Position numbers and translations under genes: made by a program
Notes under the pieces: generated by a model
What the model was told of the DNA's origin: nothing
The model's input: only the letters and a program-made list of their open reading frames with translations
Database searches by the model: none
In this document: piece by piece, positions 1 through 32,000 of the stretch
Position numbering within the stretch: position 1 is the stretch's first letter
How the letters are laid out: every line of letters begins with the position of its first letter
Source of the DNA: Nostoc punctiforme PCC 73102
GTDB taxonomy: Bacteria > Cyanobacteriota > Cyanobacteriia > Cyanobacteriales > Nostocaceae
DNA length: 32,000 bases
NCBI RefSeq assembly: GCF_000020025.1
Contig: NC_010628.1
Coordinates: forward strand, 3,540,001-3,572,000
Direction of reading: 5' to 3'

Positions 1-736
1 ATCCTGTCTACCATCTGAGGTTTGGTGATAACTCTTCCACCCTGACTGATTAACGTATTCATTAATTTAGGGACTCTTTTCTACTGACCTTGATCTTGTC
101 TTCGATTTTACGAGTAAAAAGATGAGTTGCCAAATAAAATCATAAAAGTCGAGCCTCCCTTCTCGGTTCGGTAAAGATGCTCGCTCGCGCTCAGTTAATT
201 TAACACTCCCACGCTTAAAAAGCGTAAGATTCTTGAACTGAAACTGCGCTTTTAGGTTAACGCCGATACTGGCGGACGAGCTACCTGTTTGACATACTAC
301 ATTATGATGTCTTTTGGCGATCGCATAAACTCAAGTTAAGTTAGCTAAATACTATCAGGTCGACACCAAAGGATGTTTAATGGCCAGTCGCTTCTCTGTA
401 AGAGGCTACACCAAACTCCAACGCCTCTACACAACTAGTTCCTTCAACCTTTCCAACTGCGATTCTGCATATCTTGCTTGCGATTGGGCTTATTCCCTGG
501 TTAATCTTTCCTGTTTCAGAGACACTTTCGCTGATATTTCTGGAAGTGTCATCCTGTCAGATATTAATCGCAAAGGAAACAAAATAGCTATATCAGGATA
601 AATTTGTGAGTCATTCTCGCTTTTTTTTGCCTTTTTATCAGAATGGCAAGACTATTTAGTACAGCGATCGCTACATTAGAAGATATATATAAATAAAAAT
701 CATTGTTGATTTTTCGTTCGCAGTTCACACAAAACC

Positions 737-2848
737 ATGAGTGCAAGTACCATTATTTCCGACAATCCCCTACTTCAAGGCGTTGGTTTACCTCCCTTTG
801 CAGAGATTAAACCAGAACGAGTAGTACCAGCCTTCAATCAGTTGTTGGCAGAACTAGACCAGCAGCTTGCCACCTTAGAAGCTAGTGTACAGCCTACTTG
901 GAGTGGTTTAGTAGAACCCTTAGAAAAGCTGACAGAAAGGCTTACCTGGAGTTGGGGGGTGGTGAATCATTTAATGGGTGTTAAAAATAGCCCGGAACTG
1001 CGCGAAGCTCATGAAATCGTACAGCCACTAGTTGTACAATTTATCAACAAGCTCGGTCAAAGTCAACCTATCTACAATGCTTTTAAAGCACTCCGTACCA
1101 GTGAGAATTGGGCAACTTTAGAATTAGCTCAACAGCGCATTGTAGAAGCCGCCATTCGAGATGCAGAACTTTCTGGTGTTGGCTTAGAAGGAGAGGTAAG
1201 AGAGCGTTTCAACGCCATACAAATGGAGTTAGCAGAACTTTCTACCAAATTTTCTAACCATGTACTTGATGCCACGAAAGCCTTCAGCTTAACCCTAACA
1301 ACACAAGCGGAAATTGAAGGTTTACCACCAAGCTTAGTGAGTCTAGCAGCTCAAGTTGCTCGTGCAGCAGGCGAAAGTAACGCCACACCAGAAAATGGCC
1401 CTTGGCGGATTACTTTAGACTTCCCCAGCTATGGCCCTTTCATGCAGCACAGCACCCGGCGAGATTTGCGTGAAAAGCTCTACAAAGCTCATATCACCCG
1501 CGCTTCTACTGGCGATTTAGATAACAACCCCTTAATTGAGCGCATTTTGAAGTTGCGCCAAGAACTCGCAGATATATTAGGCTTTAAAAGTTTTGCCCAA
1601 TTGAGTCTGGCTAGTAAAATGGCTCCTAATGTTGAGGCAGTCAACGCCCTATTAGAAGAACTACGCCATGCTAGTTATGATGCTGCTGTCAAAGACTTGG
1701 TAGAACTCAAAGCTTTTGCAGCAGCACAGGGAGCAGCAGAAGCTGAGGATTTAAAACACTGGGATATCAGCTTTTGGGCAGAACGCCAACGAGAAGCAAA
1801 ATTTGCCTTTACTGCTGAAGAATTGCGTCCCTACTTCCCGCTTCCCCAAGTGTTAGACGGCTTATTTGGATTAGTCAAGCGGCTGTTTGGTGTTACTGTC
1901 ACTTCTGCCGATGGTCAAGCCCCAGTCTGGCATGAGGATGTGCGTTATTTCCAAATTGCTGACGAAACTGGTTCTCCCATAGCCTACTTCTACTTAGACC
2001 CTTACAGCCGTCCAGCCGAAAAACGCGGTGGTGCTTGGATGGATGTGTGCATCAATCGGGCCAAAATCACTGAAAATGGTGTCACTGCCATCCGCTTACC
2101 TGTAGCTTATTTGGTGTGTAATCAAAGTCCTCCTGTAGATGGTAAACCTAGTTTGATGACCTTCTATGAAGTAGAGACTTTGTTCCACGAGTTTGGTCAT
2201 GGATTGCACCATCTGCTTACTAAGGTTAATTATCCCGGAGCCGCAGGCATCAATAATGTGGAGTGGGATGCAGTGGAACTACCTAGTCAGTTTATGGAAA
2301 ACTGGTGCTATGAGCGAACCACTTTCTTTGGAATGGCGAAGCATTATGAAACTGGTGAAGCCTTACCGGAGCATTATTATCAAAAACTGCTAGCGGCGCG
2401 TAATTATATGAGTGGTACTGCTATGTTGCGGCAGATTCACCTAAGCAGTCTTGATTTAGAACTACACTACCGCTATCACCCTGGTAGTAGTGAAACTCCA
2501 TCAGATGTGCGTCATCGCATAGCCAAGACTACTACCGTTTTACAGCCACTTCCAGAAGATGCAATTTTATGTGCTTTTGGGCATATTTTTGAGGGTGGTT
2601 ATGCAGCGGGTTACTACAGTTACAAGTGGGCTGAGGTACTGAGTGCTGATGCTTTTGCCGCTTTTGAAGAAGCTGGTCTAGAAGATGAAGAGGCTATAAA
2701 AGCTACAGGTCGGCGTTATCGGGATACGGTACTAGCACTTGGTGGTGGTCAGCATCCAATGGAGGTGTTTAAAACTTTCCGGGGTCGTGAACCAAGTACG
2801 ATCGCTTTGCTCAGGCACAATGGTTTAGTCAGTGCTGCTGTAAACTAA
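737..2848 (+). CDS. prlC: Oligopeptidase A (M3 family zinc metallopeptidase)
   Basis: 703-aa ORF with the thermolysin-type zinc motif HEFGH (TLFHEFGHGLHH). Its length and C-terminal GGYAAGYYSYKWAEVLSADAF block are typical of M3 oligopeptidase A / Dcp-like enzymes. Confidence 0.9.
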   Translation: MSASTIISDNPLLQGVGLPPFAEIKPERVVPAFNQLLAELDQQLATLEASVQPTWSGLVEPLEKLTERLTWSWGVVNHLMGVKNSPELREAHEIVQPLVVQFINKLGQSQPIYNAFKALRTSENWATLELAQQRIVEAAIRDAELSGVGLEGEVRERFNAIQMELAELSTKFSNHVLDATKAFSLTLTTQAEIEGLPPSLVSLAAQVARAAGESNATPENGPWRITLDFPSYGPFMQHSTRRDLREKLYKAHITRASTGDLDNNPLIERILKLRQELADILGFKSFAQLSLASKMAPNVEAVNALLEELRHASYDAAVKDLVELKAFAAAQGAAEAEDLKHWDISFWAERQREAKFAFTAEELRPYFPLPQVLDGLFGLVKRLFGVTVTSADGQAPVWHEDVRYFQIADETGSPIAYFYLDPYSRPAEKRGGAWMDVCINRAKITENGVTAIRLPVAYLVCNQSPPVDGKPSLMTFYEVETLFHEFGHGLHHLLTKVNYPGAAGINNVEWDAVELPSQFMENWCYERTTFFGMAKHYETGEALPEHYYQKLLAARNYMSGTAMLRQIHLSSLDLELHYRYHPGSSETPSDVRHRIAKTTTVLQPLPEDAILCAFGHIFEGGYAAGYYSYKWAEVLSADAFAAFEEAGLEDEEAIKATGRRYRDTVLALGGGQHPMEVFKTFRGREPSTIALLRHNGLVSAAVN

Positions 2849-2859
2849 ATAATATTAGT

Positions 2860-2888
2860 GTAGGGAGATTGCATTGCAACCTCCCTAC
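2860..2888 (+). terminator. Stem-loop just downstream of the oligopeptidase stop codon
   Basis: Perfect 8-bp inverted repeat GTAGGGAG...CTCCCTAC starting 12 nt after the stop. No clear T-tract follows, so terminator function is uncertain. Confidence 0.35.
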
Positions 2889-2995
2889 TCGCGTCAAATC
2901 TTTGTTATCTAGCATCTAGCGATCGCAAAGCTCGTTATTCTGATACTAGTGGATTTTACCCCAAGTCTTGCCCTGTCGAAGTGACAGGGAAAGAC

Positions 2996-3409
2996 TTAAA
3001 CTTTAGACGTGAGAAACCTTGATATTTCCGCATGTGCCAACACAGCAGATGGTTCGCGCTGGAGAGCATTGTAATACTTTCTCTCAAAAGTATTACCTGT
3101 CTCTAACGGTACAATCAGGGTGCGGACATCAGCAATCAACTTTTCAAAATCTTCCAAAGATATCGGTTCATCTGCTTCGAGCATTTCATCAACTTGCACA
3201 ACCACCTCAGAAATGCGATGTAGCCAGGCAAATTGTTCATGAGCGATAACTAGCTGAAGTAATTCTCCGCTTGATACTCGTCCACTAACCTGTTCATAGG
3301 CAATGCGTTCTGTTTCCAACAACATTTTATGAAGGTGGAGTAATTTATTTCGTAAATCACGCAGATATTGATGTTGACGTATTCTTTGTGAAAGTGTGTT
3401 AGAAGTCAA
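2996..3409 (-). CDS. Hypothetical helical protein (137 aa)
   Basis: Clean ORF with ordinary amino-acid composition. The plus-strand ORF overlapping it (3019..3249) looks spurious. A 15-bp imperfect hairpin (2963-2997) overlaps its stop. No motif recognised. Confidence 0.6.
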   Translation of the reverse strand: MTSNTLSQRIRQHQYLRDLRNKLLHLHKMLLETERIAYEQVSGRVSSGELLQLVIAHEQFAWLHRISEVVVQVDEMLEADEPISLEDFEKLIADVRTLIVPLETGNTFERKYYNALQREPSAVLAHAEISRFLTSKV

Positions 3410-3836
3410 TGTTACTCATCCTCTCGTTACAATAGCCTTCAATGGCTTAAATAATTGCTGCGTCAGTATCGATACGCGAATAGACTGTAGCGAACAACTG
3501 GCTTGTTGAGTGATACCGTAGCGATGCGTAGACGCTTGCTTGCCGCTCCAACTTTATCTTCACGACACTCTATCTAGTAAGATTCCCATCTGGTTACAGG
3601 CTCGACACTCAACATACATCGCCACTTTTGCACCGTCTTGTGCAAACAGCACCATTAACCATCTGCCCAATCTCAGTTCATATATTCGGTTTCCTTGTTA
3701 AGAGCGTGAAAATCAACATATCTTTTTATAACGGTTGTATCTTATATTGGATTAATCATATATTAGCATAAACTTATAAGAAGTAGATAGTTATAGAACC
3801 TAGTGAGAAAATGTCAATTATGGGAAAACAGCCTTA

Positions 3837-4403
3837 ATGTCCCTAGCATACGTAATTCTAGGCCTTCTTCAGCAGCAAGAAATGACGGGCTACGACCTCA
3901 AAACGAGCTGCTTTGATCAATGTATTGCCCATTTGTGGCCAGCAGACCAGGCACAAATTTACAGAACTCTCGATAAGCTCGTTGAGCAAGGCTGGATTAC
4001 CTGTACGATTGAGATTCAGCACGATCGCCCCAATCGCAAAGTTTACACTGTGACGGAGCTAGGGAAAGCTGAATTTGCCCAATGGCTTGGGACTCATCAG
4101 CCGTTACCAACTTTACGAGAACCTTTGCTAGTCCAGTTGCATTTTGCAGATCAGTTGTCGAATGAAGCAATCATTCACCTACTGGAGCAACAATTGGGGG
4201 CTCGAAGCAGAAAGCTTGCTGAATGCGAAATCATTGATTTGCCATCACTTGGTGATGAGTCTGCTAACCGTGAGCAGGTAATGCAAAGGCTGGTGCTGGA
4301 GTTGTTAATCAGAAGAGAACAGACTTATATTAATTGGTTGAAGACAGCGATTAAAGTTATCGCTCACCAAAAGCCATATCCATCACATTACCAAATTTTA
4401 TAA
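3837..4403 (+). CDS. PadR family transcriptional regulator
   Basis: N-terminal winged-helix signature typical of PadR (ILGLL...MTGYDL...QIYRTLDKLVEQGWI) followed by a C-terminal helical dimerisation region. Its stop codon abuts the next ATG. Confidence 0.85.
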   Translation: MSLAYVILGLLQQQEMTGYDLKTSCFDQCIAHLWPADQAQIYRTLDKLVEQGWITCTIEIQHDRPNRKVYTVTELGKAEFAQWLGTHQPLPTLREPLLVQLHFADQLSNEAIIHLLEQQLGARSRKLAECEIIDLPSLGDESANREQVMQRLVLELLIRREQTYINWLKTAIKVIAHQKPYPSHYQIL

Positions 4404-5786
4404 ATGCCAACAATAGCAGTAAATCCTTATCTCGATCGCAATTTTGCTCCAATCCGTGAAGAAATCACCACCGACAAATTGCCAGTTATCGGTGAATTAC
4501 CCCTTGATTTATCGGGGATGTTTGTACGGAATGGCCCTAACCCTCAATGGACACCCATCGGTCAATATCACTGGTTTGATGGTGATGGAATGTTACATGG
4601 TGTGCAAATTAGCAACGGCGTAGCCACTTATCGTAACCGCTACGTCCAGACATCTGGATGGAAAAAAGAACGAGAAGCGGGTGAGGCTTTGTGGAGTGGG
4701 CTTTTAGAACCACCGCGAATGGATAATCCCCACGGCCCTCGCAAAAATACTGCCAATACTGCCTTGGTATGGCACGCGGGTCAGATGTTGGCGCTGAACG
4801 AAAGTGGTAAACCTCACGCCATCAAGCTTCCTGAATTGGAAACCATTGGCGAGTATAGCTACAATGGGAAGCTAATCTCTGCCTTCACAGCTCATCCCAA
4901 GGTAGACCCGGTGACGGGCGAGATGATCTTCTTTGGCTACTCTGTATTTACGCCACCATACCTGCAATATAGTGTTGTCTCAGCACAAGGCGAACTTTTG
5001 CGGACAGTGCCAATTGACCTGTCTATAGGAGTGATGATGCACGATTTCGCCATCACTGAAAACTACACCATTTTCATGGATTTGCCGTTGACTTTTAGCG
5101 CCGAGCGATCGCAACGAGGAGAACCTGTGATGATGTTTGAGCGCGATCGCCCCAGTCGTTTTGGAATTGTACCGCGTCATGGTGACAACAGTAATATCCG
5201 ATGGTTTGAGAGCCCCTCTTGCTACGTCTTCCATACCCTCAACGCTTACGAAGATGGAGATGAAGTAGTGCTTATCGCCTGTCGTATGAGTTCTACTACT
5301 GTGTTGATTTCTGATGATTCCCAACCCGACCCAGAAGGAAACATCCCGCGTTTGTATCGCTGGCGATTTAACCTCAGCACAGGGACAGTGCGTGAGGAAA
5401 TGTTGGACGATGTAACTTCAGAATTTCCCCGCATCAACGAAAATCTATTGGGGCGGCAAACCCGATATGGCTACACTAACAAAATTGCAAATAGTCCCGT
5501 ACCATTATTTGAAGGTATAATTAAGTACGATTTCAGTAGTGGAAAGTCACAAACCCACAAATTCGGACAGGGACGCTATGGTAGTGAAGCTGTGTTTGCG
5601 CCGCGTCCTGGTGCAATTGCTGAGGATGATGGCTGGCTTGTGACTTTCGTTCATGATGAGAATTCAAATACTTCAGAATTAGTAGTGGTAAATGCTCAAG
5701 ATGTAACTGCTGAACCTGTAGCGCGGGTGATAATTCCTCAACGAGTGCCTTATGGATTTCATGGTACTTGGGTTGCACAGGAATAG
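4404..5786 (+). CDS. Carotenoid/apocarotenoid cleavage oxygenase (RPE65/CCO family)
   Basis: 460-aa ORF carrying the four conserved iron-ligand His contexts of the CCO family (FTAHPKVDP, MMHDFAIT, YVFHTLNAY, YGFHGTW). The N-terminal NFAP motif is also typical of the family. Confidence 0.9.
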   Translation: MPTIAVNPYLDRNFAPIREEITTDKLPVIGELPLDLSGMFVRNGPNPQWTPIGQYHWFDGDGMLHGVQISNGVATYRNRYVQTSGWKKEREAGEALWSGLLEPPRMDNPHGPRKNTANTALVWHAGQMLALNESGKPHAIKLPELETIGEYSYNGKLISAFTAHPKVDPVTGEMIFFGYSVFTPPYLQYSVVSAQGELLRTVPIDLSIGVMMHDFAITENYTIFMDLPLTFSAERSQRGEPVMMFERDRPSRFGIVPRHGDNSNIRWFESPSCYVFHTLNAYEDGDEVVLIACRMSSTTVLISDDSQPDPEGNIPRLYRWRFNLSTGTVREEMLDDVTSEFPRINENLLGRQTRYGYTNKIANSPVPLFEGIIKYDFSSGKSQTHKFGQGRYGSEAVFAPRPGAIAEDDGWLVTFVHDENSNTSELVVVNAQDVTAEPVARVIIPQRVPYGFHGTWVAQE

Positions 5787-5823
5787 CTGGGCGGTTGAAC
5801 AAGAGGCAAGGGAGCAGGGTGTA

Positions 5824-5837
5824 GGGGGTCTGCCCCC
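5824..5837. terminator. GC hairpin between convergent genes
   Basis: GGGGG-TCTG-CCCCC sits in the 66-bp gap between the convergent oxygenase and CAP-domain genes. Confidence 0.4.
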
Positions 5838-5852
5838 ATTTCCTAACTCAAA

Positions 5853-6557
5853 TTATTTTTCCCTATAACCCCCAGCGTAGTCAATTACGCAGATTGTTCT
5901 ATATGATTTGTGAGTTCCATAAGCAACGCCAGACACTTTAAAAGCGCCGTTAAATATATTTTTTCTATGGCCGCGATCGCGCACACCATCATCAATAATT
6001 AATTGCATGACGATATCTTGGGCAGTGTTTGGGCCATAGCTAATATTTTCGCCAGCCGTTGTTTGCCATGCACCATAGCGGTTGATGCGAGTAAAAGGGT
6101 TGCTACCATCGCTACCATCATGACCTGTAACACCTCTTGGCCCTTGGTCTTTAACATGGTCTTTTGCTCCTAAAGACATACCTTTAGAAGCACTTAAAGC
6201 TCCTACAGGACGTGCAGATTTCAAAAATGCGATCGCTTCATCGACTGCTTTGACTCCTTCTTGAGTTCGCAAATAGGTATTGTTAAAAATTTTGACTCGG
6301 TTCCCTTCAAAGCGCTTCCTATAGTTTTCCAGAATCGGGAGATATGACTTGGGATTTGTTCGTACCTTATTGGTTTCAACAATTACCTGTTGTTCAAGTG
6401 GTGAAAGGTAACTCGCCTTTGCTAATAAAGTTGGACTGGTTGGTTGAACTACTGCTGGGTTAGAGTTTGCCACAGATGGACTAGATTGAAATAGTTGATT
6501 TGAGCAACCGAATATTAGGGTAACTGGCAAAAGTACCCAAAGTTTAATGCGATGCAT
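5853..6557 (-). CDS. CAP/SCP (PR-1-like, YkwD-type) domain lipoprotein
   Basis: Signal peptide with a lipobox-like LIFGC. The C-terminal CAP-domain motifs (NRYGAW...GENISYG, GHRKNIF) are typical of bacterial SCP/YkwD proteins. Confidence 0.8.
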
Positions 6558-7102
6558 TCATTACCTCACAATTTTTTTATGGATTAATTTAGTGAATTAG
6601 GAAAAATAATAGTTTTCAACACACAGAGAAGTTTGTAAACGCTTCTTTATTCAAAATTTTAGAAGCGGCTTGTTGTCAGACATCAGAATTTATATCAGTT
6701 CCCTAAAAAGAACGAAAATGAGTTTATCGAGAGTTATAGATAACGCTGTGATGGTCTTTGTTCCTTGAGTGTTAAAAAGGATTACTTAATACTTGTTGTA
6801 ACCTATCTAATACTCAAACGTAAACCACAAAAAATGTTTTTACTTGATTACGCCTGTTTTTAACTACAATAATTTAGAACCCTTATCAAATATAACGCAA
6901 ACGAAAACTTTGCATATTTGCGTTTGCGAAAAAAACGCAGAGTTTATATCGTATCTGCCTAAACAAGTGTTATTGCGATCGCTTTTTCTCAGTGTAGGGA
7001 AACAAGCCCGAAAAAACCTTGCGATGGCGCAAGCGCCCGCCGTAGGCGATCGCTAATTTTACTCGCAATTAACTAATGACGTGTGATTTACCAGATATGA
7101 TA

Positions 7103-8230
7103 TTACACTTTGACAAACCAACGTTGCCGATACATCAGAACACCAACACCCCACCACAACAACACAGTGACTATGGCAAACAACAGGGAACCATTCAGAA
7201 CTCCCGCCCAAGATGCGAAAAAATTCTGGTAAATCCAATTGTAGGTACTGGGAGCGTCTTTAGCTGTGCCGATAGTGGTTTTCACTAAAATTTTAATCAA
7301 CAAAACGGATGGAACGAAAAGTGCGATCGCATTTAAGCCCATAATTTCAAAAGGTTTACTCCAGCGACGATTCAGCCGGACTTCGATGAGTTCATAACAA
7401 GCTGCTAGCAAAATTAAAGCCCAACCGCTACTAAAGACTACATAAGAACTTGTCCACAGCTTTTTGTTGATGGGAAATGTCCACCCCCACGCCCAACCAA
7501 TAATTAAACAGCCAACTCCAAATAATCCTAACCCGATACTTGTACGTGATTGTACAGGTTGGCTGCGTATCCATTGACCAGTGAAGTAGCCAGCTAGAAC
7601 GCTTACTATCGCGGGAATAGTACTGAACAGTCCCTCTGGATCTCCCATAAATTTGAAACCATCACCTTTATATAGATGTGCTTTGGGAATAATCATCCGG
7701 TCAATATAAGCGCCCAAATTACCTTCTCGTGTTAGAACTCCCGCGCCATAATCTGGCACTGGTAGATACATCATCATTAGCCAGTAGCCGATGAGTATTA
7801 CTGCTGCGAGTATCCATTGACCTTTGCGCGGAAGGTTGAGAACTATCAAGGAAGCCAACAGATAGGTAATGCTGATGCGCTGCAATACTCCCATAATGCG
7901 GATGCTACTCAAATCAAAAGTCCAAACACCTTGATTCCAAAAGCCATTTAGTAACAATCCCAAGGCAAACAGAATAGCGGCGCGGCGTAAGATGCGCCAG
8001 TAAATAGCTGAGGTTGGTTTGTTATCTTCGGTGTACTTTGACAGCGAGAAAGTCATCGCTACACCAACAATAAAGAGAAAGAAAGGGAATACCAAATCAG
8101 TTGGCGTGCAACCGTGCCAATCGGCGTGGGCTAAGGGAGGATATATATTATCTGCGACTCCCGCCATATTGACGAGAATCATAGCAGCGATCGTAATGCC
8201 GCGAAAAACATCCAGTGAAGTCAGGCGCAT
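7103..8230 (-). CDS. Polytopic membrane acyltransferase, heparan-alpha-glucosaminide N-acetyltransferase-like (DUF1624/DUF5009)
   Basis: The N-terminus RLTSLDVFRGITIAAMILVN is the hallmark start of this family. About 10 hydrophobic segments follow. Confidence 0.75.
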   Translation of the reverse strand: MRLTSLDVFRGITIAAMILVNMAGVADNIYPPLAHADWHGCTPTDLVFPFFLFIVGVAMTFSLSKYTEDNKPTSAIYWRILRRAAILFALGLLLNGFWNQGVWTFDLSSIRIMGVLQRISITYLLASLIVLNLPRKGQWILAAVILIGYWLMMMYLPVPDYGAGVLTREGNLGAYIDRMIIPKAHLYKGDGFKFMGDPEGLFSTIPAIVSVLAGYFTGQWIRSQPVQSRTSIGLGLFGVGCLIIGWAWGWTFPINKKLWTSSYVVFSSGWALILLAACYELIEVRLNRRWSKPFEIMGLNAIALFVPSVLLIKILVKTTIGTAKDAPSTYNWIYQNFFASWAGVLNGSLLFAIVTVLLWWGVGVLMYRQRWFVKV

Positions 8231-8348
8231 AAGGGGAATTTTTTCTTTGATGAGTATCTAAGCTACCCCGCCTGATGCAGCTAATCAAGCAAAATTTATA
8301 TACTCGGATACAAGGTAAAATTTTGTTAAGTAATTACCACCACTTGTT

Positions 8349-8807
8349 ATGCCAATCAAAGTTGGAGATACCGCTCCTAATTTCACTCTACCTGCTCAAA
8401 ACGGTTCAACAGTTAGCCTCCAAGATTTTCGCGGCACAAAAGCTGTTGTCCTATATTTTTATCCCAAGGATGACACACCCGGATGTACGGCTGAATCCTG
8501 CGCCTTTCGCGATCAATATGAAGTGTTTAAAAGTGTTGGTGCTGAAGTTGTCGGCGTGAGTGCTGACTCTAGCGAATCTCACCAAAAATTTGCTGCGAAA
8601 TATAATCTACCTTTTACCCTGTTAACTGACAAAGGCGACCAAGTACGGAAGCTATATGGCGCAACAGCAGCCTTTGGCTTATTCCCTGGTCGCGTTACTT
8701 ACGTCATTGACCAACAGGGAGTTGTGCAATACGTGTTTGATTCAATGTTGAACTTTAAAGGTCATGTTGAGGAAGCATTGAAAACTTTGCAACAGATTGC
8801 AAAATAG
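8349..8807 (+). CDS. bcp: Peroxiredoxin Q / bacterioferritin comigratory protein
   Basis: 152 aa with the peroxidatic and resolving Cys context [16 protein letters not shown], typical of BCP/PrxQ. Confidence 0.9.
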
Positions 8808-8810
8808 GAT

Positions 8811-8836
8811 ATTGGGCATTGGGCATTGGGCATTGG
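8811..8836. repeat. Tandem heptamer repeat (ATTGGGC x3.7), STRR-like
   Basis: attgggc attgggc attgggc attgg lies directly after the bcp stop. A C-rich partial complement (8858-8878) follows and could pair with it. Confidence 0.8.
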
Positions 8837-8876
8837 TTATTTCTCCCTCATCTCCCTATGCCCCATACCCCATTCC

Positions 8877-9521
8877 CTATTTAGAATGCGACTTTTCCGG
8901 CATGGCAATATTAGTGTGGCTTGACTTGCCATTCTTGCCGTTAGTATGACCGTTACCATTGCGGGGATGAATCACACCATAACCGCCGTGGTTGCGTTCG
9001 TAAATTACATTAATCTCTCCAGTTTCAGAATTGCGGAACATATAAAAGTCGTGTCCCACAAGTTGCAGTTGTTCCAGGGCTTCTGCAAGGGTCATCGGTG
9101 GCATGGAAAAGTATTTGGTGCGGACGACTTCGTTGGGCAATTCAGGAGTGCGATCGCCAATTAAATCTGGGACTACCGACTCTGCAACAACTACTTCTGT
9201 TGGTTGGGACTGAGTTTTCTGATCTTGACGGCGTTCTTTATATTTCCGCAGTTGACGGGCAATTTTATCTGCTACTAAGTCAATGCTGGCATATAGATTT
9301 TCGCTACTTTCCTCGGCACGGATAACGCTGCCATTAGCGTAAATAGTTACTTCAGCTGCTTGTCTAGTATTAATCCGAGGATTACGGGCTACGCTAAGAT
9401 GCACATCCACTTCATTTGTGATGCTCTGAAAGTGACTAGCTGCTTTTTCAATCTTTTGATGTACATATTCCCGAATCGCATCGGTGATTTCAATATTTTT
9501 GCTGTGGATGACAAGCTTCAT
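8877..9521 (-). CDS. hpf: Long ribosome hibernation promoting factor (LrtA-type HPF)
   Basis: N-terminal S30AE/sigma-54-modulation fold ([20 protein letters not shown]...). The C-terminal dimerisation domain ([26 protein letters not shown]) is characteristic of long HPF. Confidence 0.9.
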
Positions 9522-10142
9522 GTAAACTCTCCCACTGAATATTTGATGTGTGAATTTGCTTTGTATGAAAAGAAATTGCGGTAAAGTCTATTACTCCCGC
9601 CAAAACAAATTGTGAACTGTTTCTATCTACTGCTGGTAAGCTATTTTTAAGCTTACTGCATCTAAGTTTTTGCTCATTAATACCCTTAATTTTCCTCCTC
9701 ATCTCTGCGCTGATATCCAATTGGATTTCCACATAGAACTATTTGGCGAGGAAATTTGAGCGGTAGCTCTCGTAACTGTCTTCTCTATTAAAACAACGCT
9801 TACAGAACTGTTAATAGTTGCTCCTTCTGTGTCCGATTGAGGTTTGCTCGCTGTCGATCAACAACACGAGATTTGTAGAAGTTGATCTTGCTTTAATAAT
9901 GTGCAAACAAGATTATTAGAGTCATCAGCCAGTGCATCGTTCTTAATTGTCTTGGCATGATGCTTATTGCAGAGAATTCCTCCTAAAACCTATTGAGGTT
10001 GTATATTCAAACTAGCACTTTGTATTTTCTAATGCATGTTCCCTTGACTTTCCTTTAAAATCCTTTGCAAATCTTGACACTTTTGGGCTTCAATCCTGTA
10101 AATCGCAATATATTTTGTTCCTAATACCAGTTGATTTTTGGC

Positions 10143-10835
10143 ATGATCCGTAGTAAAGAACCACACAACAACCTTTGTTTGCTGTATAACCAAGGATTAA
10201 TGCCTTACTTAGATGCTCATAGATGGCAGCGATCGCTCCTCAATGAACGCATCCATGACCCTAGTCTAGATGACGTGTTGATTTTGCTAGAACATCCACC
10301 TGTCTACACCTTGGGGCAAGGAAGCAACTCAGATTTTATCAAATTTGATATTGATCAAGGTGAATATGATGTGCATCGAGTTGAAAGAGGCGGCGAAGTT
10401 ACTTATCATTGTCCCGGTCAACTAGTGGGGTATCCAATTTTAAATCTGCAACGTTATCGTAAAGACCTGCATTGGTACTTACGCCAACTCGAAGAAGTCA
10501 TAATTCGCGTATTGACAGTTTATGGGTTGCAGGGAGAAAGAATTCCGGCTTTTACTGGTGTTTGGTTACAAGGGCGAAAGGTTGCGGCTATTGGGATTAA
10601 AGTCAGCCGTTGGATTACCATGCACGGCTTTGCATTAAATGTTTGTCCAGACATGAAAGGCTTTGAGCGCATTGTACCCTGCGGTATTTCTGATAAACCT
10701 GTAGGCAGTTTAGCCGAATGGATTCCAGGTATTACTTGCCAAGAAGTCCGTTTTTATGTAGCACAGTGCTTTGCTGAAGTGTTTGGAGTGGAATTAATCG
10801 AATCACAGCCTCAAGACTTTTTCCGGCCTGAGTAA
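10143..10835 (+). CDS. lipB: Lipoyl(octanoyl) transferase
   Basis: LipB motifs [41 protein letters not shown] and the catalytic Cys context VPCGI. The ORF track starts at a TTG at 10131; I prefer the in-frame ATG at 10143. Confidence 0.88.
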
Positions 10836-11013
10836 ATTCAGCCTGTATTTATGTAATAAATACTATAGCAGCTCTATAGAAATTATGAGACACTAATGAG
10901 AGTAGCCTATATCTAAATAGTATCAAAATAACTATTTAACTACGGTTGTCAAACCTAAAATCTGATTATTTACAAATTTCTATACTAAATTTTTACGGCT
11001 GTCAAGCACAACT

Positions 11014-11220
11014 TTGCGCGTGAATTACTCAAATAATTTCCAGGTATATACCCCATCGTTAACGTCTTTGAGAGAACGTGATTTGACAGCTTTGATAGAA
11101 CTATTTGATAGAGACGACGGTGATGAAATTGAAGCCGACATCAGTGCTAGTTTGTTTTGGCTGATACCTGAACCTTGCTGGGAGGACGATCCTTTTGAGT
11201 TCTTGCGCGAGTATCTTTAA
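11014..11220 (+). CDS. Small acidic hypothetical protein (68 aa)
   Basis: ORF only, with a non-ATG start in the track. No motif recognised; coding status uncertain. Confidence 0.3.
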   Translation: MRVNYSNNFQVYTPSLTSLRERDLTALIELFDRDDGDEIEADISASLFWLIPEPCWEDDPFEFLREYL

Positions 11221-11256
11221 GTAGTGCTGAGTACCGTGAGATTAAAAGAAGCCTTT

Positions 11257-11283
11257 AATTACGAATTACGAATTACGAATTAC
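11257..11283. repeat. Tandem heptamer repeat (AATTACG x3.9), STRR-like
   Basis: aattacg aattacg aattacg aattac spans the stop codon and the last four codons (IRNS) of the minus-strand ABC ATPase. Confidence 0.8.
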
Positions 11284-12042
11284 TTGAAGGCGACTGAGGA
11301 AAATACGCAGGCGATCGCTTTGAGGATTGGTCAGTACTTCATAAGCTGAACCTTTTTCTGCCACAATACCTTTGTCCAAAAATATCACCTGATGGGCTAC
11401 TTCTTTTGCAAATTGCATTTCATGGGTGACAATGACCATTGTCATTCCCTCTGCTGCCAATTGTTGCATCACTTGCAAAACTTCGCCGACGAGTTCCGGA
11501 TCTAGGGCGCTGGTGGGTTCGTCAAATAGCATGATTTGGGGATTCATACATAAGCTACGAGCGATCGCTACTCGTTGCTTTTGTCCGCCAGAAAGTTGTT
11601 CGGGATAAGCAGATGCTTTGTCATGTAAGCCAACTTTCTCTAAATACAATCTCGCTAGTTGGGCGCTTTCCTTGGGTGTTTTACCCAGAACTTTACGCGG
11701 TGCAAGTGTCATATTTTCCAGGACGCTGAGATGAGGAAACAGGTTGAACTGTTGAAAAACCATACCTACTTGTGTCCGTAGTTGGCGCAGTTGATTATAG
11801 TTGACAGTGGGTCGGGATAAGTTGATACCGTTGATGATTAAACGCCCGTTGTCAATGGTTTCTAAGCGATTAAAGCAGCGTAATAAGGTACTTTTACCAC
11901 AGCCGGAGGAACCGATAACTGCAACAACTTCTCCCCGGTTGATTTCGCCAGTGATTCCTTTGAGGACTTTTAGGGAACCAAAGTTTTTTTCGATATTGTC
12001 AAAAATAATTGCGGGGATGGTATTGTTCATTACTTGTGCCAA
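11266..12042 (-). CDS. Polar amino-acid ABC transporter ATP-binding protein (GlnQ/BgtA-like)
   Basis: Walker A GSSGCGKST, signature LSGGQKQRVAIAR, Walker B MLFDEPTSALD and H-loop VTHEM. The size and sequence style match the polar amino-acid uptake family. Confidence 0.9.
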   Translation of the reverse strand: MAQVMNNTIPAIIFDNIEKNFGSLKVLKGITGEINRGEVVAVIGSSGCGKSTLLRCFNRLETIDNGRLIINGINLSRPTVNYNQLRQLRTQVGMVFQQFNLFPHLSVLENMTLAPRKVLGKTPKESAQLARLYLEKVGLHDKASAYPEQLSGGQKQRVAIARSLCMNPQIMLFDEPTSALDPELVGEVLQVMQQLAAEGMTMVIVTHEMQFAKEVAHQVIFLDKGIVAEKGSAYEVLTNPQSDRLRIFLSRLQVIRNS

Positions 12043-12156
12043 GCTGCTCTACAGTTGATTGTAAGGTAAGGAACCGCCATCTCTAGGAGAGGCTTCCGCC
12101 AATGCGTAGCGTCTCGCAAAGAAAACACCAAGGGCGTAGAGAGAAGAGAAAATAAT

Positions 12157-13662
12157 ATGGCTAAATTTGGTTTTGGGCGTTGGCTGCGCTGGTGTGTGGT
12201 TGTTAGTTTTGGTTGTTTGTTATTGGTTAGCTGTGCTGTGAACTCTAGTGCGGGGAAAACTTTGCGGGTTGCTACAGAACCAGCATTTCCACCTTTTGAG
12301 TTTAAAAAACCAGGTGGTGAGTTAGAGGGTTTTTCCATTGATTTGATGAATGCGATCGCAGTTGCAGCTAAATTTAAAGTCGATTTTCAAAGTATGCCTT
12401 TTGATGGTATGATACCGGCTTTGGCAGCCAAAACGGTAGATGCGGCGATTAGTTCGATCACGATTACAGAGGAGAGGGCGAAGACAATTTCTTTTTCCCG
12501 TCCTTATTTTAAAGCTGGGTTAGCGATCGCAATTCGTGCAGACGATCAAAATATTACTGGCTTTGACAGTCTCAAAAATAAAAAAATTGCAGTCCAAATT
12601 GGTACAACTGGGGCTGCAAAAGCTAAGAGTATTCCTGGAGTGCAACTTCGTAGTTTTGATTCTGCACCTGTAGCCCTACAAGAATTGGCCAATGGTAATG
12701 TGGATGCGGTAATTAATGATGCACCAGTGACTTTATATGCTATTAATACGGGCAATATTCAGGGAATAAAAATAGTACAGCAATTGCTGACGGAAGAGTT
12801 CTATGGCATTGCTACAGCTAAAAATTCGCCAAACTTGGTATTAATAAATAATGGTTTGGAGAGAGTGTTAAAAAATGGCACTTATTCCCAAATTTACCAA
12901 AAATGGTTTAAAATCAAACCGCCATCATTACCAGCTAAATCACCATTTGAAAATCAGAATAGTACTAGTTCACCTAAAATATTTACCTCAATTGCCGTAA
13001 TTTTGCAGGCTTTTCCGACTTTATTGCAGGGAGCATTAGTAACGTTACAATTAACGATAATTTCTGTAGTTTTTGGTTTAATAGGAGGTTCCCTGATTGG
13101 TATTGTCCGACTTTCTCGGATAACACCTGTGCGTTGGTTAGCGAGAGCCTATGTAGATTTTTTTCGGGGAACACCTTTATTGGTGCAAATTTTTATGATT
13201 TACTTTGGTTTACCAGCAATTTCGCAAGAAATTGGTTTTACATTTACTTTTGATCGCCTAACTGCTGGAATAATTGCCTTAAGTTTGAATAACGCCGCTT
13301 ACACTGCCGAAGTTGTGCGTGCAGGGATTCAATCGATTGAAACAGGACAAGCAGAAGCAGCACAATCATTAGGTTTGAGTTCTATACAAACGATGAGTTA
13401 TGTCATTTTTCCCCAAGCTTTTCGGCGGATGATTCCACCTTTGGGTAATGACTTTATCAGTTTATTGAAAGATACTAGCTTAGTTTCTGTAATTGGGTTG
13501 GAAGAATTACTACGTAAAGGACAGTTAATTGTTGCTGATAACTATCGTGCCTTTGAGATTTACGCAGGTGTAGCGGTGGTTTATTTATGTTTAACGTTAC
13601 TTTTTTCACAGGCATTTAGTCACTTAGAACTGTGGATGAATCCAGTTAAACGGCACAGATGA
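12157..13662 (+). CDS. Fused periplasmic amino-acid-binding protein / ABC permease (BgtB-like)
   Basis: The N-terminal half has a signal peptide plus a family-3 solute-binding domain (LRVATEPAFPPFEF...VDAAISSITIT.ER). The C-terminal half is a HisM/GlnP-type permease with the EAA-like loop (EAAQSLGLSSIQTMSYVIFPQA). Confidence 0.9.
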   Translation: MAKFGFGRWLRWCVVVSFGCLLLVSCAVNSSAGKTLRVATEPAFPPFEFKKPGGELEGFSIDLMNAIAVAAKFKVDFQSMPFDGMIPALAAKTVDAAISSITITEERAKTISFSRPYFKAGLAIAIRADDQNITGFDSLKNKKIAVQIGTTGAAKAKSIPGVQLRSFDSAPVALQELANGNVDAVINDAPVTLYAINTGNIQGIKIVQQLLTEEFYGIATAKNSPNLVLINNGLERVLKNGTYSQIYQKWFKIKPPSLPAKSPFENQNSTSSPKIFTSIAVILQAFPTLLQGALVTLQLTIISVVFGLIGGSLIGIVRLSRITPVRWLARAYVDFFRGTPLLVQIFMIYFGLPAISQEIGFTFTFDRLTAGIIALSLNNAAYTAEVVRAGIQSIETGQAEAAQSLGLSSIQTMSYVIFPQAFRRMIPPLGNDFISLLKDTSLVSVIGLEELLRKGQLIVADNYRAFEIYAGVAVVYLCLTLLFSQAFSHLELWMNPVKRHR

Positions 13663-13903
13663 TTTTGAAAAGTTGCTGTCCCTTTTTGAGGAAGGTTAGA
13701 GGGATTAAAATCTTGTGATGCAACTCATTCTTCTTCTAAGGCGTTGCCAAAGAATAAATTATTCCAGAAAAATAATTCTTATTATAGAAAGTGAATAAAT
13801 AGTTGCCGACGACAACCATTTATTCTCATCCAGAGTGTATGATAAATTTCCTATCTATACTCAACTAAGCAAGAACTACCTATCGTTTTCTAAAAGTAAA
13901 AAC

Positions 13904-14917
13904 TTAGCCCTTACTTAGATTTTTATCTGCACTACTATATTTAGAGAAATATTTACTTAAAAAGTAATTAATCCTACGCGAAATAATTTTTGGTGATTGT
14001 TTTGCAAGATGCACAAAAAAATATGGGTTATTTGCCATCTCTACTAAAGTCCTGGAAAAGCTTTTGCTTTTAATAGCATCCAAAACACGAAAATATGGTC
14101 TAGTCTTCTCAAGCAAAGCTAAACGTCTAGACAAAGCTTTGAATAACTGGGGGTTCGTTTTTATAAAATCTTGCTCTAGGAAATATCTACTAATATTACA
14201 AGTTTCTTCAAGACGTTTTACTTTGTTGGTACTAGCCACTAACGAACCTAAACGGGATCGGTAAAAATAGTAAGGGGTTGGTACAAATATAAAGCGTGCT
14301 TTATATGCTAGGCATTTGAGATAAAACCAAAAATCTTCACTTAGTCGGATGCTTTCATCATATTCAATGTTCTTCTTTATAAGAAATTCGCGTTTAATTA
14401 CAGGCTTTGTTAAACCAATAGTTAAGCCCCCTCGTCCCGGTAAATCAGTTTCTACATAATATACAGAATCAATTTCTTTGATTGTATCAATCTGCTCTCC
14501 ACTCTGAGCAATTAAAGTATTCCAAGGCGTTTGATCGCCATCTTTGATGTAATACAAATCATCTGCAACCATGTCTGCGTTTTCTGCATCTGCCACCTGC
14601 AAAAGTTTTTCTAATCTTTCGGGCAGATACCAGTCGTCAGAGTCGAGAATAGCAATCCATTTGCCCTTAGCCTCCTTGATAGCAAGATTACGTGCCCCTG
14701 AAGGCCCAAGATTTTTTGAACTAGCTATAACTTTGAGACGCTCATCACTAAAATTTTGGGCTATTGCTAAAGTTTTATCAGTTGAGGCATCATCAACGAC
14801 AATAAGTTCAAGGCTCTTAAGAGTTTGTCCTAAAACTGACTCTATTGCTTGGGAAATATAAGCTTCTGTATTATATGCAGGCATAATTACTGTTACTTCA
14901 GGAATATCCATAAACAT
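13904..14917 (-). CDS. Glycosyltransferase family 2
   Basis: N-terminal GT-A motifs VTVIMPAYN, VVDDASTD and the DxD motif LDSDD. The gene is noticeably more AT-rich than its neighbours. Confidence 0.85.
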   Translation of the reverse strand: MFMDIPEVTVIMPAYNTEAYISQAIESVLGQTLKSLELIVVDDASTDKTLAIAQNFSDERLKVIASSKNLGPSGARNLAIKEAKGKWIAILDSDDWYLPERLEKLLQVADAENADMVADDLYYIKDGDQTPWNTLIAQSGEQIDTIKEIDSVYYVETDLPGRGGLTIGLTKPVIKREFLIKKNIEYDESIRLSEDFWFYLKCLAYKARFIFVPTPYYFYRSRLGSLVASTNKVKRLEETCNISRYFLEQDFIKTNPQLFKALSRRLALLEKTRPYFRVLDAIKSKSFSRTLVEMANNPYFFVHLAKQSPKIISRRINYFLSKYFSKYSSADKNLSKG

Positions 14918-16102
14918 ATAAACTTACTTTGATTTGGGTTGACTTGAGTACAGAATGTTTCTCACAGAAGGATAGGTAGCTCAAAATTATTGATTTTGGC
15001 TGTTTATCCCAGTTTGATTTTTATACTAGTTATTTAATTACCATAAGCGCAAGGATAGAGCAATATGTACAAAGATAGATAAACTAGAATAATCCTGTGT
15101 CATATCACGCTTTAACTTTACATAATCTTTATAAACATGTTTAAACTCTGATAAAAGCAGATCAGTGTCAAGCTAGCAAAAAATCTAATATTGCATCAAA
15201 AATTTGGAAATTTTGACGAAATATAAGGGTTTGAGCCAAGGTTATTAGGGCTAGCAATCATGACTATAAGCGATCGCTCTTAACTCGACTTTATCCATTT
15301 TTCGCAATGCGATTGCCTAAGCTGAAACCTATATATGACAGTAGTGTTACTTTTTAAAGTTCGTCGATAATCTGTAACGTGGAAAAAGTATTTGCCAAAA
15401 AAACAGGGTTTTTGCTGGATAAAGAAAACCGAGTTATTAATTTTGCTTAAAGAAGAAGCCCGAATTCAGGATTCAGAATTAATGAGTAGTGGTTTTCAAC
15501 CCATTTATTCATCTGCCACTCGTACAGAATTCCTTCTAAATTCTGGCTCCCGAATTCTGTTTTAATAAAGTCTAGTTTAAACAATGTTTTAAAAGGCTCT
15601 TTTGTTCTCATTCTGTTACCGTAGCGTTCCCGCTTAAAAATTAGAGCTTTTTCAACAGTCATGTGAGAGATGTAGCCTTTGCTATATAAAGTTTGTAGCC
15701 AATACTGTAAAAGCTAATGGTTTCAACTTGGATAAAATTTATTTCTATAATTTAATCTATAAATATGTATATATACAAATAATAAATATTGCACTGTTTG
15801 TAATTATTGTTTGGTTATTATAAAATTAGCATAAATATCTCTATCAACAAAAAAATACTTAGATCCAGTCATTTAGTGAGTAACAATCATATCTACTGGG
15901 TATCAATACAGGGAGGGCTAATAGAGATAAATTAAGTAAAGTAGAAATTAAAAATTGCTTAATATAACATAAACATAATAAGCATTGAAGAAATGAGCTT
16001 TTGATGAATGTCATAACAATTTAAACACTTTTTCAGAGTCTACTTAAAGCAGAATACATAGATGCGGATAATTGGACATATAAACTACAAAAGGTACTAC
16101 CC

Positions 16103-16987
16103 ATGAGTTCCCGCGCCCTGCTGTTAATAAATCGTCATGCCCGCCAAGGGAAAAAGAGTCTGTCGGAAGCGATTGAATATCTGAAAACACTCGGCTTTGA
16201 CTTAATTGAGGAGTCTACAGAAGACCCAAAACATCTTACTGAAGTTATATCTCGCTATCAGCATCAAGTTGATCTAGTAATAATTGGTGGAGGAGATGGC
16301 ACTCTCAATGCAGCAGTAGATGCTTTAGTTGATACTCAGTTGCCCTTGGGAATCTTGCCTTTAGGAACTGCCAATGACCTAGCGAGGACTTTGGAAATCC
16401 CGAATTCCCTCAGCGAAGCTTGCCAAATTATTGCAAATGGAAATTTACGTCATATCGACTTGGGTTGGGTGAATGGCAAGCACTTCTTTAACGTTGCCAG
16501 TCTAGGATTGAGTGTAAAAATTACCCAGCGACTTACCAAAGAAGTCAAACGCCGTTGGGGAATATTTGCTTATGCCGCCACTGCATTGCAAGTCATTTGG
16601 GAAGCTAGACCTTTTACTGCCGAAATTGTAATCAATGGTGAATCAGTTCACGTGAAAACAGTACAAATTGCTGTGGGTAACGGTCGTTATTACGGCGGTG
16701 GTATGGCGGTGGCTGACGATGCCACAATAGATGACCAAAGGCTAGACCTCTATAGCTTGGAAATCAAACATTGGTGGCAGATTATACTATTGCTCCCCGC
16801 TATGCGAGAAGGACGACATATACATTGGGAGAGTGTACGTTCTCTTCAAGGTCAAGAAATAAAAGTATATACTCGCAAACCCCGCCCTATCAATACAGAT
16901 GGTGAAATCACTACTTACACACCAGCTCATTTTAGGGTTATACCTAAAGCTATAGCTGTTTTAGCACCCCCAGAAATCAGGAGTTAG
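16103..16987 (+). CDS. YegS/BmrU-type lipid kinase (diacylglycerol kinase catalytic domain)
   Basis: DAGK_cat signature VIIGGGDGTLN and LGILPLGTANDLAR. Length is about 294 aa. Confidence 0.85.
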   Translation: MSSRALLLINRHARQGKKSLSEAIEYLKTLGFDLIEESTEDPKHLTEVISRYQHQVDLVIIGGGDGTLNAAVDALVDTQLPLGILPLGTANDLARTLEIPNSLSEACQIIANGNLRHIDLGWVNGKHFFNVASLGLSVKITQRLTKEVKRRWGIFAYAATALQVIWEARPFTAEIVINGESVHVKTVQIAVGNGRYYGGGMAVADDATIDDQRLDLYSLEIKHWWQIILLLPAMREGRHIHWESVRSLQGQEIKVYTRKPRPINTDGEITTYTPAHFRVIPKAIAVLAPPEIRS

Positions 16988-17039
16988 GAGTTCTTCTCCT
17001 TCATTTCCTCCACTTATTCTATTTCCCTCTGCTAAAAAT

Positions 17040-17672
17040 GTGGGAAGTCGCATCAATTCACGCCAAATGCATCTGAGATTTTCTCAAGATATAAAGTCTC
17101 TGTTACAACGCCTAGCTGAACAACCGCTTACTCTAGGTGATGTTTTGGCAGAAACCTCAGAACGAGGGTTCAGCCTGGTGATTACATTATTAGTTTTGCC
17201 CTTTTTATTTCCTATGCCACCTGGATTAACTGGCCCTTTTGGTGGTGCTTGTTTACTGTTGTCAGCGCAAATGGTTTTAGGGAGGCGATCGCCTTGGCTG
17301 CCGAAAAGAATCGCTAACTACAAATTTCCTCGTCCCTTCGCCCAGTTATTGTTGCAAAATTTGGGACGTCTTACCAAAGTTTTACAGAAAATAGCCCGTC
17401 CCCGATTGGCAAAAATAGCCCATAATCCTTTGATTTGGCGAATTAATGGGTTTTGTATCTCTTTATTAACAGTATTACTAATATTACCAATTCCGTTTAC
17501 CAATCCTATCCCTACTATAGGTATTTTACTTTTGACTGTTGCCACCATCGAATCTGACGGTTTATTAATTTGTATCAGTTACGGCATTACTGTTTTAATT
17601 ACCTTGCTGTTTGGATTTTTGGGTTATGCAGTATGGTTAGCTCCCAGTTTACTACCATCTATCTTTAAATAA
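17040..17672 (+). CDS. Exopolysaccharide synthesis ExoD family membrane protein
   Basis: ExoD-like block LGDVLAETSERGFSLVITLLVLPFLFPMPPGL...GRRSPWLPKR plus C-terminal TM helices. The track start is GTG 17040; an alternative ATG lies at 17067. Confidence 0.8.
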   Translation: MGSRINSRQMHLRFSQDIKSLLQRLAEQPLTLGDVLAETSERGFSLVITLLVLPFLFPMPPGLTGPFGGACLLLSAQMVLGRRSPWLPKRIANYKFPRPFAQLLLQNLGRLTKVLQKIARPRLAKIAHNPLIWRINGFCISLLTVLLILPIPFTNPIPTIGILLLTVATIESDGLLICISYGITVLITLLFGFLGYAVWLAPSLLPSIFK

Positions 17673-17725
17673 TAAAAGCCCCCAGCTTTAGGCTAAGGGC
17701 TGTAATTTATTAGGGTGCATCTACC
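17671..17725 (-). ncRNA. Candidate small RNA, array unit 1 (5' end is a guess)
   Basis: Minus-strand hairpin AGCCCUUAGC-CUAAA-GCUGGGGGCU (17677-17701) followed by UUUUAUU. The conserved segment GAUGCACC.UAAUAAAUUAC lies upstream. A TAATAA -10-like box and CCCGGA sit further upstream. Confidence 0.45.
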
Positions 17726-17814
17726 ATTTATTAATCCGCTTTATTGATTGCTATATCCGGGTAAATTATGTTTTTTGACAGATTTATTTGATCGACACAT
17801 TAAAAACTATAAGT

Positions 17815-17871
17815 AATAAAAAAGCCCATAGCGTTAAGCTAAGGGCTGTAATTTATTAAGGTGCATCTACC
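17815..17871 (-). ncRNA. Candidate small RNA, array unit 2 (5' end is a guess)
   Basis: Minus-strand hairpin AGCCCUUAGC-UUAAC-GCUAUGGGCU (17823-17847) followed by UUUUUUAUU. The upstream conserved blocks match unit 1. Confidence 0.45.
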
Positions 17872-17958
17872 ATTTATTAATCCGCTTTATTAATTGCTAT
17901 ATCCGGGTAAATTAGGTTTTTTAACAGATTTATTTTATTTTAAAATTATAAATTTAAT

Positions 17959-18014
17959 TAAAAAAGCCCTCAGCTAAAAGCGGAGGGCTATGATTTAATT
18001 AAGGTGCATCTACT
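17959..18014 (-). ncRNA. Candidate small RNA, array unit 3 (diverged; 5' end is a guess)
   Basis: Minus-strand hairpin AGCCCUCCGC-UUUUA-GCUGAGGGCU (17965-17989) followed by UUUUUU. The GAUGCACCUUAAUUAAAUC segment is retained, but the promoter-like region is diverged. Confidence 0.35.
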
Positions 18015-18302
18015 ATTTATATATCCGCCTTAGTTCTTGCTGCATCAGGAAGAATTGAAAAAAAATGGATAACTGTGGAATCGATTTTGTTAGCTATAAA
18101 ACTAGTACTAGTCTGAACGAGGACAACCTGTGGTTTTTGACTAGATAATCATTGACTAACTTCACATTAATTTTACAATTAACCCGAATTTTACCTAAAT
18201 ACACAAAGTTTTTGTTAATATCTCTGATGCTATATCCGCAATAGTACGAATTTAGTTTATTAGTTGGGTATATGACTATGAAAGTTAGACGCACCCAACT
18301 TA

Positions 18303-18860
18303 ATGAAGCGATCGCCATTTCTATTAGCCCTTGCTAGCCTTTGTATTGTCGGGGGAAGCTTTTTTATCAGAACAGCTTTTAGCAGTACTAGCGAACCTAA
18401 AATAATAACTGATACATCACGCTACAAAGAAATTCGTAATCAGCTATGGTCTGATAATGATCGAGTAAAACATTTTCCTAATCAGATTCCTACTGATGCC
18501 AAAGACGTTCGTATTGCTTACTCTCCAGAATTTTTGCAAGGAAGTACTTTTTTTCAAATTAGGCTGAAACAGCCACCAAACAAGATAGAAAAATTGCTGT
18601 CACAATACAGAAATAGTGCAAAGTACAAATATAGAGGTGGCAACACAAACGAACACATAAACCAACTTAACGGTGTGCCGACAACTTTTTTCTACACCAG
18701 TGACTCTTCTACAGAATCTTTTCCAGCTACTTATGAAATACTAGTATTAAATGCAGACGACAAAGGCAGACCTGGCTTCAAATGGAATCATGGAGATAGC
18801 TATGGTGTCGCTATTAGTAGTTCCGCCTCAGAAATAATCTATTGGTCTGAAAAATGGTAG
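18303..18860 (+). CDS. Hypothetical secreted/membrane-anchored protein (185 aa)
   Basis: ATG start and an N-terminal hydrophobic signal-like segment (FLLALASLCIVGGSFFI). No domain recognised. Confidence 0.6.
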   Translation: MKRSPFLLALASLCIVGGSFFIRTAFSSTSEPKIITDTSRYKEIRNQLWSDNDRVKHFPNQIPTDAKDVRIAYSPEFLQGSTFFQIRLKQPPNKIEKLLSQYRNSAKYKYRGGNTNEHINQLNGVPTTFFYTSDSSTESFPATYEILVLNADDKGRPGFKWNHGDSYGVAISSSASEIIYWSEKW

Positions 18861-19037
18861 CTAGCAATTAAAAATAAATTTGAATCGCTATGAGAAAAAT
18901 CATTATTTGGGACATGACCCTTATTCATTACTAAGCAATGGTTTTACCCTTTTGGGTATATCACTTTAGGTAGTTAAAAATTATAGCCAGCATAGGTAAG
19001 ATTTATAAGCTGCTTAAAAAATATCTGAATATTTAGA

Positions 19038-19814
19038 ATGCCAACTGCTTTAATTACTGGTGCCTCTAGTGGTATTGGTAAAGCTTTTGCCCAAGAACTA
19101 GCTGCACGCAATACAAATCTTGTACTCGTAGCTCGTTCCAAAGAGAAGCTAAGTCAATTAGCTAAACAACTACAAGAACAACACAAAATTCAAGTAGACG
19201 TTATAATCCAAGACCTCACGGAACCTAATGCAGCTGCTACTGTATTTGATGCCACTAAAGCAAAGGGATTAACTATTGACTTATTAATCAATAATGCTGG
19301 TTTTGGTTACTATGGCGACTTTGCCGAAGGGGATGGAGAAAGGCAAATTAAAATTGTGCAATTAAACATTTTAGCATTAGTAGATTTAACCCATAAATTT
19401 CTACCCTTGATGCGGCAACGACGGTCTGGAAGTATTATTAACGTATCCTCTATTACCGCATTTCAACCGATACCATACCTTTCTGTTTATGCTGCCAGTA
19501 AAGCTTTTATTCTCAGTTTTAGTGAAGCACTATGGGCAGAAAATCGTCAATATGGTGTCCGTATTTTGGTTACTTGTCCAGGGCCAATAGAAACAAATTT
19601 TTTTGCGGAAGCTAATTTTCCTCCAGCGCTGGCAAGTAGTACGGATAAAGTGTATTCTTCCGAAAAAGTTGTTTGGGAGTGTTTAGATGCTTTGGAAAAA
19701 GGCTATCCAACTGTTATTAGTTCTGATACTAGCACTCAAATTAGAAGCAAATTATCTAGGCTCGTACCGCGCAAACTTCTGCTGAATATATTAGCAAAAC
19801 ACTTTAAAGCCTAA
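19038..19814 (+). CDS. Short-chain dehydrogenase/reductase (classical SDR)
   Basis: Cofactor motif TGASSGIGKA, the NNAG motif, and the catalytic S...YAASK tetrad context. Confidence 0.9.
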   Translation: MPTALITGASSGIGKAFAQELAARNTNLVLVARSKEKLSQLAKQLQEQHKIQVDVIIQDLTEPNAAATVFDATKAKGLTIDLLINNAGFGYYGDFAEGDGERQIKIVQLNILALVDLTHKFLPLMRQRRSGSIINVSSITAFQPIPYLSVYAASKAFILSFSEALWAENRQYGVRILVTCPGPIETNFFAEANFPPALASSTDKVYSSEKVVWECLDALEKGYPTVISSDTSTQIRSKLSRLVPRKLLLNILAKHFKA

Positions 19815-20023
19815 GTTATGTATAGCAATATGCTTTGATTTATGTTCGCGAAGCGTGGCGCGTAGCCATAATTATTTGCGTAGGAGGCAAAACAGTCAAG
19901 AAGGCTTTTTGAGATGTACTGAATGTTTTCAGAAATCAAAATATGAGTCCTAATATATAGTTAGAAGTTAGGAATTTGGGGTTAAAGAAACTGGTGAATT
20001 TAAAACTCTTAACTTTTCACTGA

Positions 20024-20803
20024 TTACATATACCTTGTTAATTGAACTCGGTAACGGTCTTTTTTTGTAACTGCAATTTCCCCAACTTCTAAACGTCCTT
20101 TAGAGCGAATGGCGATTAAGTCACCTGATTTAACTTGAGAACTAGCTTGTGTAACTTCCTTCCAATTAACGCGGACATCACCAGCATCAATAAAGTCAAC
20201 CATTTTGCTGCGAGACATACCAAAACCAGCAGATGCGATCGCATCTAACCGCAAAGAAGCCTCCACAGTAGTTAGTTCTTTTTTCTTTGGTTCCCGAACC
20301 CTTAATTCAGTTATCTCAATTCGCTGAGTCTTCACAGGAACCGATCGCACCTGCTTAAGACTCATTTCTAAAAATTCCACTAACTCTGGGGCGACAATCG
20401 CCTGGGCCCCTCGTTCTCCCAAGACAATAACGTCTCCTGTCTTTTCACGAACAATTCCTGTTCCCAACATTGCGCCTAAAAAGTCGCGGTGAGAGGCGGT
20501 ATCAAACAAGAAATTACCAGCAATTTCCACGGCGACAAGGCTGACTTGAGATTGATCTAAGGGAAGTTCTGAACGAGCGATCGCTATTCTTTGGCGTTCA
20601 GCTTGGGGATATCCGCCCCACGCAACTAATTGCACTTCTGTTAATCGGTTAAACACCCGTTGAATTTCCGCTAATTCTGGGGGAGATAGAAAATCTGTCA
20701 AAACCACTTCCCAAGTTTTGATAGCTTGTTCCGCTTGGTCGATTACACGAGCTACACTATCTCGATTTTCAACACCCTTTAAAAGTTCTTCTCGTGGCAA
20801 CAT
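20024..20803 (-). CDS. S4-domain RNA-binding protein (YlmH-like, cyanobacterial photosystem II S4 domain protein type)
   Basis: C-terminal S4 fold (LRLDAIASAGFGMSRSKMVDFIDAGDVRVNWKEV...GDLIAIRSKGRLEV). The length and layout match YlmH-like proteins. Confidence 0.75.
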   Translation of the reverse strand: MLPREELLKGVENRDSVARVIDQAEQAIKTWEVVLTDFLSPPELAEIQRVFNRLTEVQLVAWGGYPQAERQRIAIARSELPLDQSQVSLVAVEIAGNFLFDTASHRDFLGAMLGTGIVREKTGDVIVLGERGAQAIVAPELVEFLEMSLKQVRSVPVKTQRIEITELRVREPKKKELTTVEASLRLDAIASAGFGMSRSKMVDFIDAGDVRVNWKEVTQASSQVKSGDLIAIRSKGRLEVGEIAVTKKDRYRVQLTRYM

Positions 20804-20847
20804 TCTTAAAAATTATGAGTTATGAATTGAGAATTAAACTGCTATAA

Positions 20848-21093
20848 CTATCTTGATTCTAACTTTAATTCCCATTTCAGCAGATTTCTATCTCTAGTAA
20901 TTGGTTGAATTCCTAGTTTTTCTAAAATGCGAATTGAGGCAACACGACCATCTGGAGAATGAGCGATAATTCTCTTGATTTCTCGCCCGGTAAAGGAAAA
21001 ATTGACCAGTGCTTTTACTGCTTCAAAAGTAAATCCTTGTGTGTTGTAATGCGTAAACCAGGATTTTTTGTCACACATTACTTGTGTCAGCAT
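20848..21093 (-). pseudogene. Truncated GNAT (RimJ/RimL-like) N-acetyltransferase remnant
   Basis: Only the C-terminal third of a GNAT fold is recognisable (QGFTFEAVKALVNFSF...IKRIIAHSPDGRVASIRILEKLGI). The acetyl-CoA-binding N-terminal part is absent. The long form of the ORF overlaps the upstream gene by 104 nt. Confidence 0.45.
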
Positions 21094-21577
21094 AACCTTG
21101 GATATTTTCTGGATCAAACTGACGTAATATTCGGGTCGCTTGTCGAGTGAGAGTTTCCGAGCCTTGAACGGCAACTAAGTATTTACCTGCGTCTAAGCGG
21201 TTTCGATAAGGTAAGGCATCACCACCACCTACGAGTAAACCGACTCCACCACCGACAACCACACCACCCATAGCACCACTAGCAGCACCCAGCAGTCCGC
21301 CAACGATGTGATTGCCAACTTCACCCGCCCAGGCAAAAGTATCTAAACCAGTGATGAGGCTAAATGTAAAACCTGCAAAAAAGCCAAATGGTATCAGCCA
21401 GGTTGCCATCAGTTGTGCTTGCTTTTTGGCTTGGTCTTTAGGGTCAATTAAGCCAAACTCGTCAGCCGTTTTATAGCCCTTCCCCAGGATAGTACTGTTT
21501 ATGCCTTCTTCTTCTAAAGCTAAGTAAGCAGCTTCGGCTTGAATGCGGTCTGGTAATACGGCAACAAGGTAATTCAT
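21071..21577 (-). CDS. Membrane protein with glycine-zipper segment (DUF1269-like)
   Basis: N-terminal soluble alpha/beta-like module, a central TM segment (WLIPFGFFAGFTFSLITGL) and a Gly-rich zipper (GGLLGAASGAMGGVVVGGGVGLLVGGG). Confidence 0.7.
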   Translation of the reverse strand: MNYLVAVLPDRIQAEAAYLALEEEGINSTILGKGYKTADEFGLIDPKDQAKKQAQLMATWLIPFGFFAGFTFSLITGLDTFAWAGEVGNHIVGGLLGAASGAMGGVVVGGGVGLLVGGGDALPYRNRLDAGKYLVAVQGSETLTRQATRILRQFDPENIQGYADTSNV

Positions 21578-21731
21578 TGATTTTACAATTTGTCTAATAT
21601 AAGTTTTGCCTTAATTAACAGCGTATCAGTCTTGGTCGAATCAATCTTACATTGGGTAGGAGTTTGGAGCTTGGAAAGGCTTTGATTCATACTCCCCTTC
21701 CATTGTAGAGAAGGGGTTGGGGGTTAGGTCT

Positions 21732-21853
21732 CAATACTTGTCGGGTTTTGGGGAAAAGAGGAAGGGGAAAAGGGAAAAAACCTTTAACCCTTACCCTTTA
21801 ACCTTTTCCCCAAACCCAATTCTGGGTTCAAAATGCACGAAGCGAGTAGTATT
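21732..21853. mobile_element. MITE-like palindromic element, copy A (about 122 bp) with target-site duplication
   Basis: Termini are AATACTTGTCG...CGAGTAGTATT and the inner arms are GGTTTTGGGGAAAAG...CTTTTCCCCAAACC. The element is flanked by the direct repeat GGGTTAGGTCT at 21721-21731 and 21854-21864. Confidence 0.65.
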
Positions 21854-22004
21854 GGGTTAGGTCTGTATTAAACTCAACTGCAAATCGCGCAGGCGTAGCC
21901 CGCACTTCTCTACGAGAGGCATGGTTCGACTCCGCTCACCAGCCGCTCAGTGAACACCGCAGGTATCGCGCAAGTTAAGCATTAGTTAAATATACATAAG
22001 CCGA

Positions 22005-22382
22005 TCACTTGAGCGAATCTAGTGGCTCACAAAAATTGTTTACGCCTTGTTTGAGGACATATATCAAAACTGGCGTTGCCAAAATCTTGGGAAATGTCGG
22101 CATTGCTTTTAGATGTTCCATCATCTTTTGAGGTGAAGTATTAAGCAAATCTTCCCGGTATTCTTGTTCGCAAATAACCACACGCCATTTTCTAGCCAAG
22201 GCATCTAACCACTCAGAATTTGCTCTTTCTGGTTGTTGTCCTGCTCTAATAGCTAGCGTCATCGCCGCATCTTCTAAATCTCCATCACAGTCTTCAATCA
22301 AATCCAGCGCTTCCATATCGCTAGGATCGTCAGCCAATTGAGAGCGAAACTGTGCAATTTCTTGAGATGTTACTTTAGTCAT
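22005..22382 (-). CDS. Hypothetical acidic protein (125 aa)
   Basis: Clean ORF with an ATG start. No motif recognised. Confidence 0.6.
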   Translation of the reverse strand: MTKVTSQEIAQFRSQLADDPSDMEALDLIEDCDGDLEDAAMTLAIRAGQQPERANSEWLDALARKWRVVICEQEYREDLLNTSPQKMMEHLKAMPTFPKILATPVLIYVLKQGVNNFCEPLDSLK

Positions 22383-22558
22383 GAGTCTTTGACAAGGCTA
22401 GCGAGCGAACATTCAGTTATGCTACATCATTTCACAAAATACCTGTTATACGTTTTCGCGGCACTTTTAAAATTCAAAATCCTTGTGAGAAAGTTCAGTT
22501 AAGAATTAAACTGTGCCATATTTAATTTTCATCTAGAGAACGCTCATGTTGCCCGCCC

Positions 22559-22650
22559 GAATACTTCTCGGGTTTTGGGGAAAAAGAGAAAGAAATAACC
22601 TTTACCCCAAAACCGATTCCGAGTTAAAAATGCACAAAGCGAGAAGTATT
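22559..22650. mobile_element. MITE-like palindromic element, copy B (about 92 bp) with target-site duplication
   Basis: Termini are AATACTTCTCG...CGAGAAGTATT (perfect) and the inner arms are GGTTTTGGGG...CCCCAAAACC. It shares the right-arm segment AAAATGCAC.AAGCGAG with copy A. It is flanked by GTTGCCCGCCC (22548-22558) and GTTGCCCACCC (22651-22661). Confidence 0.6.
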
Positions 22651-22764
22651 GTTGCCCACCCCACAAAGACTGATATTTAATTAGGTTATGCAATTTAAAT
22701 CACTTTCAGCTGATCGGTGGGAATTTTAGGCGTGTAGAGAGTTAAAATTCCGGTCTTTTTGACT

Positions 22765-22790
22765 AAAAAGCCTCATTTTTCAATGAGGCT
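22765..22790 (-). terminator. Rho-independent terminator downstream of the TolC-like gene
   Basis: The minus strand reads AGCCUCAUU-GAAA-AAUGAGGCU followed by UUUU. It lies about 40 nt after the stop at 22827. Confidence 0.7.
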
Positions 22791-22826
22791 TTCAGAATTT
22801 TTAATTGAGAGGTTAAGTCAGCAGTA

Positions 22827-25028
22827 CTAGCGTAGCGCTCTGAGGGTAACCGACCGTTGCAACTGAGCTAAAGCGCGGTTGTAATCCAAAATTGCTGTGA
22901 CTCGATTACCTTCAGCCCTTGTGAGGTCGTTTTCAGAGTTAATAACATCAGTTTGAGTTCCTACACCAGCTTGGAATCGCAAACGCGCTAAACGTAGAGC
23001 TTCTCTAGCTTGTTCTAAAGCGGTGTTAGAGGTTTGAACATTTTCCAAACTAGATTGCTGGGTAGAATAGGCTTGTTCTACCTGAAAGCGAATTTGGTTG
23101 CGCTGTTCAGCAAATTGAGTTTCTGCGATCGCAATATTAACACTAGACTGAGCTGCCCTTGCTCTTGCCGCTCCCCCATCATACAAATTGATGGTTGCTC
23201 TAACTCCCAATGAATAACCATCAGTAACGCTGACACTATCATCGAACTGATCTAATAGGTTGTAACTACCTACCAAACTAACTTGAGGACCCAGTTCTGC
23301 AAGAGCCTGTCTACGCTGTTGTTCGCTGATATTGCGTTGTGCCAACTGCTGTTGTAATTCTGGACGATTTTGAAAAGCCAGCACAATACTTTGTTCTAGC
23401 GTTGGGTTCCAAAGACCAGCTAATTGTACAGGGTCGGCGGCACTAATATTTATTCCCTGCGGCAAACTTATCCGAGTTGCTAATTGACGACGGGAAATTG
23501 CCTGCTGCGATCTAGCATTAGTCAAATCTTGTTGGGCATTTGCTAAATTCACCTGCGATCGTAACACATCGAACCGCGTACCAACCCCAGCTCGCTCTAA
23601 AGCTTCGGCATCACGCAAACTAGCTTCGGAGTTTTGCACAGCCGACTGAGCAATACGTACTTGTTCATCCGCTTGTTGCAGATTGTAGTAATCAGTGGCA
23701 ACATTCAAACGAATTGTCTCAGACTGAGTTTCTACAGCCAATTCATTGAAACGTACCTGTTCTTCAGCTGCTCTGATACTAGCTTGCACTCTCCCAGAAG
23801 TGTAGATGTTATATGATAGCTGTGCTTGACCGGAAAAAGATGTACCAGCTTCATCTGGCGATGAGATACCCGTCTGTTGTTCTTGGAGTTTCGACGAGAG
23901 CTGACTACTGGCAGACTGACTACGAGTAATATCAGCGCTAATTCCCAGAGTTGGCAATAAAGCAGCTTGTGCCTCACGTAGAGCCGCTCGATTGCGTTCT
24001 AGCTCCAAAAGAGACACCTGTAAATCCCGATTGTTACGCCGTGCTAGCTCTAGAGCTTGTGCCAAAGTAATCGGCTGATTTCCCTGAAGTCTCACTTCCT
24101 CCGGTTTGGTAGGAAATTGCAAGGGATTTGAGCTAGGAATCAAGTTCCCGGGAATTTGTACCGGCCCTGATGGCGCAGGAGTTATGGTTCTCGGCACAGT
24201 GGAAGGTTGCACTGGGCCTGATGGTGCAGGAGTTACGGTTCCTGGTACAGTGGGAACTGGTGTCGAATTTGCCGGAATCGAGGTATCATTCTGAGCAATG
24301 CGGCCAATAGCATTTTGTTGTAAACAGGTGTTTGAAGCCAGTAGCAAAGCCGCGGAAGAATCAGTCTTGCTTTTTCCTGACTCCTTTAGGCATCTTGGCG
24401 CTGACAACAGTTTTGCTGATTCTCCACCTGTAGCTGAAGTTTGTAAAAATGCTTGCAACTCAGTAACAGCATTTTTCCTTTGAACCACTGGCTGCTGTGC
24501 AGAAGACAGTGGGAAAATTTTTCTTTGGACAGAAGAAGGTTTTGCAGTGTAGTTGGGAACTACTATGCTCTCTGATTTCTGCCCAGAAATGCTTGAGTTA
24601 CTCTGTTTTTGGTTATTTTGAGCAGAACGGCTACCATCTAGCTGTTGGGAAGCATTAGAGGTAGGTGTCAAACTGACAAATCTACCTTCATCTTTCTTAA
24701 GTACTTGTTTTATTGGCACAACAGTATTTCCAGCCGTAAATACTGGAATACTGTTATGACTTAAAGGCTTCATACTAAGTTTAGTAAAACCAAAACCAGG
24801 TAGTAGGGTTGTAACACTAACATTTGCACCATGCGGCAATTGCGTATTCATCATATCCACAACCGAGTTTTGACCATAAGTAGAAGTTAAAACACTAGGA
24901 GAAGAAGCCAGCTGTACCCCAGTTAGTTTTACAGTACCAGCCCAAGCAGGCTGAGTTGTTAAAACCGCTGCCGTGACACCAGGCAAGAAGCTATAGAATA
25001 ATTGCTGTCCTTTCACCGCATCCCTCAC
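22827..25028 (-). CDS. TolC-family outer-membrane efflux protein with a long N-terminal extension (HgdD-like)
   Basis: The C-terminal ~430 aa show the duplicated OEP/TolC helical repeat (LTLAQALELARRNNRDLQ..., twice-repeated Q/A/L/R-rich coiled segments). The N-terminal ~300 aa are a signal peptide plus a Ser/Pro/Gln-rich linker. GTG start. Size and position next to kaiC recall Anabaena hgdD. Confidence 0.85.
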   Translation of the reverse strand: MRDAVKGQQLFYSFLPGVTAAVLTTQPAWAGTVKLTGVQLASSPSVLTSTYGQNSVVDMMNTQLPHGANVSVTTLLPGFGFTKLSMKPLSHNSIPVFTAGNTVVPIKQVLKKDEGRFVSLTPTSNASQQLDGSRSAQNNQKQSNSSISGQKSESIVVPNYTAKPSSVQRKIFPLSSAQQPVVQRKNAVTELQAFLQTSATGGESAKLLSAPRCLKESGKSKTDSSAALLLASNTCLQQNAIGRIAQNDTSIPANSTPVPTVPGTVTPAPSGPVQPSTVPRTITPAPSGPVQIPGNLIPSSNPLQFPTKPEEVRLQGNQPITLAQALELARRNNRDLQVSLLELERNRAALREAQAALLPTLGISADITRSQSASSQLSSKLQEQQTGISSPDEAGTSFSGQAQLSYNIYTSGRVQASIRAAEEQVRFNELAVETQSETIRLNVATDYYNLQQADEQVRIAQSAVQNSEASLRDAEALERAGVGTRFDVLRSQVNLANAQQDLTNARSQQAISRRQLATRISLPQGINISAADPVQLAGLWNPTLEQSIVLAFQNRPELQQQLAQRNISEQQRRQALAELGPQVSLVGSYNLLDQFDDSVSVTDGYSLGVRATINLYDGGAARARAAQSSVNIAIAETQFAEQRNQIRFQVEQAYSTQQSSLENVQTSNTALEQAREALRLARLRFQAGVGTQTDVINSENDLTRAEGNRVTAILDYNRALAQLQRSVTLRALR
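24160..24261. repeat. 51-nt (17-aa) tandem duplication inside the TolC-like N-terminal linker
   Basis: It encodes TVPGTVTPAPSGPVQPS / TVPRTITPAPSGPVQIP. The two nucleotide copies are clearly alignable. Confidence 0.7.
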
Positions 25029-25069
25029 ACGAAAATCAATCTAGCGGCAGAAAACCTTTCTTCACCACA

Positions 25070-25125
25070 GAATATAGCACGATACTAAACTTAGGAAAGA
25101 ATATACTACGATACTAAATTTAGGG
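25070..25125. repeat. Two 26-nt direct repeats (period 29) in the kaiC / TolC-like junction
   Basis: GAATATAGCACGATACTAAACTTAGG and GAATATACTACGATACTAAATTTAGG. The second copy overlaps the kaiC stop codon (25120-25122). Confidence 0.6.
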
Positions 25126-26682
25126 TTCGGAACTCTGTTTGTCTTCAAAACGTCTAACAATGCGAGAAAGTTCCGCCTTTTCATCGATACTAACGCGAGT
25201 AGGAGCACCGCTGATAATCCGTTCGTAGTTTCTGAAAGAATCTTTAATATCGGGCCCGTCAGCAGTGATATTATACTCGCGAATGCCCTTATCATGCCAA
25301 GACCCGCGCATTTTAAATACGTTAATTGCCCGCGACATTTCTCCACGAATTTCTACGTACTGTAACATTAGAATTGTATCGGTAATCGTAGAGATATGAG
25401 AGTCAGTAATCGAATGCGCTCCTAGAAATTGGTCAGTTGTGTTGGTAAAGAAACCAGTAATTTCTTCTTGTTTAGCATAACCCGTTACACCAATTACAAA
25501 CTGCCTAAATGCATTATTGCTCACTCCTCTAGCTAATGCTGATAGGGAATCAATGGCAATCCGAGCTGGTTTAAAGACAGCAATTTCTGATTTAATAATT
25601 TGTAAATGGTCTTCTAAACCAGTTGATTCAGGATAGGTACAAATTATTTTTAGTAAACCTTGCTCCTCTAATTCTTCAAAATCAATTCCCCAAGAAGAAG
25701 CATTACGAGATAATTGGGCGCGTGATTCTTCGTAAGCAAATAATATTGCCTGTTCTCCATTCAGGCAGCCATCTTGAATAAACTTACTTACTAACAAGGT
25801 TTTACCAGTACCTGTGGCTCCTGTTGCCAAAATAATAGAATCTTTAAAGAAACCACCACCGCACATTTCATCTAAGATTTTGACACCAGAAGATACCCTG
25901 ATATTAGATGAACGCTGAGTTAAACGCATTGCTCCTAGTGGGAAAATGTTAACTCCTTCATTAGTAATTGTGAAGGGATACTCGCCTTTCATGTGAGTTG
26001 TACCGCGCAATTTGAGAATTTCAACTGTGCGACGGCGGCGTTCTCCTTCTAAAACGTTGCGAACAATTACTACATTATCAGAAACAAATTCTTCCACTCC
26101 AAAAGAAGCAACGGGGCCATATTCTTCACTGCGTTCAGTGGTAATTACGGTGGTGACACTCAGTATTTTGAGACGTGCTACCAACCGAAAAATCTCGCGT
26201 CGTACTACTCCCATTGCTTCGTACTGCTGAAATACTGCTGTCATCGAGTCAATTGAAACTCGTTTAGCTTTGTATTTGCGAATGGCATATTGCAAGCGTT
26301 CAATGAGTGCAGAAAGATCAAAATTTCCAACGATATCTTGACCTTCTGGATCGGGAGATGCATCAAGAATAAATAATTTACCTTCTTCGATTAGGCGCGG
26401 TAAATTCCAACCAAAAACATGGGCGTTTTTAATAATATCGCTGGGTGATTCTTCAAAGGTAACAAATACTCCTGCTTCATCGAAGTAGGTGATACCGTTA
26501 TACAGAAACTGAAGAGACAATAAAGTTTTACCTGTACCTGAAGTGCCACTGACCAAGGTAGTTCTACCAATTGGTAAACCACCATGACTAATATCATCAA
26601 ACCCTTCAATCATCGTGCGAATTTTTTCTACACCCCCATTTTTTGGTGCCTTATTGGGTTCTACTTGCTCGTTTTGACTCAT
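25120..26682 (-). CDS. kaiC: Circadian clock protein KaiC
   Basis: 520 aa with duplicated RecA-like halves. Walker A motifs are GTSGTGKT (CI) and GATGTGKT (CII), with catalytic EE pairs (TFEE, AYEE). The phosphosite context DSHISTITDTILMLQYVEIRGEMSRAINVFKMRGSWHDKGIREY is present. Confidence 0.97.
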   Translation of the reverse strand: MSQNEQVEPNKAPKNGGVEKIRTMIEGFDDISHGGLPIGRTTLVSGTSGTGKTLLSLQFLYNGITYFDEAGVFVTFEESPSDIIKNAHVFGWNLPRLIEEGKLFILDASPDPEGQDIVGNFDLSALIERLQYAIRKYKAKRVSIDSMTAVFQQYEAMGVVRREIFRLVARLKILSVTTVITTERSEEYGPVASFGVEEFVSDNVVIVRNVLEGERRRRTVEILKLRGTTHMKGEYPFTITNEGVNIFPLGAMRLTQRSSNIRVSSGVKILDEMCGGGFFKDSIILATGATGTGKTLLVSKFIQDGCLNGEQAILFAYEESRAQLSRNASSWGIDFEELEEQGLLKIICTYPESTGLEDHLQIIKSEIAVFKPARIAIDSLSALARGVSNNAFRQFVIGVTGYAKQEEITGFFTNTTDQFLGAHSITDSHISTITDTILMLQYVEIRGEMSRAINVFKMRGSWHDKGIREYNITADGPDIKDSFRNYERIISGAPTRVSIDEKAELSRIVRRFEDKQSSEP

Positions 26683-26963
26683 TGCTTGATAATAAAAGGG
26701 TATTAAAAACTGTTGTTTTATTAGTAAAGTTTGTACTCAATTTTTCCAGACTAATTATAAAATAAATATTAAGCGATTAGGGTGTGTTAGATCACAATCT
26801 GACAAAAAAAGCAAAAATAAATATATTTAATATTTAAAATAAATATTTTGCTGTAATGCTCTAAGATAAAGGGTAATAAAGCTCTCTTGACTAGAGCAAT
26901 ATAATGGGTTCCCTACACAGTTAAAATTTACTTTATAAACGCTATCTTGCATTATTAATTATT

Positions 26964-27278
26964 TTACTCTTCAAAATCTCCTTCACTCAGTTCTTCATAA
27001 AGCAAATCTAATCCAATCAATACTCTTTCTCGATCTGAAAGATCGCCGATAATTTTGCGAACAGGTGGAGGCAAAATTTTGGATAATGTTGGCGTTGCCA
27101 ATATTTTATCTTCTTCTGCCAGTTGTGGGCTTTTCAATACATCGATCACTTTTAAAGCATAAACACCTTCAAACTCCTGCTCTAAAATATTTTTGAGTGT
27201 TTTCAATGCCCGAACTGAATTAGGGGTATTCCCTGCTACGTAAAGCTTGAGAACGTAGGTTTTTTTGGCTTTAATCAT
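26964..27278 (-). CDS. kaiB: Circadian clock protein KaiB
   Basis: 104 aa with the canonical KaiB start [14 protein letters not shown], then [25 protein letters not shown] and an acidic tail. Confidence 0.95.
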
Positions 27279-27386
27279 ATATTTACAGGCTAGTTACAAT
27301 CGTAGAAATACAAGATGCGTTCGCACGTTGGTAATAACTAACAGTGTTAGCTTGTTCCAAGTTCAATATTAATAAATAAACTTACT

Positions 27387-27722
27387 TTATTTAGAAATCG
27401 AACTCCTATAGACTTCACACAAGTGAGCCAATATATCTATCAACGTCAGGCGGTAATCAAGTAAGGTTTCATTGCTTCTTCCTTCTAATTTTAGCTGGAT
27501 AGAAAATTCTTCAATTACCTCCATGTGAATTTCGATGATTTGGGGCACAGGAATATTAGCATAAAATATAGTATTGATAAATTTATCAATTTTTTCCTTA
27601 AGTGTTTTGTCTGTGGTAAAATAATTTAAAAGTATTAGACTGTAATCTAATTTAAGCTGTCTTAATAATCCTTGCCTTTCGGCTGGATTCATCTCGTTAA
27701 AATGCTGTTGGCTTTTTTGCAT
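27387..27722 (-). CDS. kaiA: Circadian clock protein KaiA, short form (C-terminal KaiC-binding domain only)
   Basis: The last ~100 aa match the KaiA C-terminal domain (IDKFINTIFYANIPVPQIIEIHMEVIEEFSIQLKLEGRSNETLLDYRLTLIDILAHLCEVYR). No N-terminal pseudo-receiver domain is present. The start is ambiguous: ATG 27722, ATG 27692, or the far-upstream ATG 27968 of the 193-aa ORF. Confidence 0.85.
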   Translation of the reverse strand: MQKSQQHFNEMNPAERQGLLRQLKLDYSLILLNYFTTDKTLKEKIDKFINTIFYANIPVPQIIEIHMEVIEEFSIQLKLEGRSNETLLDYRLTLIDILAHLCEVYRSSISK

Positions 27723-28578
27723 CTGGCTAGCAAATACATAGACGTACTTGCTAGTGTATGCCTTACTTGGATTTTGTTGCGGCCAATTTGGTAAATAGTT
27801 TATTGTTGCAGAGGTCGTTGCAGTAACAGGTAAATAGCAAAATTGGGCGACGATCGCATCAATAAATTTCCACACCCAAGAAATCCAACCTTTTTGCTTG
27901 GCTAAGTCAACTAGATTATCTAAACATTTGTTAACATCAGGTCGCAGAATCAATATTGGTAATAACATTTACTCTTTAATCTATCTCCTTGATCGCTTTG
28001 ACCAAGAAACGTGGGCTGATAAGTTTGGCTAACGCTTCTAGGGGAATACTTCTTGATGTCCAGAAAACTAGTGACTTTACCCCAAAATAACGCTCTGTGT
28101 TAACAGATAGTGCAAGAAGGCAGTTCTTGCTGGAGGTGGTAAGTAATAAAGCTTATGCACTAAAGTTAAGCTTTTAGCTTTTTTCAACTGGATATTTATT
28201 TATGCATGCTTATGCTAGCGACTCAACAGCTTAATGCAGCAACTGAGTGTTAAGACTTAGTAAATCTTTGATGATGAGGTATATGTCGCCATAACGAGAC
28301 ACAGTAGCTAATTTATTGTTTGCGTATCTGTAATCTATGTCTATAAATAGATATATTTTTTAATTTTGCTCCTTGATAAGATACTTAAACGAACTTAAAG
28401 GATTGTCGCATTCTAAATCATTATAATTCCTCAAGGTTCTAAAGCGAATCTTTGGGGCCATAATTGTTGTAGCCGTCGCTATCGATCGGGAGTTTAAATA
28501 CCAGTAAGACGCTGGGGAGGCTAGTTGCTATAAATTGGAAACGTCGCCTCTTGGAAAAATGCACTTGTCCACAAGCAA

Positions 28579-31500
28579 GTGTCCGTGAGGGGAAATCCCA
28601 TTCTTTTATTTAATGGCGTTGAAATAACCAGAGTTGCTTATATGAGTCTTCTTAGAGGATATGGCTTCAGGCGAAAAGACCATCAACAGTTGGCAGATGG
28701 AGATGCCGGAGGTTTCCACAGGAAGAATGACCCCCAAAGCCCTATGTTAATGCTAGATTACCCGCTTTCTGACTTTCAAGCAACCGTAGCTAGCTGCCTC
28801 CAGACATCTTCTTTGGCAGTGGTGCTGGAGATTTTTGAGCAAGAGCAGTGCGATCGCTTGGTAGTAGTGAATCAGCAGCAATACCCCATCGGATTGCTGT
28901 ATTCTGCCCGTTTAATCCAAAAATTATTAGCACATAGTGACGATAAAAATCTAAATTTACATCAATCACTCTCTACTTGGGGTCAAGGTCTAATTGAGCC
29001 AATACAAACAATATCAGCCTCTGAGCGTGTAGAGCAATTAAGCTTGCACTTGGGTTATCCACAAGCCGAAAAACATCAGAACTTAGATTTGGCGCTGATT
29101 GACTCTGATGGCCGATATTTGGGTCTGCTGGATAGTTCGCACCTGTTGCGATCGCTGGCTAAGGAACGCATGGCTGGGTTACAAAGCTCAGGCATCCGGA
29201 AGTCGGGCCATGAGCATGAGTATGATACTGATGTACAGCCACCAAATAAAGCCAAATCATTGAGACACCAGCCACTGATACTGTTGCTGGAAAGACTGCC
29301 TTGGCCTTTAATGTTGCAAACGTCTACTGGCGAGGTGTTAGCCCGAAATCCCGCCTGGTGGCAGCAATTAGGAGCCTTAAAAGATCCAGAAGGAGTTAGG
29401 CAACAAGTGGAAGCAATACTTGTCCCTAAGCCCTCCGAAAAATCTGAATATGTCACCCAACGAGCAATCAAAGTTCATCCCAATGGCAGGGAGAATGAAT
29501 ATGGTAGTGAAGAGGAACTGACTCAGCAAGAAGCATCACTAGATGCTGTATACAGTCGCTGCTATTTGGATAGTCAAGTGGGTACTTGTACCTGTGTTGT
29601 GGAAGTGCAAAATGGTCAGGAGCGAATTTGGCAGTTTGCCAAAATTCCTTTAGATAGTCCTGAGTTTAAAGTCATGAGTGCTGAGTCAGAGGTTTTACTC
29701 AGCAATGATTTGTGGTTAGTTTTAGCTACTGATGTAACTGAACAGCAGCAGCTTTGCAAAGAGTTAGCTGCGAAAAATGCCGATTTAATTCAACTAAATC
29801 GGTTGAAGGATGAGTTTTTAGCTTGTATTAGTCATGAACTCAAAACTCCCCTAACTGCCGTTTTAGGATTATCTCGCTTGCTGGTGGATCAGCAGTTGGG
29901 AGAACTTAATGAGCGTCAAGCTCGTTATGCAGGACTAATCCATCAAAGTGGCCGCCACCTGATGAGTGTGGTTAATGACATTTTAGATTTGACCCGAATG
30001 GAAACGGGACAAATGGATTTGACGCTGACACCAGTGAAAATTAGTGCCGTGTGCGATCGCGCCCTATCGGAAGCCAAAGCCATCCACACTCAAACTACTA
30101 AAACGACATCCCAAACTCAAGAAAATGACCGTTCATCTGCTCCCCAATTCTGCCTTTCCATTGAACTAGGCTTAGATGAAATGGTGGCAGATGAGTTGCG
30201 CTTGCGCCAGATGCTAGTACACCTACTTTCCAACGCCTTTAAATTCACTGAAATATCCGGCGAAATTGGGCTGCGGGTAAGTCGTTGGGAAGGATGGATT
30301 GCCTTTACAATTTGGGATACAGGTATTGGCATTCCAGAACACCAGCAACACCTAATTTTTCAAAAATTCCAACAACTAGAAAATCCCCTCACCCGCCAAT
30401 TTGAAGGCACTGGTTTGGGGCTGGTATTAACTCGGGCCTTAGCTCGTCTCCACGGAGGAGATGTCAGCTTCTTGTCTCGTGAAGGGAAAGGTAGCCAGTT
30501 TACACTACTTCTGCCGCCCAGTCCCCCGAAAACAGGCTTTTCGGAGCCAGATATGGTAATCAGAGCAGACGAGAAGACACGACACCAACAGACACGGGAA
30601 AACACCGCAGCCACTCGTCAGCAGATCGTTACGCCTACACAGCATCATCCCGCGAGTTCCCAACGATTGGTCTTAGTAGTCGAGGCTGTAGCCCGATATA
30701 TTGAAGACTTGACCGAAAAACTCAAATCTTTAGGATATCGGGTAGTAATTGCGCGATCGGGGACAGAAGCAGTCGAAAAAGCTCGGCGCTTGCAACCAAT
30801 AGCGATATTTTTGAATCCGTTGCTACCCTTGCTGTCAGGCTGGGATGTGTTGACTTTACTAAAATCTGACACGGCAACCCGTCATATATCTGTAATAGTT
30901 ACCGCAACGGGGGCCGAAAAGGAGAAAGCATTTGCTAACCGAGCCGATGGTTTCTTAAGTTTGCCAGTGGAGCATCAGGTATTGGCACCAGTTCTCGAAA
31001 AATTATGTACTGCCCAAGTAGCTCCGCAGGTAGGGTTGGAAAATAGCGCCATTGTCCCGCCTAAAACCCCACTGCGAATTCTCAGGTTGGTGAATCCCCA
31101 ATTGGAATCGGTTAATCCCCACCCCTCACTTCGAGAACATCGGGTGATTGAAGTAGATGACTTAGATCAAGCAGAACTTTTGGCGCGGGTATGGCAATTT
31201 GATGTCATTTTGCTAGATGTCGAAAGTACCACTGCCCAAATTTATTTGCAACAACTAATCCAGCACCCACGTTTGGCGGCTCTACCATTGGTTACTTGCG
31301 ACGTTGCAACTACCTTAATAGCTTCTAAGATACCAGGGTTATCTGTATTTCCTTACTTAACACCATTTACCAAAGACAACAGCAGTCGCATCGAAAAAAC
31401 AGATGCCTTACTATCAGTACTGCAAATTGCTTCTGGTATTTGCTGCCCTCCTAACATCTTGGTTGTGGATTTGACAATGCTGCGTGATTTCCCACAGGTA

Positions 31501-31998
31501 AGACGTAAGTCAGCTAAGGGTTATCGGACAGCAAAAAATTGCTCAATTAGTAGTGAAACTGCTGAAAGGGGGTCTGAGTGGTTCCAAGCTTTAATTCAGT
31601 ATTTACAAACAGCAGGCTTTAAAGCAGCTATGAGTCCCTGTTGGGCAGAAGTGTTACAACAAATTCGCCACCAAAGCGTTGATTTACTGCTAATTTGTTT
31701 AGGAGAATCCGCTATCCACAAAGATGTGCTAAAAGCCCTGAAAACATTGGGAGATTCACCTGATAAATTACCACCAATTTTGGTACTAAATCAGCGATTA
31801 AATCGCCCAGACACCAATTTTCCGGTTGGGGTAGCTTATAAGGAAATTGACAAGCAGAAAAAGAATAGCTTGGAATCGATAGAGACTGTTGTTGGTGCGA
31901 TCGCTACCCAAATATTACCGCGCTCGATATCAATGGAAGACCTCTTAAACCAGATCAATCAAGCCTTAGCTGTCAATGGTTACAATGGCAAATGTTAA
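28579..31998 (+). CDS. Multidomain sensor histidine kinase: CBS pair, PAS-like, HisKA, HATPase_c, then three degenerate receiver-like domains
   Basis: H-box ISHELKTPL (His419, nt 29833-29835), N-box LLSNAFKFT, G1 WDTGIGI, G2 GTGLGL. The receiver-like fold at aa 696-805 has Asn746 (nt 30814-30816) at the phospho-acceptor position. The start is uncertain: GTG 28579 sits inside a hairpin, and ATG 28642 and 28744 are alternatives. Confidence 0.85.
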   Translation: MSVRGNPILLFNGVEITRVAYMSLLRGYGFRRKDHQQLADGDAGGFHRKNDPQSPMLMLDYPLSDFQATVASCLQTSSLAVVLEIFEQEQCDRLVVVNQQQYPIGLLYSARLIQKLLAHSDDKNLNLHQSLSTWGQGLIEPIQTISASERVEQLSLHLGYPQAEKHQNLDLALIDSDGRYLGLLDSSHLLRSLAKERMAGLQSSGIRKSGHEHEYDTDVQPPNKAKSLRHQPLILLLERLPWPLMLQTSTGEVLARNPAWWQQLGALKDPEGVRQQVEAILVPKPSEKSEYVTQRAIKVHPNGRENEYGSEEELTQQEASLDAVYSRCYLDSQVGTCTCVVEVQNGQERIWQFAKIPLDSPEFKVMSAESEVLLSNDLWLVLATDVTEQQQLCKELAAKNADLIQLNRLKDEFLACISHELKTPLTAVLGLSRLLVDQQLGELNERQARYAGLIHQSGRHLMSVVNDILDLTRMETGQMDLTLTPVKISAVCDRALSEAKAIHTQTTKTTSQTQENDRSSAPQFCLSIELGLDEMVADELRLRQMLVHLLSNAFKFTEISGEIGLRVSRWEGWIAFTIWDTGIGIPEHQQHLIFQKFQQLENPLTRQFEGTGLGLVLTRALARLHGGDVSFLSREGKGSQFTLLLPPSPPKTGFSEPDMVIRADEKTRHQQTRENTAATRQQIVTPTQHHPASSQRLVLVVEAVARYIEDLTEKLKSLGYRVVIARSGTEAVEKARRLQPIAIFLNPLLPLLSGWDVLTLLKSDTATRHISVIVTATGAEKEKAFANRADGFLSLPVEHQVLAPVLEKLCTAQVAPQVGLENSAIVPPKTPLRILRLVNPQLESVNPHPSLREHRVIEVDDLDQAELLARVWQFDVILLDVESTTAQIYLQQLIQHPRLAALPLVTCDVATTLIASKIPGLSVFPYLTPFTKDNSSRIEKTDALLSVLQIASGICCPPNILVVDLTMLRDFPQVRRKSAKGYRTAKNCSISSETAERGSEWFQALIQYLQTAGFKAAMSPCWAEVLQQIRHQSVDLLLICLGESAIHKDVLKALKTLGDSPDKLPPILVLNQRLNRPDTNFPVGVAYKEIDKQKKNSLESIETVVGAIATQILPRSISMEDLLNQINQALAVNGYNGKC

Positions 31999-32000
31999 TG

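Follow-up and report, generated by a model that had tools for sequence, protein, structure and literature searches.

No earlier marker of heterocyst differentiation than NsiR1 is known, the NsiR1 promoter is routinely used to drive heterocyst-specific expression, and reviews place the NsiR1 genes in a tandem array at hetF. Three short tandem repeats downstream of exoD in Nostoc punctiforme PCC 73102 had been described, in a sequence-only reading of a 32,000-nucleotide stretch of this genome (the window), as sRNA-like genes of NsiR1 architecture, which might be either paralogues of NsiR1 away from hetF or an undescribed tandem sRNA family. Which of the two are they, and what might they do beside exoD? 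Judged by their sequence and by analogy with nsiR1 itself, they are probably a second cluster of three NsiR1-family sRNA genes with DIF-type promoters, paralogous to the hetF array and likewise with a role in heterocysts (Table 1).

Table 1. Features of the exoD-linked array and its flanking genes (window coordinates; RNA coordinates are predictions; identities are to orthologous units)
Feature	Position	Strand	Evidence and details
exoD, ExoD family, 201 aa from ATG	17067-17672	+	Pfam PF06055, E 3.8e-56
Unit 1, predicted NsiR1-family sRNA gene (exoD-type), 56 nt	17671-17726	-	RF02399 43.5 bits, E 1.5e-5 (whole window), model 1-60; RNA identity 0.94 (5 orthologues)
Unit 1 terminator hairpin, 10 bp, loop CUAAA	17677-17701	-	Terminator scan and fold
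Unit 1 putative core promoter	17727-17761	-	CCCGGA 17756-17761 (-35 to -30); GGAT 17734-17737 (-11 to -8); identity 0.92
Unit 2, predicted NsiR1-family sRNA gene (exoD-type), 57 nt	17816-17872	-	RF02399 40.5 bits, E 8e-5 (whole window); RNA identity 0.86
Unit 2 terminator hairpin, single U-U mismatch	17823-17847	-	Fold
Unit 2 putative core promoter	17873-17907	-	CCCGGA 17902-17907; GGAT 17880-17883; identity 0.93
Unit 3, predicted divergent NsiR1-family sRNA gene, 57 nt, 5' start UAGUAGAUG	17959-18015	-	RF02399 31.0 bits, E 5.7e-4 (1-kb search); RNA identity 0.93
Unit 3 terminator	17965-17989	-	Fold
Unit 3 putative core promoter	18016-18050	-	TCCTGA 18045-18050; GGAT 18023-18026; identity 0.93
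185-aa gene, far side of array	18303-18860	+	Signal-peptide-like N-terminus

Three NsiR1-family units in the gap behind exoD

The three repeats of 142-146 bp that had been described were recovered by TRF as a tandem array at 17668-18032 (period 146, 2.5 copies, 84% matches, score 491), and the gap in which they lie, from the exoD stop at 17672 to the next open-reading frame from 18303, indeed measures 630 nt. The predicted 5' ends of the units (17726, 17872 and 18015) are spaced 146 and 143 nt apart and agree with the starts that had been placed near 17725, 17871 and 18014. The statement that the gap holds no open-reading frame of 60 aa or more on either strand was mistaken, as one of 74 aa lies on the minus strand at 18094-18318, outside the array; it has no match in Pfam.

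A search with the Rfam NsiR1 model (RF02399), which the sequence-only reading had proposed, matched all three units full-length on the minus strand, units 1 and 2 above the gathering score of 39 bits and unit 3 below it. Single-copy exoD-linked units of other genera also score under this threshold (31-37 bits), and in the alignment unit 3 resembles such units in Trichormus, Anabaena, Dolichospermum and Nostoc PCC 7524. The array is flanked by exoD and the 185-aa gene, and HetF has no tblastn match anywhere in the 32-kb window, in keeping with the earlier statement that the neighbour is not hetF. By their sequence, the three repeats are divergent NsiR1 copies at a second site, beside exoD, and a modest extension of a known family; the alternative of an undescribed sRNA family is not supported, as the units belong to the NsiR1 family. 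Three other small RNAs were ruled out as the identity of the units: the probe sequence of sRNA 4547237r (51 nt, PCC 7120) has no match, and NsiR8 (171 nt) and NsiR9 (122 nt), which are DIF+ heterocyst-specific, HetR-dependent small RNAs of heterocystous cyanobacteria (PMC4734099), are far longer, single-copy and without Rfam or sequence relation to the units.

The 16-mer GTAGATGCACCYTRAT, common to the units, occurs three times in the window, always inside the array, against 0.03 occurrences expected, and three occurrences were reached in 0 of 100 shuffles. This restriction speaks against the view that we are dealing with a non-transcribed repeat dispersed among intergenic regions, or with mere terminator hairpins of the flanking genes, as does the confinement of the motif in other genomes to hetF or exoD contexts, where it is not scattered. 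The unit 1 hairpin could terminate exoD, but units 2 and 3 adjoin no gene end and conserved promoter-like boxes lie upstream of all units, and we find this view scarcely credible.

RNA structure and conservation

On the minus strand each unit ends, as had been proposed, in a 25-nt hairpin followed by a U-tract, with terminator folding energies of -17.9, -15.5 and -15.7 kcal/mol for units 1, 2 and 3 (z = -1.6, -2.5 and -2.5). In the MFE folds of units 1 and 2 a short hairpin at the 5' end (GGU...ACC) is joined by an unpaired linker to a Rho-independent terminator, as in NsiR1, whilst unit 3 keeps the terminator but, owing to an A at position 2, has one pair fewer in the 5' hairpin. Every unit carries the 5' motif GUAGAUGCAC, and the linkers of the array include the segments CCCUAAUAAAUUACAG and CCUUAAUUAAAUCAUAG. 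The stem pairs 6:20 and 7:19 and the loop sequences match those that had been quoted; the unit 3 stem also holds a C-U mismatch at pair 8:18, absent from that description. The argument built on these pairs, that covariation reveals selection on RNA structure, did not survive: across 31 homologues covariation is not significant (90.6% of cells pair vs. 90.0% in shuffles), and the stem changes within the window are one-sided wobble changes or mismatches.

Selection is visible instead in the conservation profile, since the promoters and RNAs are well conserved while the spacers drift. Each of units 1, 2 and 3 can be matched to its own orthologues in seven aligned genomes of the N. punctiforme clade. 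In the conservation profile the RNA bodies reach 0.86-0.94 and the promoters 0.92-0.93, compared with 0.69-0.78 in the spacers and 0.93-0.94 in the coding flanks. This comparison of sequences shows purifying selection acting on the promoter plus RNA of the units. It bears on the alternative that an nsiR1 array was duplicated or translocated from hetF and that the units are its remains, without function and in decay, a reading which would suit their low Rfam scores (31-44 bits vs. 42-78 for hetF-linked copies), their imperfect promoter boxes and the terminator-stem mismatches of units 2 and 3. We consider decay very unlikely, however, as promoter and RNA are conserved like coding sequence, an alignment of 31 units shows invariant columns in the promoter and the 5' motif, and at least eight genera, Fischerella and Scytonema among them, have kept units at this position.

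A putative promoter variant of the DIF type

The arrangement of CCCGGA and TAATAA separated by 22 nt, reported upstream of units 1 and 2, is present in the sequence, and its first element is probably a DIF-like box. In exoD-type units the -35 hexamer (CCCGGA, TCCTGA or TCCGGA) ends exactly 29 nt ahead of the predicted RNA start, or model position 1, as the hexamer does in hetF-type units, so that CCCGGA stands just where TCCGGA does in the promoters of canonical nsiR1; CCCGGA itself is found in genuine hetF-linked copies (5 of 49), and the exoD-linked orthologues of several other genera carry a perfect TCCGGA. The hexamers in the window (CCCGGA, CCCGGA and TCCTGA) each stand one mismatch off DIF1 TCCGGA, none of the three being perfect, and the published DIF+ promoter class tolerates one mismatch (PMC6133370). 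TCCTGA is retained in every unit-3 orthologue and also in Nostoc PCC 7524 and Cylindrospermum. The second element, TAATAA, was probably wrongly assigned as the -10 box, for it occupies -7 to -2 and varies from genus to genus; what is invariant among the 31 homologous units is GGAT at -11 to -8, together with the CC-GA core of the -35 box.

The hexamer at -13 to -8 differs consistently by class, reading GCGGAT in exoD-type units vs. TAGAAC in canonical nsiR1 promoters. The units could, then, be transcribed NsiR1-family genes whose altered promoter places them under another programme, active in other cell types, under other stresses or constitutively. Heterocyst specificity requires both DIF1 and the extended -10 region according to Wegelius et al. 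(PMC6133370), and NsiR1-like genes with TCCGGA or TCCTGA boxes are also present in cyanobacteria without heterocysts, so the box alone is no sign of heterocyst expression. Yet the CC-GA core and its spacing are invariant, perfect TCCGGA boxes occur in several genera, the G at -11 and the A at -9 are common to exoD-type and canonical promoters, and neither an NtcA box nor a strong sigma-70 promoter takes the place of the DIF-type layout; on balance we regard a change of programme as rather unlikely. No NtcA box was found in the array, which is compatible with indirect control of the DIF type. As NsiR1 genes with DIF-like promoters adjoin hetF in non-heterocyst cyanobacteria, the NsiR1-hetF module may predate heterocysts.

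Two arrays in one genome

NsiR1 (RF02399) is a hetF-linked tandem array in Nostoc sp. PCC 7120 and other Nostocales (PMC4030482; PMC9045159). It is described as lying upstream of hetF, with the proximal copy antisense to the hetF 5' UTR, and in four related Nostoc genomes such a hetF-linked array coexists with one linked to exoD: P2164 (loci L010 and L019), P12545 (L048 and L097), LEGE 12450 (L133 with 8 copies and L027 with 3) and P12569 (L134 and L089, ~64 kb apart on a single contig). LEGE 12450, the closest relative, stood in for the N. punctiforme hetF locus itself, and the identity of HetF was verified at a further locus, L002 (NCBIfam equivalog NF045509, 1470 bits). Because the two arrays coexist in these four genomes, the exoD array is a paralogous second locus, and together with the Rfam matches this bears out the suggestion of an NsiR1 paralogue away from hetF.

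The units beside exoD share with NsiR1 a predicted RNA of ~60 nt in which the 5' motif UGGUAGAUGCACC is followed by a single-stranded linker and then an intrinsic terminator, an arrangement in tandem direct repeats with a promoter-like region and terminator for each copy (three of each here), and a DIF-like -35 hexamer at identical spacing. They differ in adjoining exoD rather than hetF and in not being antisense to the hetF 5' UTR, in copy number (3 vs. 5-12; 5-8 in the two complete hetF-linked loci of related Nostoc), in Rfam score (most hetF-linked copies of related Nostoc, within their range of 42-78 bits, reach 58-78), in the sequence of the terminator and around -10, and in an A instead of G at RNA position 16. 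The linker reads UAAUAAAUUACA or UAAUUAAAUCA in exoD-type units vs. UGAUAACUAACU in hetF-type NsiR1. The G-to-A change is diagnostic of exoD-type units, which the distinct linker also sets apart; in an unbiased motif scan, the A-variant was found at 11 loci, seven with exoD and none with hetF, whereas the G-variant was found at 109 loci, none with exoD and 16 with hetF.

Linkage to exoD across the Nostocales

Between one and three NsiR1-type units lie just downstream of exoD, in convergent orientation, in all 15 of the Nostocales exoD loci examined, which span at least eight genera. The ExoD protein of the window is 100% identical to P0001, a Nostoc punctiforme protein; an exact-protein look-up with the GTG-start form of ExoD gave no match, the recorded form being the ATG-start protein of 201 aa. 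Nostoc PCC 7120 and ATCC 29413 were not among the best 120 ExoD matches listed, many of them from Nostocales. On the far side of the array the neighbouring gene varies among the 15 loci. The product of the 185-aa gene has no family match in Pfam or NCBIfam, and by tblastn its orthologues are restricted to the close Nostoc loci, with other genes in its place in other genera, so that it is not conserved beyond the N. punctiforme clade.

As exoD is the only conserved neighbour of the array across genera, always convergent and with no intervening gene, the main role of the units might lie in cis, the units converging on exoD and sharing its terminator, with strong sRNA transcription or read-through beyond unit 1 lowering exoD expression by transcriptional interference or antisense pairing and trans targets being secondary. 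The 3' U-tract of unit 1 overlaps the exoD stop codon and is weak, being interrupted (UUUUAUUAUUU), and the terminator scan detected the unit 1 hairpin on both strands (17701-17677 on the minus and 17683-17702 on the plus strand); terminator-like after exoD too, this hairpin may act bidirectionally. The array abuts exoD likewise in Nostoc PCC 7524, Calothrix PCC 7507 and Cylindrospermum. Across loci, however, the distance from exoD to the nearest unit ranges from 0 to ~450 nt, so the overlap is not conserved, whilst the RNA body, with the family 5' motif, is also conserved in units distant from exoD, as would suit an RNA that acts in trans, and the exoD translation-initiation region lacks notable complementarity. 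A role mainly in cis is thus distinctly improbable.

Proposed function and targets

If the units are NsiR1-family genes expressed in heterocysts, each would be a self-contained minus-strand gene, in which a DIF-type promoter, with a -35 box one mismatch off TCCGGA and GGAT around -10, drives an RNA of ~56 nt made up of the 5' motif, an A/U-rich single-stranded linker and an intrinsic terminator. The literature describes NsiR1 as induced on nitrogen step-down in dependence on NtcA and HetR, and only in developing heterocysts. By analogy with nsiR1 of Nostoc PCC 7120, the HetR-dependent DIF machinery would switch the units on in differentiating heterocysts after nitrogen step-down, and their RNAs would act through base pairing with mRNAs. 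A close parallel to such siblings is offered by NsiR1.1 and NsiR1.4 of PCC 7120, which likewise diverge within one genome, sharing the 5' part and differing in the linker; that pair lies in one array at hetF, whereas here the divergent class has a locus of its own, separately conserved across the order. Small linker differences between NsiR1.1 and NsiR1.4 shift target preference between hetF and alr3234 (PMC9045159), and because the linker of the exoD-type units differs from that of hetF-type copies, their targets are, by the same analogy, probably partly different.

Through the 13-15 nt shared at their 5' ends the RNAs could still form weak duplexes with the hetF 5' UTR, predicted at -25 to -33 kcal/mol, energies which ignore accessibility and mostly reflect the shared 5' motif. 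When 25 translation-initiation regions of the window were scanned for duplexes, no target stood out: the best duplex reached -20.0 kcal/mol, near the first percentile of the background, and exoD and the 185-aa gene were both unremarkable.

We propose more tentatively, and with less than even confidence, that the exoD-type units are an ancient sibling sRNA subfamily that was already present in the ancestor shared by Nostoc, Fischerella and Scytonema, with its own diagnostic sequence, promoter variant and, presumably, regulon. Under this proposal, heterocyst development may be tied to exoD and the production of envelope polysaccharide. The linkage to exoD suggests such a connection with polysaccharide production; our search for literature connecting exoD with heterocysts found none, returning only exonuclease papers and a general EPS survey. 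Such a subfamily would have been overlooked because PCC 7120 appears to be without a close exoD copy and because the Rfam threshold narrowly excludes most single-copy members.

Should the proposed role of the units hold, a separately conserved second locus with a different pairing region would add unstudied sibling sRNAs to the heterocyst regulatory network, unstudied in part since PCC 7120 may lack them. The units would also supply three more compact natural promoter variants (CCCGGA, or TCCTGA, with a GGAT -10 element) for dissecting the cell specificity of DIF promoters. With scores of 31-37 bits, most members of the subtype stay below the Rfam gathering threshold, so that genome annotations list too few members of the family.

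An NsiR1 array at exoD

The 630-nt gap between exoD and the next open reading frame (the 185-aa gene) contains a tandem repeat made up of three gene-like units. Each is self-contained, with a terminator of its own and a promoter layout that is conserved. Both TRF and the predicted folds confirmed the tandem units with minus-strand hairpin and U-tract described in the sequence-only reading; the base pairs, loops and CCCGGA and TAATAA motifs it quoted were all found, as was a C-U mismatch in the unit 3 stem absent from its description. A 16-mer common to the units, GTAGATGCACCYTRAT, is found at three places in the 32 kb, where chance predicts 0.03 occurrences. The 201-aa ExoD matches, at 100% identity, a protein cluster named from Nostoc punctiforme. 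The neighbourhood comprises a DAGK/YegS-type kinase, exoD, the 185-aa gene, for which Pfam and NCBIfam searches gave no family match, and a short-chain dehydrogenase.

Features of the exoD locus and repeats in the window
Feature	Position	Strand	Evidence
exoD (ExoD family, 201 aa)	17067/17040-17672	+	Pfam PF06055, E 3.8e-56
Tandem repeat	17668-18032		TRF; period 146, 2.5 copies, 84% matches
Unit 1	17671-17726	-	RF02399, 43.5 bits, full length
Unit 1 terminator hairpin, 25 nt + U-tract	17677-17701	-	predicted unit 1 RNA folds at -17.9 kcal/mol, z -1.6
Unit 2	17816-17872	-	RF02399, 40.5 bits, full length
Unit 2 terminator hairpin, 25 nt + U-tract	17823-17847	-	predicted unit 2 RNA folds at -15.5 kcal/mol, z -2.5
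Unit 3	17959-18015	-	RF02399, 31.0 bits, E 5.7e-4, below gathering score; sensitive search limited to 17400-18400
Unit 3 terminator hairpin, 25 nt + U-tract	17965-17989	-	predicted unit 3 RNA folds at -15.7 kcal/mol, z -2.5
74-aa ORF, probably spurious	18094-18318	-	no Pfam match
Sigma-70-like promoter	18152-18179		TTGACT-16-TACAAT
Conserved stretch (in region 18140-18302)	18200-18300		conservation 0.94-1.00
185-aa gene	18303-18860	+	ORF
ATTGGGC x3.7	8811-8836
AATTACG x3.9	11257-11283
AACCTTT x4	21779-21806

The relationship to NsiR1 that the earlier reading had raised and could not confirm was settled by the Rfam covariance model (RF02399, gathering score 39), the sole Rfam family reaching threshold anywhere in the window. 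Its matches on all three units identify them as NsiR1 family members, and the array is, judged by its sequence, a recognisable subtype of this known family; exoD-linked copies score 31-44 bits, against 42-78 bits for hetF-linked copies (nearly all 58-78).

The statement that the gap holds no ORF of 60 aa or more was incorrect, as the 74-aa ORF sits there, outside the array, overlapping the start of the 185-aa gene. The stretch 5' of that gene is conserved above coding sequence, which suggests a 5' UTR element or a small upstream ORF; it is preceded by a good sigma-70-like promoter, from which the 185-aa gene mRNA would begin downstream of the array, without overlapping unit 3.

A second locus, linked to exoD

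For every heterocystous genome examined, published accounts put the tandem nsiR1 copies upstream of hetF or "in the vicinity of" it (PMC4030482, PMC6596454, PMC9045159, PMC3610870). The exoD array lacks this adjacency, a difference of location, not of molecule: HetF from a reference locus (L002, verified by NCBIfam equivalog NF045509, 1470 bits) had no tblastn match in the 32-kb window. Scanning the whole genome collection for the family 5' motif returned at least 120 loci, and six among the matches listed are syntenic with the window (L027, from Nostoc LEGE 12450, 94.5% identity; L037, L019, L097, L089 and L030). The canonical hetF-adjacent array is present as well in four genomes of this set: Nostoc P2164 (hetF-linked L010, exoD-linked L019), P12545 (L048, L097), LEGE 12450 (L133 with eight copies, L027 with three) and P12569 (L134 with five copies and L089, ~64 kb apart on the same contig). 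The exoD-linked array is a second NsiR1 locus, paralogous and conserved, and not a new kind of element; the RF02399 matches, the missing HetF and the paired arrays thus support the main interpretation of the sequence-only reading, an NsiR1 paralogue array away from hetF. Joint mention of NsiR1 and exoD was not found in the literature searched, and neither was a description of the locus; extra copies may have been mentioned earlier elsewhere. The best 120 ExoD homologues listed included none from PCC 7120 or ATCC 29413, which may be why the model strain never revealed the locus.

Every Nostocales exoD locus examined has one to three units directly downstream of exoD, in convergent orientation: Trichormus variabilis SAG 1403-4b, Nostoc PCC 7524, Calothrix PCC 7507, Cylindrospermum NIES-4074 (two units), Anabaena PCC 7108, Dolichospermum LEGE 00246, Fischerella muscicola PCC 7414 (two units) and Scytonema PCC 10023. 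Sequence comparison thus places the linkage as apparently ancient. The far-side neighbour varies by genus (DHQ-synthase-like, thioredoxin-reductase-like, peptidase S13 or the 185-aa gene). A cis effect on exoD, via a common terminator or read-through, is possible, but the array-exoD geometry is not conserved, the nearest unit ranging from overlap with the exoD stop codon (the window, PCC 7524, PCC 7507, Cylindrospermum) to ~450 nt away. Among the matches listed, the diagnostic exoD-type variant YTAAT occurs at 11 loci, of which seven have exoD within their 8-kb block and none has hetF; for the canonical YTGAT, seen at 109 loci, the corresponding counts are zero for exoD and 16 for hetF. An exoD-type unit in Goleter apudmare (L024, 7495-7555; TCCTGA box, YTAAT) had no exoD detected in the 445 nt remaining of its block, and may be an exception to the linkage or have a diverged neighbour gene.

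Promoter anatomy and selection

Across an alignment of 31 exoD-linked units, the invariant columns are the CC-GA core of the -35 hexamer, GGAT at -11 to -8, GTAGATGCAC, the terminator stem ends and the T-tract. The -35 hexamer is CCCGGA in 14 units, TCCTGA in eight, TCCGGA in at least five and ACCGGA in one, and ends exactly 29 nt before model position 1, equal to the TCCGGA spacing in hetF-linked copies, 5 of 49 of which also carry CCCGGA. RNA position 16 is A in 30/31 exoD-type units and G in 71/72 others. The -13 to -8 hexamer also separates the classes: exoD-type units have GCGGAT and canonical ones TAGAAC, and the two agree at just two positions, G at -11 and A at -9. TAATAA, earlier read as a -10-like box, lies at -7 to -2 and varies between genera, making GGAT the better -10 candidate. 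No NtcA box was found in the array.

The earlier reading had argued from terminator covariation for selection on structure rather than recent neutral duplication. The covariation argument fails the shuffle test on this alignment: 90.6% of cells are paired against 90.0 +/- 0.4% in shuffles (79/500 as high), and both-sided changes are confined to six cells in four pairs (19/500), variation being mostly one-sided wobble. Selection is visible instead in the conservation profile of six orthologous Nostoc arrays, where identity to the window is 0.94, 0.86 and 0.93 in the RNA bodies of units 1, 2 and 3, 0.92, 0.93 and 0.93 in their core promoters, 0.69 and 0.78 in the spacers and 0.93-0.94 in flanking coding sequence. 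Each unit is recognisably orthologous between species, so the triplication is older than these species and not a recent neutral duplication.

Putative regulation and targets

Canonical NsiR1 members are HetR-dependent, heterocyst-specific, base-pairing sRNAs (PMC4030482, PMC9045159). The exoD-type units would be transcribed in heterocysts from DIF-type promoters, and their RNAs would act in trans by base pairing. The promoter is the main uncertainty: heterocyst specificity requires an appropriate -10 region plus DIF1, the TCCGGA hexamer (Wegelius et al., PMC6133370), and the -10 region here departs from the canonical. The A/U-rich linker differs from that of hetF-type NsiR1, and, as small linker differences switch target preference between NsiR1.1 and NsiR1.4 (PMC9045159), exoD-type RNAs likely have distinct targets. 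In genomes with both arrays, exoD-type RNA could pair with the hetF 5' UTR (predicted 13-15 bp duplex, -25 to -33 kcal/mol, mostly from the common 5' motif); hetF-type copies reach a predicted -42 to -44 kcal/mol when pairing in trans, and the cis copy -60. A scan of the window's translation-initiation regions gave no conspicuous target.

NsiR1-like genes elsewhere and strain variation

NsiR1 is verified in heterocyst-forming cyanobacteria according to a review (PMC6596454), and of the 38 homologues in Table S3 of PMC4734099, 27 are heterocystous. We also found NsiR1-family genes in filamentous cyanobacteria making no heterocysts (those tested score 45-57 bits and pass the gathering score), often in tandem (L004, L046, L009, L007, L071), several adjoining hetF homologues (single copies at L109, L115, L103, L012, L082), and one in Trichodesmium IMS101 (L026 at 6886, minus strand). 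Many carry TCCGGA or TCCTGA at a spacing of exactly 29 nt upstream, which amounts to a DIF1-like box in organisms that lack heterocysts. A third promoter type takes the place of the DIF-like box before the NsiR1-like genes at L058, L054 and L075, which come from Symplocastrum, Symploca SIO3C6 and a marine MAG; it consists of the palindrome GGGGGTGACACCCCCC and, after it, TATACT or TATATT.

Loci near-identical to the window exist (98.5-99.8% nucleotide identity). Strain-level differences emerge when L122 (3660 and 3803, minus strand) and L121 (3749-3805) are set against positions 17671-18015 of the window. One assembly, 99.2-99.8% identical, has only two units, the unit 2 promoter being fused to the unit 1 body, either by a 146-bp recombination deletion or by short-read assembly collapse. 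In another strain, units 1 and 2 end in identical terminators, suggesting gene conversion. In L121 (GCA_037619055.1) the kinase-exoD-array-185-aa gene-dehydrogenase block is bracketed by IS630-family transposase fragments (266-1212 and 5857-6548) that are absent from the window. The window also holds three perfect or near-perfect heptamer tandem repeats, similar to the short tandemly repeated repetitive (STRR) sequences that heterocystous cyanobacteria typically carry.

Follow-up and report, generated by a model that had tools for sequence, protein, structure and literature searches.

A histidine kinase with three degenerate receiver modules, divergent from kaiABC in Nostoc punctiforme, as a candidate clock-associated kinase of cyanobacteria

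To our knowledge, the input and output pathways of the cyanobacterial clock have been worked out almost entirely with Synechococcus elongatus (SasA, CikA, RpaA), whose model clock operates without a neighbouring kinase gene of the type described here. Filamentous and many other cyanobacteria have a different Kai protein architecture, and their input and output wiring is little known. In PMC12632262 a pseudo-receiver is defined as a domain that is a receiver by sequence or fold but lacks the catalytic residues. The pseudo-receiver of CikA binds fold-switched KaiB via its α1β2α2 surface and inhibits autophosphorylation (PMC12632262, PMC6378743), and that of ShkA from Caulobacter crescentus sits on the DHp domain and prevents autophosphorylation until c-di-GMP sets it free (PMC12632262). 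The preliminary description of the present locus had regarded pseudo-receivers as the KaiB/KaiC-interfacing modules of both CikA and KaiA. For CikA this stands with respect to fold-switched KaiB, whereas the N-terminal pseudo-receiver of KaiA is a quinone-binding, dimer-packing input domain and not an interface to KaiB or KaiC (PMC6378743, PMC12632262). A separate gene is annotated as cikA in N. punctiforme, Npun_F1000 (PMC12691664).

The window, which is the whole stretch of 32,000 nucleotides of N. punctiforme PCC 73102 DNA that was analysed, contains a sensor histidine kinase gene with kaiA, kaiB and kaiC divergently upstream, kaiA being its immediate neighbour. The features are as follows.

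25120..26682, minus strand: kaiC, two domains (Pfam KaiC ATPase, E=3.4e-121)
26964..27278, minus strand: kaiB (Pfam KaiB, E=3.5e-30)
27387..27968, minus strand: kaiA, 193-aa form with C-terminal domain, linker and remnant of the pseudo-receiver end (Pfam KaiA on residues 83-192, E=1.9e-41)
28360..28530, no strand assigned: conserved non-coding block between kaiA and the kinase gene, promoter/operator-like
28579..31998, plus strand: sensor histidine kinase, maximal ORF of 1139 aa with GTG start (from the ORF list)
28765..29178, plus strand: CBS-pair-like region, aa about 63-200 (tentative; sub-threshold Pfam match, weak PDB match, motif)
29266..29754, plus strand: PAS-like region, aa about 230-392 (from sequence motifs alone; no Pfam match)
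29806..30009, plus strand: HisKA (DHp), aa 410-477 (Pfam, E=1.3e-17), with the phospho-accepting H419 at codon 29833-29835
30190..30519, plus strand: HATPase_c with N, G1 and G2 boxes, aa 538-647 (Pfam, E=3.8e-26)
30667..31014, plus strand: pseudo-receiver 1 (module 1), aa 697-812 (Pfam, alignment with PDB receivers, AlphaFold2, family frequencies)
31075..31440, plus strand: receiver-like module 2, aa 833-954 (AlphaFold2, Foldseek, in-register hhalign and PDB profile matches)
31453..31974, plus strand: receiver-like module 3 with insertions in α1 and α4, aa 959-1132 (AlphaFold2, Foldseek, profile alignment)

Residue numbers of the kinase refer to the maximal ORF of 1139 aa. The true start is probably later than the GTG codon, with M22 (28642) and M56 (28744) as candidates, since a database protein identical to the kinase (P0001) has 1118 aa, the ORF length from M22, and the alignment of distant orthologs begins only at residues 56-63 (28744). 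The Pfam CBS model aligns with residues 71-116 at 21.1 bits, under its cut-off of 24, and a comparable sub-threshold match was obtained for six of eight full-length relatives. The N-terminus also gave a weak PDB match to the CBS protein PH1780, and the motif ALVD..G.FLGLLD in the second half of the CBS-like region is visible by eye in the family consensus only. The consensus of the PAS-like region includes LLE.LPLPLMLQT..G.V..QN.AW and LWLVLAQD.TEQQQ. This region carries a cysteine cluster that is conserved in part (C328/C337/C339/341) and ends in a D-x-TEQQ motif that runs into the DHp helix. A GAF domain was not detected in the kinase by Pfam at E values up to 1.

The kinase core had been described as intact, in agreement with the Pfam matches. 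The H-box histidine lies in HisKA and the N, G1 and G2 boxes in HATPase_c, as in class I sensor histidine kinases, and 99/99 family members carry H419, N552, D580/G582/G584 and G610/G612/G614 unchanged. Conserved cysteines are found on either side of H419 (C416 in 96/99 and C492 in 98/99 members). The protein is predicted to be a catalytically competent, cytoplasmic sensor histidine kinase. Its best NCBIfam match is the HrmK model NF038297 (aa 384-808); identity with the HrmK equivalog was rejected, the score of 279.3 bits lying far under the curated cut-off of 725.

The proposal that the C-terminal part consists of three receiver folds without the full set of phosphotransfer residues was confirmed by AlphaFold2, Foldseek and profile searches. 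Module 1 is recognised by Pfam Response_reg on residues 698-802 (39.4 bits, cut-off 30.2) and has a (βα)5 fold in the AlphaFold2 model with pLDDT of at least 90. Alignment with solved receivers places E702-A703 at the DD pair, N746 (codon 30814-30816) where the acceptor Asp is expected and L795-P796 at the K-P pair; T775 is retained. The degeneracy noted for this module, with DD, acceptor Asp and Lys all replaced, is family-wide: E702 and N746 are each present in 98/99 members, P796 in 99/99 and L795 in 82/99, with Lys never among the residues listed at the last position. The β2-α2 and β3-α3 stretches are almost invariant in the family. AlphaFold2 predicts two more (βα)5 modules at about 833-954 and 959-1132 (mean pLDDT about 81). 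These are not recognised by Pfam and are seen by predicted structure and weak in-register profile matches only. When searched alone with Foldseek, modules 2 and 3 match tandem-receiver structures (3luf, 3mf4, PleD), with a target-normalised TM of 0.7-0.78 against single receivers, for module 3 over about 175 columns; 13 of the 16 PDB matches to their profile are receiver sequences, weak but in register. The modules are thus recognised computationally as receivers and lack at least one phosphotransfer residue.

By sequence comparison the kinase belongs, as an ortholog, to a large family of collinear cyanobacterial proteins, in which CBS-pair-like, PAS-like, HisKA and HATPase_c regions are followed by three receiver-derived modules. 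A query with modules 2 and 3 matches 294 clusters at 50% identity (E<1e-10); among the 150 clusters listed, 98 have at least 950 aa and are collinear with the query, and more than 580 species-representative genomes hold a relative. The position next to kaiA, first seen in this one genome, is kept far beyond Nostocales: the kinase adjoins kaiABC in 78/78 Nostoc-clade loci, in 8/10 genomes outside that clade (including Leptolyngbya 'hensonii', Leptolyngbyaceae CSU_1_4, Elainellaceae and Calothrix NIES-3974) and in 62/63 informative metagenomic loci. Clustered at 70% identity of the kinase tail, the 65 kai-adjacent metagenomic loci fall into 40 groups; as they were selected with two peptide patterns and ordered by likeness to one sequence, they are no random sample of cyanobacteria. 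The adjacency is kept in distant lineages while the genes on the kaiC flank and on the far side of the kinase vary between lineages.

In view of the above, we suggest that the protein is an orphan CikA-like kinase that is genomically coupled to the Kai oscillator and uses its pseudo-receiver tail for regulation or docking, a reading to which we assign a probability of about 0.5. A physical link between kinase and clock is something we infer, synteny being circumstantial. There would be no internal His-Asp relay, and the kinase would act, by phosphorylation or dephosphorylation, on a stand-alone response regulator encoded elsewhere; no response-regulator gene was found in the window, nor downstream in a Nostoc locus. 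By analogy with CikA and ShkA, the tail could be a regulatory or docking device, whose likely partner interface would be formed by the β2-α2 and β3-α3 surfaces of module 1, which hardly vary in the family. The CBS-like and PAS-like domains, together with the conserved cysteines, may feed adenylate or redox state to the kinase. The most likely functional partner would be the Kai oscillator or its input/output network, because the divergent kaiABC linkage is conserved. A more far-reaching reading can be put forward tentatively: the family may represent a fourth widely conserved kai-locus gene, with a tail that attaches to the night complex of KaiB and KaiC or to KaiA and a CBS/PAS/cysteine sensor through which clock input or output would respond to adenylate or redox state. 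Such a gene would have been missed so far because the model strain Synechococcus elongatus is without this arrangement.

Rather unlikely, in our estimation, is a commonplace orphan sensor of stress or metabolism with no clock role, which would owe its position to a shared divergent regulatory region or to inertia and whose tail would autoinhibit the kinase as long as no small ligand is bound, as in ShkA. The kinase core, which is generic and HK853-like, is consistent with such a protein, as is the searchable literature, in which we found no published function of the kinase and no clock phenotype or mention. The adjacency is also absent in at least two lineages, L093 (Microcoleaceae) and L094, and in picocyanobacteria, where kaiA adjoins rplU (PMC8113500). 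In Nostocales the shared intergenic region carries the conserved promoter-like block, which is not coding and gave no Rfam match and no consensus RNA structure. It contains a direct repeat ACTTAAAC-GA-ACTTAAAG, an invariant palindrome ATTATAAT and a second CATAATTG box, is at least 95% identical in 20 Nostoc-clade loci and occurs at equal relative position in 23 further Nostocales-type loci. However, the adjacency has been kept over about 40 clusters (70% identity) though every other flank was reshuffled, and since the surrounding gene order is lost over that range, neutral retention is not expected. Moreover, the kinase still adjoins kaiC in L102 and L103, where kaiA and kaiB are missing from the locus.

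It is very improbable that module 2 is a working atypical receiver, so that phosphotransfer from H419 to D880 would make the protein a true hybrid kinase feeding an Hpt protein and a downstream regulator. D880 does align with the acceptor position, where D occurs in 55/99 and E in 19/99 family members, and T906 is retained in 93/99. However, the acceptor is E, G, N, S or Q in more than a third of the members, a metal site is not expected because conserved acidic residues are missing after β1, F924 stands where the Lys belongs, Pfam does not recognise the module and no Hpt domain or gene was found near the kinase. In module 3, D964 follows β1 and profile alignment to the CpxR and PhoP receivers places C1040 at the acceptor position, which is variable in the family (C, Y or H). 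The earlier view that modules 2 and 3 are even more divergent than module 1 can be refined for module 2, which often keeps the Asp; module 3 has no conserved acceptor. An internal His-Asp relay was rejected, as none of the modules 1-3 has a complete phosphotransfer site.

The KaiA encoded in the window was said to lack its own pseudo-receiver, and the domain is indeed incomplete. Pfam detects the C-terminal domain and gives no KaiA_N match, and the alignment of the 193-aa protein with long KaiAs starts at about its residue 15 and covers residues 143-320 of a 322-aa KaiA, so it keeps a remnant of the pseudo-receiver end and the linker, not the whole fold. Its N-terminal 82 aa are conserved in the 78 Nostoc-clade loci. 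KaiA has both KaiA_N and the C-terminal Pfam domain in seven of the eight kai-adjacent non-Nostoc genomes (five single proteins of 259-322 aa, one of 202 aa and one split in two calls), and among 63 kai-adjacent metagenomic loci the kaiA open frame is long (at least 240 aa) in about 36, mid-sized in 13 and short in 14. The kinase is not confined to lineages with short KaiA but sits beside long and short kaiA frames alike. Since the degenerate states of module 1 are equally invariant in long-KaiA lineages, the kinase and its pseudo-receivers predate the KaiA truncation and are independent of it, and kaiA frames of full-length size at about 36/63 loci argue against the kinase standing in for a pseudo-receiver that KaiA has lost. 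The idea that the oscillator obtains pseudo-receiver function from the kinase only where KaiA has lost its N-terminal one, attractive for a window in which an incomplete KaiA adjoins a kinase with three such modules and for Nostocales, which typically have truncated KaiA (PMC5520375), is very improbable and largely refuted by distribution, as a kinase with the invariant N746 adjoins a KaiA_N-bearing KaiA in those seven genomes and a frame of at least 240 aa in those metagenomic loci, and the KaiA pseudo-receiver is not the part of KaiA that binds KaiB or KaiC.

As an orphan kinase coupled to the kai locus, the protein is a specific candidate for a missing clock component and is open to test: it stands head-to-head with kaiABC over dozens of divergent lineages in which the other neighbours change, and its architecture, a kinase core predicted to be active plus a non-phosphorylatable receiver, recalls CikA. 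From its sequence and genomic position we consider it a strong candidate for an overlooked clock-associated kinase in most of the filamentous cyanobacteria sampled. It also presents a clean natural case of a kinase whose three receivers are all degenerate, with an invariant Asn in the acceptor position of one of them, and should be useful for the question of how bacterial pseudo-receivers switch.

Among known systems, HrmK, a hybrid kinase of Nostoc hormogonia, resembles the protein over the kinase core and first receiver, which are covered by NF038297, but this model of 607 positions has no counterpart of the CBS/PAS-like N-terminus or of modules 2 and 3. PleD and other tandem-receiver regulators (PDB 1W25, 3LUF, 3MF4), in which a receiver is packed on a degenerate adaptor receiver, are the best structural matches to the tail. 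However, these are response regulators with GGDEF output and one phosphorylatable receiver, whereas the tandem receivers of the kinase are C-terminal and all degenerate. The N-terminal pseudo-receiver of KaiA likewise has a receiver fold that lacks the phosphotransfer residues, and it too is encoded in the kai locus, yet it is a quinone-binding input domain and not a kinase appendage; the kinase has no Pfam KaiA_N match and coexists with KaiA_N-bearing KaiA in many lineages. CikA of Synechococcus elongatus is similar in that HisKA and HATPase_c precede a C-terminal pseudo-receiver lacking the acceptor Asp. With no phosphate-accepting receiver of its own, CikA acts on a separate regulator (RpaA), and it is linked to the clock, a link that for the Nostoc kinase is genomic only. 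It differs in its N-terminal GAF domain and single pseudo-receiver, compared to CBS-like and PAS-like regions and three receiver-derived modules in the kinase, and module 1 resembles the CikA pseudo-receiver only marginally (2J48, E=0.017, poorer than many ordinary receivers), with no specific likeness to CikA in its sequence. ShkA ends in a genuine phosphate-accepting receiver and has no clock link, whereas the modules of the kinase are all without a complete active site. Yet in ShkA, too, the kinase core is followed by a pseudo-receiver, which makes it a plausible model for how module 1 could gate the kinase.

The kinase gene is genomically coupled to kaiABC. The genes concerned lie in the window as follows:

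25120-26682, minus strand, kaiC
26964-27278, minus strand, kaiB
27387-27968, minus strand, kaiA (193-aa ORF)
28579-31998, plus strand, sensor histidine kinase ORF (1139 codons)

Relatives of the kinase occur in more than 580 species-representative genomes, of which the synteny scan covered the best 80 by similarity, all of them Nostoc-clade loci. The kinase has kaiA-kaiB-kaiC divergently upstream in every one of the 78 Nostoc, Desmonostoc and Komarekiella loci whose upstream flank is long enough. Other lineages were reached by exact-protein look-ups of distant members and by scanning metagenomes with a consensus-like member as the seed. The look-ups gave ten informative loci, and the kai arrangement is present in eight: a Microcoleaceae-like genome, GCA_002796835, Leptolyngbyaceae CSU_1_4, GCA_965188525, an Alkalinema-like metagenome contig, Leptolyngbya 'hensonii', Calothrix NIES-3974 and an Elainellaceae MAG. 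The kinase has no adjoining kai genes in the other two, a Microcoleaceae MAG (L093) and a metagenome contig (L094). The metagenome scan returned 80 loci of 41-74% identity. Among the 63 loci with 1.5 kb or more of sequence ahead of the kinase, 62 carry kai genes on the opposite strand at a distance of 0.4-3.3 kb, and the flank of the sole exception is barely sufficient. The 65 kai-adjacent metagenomic loci fall into 40 single-linkage clusters (kinase tail, 70% identity), so the adjacency is not one lineage recounted. The genes past kaiC and past the kinase vary by lineage, the kinase-kai junction being the only conserved one. The adjacency to kaiA noted in the preliminary description thus holds well beyond one genome. 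The same arrangement could be kept, for regulatory or neutral reasons, around an orphan sensor unrelated to the clock, which is a possible but rather unlikely explanation; a link of the kinase to the clock is moderately likely.

Some further features of these loci were observed. In the window (22827-25028, minus strand) and in Calothrix NIES-3974 (L091, 2469-4001) the gene that follows kaiC encodes a TolC-like outer-membrane efflux protein (OEP); unrelated genes take this position in other lineages. In two metagenome contigs (L102 and L103) the divergent gene directly next to the kinase is kaiC, at a distance of 435 nt (in L103, kinase 6230-9700 and kaiC 4245-5837), and kaiA and kaiB were not detectable across these 16-20 kb loci. 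The window also carries NsiR1, a nitrogen-stress-induced sRNA (Rfam RF02399), in two tandem copies that score above the gathering threshold, at 17671-17726 and 17816-17872 on the minus strand.

Between kaiA and the kinase gene there is a conserved non-coding block of 170 nt at 28360-28530 (core 28365-28475), which is at least 95% identical over 20 Nostoc-clade loci and recurs in the corresponding position in another 23 loci of Nostocales type, including Calothrix. Within it are the direct repeat ACTTAAAC-GA-ACTTAAAG, the palindrome ATTATAAT, which is invariant, and about 37 nt downstream a second CATAATTG box. A coding role, as an ORF of 33 aa on the strand of kaiA, was rejected because the frame is interrupted by stops at several sites in the loci compared, and a structured RNA because there is no Rfam match and RNAalifold predicts no pairs. 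These features make the block a candidate promoter/operator, either common to the divergent kaiA and kinase genes or situated between them, and possibly serving an OmpR-type regulator.

Residues of the kinase are numbered on the maximal ORF of the preliminary description, in which the GTG at 28579 marks the longest possible start. An identical database protein of 1118 aa corresponds to the length counted from M22 (28642), and alignment with orthologs of other orders begins only at residues 56-63 (M56 at 28744). Nucleotide conservation at 28609-28743, around the M22-M56 stretch, is high in the Nostoc clade, and distant orthologs have no counterpart. Either the choice of start codon or a conserved leader could explain this stretch.

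A search with modules 2 and 3, the last two of the three receiver-like modules that form the tail, against 1.84 billion representatives gave 294 clusters (50% identity, E<1e-10); of the 150 clusters listed, 98 have at least 950 aa and are collinear with the query. The matches listed by the tail-profile search were mostly truncated proteins. Residue counts refer to the query aligned with 98 full-length family representatives (n=99). The kinase core described earlier as intact is confirmed by Pfam matches to HisKA (410-477, E=1.3e-17) and HATPase_c (538-647, E=3.8e-26) and by the invariance of H419, N552, D580/G582/G584 and G610/G612/G614 (99/99). Comparison with solved structures identifies it as a generic HK853-type core, and the conserved residues make it very likely that the kinase is enzymatically active. 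The phospho-accepting H419 is flanked by two almost invariant cysteines, C416 (29824-29826; 96/99) and C492 (30052-30054; 98/99), which may place the kinase under redox control.

The proposed N-terminal CBS pair and PAS-like domain obtained support that stops short of proof. A CBS motif in the query scores 21.1 bits, just under the Pfam threshold, as it does in six of eight full-length relatives. A second CBS-like motif is visible in the family consensus, as is a PAS-like segment that ends in a D-x-TEQQ junction to the DHp helix; the underlying profile mixed full-length and truncated sequences and served only for reading conserved residues. A single-sequence search of the N-terminal 345 aa against the PDB gave one insignificant match, to a CBS protein. 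The PAS-like region includes a partly conserved C-x8-C-x-C-x-C cluster (C328-341, 29560-29601). Kinase variants of 725-811 aa that do not have the CBS-like N-terminus (P0352, P0368 and P0232, from loci L085, L087/L088 and L082) retain the kinase core, the three-module tail and kaiABC adjacency.

The first tail module (aa 697-812) passes the Pfam Response_reg threshold (39.4 against 30.2 bits) and is degenerate, as had been claimed. In alignment with solved receivers E702-A703 occupies the site of the acidic pair, N746 that of the phospho-acceptor and L795-P796 that of Lys-Pro, while T775 is kept. These states are family-wide for E702 (98/99), N746 (98/99) and P796 (99/99); L795 is found in 82/99, and Lys is absent among the residues listed for that position. 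Within the whole tail, conservation is highest in the β2-α2 segment of this module, GYRVxIARSGTEAxEKxRRLQP, followed by NPxLPxLSGWDVLTLLK. Ordinary receivers show little conservation in their β2-α2 segment. The pattern seen here would fit a conserved protein-protein interface, the partner of which is not named by the conservation itself.

Modules 2 and 3 have no Pfam match, and their assignment comes from structure prediction and weak profile matches. An AlphaFold2 model of the tail (27-sequence alignment, mean pLDDT 81.4) contains three successive β-α-β-α-β-α-β-α-β-α units, in agreement with a model of modules 2 and 3 alone (pLDDT 81.7, pTM 0.68). In Foldseek searches PleD, which has a receiver and an adaptor receiver, tops the matches of the whole tail. 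For modules 2 and 3 the top matches are the tandem-receiver structures 3LUF and 3MF4 together with PleD, with both modules aligned, followed by single receivers over about 175 columns (target TM 0.7-0.78), an alignment length that fits module 3 with its insertions. A profile of both modules against PDB sequences gave 16 weak matches, 13 of them receivers in register, including CpxR and PhoP for module 3 and KdpE for module 2. With hhalign the two modules match module 1 in register but weakly (E ~1e-3, probability 12-24%), which is insufficient for receiver homology on its own.

Module 3 has D964 after β1 (84/99), a variable residue (C/Y/H/D/R/S; C1040 in the query) at the acceptor position, and no Lys-Pro signature in the alignment. 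A real His-Asp relay could run through D880 of module 2, where the acceptor site carries D in 55/99 and E in 19/99 and T906 is kept in 93/99; such a relay is very improbable, given the absence of a conserved acidic residue after β1 and the presence of F924-P925 at the Lys site. All three modules are receiver-derived and none holds a complete phosphotransfer site. Three degenerate receiver folds had been described, which agrees with this apart from the acceptor Asp that module 2 often keeps. By these residues the alignments show that no receiver in cis should be able to accept phosphate, and no response-regulator or Hpt gene was found near the kinase in the window or downstream in a Nostoc locus.

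We suggest that the protein is an active orphan kinase with a pseudo-receiver tail that acts on a stand-alone regulator and is linked to the clock. The probability of this combined statement is about 0.5, its architectural part being near-certain. Together with the cysteines near H419, the CBS-like and PAS-like domains would be suited to adenylate or redox sensing. Adenylate and redox state are entrainment cues of the Kai clock. By analogy with CikA and ShkA, the tail may regulate the kinase or serve to dock it to partners. The pseudo-receiver of CikA inhibits autophosphorylation, binds quinone and binds KaiB via its α1β2α2 face (PMC12632262), and that of ShkA clamps the DHp until c-di-GMP binding (PMC12632262).

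The preliminary description assigned the kinase a different role, namely supplying pseudo-receiver-mediated input or output to the Kai oscillator in lineages with short KaiA. The window KaiA (193 aa) matches only the C-terminal KaiA domain in Pfam and is a member of the ~200-aa class reported by Schmelling et al. (PMC5520375). Aligned with a 322-aa KaiA, it covers residues 143-320 of that protein and hence retains the end of the pseudo-receiver (its last helix), the linker and the C-terminal domain; the translation of its first 82 residues, which align with this helix and linker, is conserved in 78 Nostoc-clade loci. The pseudo-receiver as a whole is therefore missing as stated, but KaiA is not a bare C-terminal domain. 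Among the eight kai-adjacent non-Nostoc genomes, seven have a KaiA that matches both KaiA_N and the C-terminal domain (five single proteins of 259-322 aa, one of 202 aa and one split over two calls). The metagenomic kaiA frame, an approximate length taken from maximal ORFs, reaches 240 aa or more in about 36 of the 63 loci, 150-239 aa in 13 and below 150 aa in 14. Co-occurrence is thus not confined to short KaiA, and since the kinase also stands beside long KaiA the core of the compensation idea is removed, leaving it very improbable. Pseudo-receivers had also been regarded as KaiB/KaiC interfaces, which is correct for CikA, whose domain binds fold-switched KaiB, but not for the N-terminal domain of KaiA, a quinone-binding, dimer-packing input domain (PMC6378743, PMC12632262).

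Database names of the kinase are generic ('ATP-binding protein', 'hybrid sensor histidine kinase/response regulator', 'CBS sensor hybrid histidine kinase'), and membership in HrmK, the best curated family, was rejected at a score far under its cut-off. In open-access text no functional statement on the gene, its locus tags or the kaiA neighbour was found; all2883, the putative Anabaena PCC 7120 ortholog, appears only in a list of predicted CRP targets, and the gene is not mentioned in the kaiA, histidine kinase and hybrid passages of an N. punctiforme diel transcriptome paper that discusses CikA-like kinases (PMC12691664). We therefore rate the very strong kai-locus association of this kinase as new, previously unremarked in open-access text. 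In joining a kinase to pseudo-receivers the protein resembles CikA and ShkA, and its tail resembles the receiver and adaptor receiver of PleD.
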